Source: Chiloscyllium plagiosum (taxonomy: Eukaryota). Taken from it: a stretch of 20,000 bases of DNA. The translations under genes were made by a program, and so were the position numbers. Positions 1 through 20,000 of this stretch are shown here, piece by piece; position 1 is the stretch's first letter; each line of letters starts with the position of its first letter. The stretch lies in contig NC_057717.1 in NCBI RefSeq assembly GCF_004010195.1, positions 107,526,762 to 107,546,761 of the forward strand. The letters run 5' to 3'. The notes below the pieces were generated by a model. That model made no database searches. It was not told the origin of the DNA and saw nothing but the letters and a program-made list of their open reading frames with translations.

Positions 1-177
1 CAGCTGGGCTCTTAAGAATTGTACAGCCGGAGAGGCAAGATTGTAACCATTGCTGGGAACCTTCCGATGTCCAGGCCAGTAACACCCATGCTTACAGCCC
101 TGCTGCATGATATTTCAGAAGCTACAAGTCAGGAATGACTGCTCACACTGTGCTGTTTGATCATTATCTCCAAGGAC

Positions 178-720
178 ATGACCCAGGGGAGAGGAAAGCA
201 GAGTTCCCTTCCTGCTTCATATAAAAGGACCTTGAGCCCTTGGTGGATGGTGCAGTAGAAGGGAGAGCAATCATTTTTATTTGCGGACCATTACAGGAGG
301 CCACACCACCAAACGAAGCCAACCTGGACCCAAAATGCAGTCAGTACTGCTTCCCAAGTGAAAAGGAATGGCCTGAATACACAAAGAGGGTCATTATCTC
401 CTGTCCTCCACAAGTGCTAATGCTATTATCTTCTTCCTTCACGTAACATCCACAGCGCCACAATGCAGTCTAACTCTGGCATTGCATACACTTCCTGCCA
501 AGGTTCACTGACCACAGATCTCACTGTTGCATGCATAATGCCGACTTAATGGCTTTCACCCACCTCATCCTTCCAAATGACTGACACTTCCTGTTTGTGC
601 ACTTCCCTACTCACTGAATGGGGACATCCATTCAATCCTCCTGCTCCTCATCTCCACTAACTACTCCTCAATCTATGTCCATCATACTCAATCTCTCCCA
701 TTGTCTCATTGCAGGAAAAA
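178..720 (+). mobile_element. Degenerate Myb/SANT-like DNA-binding exon plus intron-like segment, resembling PIF/Harbinger transposon ORF relics
   Basis: Frameshifted translation ...DLEPLVDGAVEGRAIIF...RPHHQTKPTWTQNAVSTASQVKR..WPEYTKRV resembles the Myb_DNA-bind_5 pattern of Harbinger-associated proteins. It is followed by a pyrimidine-rich tract ending ttgcag|GAAAAA at about 714. Recognised by eye. Confidence 0.4.
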
Positions 721-1431
721 TCCTCCTCTGTGTCCCTAAAGCAAAAGATCCATAGTTATTTGACTAGCCCGTCTATAATTCCAGACTGATTGAACTTTAC
801 CTTCAGGACTGTCCATAGTCCAATACCATGGACTACAAGGACACAAACTCTTGGAATAAGGTAATGCTAAGCACCCAACTGTGGCTAACCCCTGGACTAG
901 AATCACAAGAGCCCGGACTAACCCACGAACACCCTTCGCCACGCTGAGGACTGCTTCTCTTGACTTTCACATATGGCCAATGGCTTTAAGCACGTGCAGT
1001 GTATTTGTCACTTAAACTGCTGGCACATCCTGTTGGTCATAGGAACAGGGATAGGCCATTCAGCCCCTTGAGCCTGTTCTGCTATTAATGAGATTGTGGC
1101 TGATCTGTGATCAAACTCCACACATCTGCCTTTGGTCCTTATCTCTTAAAGCTTTGCTTAACACTTTTTTTTTCAGCAGATTTAAAACTAACAACAATTC
1201 CAGCATTCACTGACATTTGTGAACGTGAGTTCCAAACAGCTACCACCCTTTCTGTGGAAAAGTGGTTCCTAATATCTCTTCTGAATGGCCTAACCCTAAT
1301 TCTCAGACAATGCCCCTTATTTTAGAATCCCCAACCAGTGAAAATAGTTTATCTTTATCTACCCTGTCCTTTCCTATTAATGTTTTGAAGACTTCAATCA
1401 GATCATCCCTTAACCTTCTAACTCCTAAACA

Positions 1432-1790
1432 AGGGTGGCTTAGTGGTTAGTATTGCTACCTCACAGAGCCAGGGACATGGGTTCAATTCCATCCTCAGGT
1501 GACTGTGTGGAATTTGTACATTCTTCCCCGTATCTGCATGGGCTTCCTCTTGGTGTTCCAGTTTTCTCCCGTAATCCAAAGATGTGCAGGTTAGGTGGAT
1601 TGACCATGCTAAATTGCTTCATAGTGTCCAGGGATGTGCAGGCTAGGTGGATTAGCCACTGGAAATGGAGAGTTACAGGAATGAGGGGGGAGGGGTCTGG
1701 GTCTGGGTGGGATGATCTTCAGAAGGTTGGTAGTAATTCAGTGGGCCAAATGACTTGCTTCCACATTGTAGGGATTATATTCTGTGATTC
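1432..1790 (+). mobile_element. tRNA-derived V-SINE of the HE1 type (elasmobranch SINE), nested in CR1
   Basis: A-box-like ggtggcttagtggtta, B-box-like gggttcaattcc, V-domain (tgtgtggaatttgtacattcttccccgtatctgcatgggcttcctc...ccaaagatgtgcaggttaggtggattg) and CR1-like 3' tail (gggccaaatgacttgcttcc...gattct). The host CR1 resumes after 1790. Confidence 0.85.
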
Positions 1791-1911
1791 TAAGACAGAC
1801 CTAATTTGTATAATCTTTCTTCATGACTTTACATCCAAAGTCCAGATTTAATTCTTGTAAATTACTTTGTACTCCCTCCAAAGCCGCTGTATCATTCCTA
1901 AAATGTATTGT

Positions 1912-2435
1912 TGTAACGTTAGACTAAAGTGCTTAAACTGGTTCTTTAAGGTCTGATCAAAATGAGTACAAGAAAACACATGTGCTTTGATGTAAAGCAA
2001 ATTTACTACCTTAAACTACTTCAAATATACGCAAACGAATGAGTGAATCTATTAGTGAGTCTCATGCCTTTGTACACGTCAAAGTCCCCTCAGCGATGGC
2101 TGACATTTGGATTGCGATCTCAATTCCATGGCACCATCTGTTCCAATGGTGAAGTCCAACAAACTGTGAAAAGTCTCTGATATGAATAGTATACTGCATG
2201 CTTTAATATTACATGCCAAATTACCTCTTCTGAGTACTTTTCCAAAGATTCCTCTGCATTTGGTGATCAAAAAAAGTTGATAAAAAAAACAAACTGTTTT
2301 CATGCTATGTTTTTCTTCTTGCAAAACAGCCTGTTATTGCATAATTTTCCATTCTCATTCAGTTGCTTCTTACCAAGCCCAGTTGACTTCTAATGATCTG
2401 TTTTGGAGTTATAAGTTTTGGATTCATACGCTACA
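1912..2435. mobile_element. Probable solo LTR (524 bp) inserted in CR1
   Basis: Begins TGTAACGT and ends ACGCTACA (TG...CA, 7/8 inverted match). It cleanly interrupts the CR1 sequence. Flanks attgt and ggtgt are compatible with a decayed 5-bp TSD. Confidence 0.6.
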
Positions 2436-3964
2436 GGTGTCCAGATTTGCACACAGTACTTCAAGTGAGGTCTAGCCAGAGTATTGTACAACCGCAGCAT
2501 ATCTTCTACATCCTTGTGCTGCAATCCTCTTGATACAAAGACCAGCATTCCATTAGATTTCTTGATTATTTTCTGCATCTGTTCCTGTTACTTTAAAGAC
2601 CTATGTACCTGACCCCCCAAGTCTCTTTAGATATTCACTGTATTTAACTTCATACCATCTAGGAAGTACACTGATCTAGCCTTTTTTGGTTTAAAATAGA
2701 TAACATCATACTTGCTTACATTGGACTCTATCTGCCACAATCTTGTCCATTCATTTAGTCTAACAATATCCCTTTGTAATTTTGTGCTACTATCTACACT
2801 GTCTAAATTGCCATTTAACTTTGCATCATCAACAAATTTAGATATACGACTTTCTGTGCCATTCTCCAAGTTATTAATAATATGAATAATTGAGGCCCTA
2901 ACGCAGATCTTTGTGGAACACCACTTAACACATCCTGCCAATTTGACTACCTCCTGATTATCACTACTTCCTATCACCTGCCACTCAACGAAATTTCCTA
3001 GCCAAGTCAGTAACTTACCCTCAGTCTGTGGGCTTCTACCTTAGTTAACTGCCTCTTGTGTGAGACTTCATCAGATGCCTTCTGGAAGTCTATAAAAACA
3101 ACATCCATAGAAATTCCCCTGCCCACTACCTACTCATCTCTCCAAAAGATTCAATGAGGTTGGTCGGGCATGACCTACCTGTCACAAATCCATGCTGGCT
3201 CTCCCTGACTAACGGGAATTTTCAAGGTTTTCAGTTACCCAATTTTTAATTATAGACTCCAACAACTTCCCTGCCACAGATGTTAGGTTAACTGATCTAT
3301 GGTTCCTTGACTTACCTTTTTCACCTTTCTTAAACAGCAGAGTGACACATGCAATTTTCCAATCCAGAGGATGGCTGCAGTATCAAGGCAACTCTAAAAG
3401 ATTATAATTAGGGCAACTTCAATGTGCTCCCTATTTCTTTTAACACACTTAGATCAAAACTATCAGGTCTTGGAATTTGTCACTATTTAATTCCATTAGT
3501 TTCCTCATTATCAATGTTTTACTTGCATTTGTTTTATTCAGTTCCTGTTCCTGATCTACTATTAATTTCTTCAGGGCTTCTGACAAGCTCTCTTCCTGTT
3601 CTATGGTAAATGCAGAGGCAAAGTAATTATTCAGCGCGTATGACATTTCCCCATAGTCCTTGACATTGTCCCCACTTTGACTCTTTAGTGGACCAACTTA
3701 GCTTCTGAATACCCATTTTCCTTTAAGTAACTATAAAATGTCTTCTCATTGATCTTGATGTCCCTGGCAAGTTCCCTTTCCTAATCCCTTTTCATAGCTG
3801 TTACAAGCTACTTGGTGGACCTTTGCTGGCCCTTGACTGTTCAGTGCTTCCCACTGTGACAAACTGTTTGCCTTTTCCTTTGCATTCAGAAGCTGTGTAA
3901 ACCACAGAGATTGGCAAACTGTTTCTGAACATGCAAGACCATGTACACTGAAAAAGCACTGTGA

Positions 3965-4175
3965 CCCAGAGAGAGGCTGGCAGCCTGTAACTTAGTGCTG
4001 AAGTCAATGAGTGTATGTTAAGAAAGCAATGCAAAAGTCTGCTGAAGTCAGTGAGTAAGCTCAGAACGCAATGAAAAGTAGACAGATGCTGGCAGTCTAT
4101 AAGTCAGTGCTGAAGTCAGTGAGTGCACTAAGAAAGCAACATGAAGCATACAGAGGCTGGTGGCCTCCAAGTAAG
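3965..4175. repeat. Degenerate minisatellite-like repeat
   Basis: Core tgctgaagtca(a/g)tgagt at 3996, 4040 and 4108, with recurring agaaagcaa and aga(g/t)gctggcag motifs. Confidence 0.65.
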
Positions 4176-4399
4176 ATCAAAGTGAATGAATGCTAAACAA
4201 AAAGTAAGATAAGTGCCATAAGATGCATCCTGTACACATTACATTTCCAAGAGTCAAGAAAAAAAATTATTTACTATTGCATTCACAACCTCAAGATATT
4301 GCATTTAAGTATTTTTGAAATGTAGTTACTGTTGTAATGTAGAAAACCAGTGACAGCGAGATTGTACACAACAACTCAGATCTGTACCATGAGTCAAAA

Positions 4400-4550
4400 A
4401 CATGGAAATCCCTCCTTACCAGCACTTGAATGCGTCAACACCACACATGCTGCCGCAGTATAGCAATACAGCTCACCACCATCTTCTTAAAGGCAATTAG
4501 AGATGAGTAATAAATGCTGGCCTTACTAATGATGCCCACAGCCAATAAAG
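4400..4550 (+). mobile_element. 3' end of a non-LTR retrotransposon (shark LINE family)
   Basis: tggaaatccctcc...gctcaccaccatcttcttaaaggcaattagagatgagtaataaatgctggcc: ORF2 C-terminus and 3' tail typical of an abundant elasmobranch LINE/SINE pair. Confidence 0.6.
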
Positions 4551-4560
4551 AGATACCACT

Positions 4561-5056
4561 TGCCTGCCCCTCTTCCGCGGTTATGTTAGAGCCCGGGTGT
4601 CCTTGGAGAAGGAGCACGCGGTGTCGACCAACAGCCTGGAGTTGTTCAGGGAGAGGTGGGCGCCGCAGGGAGTGGAGTGCATCATTTCTCTCTCCAATTC
4701 TATTTTGATTTAGTCCCTACCCTCCCCTTCACTGTTTTGATCACACAGCACTGTCCCTTGATGTGAAGGGCAGTGCTTGTCACTGGCCACCCGGGTGTTT
4801 TCCTATCTTCCTGGTGGTGGAATTTGAATAAAGATTGGTGCACTTTGTGTCTTCCACTGTGTCTCACACCTGCACACACAAACCATGGGTGCTGGGGATA
4901 AAATAAGCACTACTGCACTTAGGTGGTAGTGTGGGGGAAAAAAAAAGAAAGAAAAAAAAACAGGAGTACCCCTACATCCACCATGGGTGCTGGGGATAAA
5001 ATAAGCACTACCAAAGAAAGAAAAAAAGAAGAAAAAAAAAATTAAAAAAAATAAAA
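4561..5056 (+). mobile_element. Young 5'-truncated Tx1/L1-clade non-LTR retrotransposon with poly(A) tail and 17-bp TSD
   Basis: Perfect TSD aataaagagataccact at 4544-4560 and 5057-5073. Intact ORF2 C-terminus CLPLFRGYVRARVSLEKEHAVSTNSLELFRERWAPQGVECIISLSNSILI* (4561-4713). CpGs are retained and the tail is A-rich. Confidence 0.8.
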
Positions 5057-5900
5057 AATAAAGAGATACCACTATGCTTTTTCAGTTCTACATCAGAGGT
5101 TCAGACCTAGATAACACACTTGCGTCTCCTGAATGGGACTTGAAACTATAACTTTCAAACCAAGTGGCAAGAGTCCAACAACTGAACCATAGCTGACACA
5201 TTCTAAACTACATTTGATGGAATTCTATGATATTTTGTGAAAATTGGAAACAGATTATGCACTTTAGCTTTGTTATGTTAGGCTTTTTTGTGCAGTGTAT
5301 TGTGAAGTAGGTCTTATTTGGTATGAATATTGAATGTTACAGTTGATTATAGTTGAGTATTTACTTGTTTGTTGAATCATTTGACAGAGATCCTGTGAAT
5401 CAAAAGTAGGATGAGGTATTTCCCAAAGGAAAAGGAAGAATTATTGGAATCATTATTTGTTGACCGGAATGGTTGAGGGTTGAGAGAGTGTCAGGCAGAT
5501 GTAAGGGGATTTTAAGTCTATAGAAAGTACAGTGGCTAAATGCACTGCCCACTCTGATAATTATTGATGTAAATCAAGTGTTCCCATGGTCAATATCTGT
5601 GCTCAGTTGGTGAATCAGGTCTCAGCAGTAGTGATGCTCCTTTGTCTTGGTGCCACATTTGGATGTGGTGGTCAGCAATTAAGTATTCTGTCATTGCCTA
5701 ACCTTAATTAAATAAAGGTCCTTTGTACAAGGCTCCAGAAAGCTGCAAGTATCGAAGAATAATATTCCATAAGTGGTCAGCACCTTCAGGAGAGGAGAAA
5801 ATTGAGTGAAAAGGAAATAAATTACTTTGAGATAAAGTATTACCAATAAGCACAATCCTATTGATTAATCACTAAGCTAAAAAAAAGTTAGATATCAGAA

Positions 5901-6130
5901 ACACAAACAAAATTGCTGGAAAAACTCAACAAGTCTTGCATCATCGGTGGAGGAAAAGCTTTCTGTATTAAACACACTGCCACATCTCCTCCAAGTATGC
6001 CTACCTGAAGAAGTTCTGCTTCTCTCTGACAGTTCTGAAGAAGGATCTCTGGACCTGAAACATTCACTCTACTTTCTCACCACCGGTCCTGCCGGACCTG
6101 TTGAGTTTTTCCAGGAATTTCGGTTTGTGT
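5901..6130. mobile_element. Palindromic non-autonomous element (Penelope-terminal-repeat-like)
   Basis: Inverted arms acacaaac..aaattgctggaaaaactcaaca and tgttgagtttttccaggaattt..gtttgtgt, with internal ctgaagaaggatctctggacctgaaac. Confidence 0.7.
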
Positions 6131-6389
6131 CCCACTGGTTAATTGTTTATTGTTTGTGTGTGCATTATTTGATCCAATCAAGTTACTAAAACTATGTGCA
6201 AATCATTTGCAAAACAACCAGATATATCATGGAACAGGGCATTCCTTATATAAAAAGATTAGTGACCTATTCTAACATGCCATAAAACTGTTTCCAGAAT
6301 TCAAAATTATATGAACTTGTTCCAGTTACTGACTTTTCGCAAAAGTCAGAAGTACCATTTTCAAATGTCAACAAGGTTTAAACACCAAA

Positions 6390-6738
6390 ATGGGGCATGG
6401 ACAGGATAAATAGACAAAGTCTCTTCCCTGAGGTGGACGAGTCCAGAAGTAGAGAGCATAGGTTTAGGGTGAGAGGAGAAAAATATAAAAGACCTAAGGG
6501 GCAATTTTTTCACGCAGAGGGTGGTATGTGTATGGAATGAGCTGCCAGAGGAAGTGATGGTGGCTGGTACAGTTGCAACATTTAGAAGGCATCTGGATGG
6601 GTATATGAATAGGAAGGGTTTGAAGGGGTATGGACCATTTGCTGGCAAGTGGGACTAGATTAGGTTAGGATATCTGGTCGGCATGGACGAGTTGGACAAA
6701 ACGGTCTGTTTACATGCTGTACACCTCTGCGACTCTAT
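6390..6738 (+). mobile_element. 5'-truncated CR1 LINE 3' end
   Basis: ORF2 C-terminus (GNFFTQRVVCVWNELPEEVMVAGTVATFRRHLDGYM) followed by a CR1 3' UTR ending gactctata. Confidence 0.9.
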
Positions 6739-6983
6739 AACAAGTCATACCACATCTATGGAATTAACAGTGAAGTTTACATTGAAGTTTATGCCAATAT
6801 GTCTTTATTTAGATGTTGCCTGACCTGCTGAGTGATTTCAGCATTTATTGTTTCAAATTCCAACTATCTTTAAATGTTTTGGTTTCTTAACCATCTTTTA
6901 CAATCATATACCTGCTTCATGTTGTTGTAGTATGTTGTTCATTGTTTAATTGATGTTCATTCTAACATTTTGTTTATTTTCAG

Positions 6984-7175
6984 ACTTAGAAGATGAAAAG
7001 TTGAGGCAGGCTAGTAAGCACCACAACCTTGAACATGAACGTGAGCATGAACGTGAACATGAACATAGACATGAACATAAACATGAGCATAGACATGAGC
7101 GTGAACATGGACCTACTATTGAGCATAATAATTATTGGATAGTTGGGCAAAGACGCTTCAGAATGATTGTTATCA
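6984..7175 (+). CDS. Internal coding exon (192 nt, phase 1-1) encoding a His/Glu-rich repeat segment of a single-pass membrane protein
   Basis: Acceptor ttttgtttattttcag| with upstream branch-like tctaac, and donor |gtgagt at 7176. Open frame (D)LEDEKLRQASKHHNLEHEREHEREHEHRHEHKHEHRHEREHGPTIEHNNYWIVGQRRFRMIVI. The phase matches the next exon. Confidence 0.8.
7031..7108 (+). repeat. Coding hexamer tandem repeat, 13 units (GAACAT variants)
   Basis: gaacat gaacgt gagcat gaacgt gaacat gaacat agacat gaacat aaacat gagcat agacat gagcgt gaacat, encoding EH/ER/RH/KH dipeptides. Confidence 0.95.
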
Positions 7176-7629
7176 GTGAGTAATAAAGAAGGTGGTAACT
7201 ATGAAAATTCCTTACAGCTCCACCAATGTTCATTAAATCTATTAAACAAATAACTGGCCATCACACTGCTGAAAGATCCTAAGTTTGATTTCCAATGGAC
7301 CTTGTTTTTCCATTGTTGAGTGAATCAGGGGTTCCAATAATAAGGGAACAGAGTATCAACAAATAAATGTAAAATATCTCTGAAGGCAATTCAGTGGCTG
7401 CTTCTTCCTCCGAGACAGCCAACCATCAGTGTTTACCACTGCAAATTTCAACTTCCATCCTGGCACAACCCCCAGTAGAGACTAAGCCATTCACCCACCC
7501 TTCATGTGCACTTAACTCTACAGGTAAAAAGGTTCTTGATGGAGGATGTTCTGATTAACCTACTGACTTTACATTTCAATGGAAAATCCATCCTAACATC
7601 TTGATGAATTTGAGGAATTGGTGTGAGGA

Positions 7630-8045
7630 TGGATGTGTTGTCCCAATCAAAGTGGTGTCCTTCTTCATCTGTATATAAGGATACTAGTGATGGTGGGTCA
7701 TGTCTTTTCGTGGCTGGTTGGTGGCCTGTCTGATGTAGTGTTCATTACAGTCCTCGCATGGTATTTTGTAAATGACATTTGTTTTGCTGATTGTTTGTAA
7801 AGGGTCCTTTAGGTTCACCAGCTGCTGTTTAAGTGTGTGGGCTACCATGATGCCAAGGGGTCAGAGTAGTCTGGTAGTCATCTCCAAGATGTCTTTGATG
7901 TATGGTAATGTGGCTAGAGATTCTGGGTGTGTTACGTCTGCTTGTCTGGGTTTGTTGTTTAGGAATCGGCGGATTGTGTTTATTGGGTAACCGTTATTCT
8001 TGAATAAGCTGTATAGGTATTTTTCATCTGCTGCTCATAGAACTA
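7630..8045 (-). mobile_element. Penelope-like retroelement fragment (RT C-terminus/linker and GIY-YIG endonuclease)
   Basis: Minus-strand translation YLYSLFKNNGYPINTIRRFL...TLPYIKDILEMTTRLL*PLGIMVAH...LKDPLQTISKTNVIYKIPCEDCNEHYI...GHHFDWDNTSIL matches the PLE motifs NGYP, LPY and VIY-IPC-C---YI. Confidence 0.85.
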
Positions 8046-8351
8046 CGAGCAATACAGCCTTATCCAATGTATCCACTTTACTAATTTTGAAAGTCTTTAA
8101 TGATTGAATTTCCTCCTCTGTCATCATGGTCTGTATAGCATCAGTTGCATTTATATCTGCAAGTGTATTTTACCAGGGTTTTAGTGTTCATGTACCCCAA
8201 TCTTTCACTTAGACACACATTTATCCATGATTAAAGAATCAAAACCAGCTTTTTTAATTCCAATGGCAAGATTTAGGAATCTAGTATACTATCAGGATAA
8301 GGAGCCTTATTAAACAATGAAGTTTTGTACACTTAGAGCACACTAAGTGTG

Positions 8352-9190
8352 CTTAGGCAGAGAGTTGGGATAAAAGGTTCTTTTTCGGAATGGCAGCCGG
8401 TGACAAGCGGTGTCCCGCAGGGTTCAGTGTTGGGGCCGCAGCTGTTCACATTATATATTAATGATCTGGATGAAGCGACTGGGGGCATTCTAGCGAAGTT
8501 TGCTGATGATACAAAGTTAGGTGGACAGGTGGAGAGGAAGTGGGGAGGCTGTAGAAGGATCTAGACAGTTTGGGAGAGTGGTCCAGGAAATGGCTGATGG
8601 AATTCAATGTGAGCAAATGCGAGGTCTTGCACTTTGGAAAAAAGAATACAAGCATGGACTACTTACTAAACAGTGAGAAAATTCGTAAAGCCAAAGTACA
8701 AAGGGATCTGGGAGTGCTCGTCGAGGATTCTCTAAAGGTAAACATGCAGGTTGAGTTCGTGATTAAGAAAGCGAATGCAGTGTTGTCATTTATCTCAAGA
8801 GGGTTGGAATATAAAAGCACCGTTGTGCTACTGAGACTTTATAAAGCTCTGGTTAGGCCCCATTTGGAGTACTGTGTCCAGTTTTGGTCCCCACAGGACC
8901 CGTGGACACAGCCTTAGAATTAGAGGGGATAAATTCAGAACAGAAATGCAGAGGCATTTCTTCAGCCAGAGACTGGTGGGCCTGTGGAATTCATTGCCGC
9001 AGAGTGCAGTGGAGGCCGGGAGCTAAATGTCTTCAAGGCAGAGATTGATAAATTCTTGATGTCACAAGGAATTAAGGGCTAGGGGGAGAATGCGGGTAAG
9101 TGGAGTTTGAAATGCCTATCAGCCATGATTGAATGGTGGAGTGGACTCGATGGGCCGAATGGCCTTACTTCCACTTCTGTGTCTTAATGT
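8352..9190 (+). mobile_element. 5'-truncated CR1 LINE (RT to 3' tail, with an internal deletion near 8895)
   Basis: [53 protein letters not shown], and 3' tail gggccgaatggcct. Confidence 0.93.
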
Positions 9191-9331
9191 ATGCTCTTTC
9201 ATTATTAAGAATATTTTGATTATTCCTTTGTTTACTAACATGTCTACTCTGTGCATTTATCAGATTCAGGGTTTACCTATTTCTAGATTTAAGTCCCTTG
9301 TTGTGATTTCTTTCTCTCTTTTTATTTACAG

Positions 9332-9422
9332 TTATTTTAGCTGTTATCGTGAGTTTTATTGTATTGTTGATATTGACCTGGTTCCTTCTTCCAAAAAAGA
9401 ATGTAAAGAAAGTAAAGAAAAC
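9332..9422 (+). CDS. Internal coding exon (91 nt, phase 1-2) encoding a transmembrane helix and a basic stop-transfer segment
   Basis: Strong acceptor tttctttctctctttttatttacag| and donor |gtaagt at 9423. In frame with the 6984-7175 exon it reads (I)ILAVIVSFIVLLILTWFLLPKKNVKKVKK(T). This frame is not in the supplied ORF track. Confidence 0.85.
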
Positions 9423-9589
9423 GTAAGTCTCCTACACGTATATTATACACACCCATTTTTAACTTGGTACTCTTCCAAAAAATACAGAATTGTGCAGTAG
9501 CAAATTCGTACTGTTAAGCCATTTAAAAAAATTGTCACTGGCCAGAGGTCACCTTTAATCACAAATTTCCCAAAGAGCGTTTAAGTGTC

Positions 9590-9755
9590 AATGAGATGGT
9601 TTTTCACATGATTACATGGTCACCATTCAGCTCACTTTTTATTCCAGATTTTTATTGAATTCAGATTTCACCATCTGCCATGGTGGTATTTGAGCCTATG
9701 CATCTAGAACATTGGATTCTGGATTGTTAGTCCACCACTACACCACCACCTCCTT
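9590..9755 (-). mobile_element. tRNA-derived SINE head fragment
   Basis: The reverse complement reads ggaggtggtggtgtagtggtggactaacaatccag...ggctcaaataccaccatggcagatggtgaaatctgaattcaataaaaatctggaataaaaag. Same family as about 14990-15245. Confidence 0.65.
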
Positions 9756-10419
9756 GTGAGATTCATTAAACGTATACAAATGCATGGAAATAAAGATAAT
9801 TGCTGTTCATTAGTAAGATTCTGAAGGGGAACATCAACATTTTTTTACTTGATGTTTAGAATCTGATTTTTTTTCACTTTCATTGTATCTTCCCACATTT
9901 CTCACCGTTGCCCAGGGAACTCAAAAGAAATTGAAAAGCCCACCCAATTTATAAGCTCCTATTATGCCCCCTTTAAAGGCAAATCCATGTGCAGTGATCA
10001 GTTAACTATACTGAAGAATATAACATTTTCAGAGCCATCATAACCTTTCTTTGGAGCACAACCTTTGCTCACTGCAGCGTAATGTTCAACGTATGAATCT
10101 GAACCTGTGTTAGTTATCATGCTCTGTTGTTCTCCCCTTCTAAATCAGAAGGAATGACTGGTCTACTGTCACTCTTGCATTGGAACCCCAGCACTGACCA
10201 TTCAACAGGGACCTAACTTCTTTATTGGCAACTTGTTTGGGTTCCATTTGCTGTGGGTGTGTTTGGTCTGTGATTAACTGCATTTGTACAGTAATAAATT
10301 GTTCTTTGATAATAGGTTACGTTATAGGTTACTTTGTTCACCTGTTGTTTACTTTAATCTTCCATTTTAGAAAACATTTTTGTTTTGATGACATTTGGTG
10401 TGAGACTTTTGACTTAAAA

Positions 10420-13400
10420 TTAATTGATCGCACACATTCAAGTGAATAAATATGATCCGGCAACCATTTCAGAAACATGGCTAAAGTATGACAAAAATTG
10501 TAATCAGAATAATGAGAGATGTTCGATTTGCAAGGAAATTAGTAAGTTAGGTAAAGGTGGAGAAGTTACAGTGTTAATCAAGGAAGACATTTGTGTAACA
10601 GTTAAAGGTGATCTCAGTTTAGGAGATCAGGATTAGAATGGGGTTGGATGGAGAGGGGAAATAGTATGGGGAAGATGTCACCAATGGGAATGGTCTACAT
10701 GCCCTCTTAGAGTAACCACAACGTGGGATAAGATATACAAGAAGAAATTCTGGTGTTTGTGATAAAGGGAAGGCGATAATCAAGGATGACTTTAATCTAA
10801 ACAGGAAACATCAGATTAGCATTGGTACCCCGGATGAGGAATTCATGGAAAGGTTTTTAAATAGTTTCTTAGAGCAGCATTTTCTGGAGGCAACCAGAGA
10901 GCAGGTTAAATTATTGTGTGATGCAACAGTATTAATTATTAACCTCAGAGTAAAGCTACCTGTAACTATCAATAACTGTACTACTACTGAATTTTACTTT
11001 CAGTTTGAAAGGGAGAAAATTAGGTCTATGACCTAGTATTTTAAACCTAAATAAGGGCAACTACATAGACATGGAAACTGAGCAAGCTGAAGCAAACTGG
11101 CATACTAGGCTAGAGGATAGATGAATGGGATACAGTGGCAAGCATTTAAGGGGATATTTCAGAATATTTAGAATACTTACGTTCCTACTATATTGAACAA
11201 TACTAAAGGGAGGACCAACTATCTGTGATTAACTAAAGAAGTTAAGGAAAGCATCAAACCTGAGGAAAAATGTATAAGGGTGAAGGAACCTTCGATGACA
11301 AGAGATGTGGAGTGTCGAGTCAAGAGGAAGAAGGAAGCTTTCTTAAGGTTAAAGAAGCAAGGATCAGACAGCGCTCTAAAGGGTTATAAGGTAGCCAGAA
11401 AGGAACTGAAGGATGGACTTAGGATAGCTAGATGGGGACATGAAAAATCTTTAGCATGTAGGATTAAGGAAAATCCCAAGCCGTTCTACACTTAGGTGAA
11501 GAACAAGAGGATGGCCAGTGTGAAGGTAGGGCTGATCAGGGGTAGTGAAAGTAACTTGTGCTTAGAGTCGGAGAAGCTAGGGGAGGTCCTTAATGAATAC
11601 TTTGCTTCAGTATTCACTAGTGAGAGGGACATTGTTGTTTGTGAGGACAGCATGAAACAGGCTGATATGCCTAAACAGGTTAATGTTAAGAATGAGGATG
11701 TGCTGGAAATCTTGAAAAACATGAACCAGACAGGATGTACCCAAGGTTACTACAGGAAGCAAGAGAAGAGATTGCTGTGCCTTCGTCGATGATCTTTGCG
11801 TTCTCAATGTTCACTGGAGTAGTACCAGATGATTGGAGTTAGCAAATGTTAATCTTTTGTTCAAGAAAGGGAATTGGGATAACCCCAGGAATTACAAACC
11901 AGTCAGTCTTAAGTCACTGGTGGGCAAGTTATTGGAGAGGATTCTGAGGGACAGTATTTATGATTACTTGAAAAAGCATTGTCTGATTAAAGATAGTCAG
12001 CATGGTTTTGTGAGTGGCAGGTTGTGCCTCACAAGCCTTATTGAATTCTTGGAGCATGTGACAAAACACATTGATGAAGGTAGAGCAATGCATGTTGTGT
12101 GTATGGATTTTAGCAAGCATTTGATCAGGTTCCCCATGGTAGGCTCATTCAGAAAGTAAGGGATGCATGGGATACAGGGAAATTTGGCTGTTGATTCTGG
12201 CTTATAGAATACAGTGAGTGGCAGTAGATGGAAAGTATTCAGCCCAGAGCTTGATGTCCAATGGTGTTCCACAAGGGTCTGTTCTGAGACATCTGCTGTT
12301 TGTGACTTTTATAAATGACTTAGATGAGGAAGTGGAAGGGTGGGTTAGTAAGCTTGCAAATGACACGAAGATTGGTGGAGTTGTGGATAGTGTGGAGGGC
12401 TGTTGTCGGTTGCAACAGGACACTGACAGGATGCAGAGCTGGGCTGAGAAGTGGCAGATCGAGTTCAACCTGAAAAAGTGTGAAGTGATTCATTTTGGAA
12501 GGTCAAATTTGAATGCAGATTACAGGGTTAAAGGCAGGATTCTTGGCAGTGTGAAGAACAGGTTCTTAGGGTCCACGCCCATAAGATCCCTCAAAGTTGC
12601 CACCCAAGTTGTTAGAGTTAAGAAAGCATACGGTGTGTTGGCTTTCAGTAGGAGGGGGATTGAGTTTAAGAGCTGCAGGCTATGCTGCAGCTCTATAAAA
12701 CCCTGGCTAGACCACACTTGGAATATTGTGTTCAGTTCTGGTTATTTCATTATAGGAAGAATGTGGAAGCTTTAGAGAAGGTGCAGAGAAGATTTACTAA
12801 GATGCTGCCTGGACTGGAGGGAATGTCTTATGAAGAAAAGTTGAGGGAGCTAGGGCTTTTCTTATTGGAGTGAAGAAGGATGAGAGGTGACTTGATAGAG
12901 GTGTACACGATAATGAGAGGCATAGATAGAGTGGATAGCTAGAGACTTTTTCCCTGGGCGGAAATGGCTCTCACAGTGGGGGGCATGATTTTGAAGTGAT
13001 TGAAGGGAGGTTTAGGGGAGATGTCAGAGGTAAGTTCTTTACAAAGAGAGTGATTGCATTGTGAAATGCATTGCCAGCATTGATAGTAGAGTCAGATACA
13101 TTTGGGACATTTAAGGAACTCTGGGATAGGCACATGGATGATAGTAAAATGTATGGGATGTAGGTTAGTTTGATATTAGAGAAGGATAAAAGGTCAGCAC
13201 AACATCGAGGGCCGAAGGGCCTGTATGTGCTGTACCGTTCTATCTTCTATGTGCAAAGATGAATGGTTAGAATATATCCAATGGCTGAGAATGACTGAAA
13301 ATTTAATGATGAGAGGAATCTAGCTAGGAATGTCAAAGCAGATAGGAAGAATTTCCACATATATTTTAAAAAGGAAAGTGTCAGTAAAGTAAATGTTGGT

Positions 13401-14345
13401 CCTCTGCAGAGTGAGAATGGGGAGATAATAGCAAATAACAAGGAAGTGGTGGGTGATATGAACAAATATTTTGTTTCTGTCTTCAGTAGAGGTTTCAAAA
13501 ACATTACAATAATAATTTCAAATCAGGAGATGGAAAGGGGAGAGAAACTTAGCAAAAGTACAATTACAAGAGGAGCAGTATAATGCAAATTGATGGAGTT
13601 GAAGGCTAATAAGCCTCTGGGTCCAGAGGAACTTCATCCTATGGTCTTAAAAGTGATAACTAGTGAGGATGTAAATGCATAGGTGTTAATTTTTCTGAAA
13701 TTCCCTAGAAAGTTTCCTTCAGGCTGGAAATAAACATACATAACCTCTCTATTCAAGAATGGAGCAATACAGAAAACTGGAAATATTGTAGGCCAGTTAG
13801 CTTGATCTCTGTCATGGAAGTTGTTAAAATCGATCCATAAAGAGATTATGGCTCTACGCTTAGAAAATCTTGAGGTAATCAGGAAGAATTTGTGTGGTTT
13901 GTCAAAGGGAAATCCTGTAGAATGATTTTATTGGAGTTCTTTGAAGGAATAAAATGCACTGTGAATAAAGGGGAGCCTGTGGACATACTATAGCTGGATT
14001 TCCAGAAGGCTTTTGCTAAAGTGCAATATTAAAACCTTTTGGGTAAAATACAAGCTGATAGTGTTGCAGTAATATTGTTACATGGATGGCTGGCAAAAAA
14101 CAGAGTATACATAGATTGATCTCTCTAATTGGTAGAATGTAACAAGTGGAGTCCTGCTGCTATCCTTGCTGGGGCCTCAACATCAGGACAACATTGATTA
14201 CTTAAGTGAAGGGAGCAAAGGCATGGTAGCTATATTCACAGACAACACCAACATAGATTGAAAAGTATGTTGTGAAGAAGTCAAAAAGAAGTTACAGGGG
14301 ACTATAGATAAAATGAGTCAGTGGACAAAAATCTGGCAGACTGAG
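10420..14345 (+). mobile_element. Old, heavily decayed CR1 LINE (endonuclease to RT), split by a younger CR1 at about 11276-13250
   Basis: APE motifs ISETWLK and GKGGEVTVLIK, plus DFNL at about 10790. It resumes at about 13250 with NKYFVSVFS, a GPEELHPMVLK-like motif, LDFQKAFAKV and SQWTKIWQ. Confidence 0.8.
11276..13250 (+). mobile_element. Younger 5'-truncated CR1 LINE nested in the older CR1
   Basis: [77 protein letters not shown], and 3' tail gggccgaagggcctgt...ttctatcttctat. Multiple frameshifts. Confidence 0.93.
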
Positions 14346-15245
14346 TCTTATGTTTTGGTCTCTCTGACCAATATTGTCATGGCCAGATACATCTGCAGCA
14401 GGTGGATTGGTGAGGATCAGGTCAAAGATGTTTTTGCCTCTGTTGGTTCCTTCACATCCAGCCACAGACCCAGTCTAGCAGCTAAGTCCTTTAGACTCAA
14501 TTAGCTTGGTCATGGGTACTGCTGCTGAGTCACTTGTGATGCTGGACATGGAAATCCACCGGGCAGAATACATTCTACACTTTTACCACTCTCAGTGCTT
14601 CCTCCAACTGATGGTGACCACGGAGGAGTACTGATTCATCAGCCAAAGGAGAATATTATGTAGTAATCAGCAGGAATTTCCCTTGAATATGTTTGACCCA
14701 AAGGTATTATATTTCATGGGGCCCAATGTTAAGGACTGCCAAAGCAATTTCCTTCTGAATGTATCCCACTGTGCCACCACCTCTGCTGGGTCAGCCCTGC
14801 CTGCAGGAAAGGACCCCTCCCAATTTTGGTACTCATCCCCAGATGTTGTAAGGAGGACTTTTTTCGCTGGCAGGGCTGAGTTTCCTATTGTCGTTTCCAA
14901 TGCTTCGGTTGACACCAGGTGGTCATTCTGACTTCATCCCTTTTCTGAAACTTCTTAGTGGTTGATAAACTACTGATGGATTCTTAGGTCATTTCAGATA
15001 GCAGTTAAGTGTCAACCACATTGCTGTAGGTCAGGAGTCAAATGTAGACTAGACCAGGTAAGGACTTGTCCTTCCCAAAAGGGGCATCAGTGGACCAGAT
15101 GGATTTCTATGGCGGTGGGTTCCCAGTCATCATTAGACTTTTAATTCCAAGAATTTATTGAATTGTTGTGGTGGGATTCAAACCAAAGCATTATTTGCAT
15201 TGCTGGACTAATAGTCCAGTGGCAATAGCACAACATCACTACTTA
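14346..15245 (-). mobile_element. 5' part of a LINE: tRNA/SINE-like head followed by a decayed APE endonuclease domain
   Basis: The minus strand gives decayed VKHIQGKFLLITT..SPLADESVLL, DFHVQH (GDFN-like), KDLAARLGL..VKEPT and a terminal SDH-like motif near 14355. The head at about 14990-15245 matches the SINE at 9590-9755. Confidence 0.7.
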
Positions 15246-16112
15246 CTTCTTAGAAACACGTGAGGGAAATCCCCAGCTTCGACTGTTGTTACTGGTGATG
15301 ACATACCTGACCATTTGCAAATTGACATTTACATCTGTGATGGGCATAAAACTGACAAGAACAATCCACGTCTTTTGAATCTCCCTTGTCACTTCTATAT
15401 TCAGTTAACAATATGTGATCGTCCTTAGACTGTTGTTCACTGATACTTTCTCTTAGTATACAGTACTCCCTAGCAACCTGTAAATCAGTCTTAAGAATTA
15501 ATTTTCTTGCTCATTTTTAGTTTTTGTTTAACCTCCTATTTCTTAGCCATAGCTGTGTTTGCATTGGCACACATGTAAAATTGCTGATGCCACAGGAATG
15601 CTGTTACATTAGCATCTGTTTACCTTGGATCCATAGTTTTAAATCAGTCGCTTCTTTTAAACAGGGCTTTTTCTCCTTTTCCTAACAGCTGTTCTAATTG
15701 TGGGATCATTTGATCCTTATTTTGATTCTTATTATTTCTTATACCATAATCCTGAGTAGGACAGAAATAAGTGCTAAATGTCAAGAGATGTCTCCCTTCC
15801 GCTGATTTCCATATTTTACTTTTGATTTTTCCTTCAGTAAAAGTAATATCACAGTGAAACCAGTTACTACTTTCATTCAACATTGAGACTGCAACATGCT
15901 AATTTTCCATTGGGATGCAAGCAAACTTTTTTTGTATTGTGAAATGTGTTTTGCTTTGATGCCTATCTGTCTGATCGTTAGTCTATCTCTTGTGATACAA
16001 TTTTTTAATTATTTTACTTTTTTAATAGTTTACAAATCAAATGTCTGGTCTTTTTATCTTGTTCTGCTAGTTTGTCAGAAATTACAAGGTTGTTTAATAT
16101 ATTGAAGATGTT

Positions 16113-16355
16113 AATTTCATTTAGTTCTTGATTATGGAATTAACCTAAGAAATAACCTTGGAGCCAATTTTCATATAAAGGCTAATATTACACTTTTATG
16201 TCTTCCCTTCACCCTTGATTTCAGTCATGAGTGATGGCTGATGTATGGTCAAGTTGTCGATAAACAAAATATTTTTGCCATTAATGTTAGCAAGACCAAT
16301 CTATGCTGTTCAGACCCTGCTAGAAATTTCATTTAGTTCTTGATTATGGAATTAA
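16113..16355 (+). repeat. ~189-bp copy of 17497-17684 flanked by perfect 31-bp direct repeats
   Basis: aatttcatttagttcttgattatggaattaa at 16113-16143 and 16325-16355. Segment 16143-16331 matches 17497-17684 with about 8 differences. Confidence 0.95.
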
Positions 16356-16480
16356 TTTGAGAATTAATTACTGAAATTAACCTAATCAAAACAAATAAAT
16401 GTTGTTCTCACAAGTATATGTGTGAGCCAAAGTTGAATTCTCAAATTGAAAATTAAAAGAGAATTATTATTTTAAAAAAA

Positions 16481-16547
16481 AGGGTATGATATAAATATAC
16501 ATCAATGTTTTCAGCTTCAAACCTGATGTGTATTTATATCATACCCT
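16481..16547. repeat. Inverted repeat: 24-bp stem with a 19-nt spacer
   Basis: agggtatgatataaatatacatca (16481-16504) pairs with tgatgtgtatttatatcataccct (16524-16547), with one U-G wobble on the + strand RNA. Confidence 0.95.
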
Positions 16548-17381
16548 GTTTTTGACAGATTGATGATCAGGTTGATGTACAGTTTTAGATTCCTCAAAGT
16601 GCTTCATTTACATTAGATCTTTCAAATTTTGCCTTTGCAAGCAACTAACTTCAAAAAATGTTGCTCAAAACTTTAATTTATCAAGACGTCATCTCAAACC
16701 ATGTTTATACAATTTCATAGCTGGTCAGTTTAATTTCTGCTTTCTTTAAATTGGAGTTTCACTGCCAGGGAATATTATCCATTCAAACAGATATTGATAC
16801 ATTGTGCTTCTTGCTATCAACCTTGTCTACTGGTTGGTTTCATCATTGAGATGGTCAAAGCTAGAATGAAGTTGAGCTATGCACATTTTATCTGACTTCC
16901 TGCTGTTCCTAATAAACGGAATCTTAACTGGCAAATTAGGACTTTTAACTGCAAGCTTCAAAATTACAGCTTTTAAGACCTTAATAAAACTAGTTGAATA
17001 CTTTGAATATTTCTTCAATTAAAACCTAATTGTGATATATTATTTGGTCAGTCATGTATTTCTGGCTATTTGCTAATTCTGGAACAAAATTTATTATATG
17101 TGAGTAATTAAAAAACAGATAAATCAAGATGGTTTCAAATTTGCAATGATTGTATAAGATGGTGTCTTGCTGGCTAATGACAATGAATATAATATGAAAT
17201 TAATCTATAGGTGTTCTAGTTACCCATAAAAAGAACTATCTAGGCTTGCTTACAGTCAGTGCTGCTGATCCATTAATTTTCTAAGTGTAAAGTATACCTT
17301 CTATATTTGTGAAGTCTTTTTTTTTTAACAAATTTACACACCAGCATGTTCACTCAAAATCATATTTCTGTTATATTTCAG

Positions 17382-17410
17382 AAGTGGCAAAAAATGACAA
17401 CATAAATGAG
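17382..17410 (+). CDS. Small candidate exon (29 nt) of the same gene; reads TSGKK* if joined to the TM exon
   Basis: Acceptor tttctgttatatttcag| and strong donor GAG|gtgagt at 17411, in non-repeat sequence. The phase-2 reading is (T)SGKK-stop; the phase-1 reading xVAKNDNINE is open. Confidence 0.55.
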
Positions 17411-17496
17411 GTGAGTGATCTACGTTAGAGATATTTAAAAACTGTGACTCTAGGCATTGATTCCAGGTGGGCCTGTAATTTTCAATATTAAGCTGT

Positions 17497-17684
17497 ACCT
17501 AAGAAATAACCTTGGAGCCAATTTTCATATAAAGGCTAATTTACACTTTTATGTCTTCCCTTCACCCTTGATTTCAATCGTGAGTGATGGCTGATGTATG
17601 GTCAAGTTGTGGATAAACAAAATATTTTTGCCATTAACATTAGCAAGACCAATCTATGCTGTTCAGCCCCTGCTAGAGATTTCA
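17497..17684 (+). repeat. Second (probable donor) copy of the duplicated 188-bp segment
   Basis: About 96% identical to 16143-16331 by manual comparison, and lacks the 31-bp flanking repeats. Confidence 0.95.
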
Positions 17685-17949
17685 AACATGGGGTTCCATA
17701 CACTTGTGAATTCCATATAATCACAGTTATTTTGGGTGAGTATAATTGAGGATTCAGATAGACAATGCACATAAATGTCACACTTGTCTTGAATTGACTT
17801 TTCCAGTATGATCTGTGTAGACCTCCTTAGCTTCATTCCACATAAATGCCAATTCCTCAAGAACATTACTGCCCTCATCCTGTCCTTCATTAAGTTCCAC
17901 CCAACAAATCACAAAGTGCTTACTAATCTCAATAAACTTCATAACGACA

Positions 17950-18670
17950 ACAACAAGAGCACAATTCCCTAGATATGGTCTTGCTAAGGCGCTGTATAAC
18001 TAAAGGAAAACATCCCTCATTGTGTACTACATTATTTCTGTAATAAACAACAACATTCTATTTGCCTTCCCAGTTATCATTGTACCTTCATTCTAGCCTT
18101 TTGTGATTCATGCACCAGGATCTTCCAGATCTCGCTGTCCTGCAGAGCTTTGCAGTCTTTCTCCATTTAAACAATACTGTGTTTGTGTTCTTCCTGTCAA
18201 AATGATCAAGTTCATATTTTCCTACAGGAGAGTCCATATGTCAAACTTTTACTCACTCAGTTAACCTATCTCTTTGCAGCCATCTTGTATCTTCTTCACA
18301 AATTCCCCGCCTGCTATTAAATGTGGCAACATTGCATTGGATTCTGTCAGGAGGAGAAAGTGAGGACTGCAGATGCAGAAGATCAGTGTCGAGAGTGTGT
18401 TGCTGGAAAAGCACAGCAGATCAGGCAGCATCCAAGGAGCAGGAGCATTGATTTTTCGGGCATAAGCCCTTCATCAGGAATAGAATGATGAAGAGCTTAT
18501 GCCCAAAACGTTAATTCCCTTGCTCCTCACATGCTGCCTGACCTGCTGTGCTTTCCCAGCAACACACTCTCGACATTGGATTCTGTCATCCAAGTTATTA
18601 ATATGGTTTGTAAACAGTTGAAGCATTAGCTGTGGTCCCGATGGTACTTTGTAATTACTGCTTGCCAACC
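17950..18670 (-). mobile_element. Old decayed CR1 RT fragment, interrupted at 18350-18573
   Basis: Reverse-complemented CR1 RT sequence (ggtcttgctaaggcgctgtataac, tttgccttcc, gattcatgcaccaggatc). The minus ORF reads VPSGPQLMLQLFTNHINNLDDRIQC. Confidence 0.75.
18350..18573. mobile_element. Palindromic Penelope-derived non-autonomous element with 15-bp TSD
   Basis: TSD cattggattctgtca at 18335-18349 and 18574-18588. Arms of about 90 bp (gtcgagagtgtgttgctgg...gggcataagcccttcatca and tgatgaagagcttatgccc...ccagcaacacactctcgac) form a hairpin over 18387-18575. Confidence 0.85.
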
Positions 18671-18863
18671 CAAGTTGACAATATATCTCAGCTTCCGCCA
18701 GAGGTCTCTAGTGTCATGATTGCCAGCCTTCAATTCACTTCATTTGATAGCAAGAAACATCTGAAGTCTCTGGGTACCGTGAAGAACAGACATTCTGTCG
18801 ATAATACTGAAGACACATGCTCCAGAAATTGCCATGCCCCCAACCATTCTTTTTCAGTAGAGC

Positions 18864-19083
18864 TAAGACTAAAATTGGGCCCTTGAAGACAGAAACAGGG
18901 GAATATATTACGGGGAACAAAGAAATGGCAGGAGAATTGAATTGGTACTTCAGATCTGTGTTCACTGGGGAAGACACAAGCAATCTCCCTGAAGTAACAG
19001 TGGCTGAAGGACCTGAACTTAAGGGAATTTATATTTGTCAGGAATTGGTGTTGGAGAGACTGTTAGGTCTGAAGCTTGATAAG
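18864..19083 (+). mobile_element. Internal CR1 ORF2 fragment with no tail and no TSD
   Basis: KTKIGPLKTETGEYITGNKEMAGELNWYFRSVFTGED..., about 94% identical to 19841-20000 over the 160 comparable bases. Confidence 0.9.
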
Positions 19084-19120
19084 TACAATACTTGCGTCAG
19101 CCTGACAATGTGGAAAATTG

Positions 19121-19163
19121 GGAGAAAGTGAGGACTGCAGATGCTGGAGAGTCAGAGTTGAAA
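19121..19163 (+). mobile_element. Short end-fragment of the palindromic element family
   Basis: ggagaaagtgaggactgcagatgc is identical to the start of the 18350-18573 element. Confidence 0.75.
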
Positions 19164-19318
19164 CTAAACTGGACGAGTCATATAAGTACAGTGTCTACAA
19201 GAGCAGGTCATAGTCTAGGAATGTCCCAGTGAGTAACTCACCACCTTACTTCCCAAAGCCTGTCAATTTTCTGCAAGACATAGGCCAGGGTGTGATGGAA
19301 TTATCCACACTTGCTTGA

Positions 19319-20000
19319 ATTGGTCAGGGACCTCGAAGTGAAGGAGCCATTGGGAAGTAGTGACCATAATACAATAAGCTTCAATCTGCAATTTGAGAGG
19401 GAGAGGGTACAATCGGAAGTGACAATATTTCTGTTGAATAAAGGGAACTATGGAGCTATGAGGGAGGAGCTGGCCAAAGTTCAATGGTGCAATACCTTAG
19501 CAGGGATGACAGTGGAGGAACAATGGCGGATATTTCTGTGTATAATGCAGAAGTTGCAGGATCACTTCATTTCAAAAAGGAAGAAAGATCCTAGGAGGAG
19601 GCATGGGTGGCCGTGGCTGACGAGGGCAGTTAAGAAACATATAAAGTTAAAAGAGAAAAAGTATAACATAGCAAAGATAAGTGGGAAAACAGAGGACTGG
19701 GAAGCTTGTAAAGAACAACAGAGGATTACTAAGAAGGAAATACGCAGAGAAAAAATGAGATACGAAGGTAAACTGGCCAAAAATATAAAGGAGAATAGTA
19801 AAAGCTTTTTTAGATGATATGTGAAAGGCAAAAAAATGGTTAAGACTAAAATTGGGCCCTTGAAGACAGAAAATGGGGAATATATTATGGGGAACAAAGA
19901 AATGGCAGAAGAGTTAAATTGGTACTTCAGATCTGTGCTCACTGGGGAAGACACAAGCAATCTCCCTGAGGTAACAGTGGCTGAAGGACGTGAACTTAAG
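19319..20000 (+). mobile_element. Relatively young CR1 LINE ORF2 (end of endonuclease onward), running off the window
   Basis: Long open frame EPLGSSDHNTISF...WPWLTRAVKKHIKLKEKKY...AKNIKENSKSFFR*YVK...ELNWYFRSV, with one in-frame stop at 19815. Confidence 0.92.

Follow-up and report, generated by a model that had tools for sequence, protein, structure and literature searches.

The histidine-rich loops of ZIP (SLC39) zinc transporters (PF02535) bind Zn2+. Divalent metal is also bound by disordered, repeat-encoded, histidine-rich regions on the lumenal or extracellular side of two other proteins, the prion protein (through its octarepeats) and the histidine-rich Ca-binding protein of the sarcoplasmic reticulum. 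The window analysed here, 20,000 nucleotides of Chiloscyllium plagiosum DNA, holds the end of a gene, LOC122552459, whose protein has the alternating HxHxH tract beside a membrane span that is seen in ZIP transporters, as well as the single transmembrane helix with a small-xxx-small motif that follows an unstructured ectodomain in proteins of the glycophorin A type (PF01102). We consider it likely, with considerable confidence, that the feature is the tail of this annotated gene and that the gene encodes a chondrichthyan single-pass protein, with a proposed mechanism built on convertase cleavage and a transmembrane module.

The last three coding exons of LOC122552459

Comparison with public gene models identifies the feature as the last three coding exons of an annotated, uncharacterized C. 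plagiosum gene. Translated exons 7 and 8 reproduce residue for residue the C-terminus of the NCBI uncharacterized protein LOC122552459, isoforms X1 and X2, both of which are also in UniRef, and the last residues of the public models P0003 and P0004 are the translation of the final exon. Exon 7 matches these two models with 100% identity over 100% of its length, and an exact-match script places residues 192-255 of P0004 at 6983-7174 and residues 257-286 at 9334-9423. The gene is thus not hidden, as an earlier note on this DNA had called it, since the exact protein was already public. Models and window exons are the same gene without any difference, the models being automatic and carrying no assigned function. 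The biological yield is modest; even so, a real three-exon gene end was rebuilt from raw sequence, including a transmembrane helix split by a 2.2-kb intron.

Most of what the earlier note had read from the letters held up. The three exons, with their AG/GT sites and phases of 1-1, 1-2 and 2-, were all found as described (Table 1), and their predicted peptide pieces came out the same on translation. The N-terminal exons, which it had placed beyond the window, could be located as six further coding exons 3-42 kb upstream, within C8:107485120-107523513, and extending the protein through them adds the N-terminal hydrophobic leader and the ectodomain. Its argument that the helix formed across the 7175/9332 junction is unlikely to be a product of chance agrees with the retention of that helix in all seven aligned sharks. 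In the repeat of exon 7 the complementary strand has two open frames as well, so the open frame of this exon by itself is weak evidence. The weight for the three-exon gene end comes from the splice sites and from conservation, which together lie far beyond chance, and the splicing as drawn here is based on the public gene models and on conservation between species.

Table 1. Features of LOC122552459 in the window, and its upstream exons on contig C8.
Feature	Position	Strand	Signals or basis
Coding exon 7 of 9 (isoform X1 numbering), phase 1-1	6984..7175	+	AG 6982-6983 with pyrimidine tract; GTGAGT 7176
His/Glu(Arg/Lys) tract, degenerate (CATGAA)n hexamer array	7019..7108	+	TRF
First part of transmembrane helix, residues 252-255 and start of 256	7163..7175	+	hydropathy; predicted helix 242-274
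Coding exon 8, phase 1-2	9332..9422	+	AG 9330-9331; GTAAGT 9423
Two tandem copies of GTAAAGAAA	9403..9420	+	read directly in sequence
Last coding exon, 29 nt, phase 2-	17382..17410	+	AG 17380-17381; TGA stop 17394-17396
Six upstream coding exons	C8:107485120, 107491095, 107494446, 107496079, 107504970, 107523418	same strand	colinear with protein

The whole gene comprises 9 coding exons across ~59 kb, with ~95 kb between it and the end of contig C8. Every junction from exon 1 through exon 7 is in phase 1, and in-frame exon skipping is therefore possible, as the isoforms show: X2 is without exon 6, and isoforms of other species are without exon 5 or without both. Exon 7 codes for residues 192-255 and the first base of codon 256, and contains an acidic DLEDEK, the His/Glu tract, the juxtamembrane motif NNYW, RRFR and the start of the transmembrane helix. 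The rest of that helix is encoded in exon 8 up to 9390, and the Lys-rich tail begins at 9391; the tandem GTAAAGAAA copies are a VKK insertion in this tail, where other sharks show a three-residue gap (alignment columns 301-319). The final coding exon finishes codon T286 and adds SGKK. Directly after it, at 17411, stands a strong donor (GTGAGT), so that at least one additional 3'-UTR exon downstream of 17410 is likely. Four sequencing runs were compared with the window. Two are genomic DNA, with contigs unbroken across 6976-7622, 6713-7500, 9149-9556 and 17014-17526; a third yielded repeat-derived pieces only, and none of the eight of these that were listed overlaps an exon; a single-cell RNA run contributed no reads. 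Neither the 7175/9332 nor the 9422/17382 junction is among the 15 joints listed, beyond which there were 3248 more, so that these runs bear on expression neither way.

Protein architecture and the His/Glu tract

The LOC122552459 protein is 258-290 aa long. In C. plagiosum the ectodomain of ~225 aa has no Cys and no N-x-S/T sequon and is predicted to be disordered; the structure prediction has a mean pLDDT of 48.5, with 197 of the 290 residues below 50, and its only confident element is a helix at 242-274 (pLDDT 88 for block 251-260 and 89 for 261-270). There is exactly one transmembrane helix, a 24-residue segment (252-275) with a mean hydropathy of 3.64. The only other long hydrophobic helix in the predicted model is the N-terminal leader, whose hydrophobic residues 7-20 are conserved in all species and are modelled as a helix at 5-16. 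The Lys-rich C-terminal tail described from the window is present in the full protein, with 8 Lys among its 15 residues. Leader, single helix and tail fit the type I membrane protein that had been proposed, as judged from sequence and model.

Several of these traits extend through the family. No Cys occurs between residue 22 and the transmembrane helix in 8 of 13 sequences, C. plagiosum included, and N-x-S/T sequons are absent in 10 of the 13. R-x-[KR]-R is found in 9/13 sequences, in C. plagiosum as RRKR at residues 81-84, and the four without the strict motif keep a basic cluster; in Cetorhinus, Carcharodon and Narcine the cluster is present and the strict motif is missing. The transmembrane helix of all seven sharks and of Narcine carries A-x-x-x-[G/S/C], a motif that the chimaera lacks.

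The His/Glu tract is an expanded hexamer repeat and varies in length. TRF describes the array at 7030-7109 either with a period of 6 (13.3 copies, 70% matches) or with a period of 24 (3.3 copies, 84% matches). The tract is longest in C. plagiosum, where 13 of the 50 residues before the transmembrane helix are His; the corresponding count is 7-13 in all eight shark and electric-ray species, 5 in the two skates and 4 in the chimaera. A metal or pH role for the tract is plausible as a hypothesis.

It is also possible, although on balance somewhat doubtful, that the gene is real and the tract a functionless (CATGAA)n microsatellite tolerated in a disordered spacer, the functional parts being the transmembrane/juxtamembrane and PPxRMxPHVY motifs. 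The period-6 repeat DNA would be expected of such a spacer, as would the near disappearance of the tract in skates and chimaera and the differences in its length of up to ~12 residues between species. Its mean pairwise identity (0.51) is the lowest of all segments, and (CATGAA)n occurs elsewhere in the genome as non-coding DNA, in long arrays on C36 and unplaced contigs that have no long open frame on the + strand. However, alternating His is kept in all eight shark and electric-ray species despite differing residues, which decay without selection or renewal is not expected to give. Nor is the enrichment confined to the repeat: the entire ectodomain is His-rich (7.3-10.1% in seven shark species, 6.7-8.6% in two Narcine isoforms), and four His outside the repeat (H57, H108, H204 and H205) are invariant in seven sharks. 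If the tract is functional, a coding microsatellite would tune a metal- or pH-sensitive membrane protein; if it is functionless, the locus is one among many that are lineage-restricted and uncharacterized.

Phylogenetic range and proposed mechanism

The searches detected relatives of LOC122552459 in sharks, rays, skates and one chimaera, and in no other group. All 17 matches of a protein search were to sharks; a profile search of 1,835,955,588 proteins returned four matches, all chondrichthyan (the shark Heptranchias, an electric ray, a second bamboo shark and Callorhinchus), and the 24 matches of a second search were chondrichthyan without exception. Orthologues with the same junction-spanning transmembrane helix are present in separate genomes of 12 chondrichthyan species, among them LOC121271401 in Carcharodon, LOC119957214 in Scyliorhinus canicula, LOC144668998 in Cetorhinus, LOC129714397 in Leucoraja and LOC103190215 in Callorhinchus. 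They have in common the leader, the basic cluster, the PPxRMxPHVY, KHH and NNYW/RRFR motifs, the transmembrane helix and the basic tail. Conservation peaks in the juxtamembrane/transmembrane segment, residues 234-255, with a mean pairwise identity of 0.81. The protein joins this strongly conserved transmembrane module to a His tract that is encoded by a repeat and differs in length from species to species.

These searches bear out the suggestion of the earlier note that the protein is lineage-specific. As far as homology can be detected by these searches, the family is confined to cartilaginous fishes. No Pfam family reached its cut-off on P0001, P0002, P0004, P0005 or P0009, and PDB sequences gave no match to the family profile at E <= 1. 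A search of the C. plagiosum genome for paralogues recovered the LOC122552459 locus alone; a match on C29 (E 0.002) was set aside as a low-complexity repeat region with stops. In the paper library searched, LOC122552459 and the five orthologous loci named above were mentioned in no paper, and no papers were found on histidine-rich transmembrane proteins of elasmobranchs or on zinc and histidine-rich juxtamembrane regions of single-pass proteins. The family has no name, domain or literature, and no detectable relative beyond cartilaginous fishes.

The synteny comparison proposed earlier was less productive. We screened 100 kb upstream and 95 kb downstream with Pfam, using the 300 longest (>=67 aa) of 719 ORFs that had been filtered from 1420 for length (>=50 aa), local-repeat cover (<30%) and complexity. 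The upstream side gave a SOUL-family exon and the downstream side choline-transporter-like exons; besides these, Pfam matched reverse-transcriptase fragments only, which are too few flanking matches to name a bony-vertebrate counterpart.

The family might instead be orthologous to a named single-pass protein of bony vertebrates and have evolved so fast that similarity in the disordered ectodomain can no longer be detected, a reading that we think unlikely. Disordered ectodomains evolve fast, and within the alignment the identity of the chimaera protein to the remaining seven sequences has already dropped to 28-41%. A protein atlas also offers weak leads (0.76-0.84) to C2orf92-like, equatorin, TMEM154, PIANP, TMEM119 and syndecan clusters, with P0004 scoring 0.84 at best and the chimaera protein 0.76. 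All of these scores, however, are below 0.9 and count as leads only. For the leads scoring 0.76-0.80, Pfam models of equatorin/Afaf (PF15339), AJAP1_PANP_C (PF15298), TMEM154 (PF15102), TMEM119 (PF15724) and syndecan (PF01034) gave no match at E <= 1 to P0004, P0005 or P0009. Divergence from a named protein is also at odds with the two deep searches, which gave chondrichthyan proteins alone, and to our knowledge the SOUL-family and choline-transporter-like neighbours point to no syntenic candidate. That there is no gene at all, but only chance open frames in T-rich or repeat DNA with splice-like sites, is hardly credible: exon 7 is mostly hexamer repeat with several frames open on both strands, and T-rich sequence easily encodes hydrophobic residues, but the reading is contradicted by conservation across species, with the junction-spanning helix in orthologues of all 12, by the exact match to public models and by six upstream exons colinear on the same strand.

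For the favoured reading, a cartilaginous-fish protein encoded by the annotated gene, we propose the following mechanism. The protein would enter the secretory pathway as a type I membrane protein, and a furin-type convertase probably cuts it at the conserved polybasic cluster, a predicted site, which would free an N-terminal peptide of ~60 aa. The conserved juxtamembrane/transmembrane module probably acts through a partner membrane protein or through self-association, for which the A-x-x-x-[G/S/C] motif is a candidate. The His-rich ectodomain, in which the repeat is the most extreme stretch, may bind Zn2+, Ni2+ or Cu2+ or respond to protonation near pH 6-6.5. We hold metal binding or protonation-dependent behaviour of this kind to be a tentative proposal, a little less likely than not. 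It is tempting to go further and view the His/Glu repeat as a Zn2+/pH switch that would set the effect of the module on a partner channel, transporter or receptor; were the repeat to form a helix, its alternating His would be paired at i/i+4. The full combination, a convertase-processed family that either exists in cartilaginous fishes alone or has diverged extremely and that carries such a switch on its juxtamembrane/transmembrane module, seems to us distinctly improbable.

Comparison with known systems

The likeness to the loops of ZIP transporters is compositional only. Weak alignment to PF02535 covers residues 8-47 of P0001 and residues 185-250 of P0005, the scores of 9 and 15.5 bits lie below the cut-off of 35.1 bits, and the protein has one transmembrane helix and no multi-pass core. 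Of three proteins scanned, P0009 alone aligned to the model of glycophorin A, with 12.2 bits and thus below the cut-off of 30.1, and the likeness in the small-xxx-small motif fails in the chimaera. The prion protein and the histidine-rich Ca-binding protein have no sequence relationship to LOC122552459, given that the profile search was without matches outside the family and PDB gave none. They differ from it in membrane attachment as well: whereas those proteins are GPI-anchored or soluble, the LOC122552459 protein spans the membrane once.

An annotated gene reaching into the window

With exon A as query against longer proteins, seven proteins were matched at E <= 1 among 209 candidates. The best two, each at 100% identity over 100% of the query, are P0003 (258 aa) and P0004 (290 aa), the NCBI "uncharacterized protein LOC122552459" isoforms X2 and X1 of Chiloscyllium plagiosum. 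The C-termini of both isoforms include what exons A and B encode, and exon C yields the final residues; by exact-match placement, P0004 residues 192-255 map to 6983-7174 and residues 257-286 to 9334-9423. This exact match indicates that the gene is real by public annotation, and not hidden, contrary to an earlier note, since the model was already public. To our knowledge, the NCBI pipeline issues multiple isoforms only given supporting transcript alignments. A literature search for six locus names of the family found no mention of them.

The three exons were confirmed in the sequence with the splice sites and phases first proposed (1-1, 1-2 and 2-), and translating every complete codon in exons A and B reproduced the peptide pieces quoted at the time. 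Because exon A is mostly hexamer repeat, across which two opposite-strand frames are also open, its open frame alone is weak evidence. A second strong donor (GTGAGT at 17411) lies 14 bases past the stop codon of exon C, which suggests a spliced 3' UTR that continues in one or more exons past 17410; we identified no exon downstream of that position. A stop codon that near the junction at 17410 would not trigger nonsense-mediated decay.

The N-terminal exons do lie outside the window, as had been supposed: six more matched upstream on the same contig, C8, and the last of these is a cassette exon found in X1 only. Every junction from exon 1 to exon 7 is phase 1, so that the frame is kept when exon 5 or 6 is skipped, and isoforms of several species show such skipping. 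The motif PH(x)Y[E/Q] ends each of exons 4, 5 and 6, and the chimaera protein carries an LPxPPPR..HVY module twice in tandem, a pattern that points to exon duplication. No paralogue was found in a search of the species' own genome.

Features of the window (C8:107526762-107546761) and of related loci (bare positions are those of the window; upstream exons are given by their start positions)
Feature	Position	Strand	Remarks
Exon A (coding exon 7)	6984-7175	+	pyrimidine tract and AG at 6982-6983 before, GTGAGT after
Exon B (coding exon 8)	9332-9422	+	CTTTCTCTCTTTTTATTTACAG before, GTAAGT after
Exon C (coding exon 9)	starts 17382	+	TTTCTGTTATATTTCAG before; TGA 17394-17396 in frame from exon B
Upstream exon	C8:107485120	+	protein match; start codon
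Upstream exon	C8:107491095	+	protein match
Upstream exon	C8:107494446	+	protein match
Upstream exon	C8:107496079	+	protein match
Upstream exon	C8:107504970	+	protein match
Upstream exon	C8:107523418	+	protein match; cassette
(CATGAA)n array	7030-7109		period 6, 13.3 copies
Tandem 9-base unit	9403-9420		GTAAAGAAA x2
RVT_1 fragments	8337-8564, 11833-12159, 12218-12775	+	Pfam, sub-threshold
T/A-rich simple stretch	4932-5068		inside low-complexity 4803-5081
SOUL heme-binding exon	C8:107465955-107466182 (L025:955-1182)	+	PF04832, E 8.9e-10
Choline-transporter-like gene	C8:107636296-107641340 (L035:9535-9798, L036:1857-2282, L036:4358-4579)	+	three exons, PF04515
Hexamer arrays	C36:28086201-28094575 (L003, L006-L008; ~28.086-28.093 Mb)
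Hexamer array	C24:10544566-10544787
Hexamer arrays	C60340, C35757, C12346, C10531		unplaced contigs

Elsewhere in the window, decayed reverse-transcriptase (RVT_1) fragments lie in the introns (three of the 14 ORFs scanned, scoring 25.7-29.4 bits and so falling slightly short of the 29.6-bit cut-off), and self-BLAST against the 195 kb of flanks showed 31% of the whole window to be locally repeated. The T/A-rich stretch, at which reads of the genomic runs reach extreme depth and seem cut, is probably a simple repeat of very high abundance.

Protein architecture and the conserved module

AlphaFold2 with a seven-shark alignment gave a mean pLDDT of 48.5 (below 50 in 197 of 290 residues), and helix 242-274 alone was modelled with confidence (block means 88-89). 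Further helices were modelled in the leader (5-16) and, at low confidence, at 189-214, extending into the His/Glu tract. The ectodomain of Chiloscyllium plagiosum has no Cys from residue 22 to the transmembrane (TM) helix and no N-x-S/T sequons; RRKR occupies residues 81-84, and eight of the 15 residues of the C-terminal tail are Lys. The leader, the single confident helix, the pLDDT profile and the composition fit a type I protein whose lumenal or extracellular domain is disordered, in support of the original reading; leader cleavage and topology are themselves predictions. The tandem 9-base unit, located where exon 8 encodes the tail, adds VKK relative to other sharks; with it the gene shows a second, small slippage event.

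Mean pairwise identity among the seven shark sequences is highest in the juxtamembrane segment and first TM half (residues 234-255; 0.81), followed by exon 5 (0.77), DLEDEK..KHH (0.75), the rest of the TM helix (0.69), the tail (0.57) and the His/Glu tract (0.51). All seven have NNYW, G-Q-x-R-F-R-M-I and IIILAVIV unchanged, and A-x-x-x-[G/S/C] occurs in the TM helix of all seven and of Narcine and is absent in the chimaera. Strong conservation within a TM helix is usually a sign of helix-helix contacts, and on that ground we regard the juxtamembrane/TM module as the putative functional core.

A slippage-prone His/Glu tract

The tract is encoded by a degenerate (CATGAA)n array with a 24-base super-unit (84% matches). 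Other genomic matches of exon A fall on this tract only, at 74-89% identity, within long hexamer arrays; a sampled stretch (L003) holds 286 copies of the TGAACA/CATGAA hexamer in 1776 bases. The + strand of L007 on C36 has no open frame of at least 120 aa except those across masked bases, and thus the C36 array is not coding; the long arrays appear to be a satellite-like, non-coding counterpart to the repeat in exon A. Counted over the 50 residues preceding the TM helix, His occurs 13 times in Chiloscyllium plagiosum, whose tract is the longest; the other six sharks have 7-10, Narcine has 9, two skates have 5 and the chimaera has 4. Array and counts together indicate a slippage-prone element expanded in Chiloscyllium plagiosum.

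Because the tract is repetitive and poorly conserved, the metal- or pH-responsive stalk originally proposed, though a reasonable idea, is weakened, and we hold a real metal- or pH-linked role only tentatively, as somewhat short of probable. That the tract is a neutral spacer, as repeat DNA prone to slippage and expanded in this species might suggest, is slightly less probable again. Against it, the alternating-His character is kept in sharks and the electric ray although the residues differ, and the ectodomain is His-rich throughout (7.3-10.1% in seven shark species, 6.7-8.6% in two Narcine isoforms), with invariant His residues outside the repeat.

Distribution and genomic neighbours

A near-length search with P0004 gave 17 matches at E <= 0.01 among 667 candidates, in sharks only (Chiloscyllium, Cetorhinus, Carcharodon, two Scyliorhinus, Pristiophorus and Heptranchias). 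An HMM profile of the seven sharks against 1,835,955,588 representatives gave four at E <= 0.001 (Heptranchias, Narcine bancroftii, Chiloscyllium punctatum and Callorhinchus milii), and a word-seeded profile including ray and chimaera gave 24 at E <= 1 out of 8000 candidates scored; every one of the 24 is chondrichthyan, and they add Leucoraja and Rhinoraja. Pfam had no family above any cut-off, PDB had no match to the family, and the protein atlas returned leads only, all scoring below 0.9. As judged from these searches, the family is chondrichthyan-wide and undetectable elsewhere, which bears out the suggestion of lineage restriction; either a lineage-specific origin or fast divergence could account for it. 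LOC122552459 thus belongs to an uncharacterized family that lacks known domains, is confined to cartilaginous fishes, and joins a conserved TM module to a coding microsatellite.

Mis-splicing is suspected in some of the family's public models. P0025 (Rhinoraja) loses the TM helix right after RRFRIIVL and continues in unrelated sequence, P0021 (Chiloscyllium punctatum) ends past exon 4 with unrelated residues, and the N-terminus of three Pristiophorus isoforms (P0006-P0008) holds an insert, DDTKLGG..., with similarity to reverse-transcriptase-derived ORFs in the window's introns (tblastn E 0.004-0.007); this insert may be an exonised transposon fragment.

We screened 195 kb of flanks for synteny; of the 719 ORFs left after filtering, the screen covered the longest 300. 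The SOUL-family gene, whose exon lies ~19 kb upstream of exon 1, is likely the upstream neighbour. LOC122552459 stops ~95 kb short of the end of its 107,641,581-base contig, and the choline-transporter-like gene lies 90-95 kb downstream, toward that end. Among the ORFs screened, neither neighbour led to a bony-vertebrate counterpart of LOC122552459. The choline-transporter-like exons resemble human CTL1 in PDB, but only distantly (E 1.1e-5).
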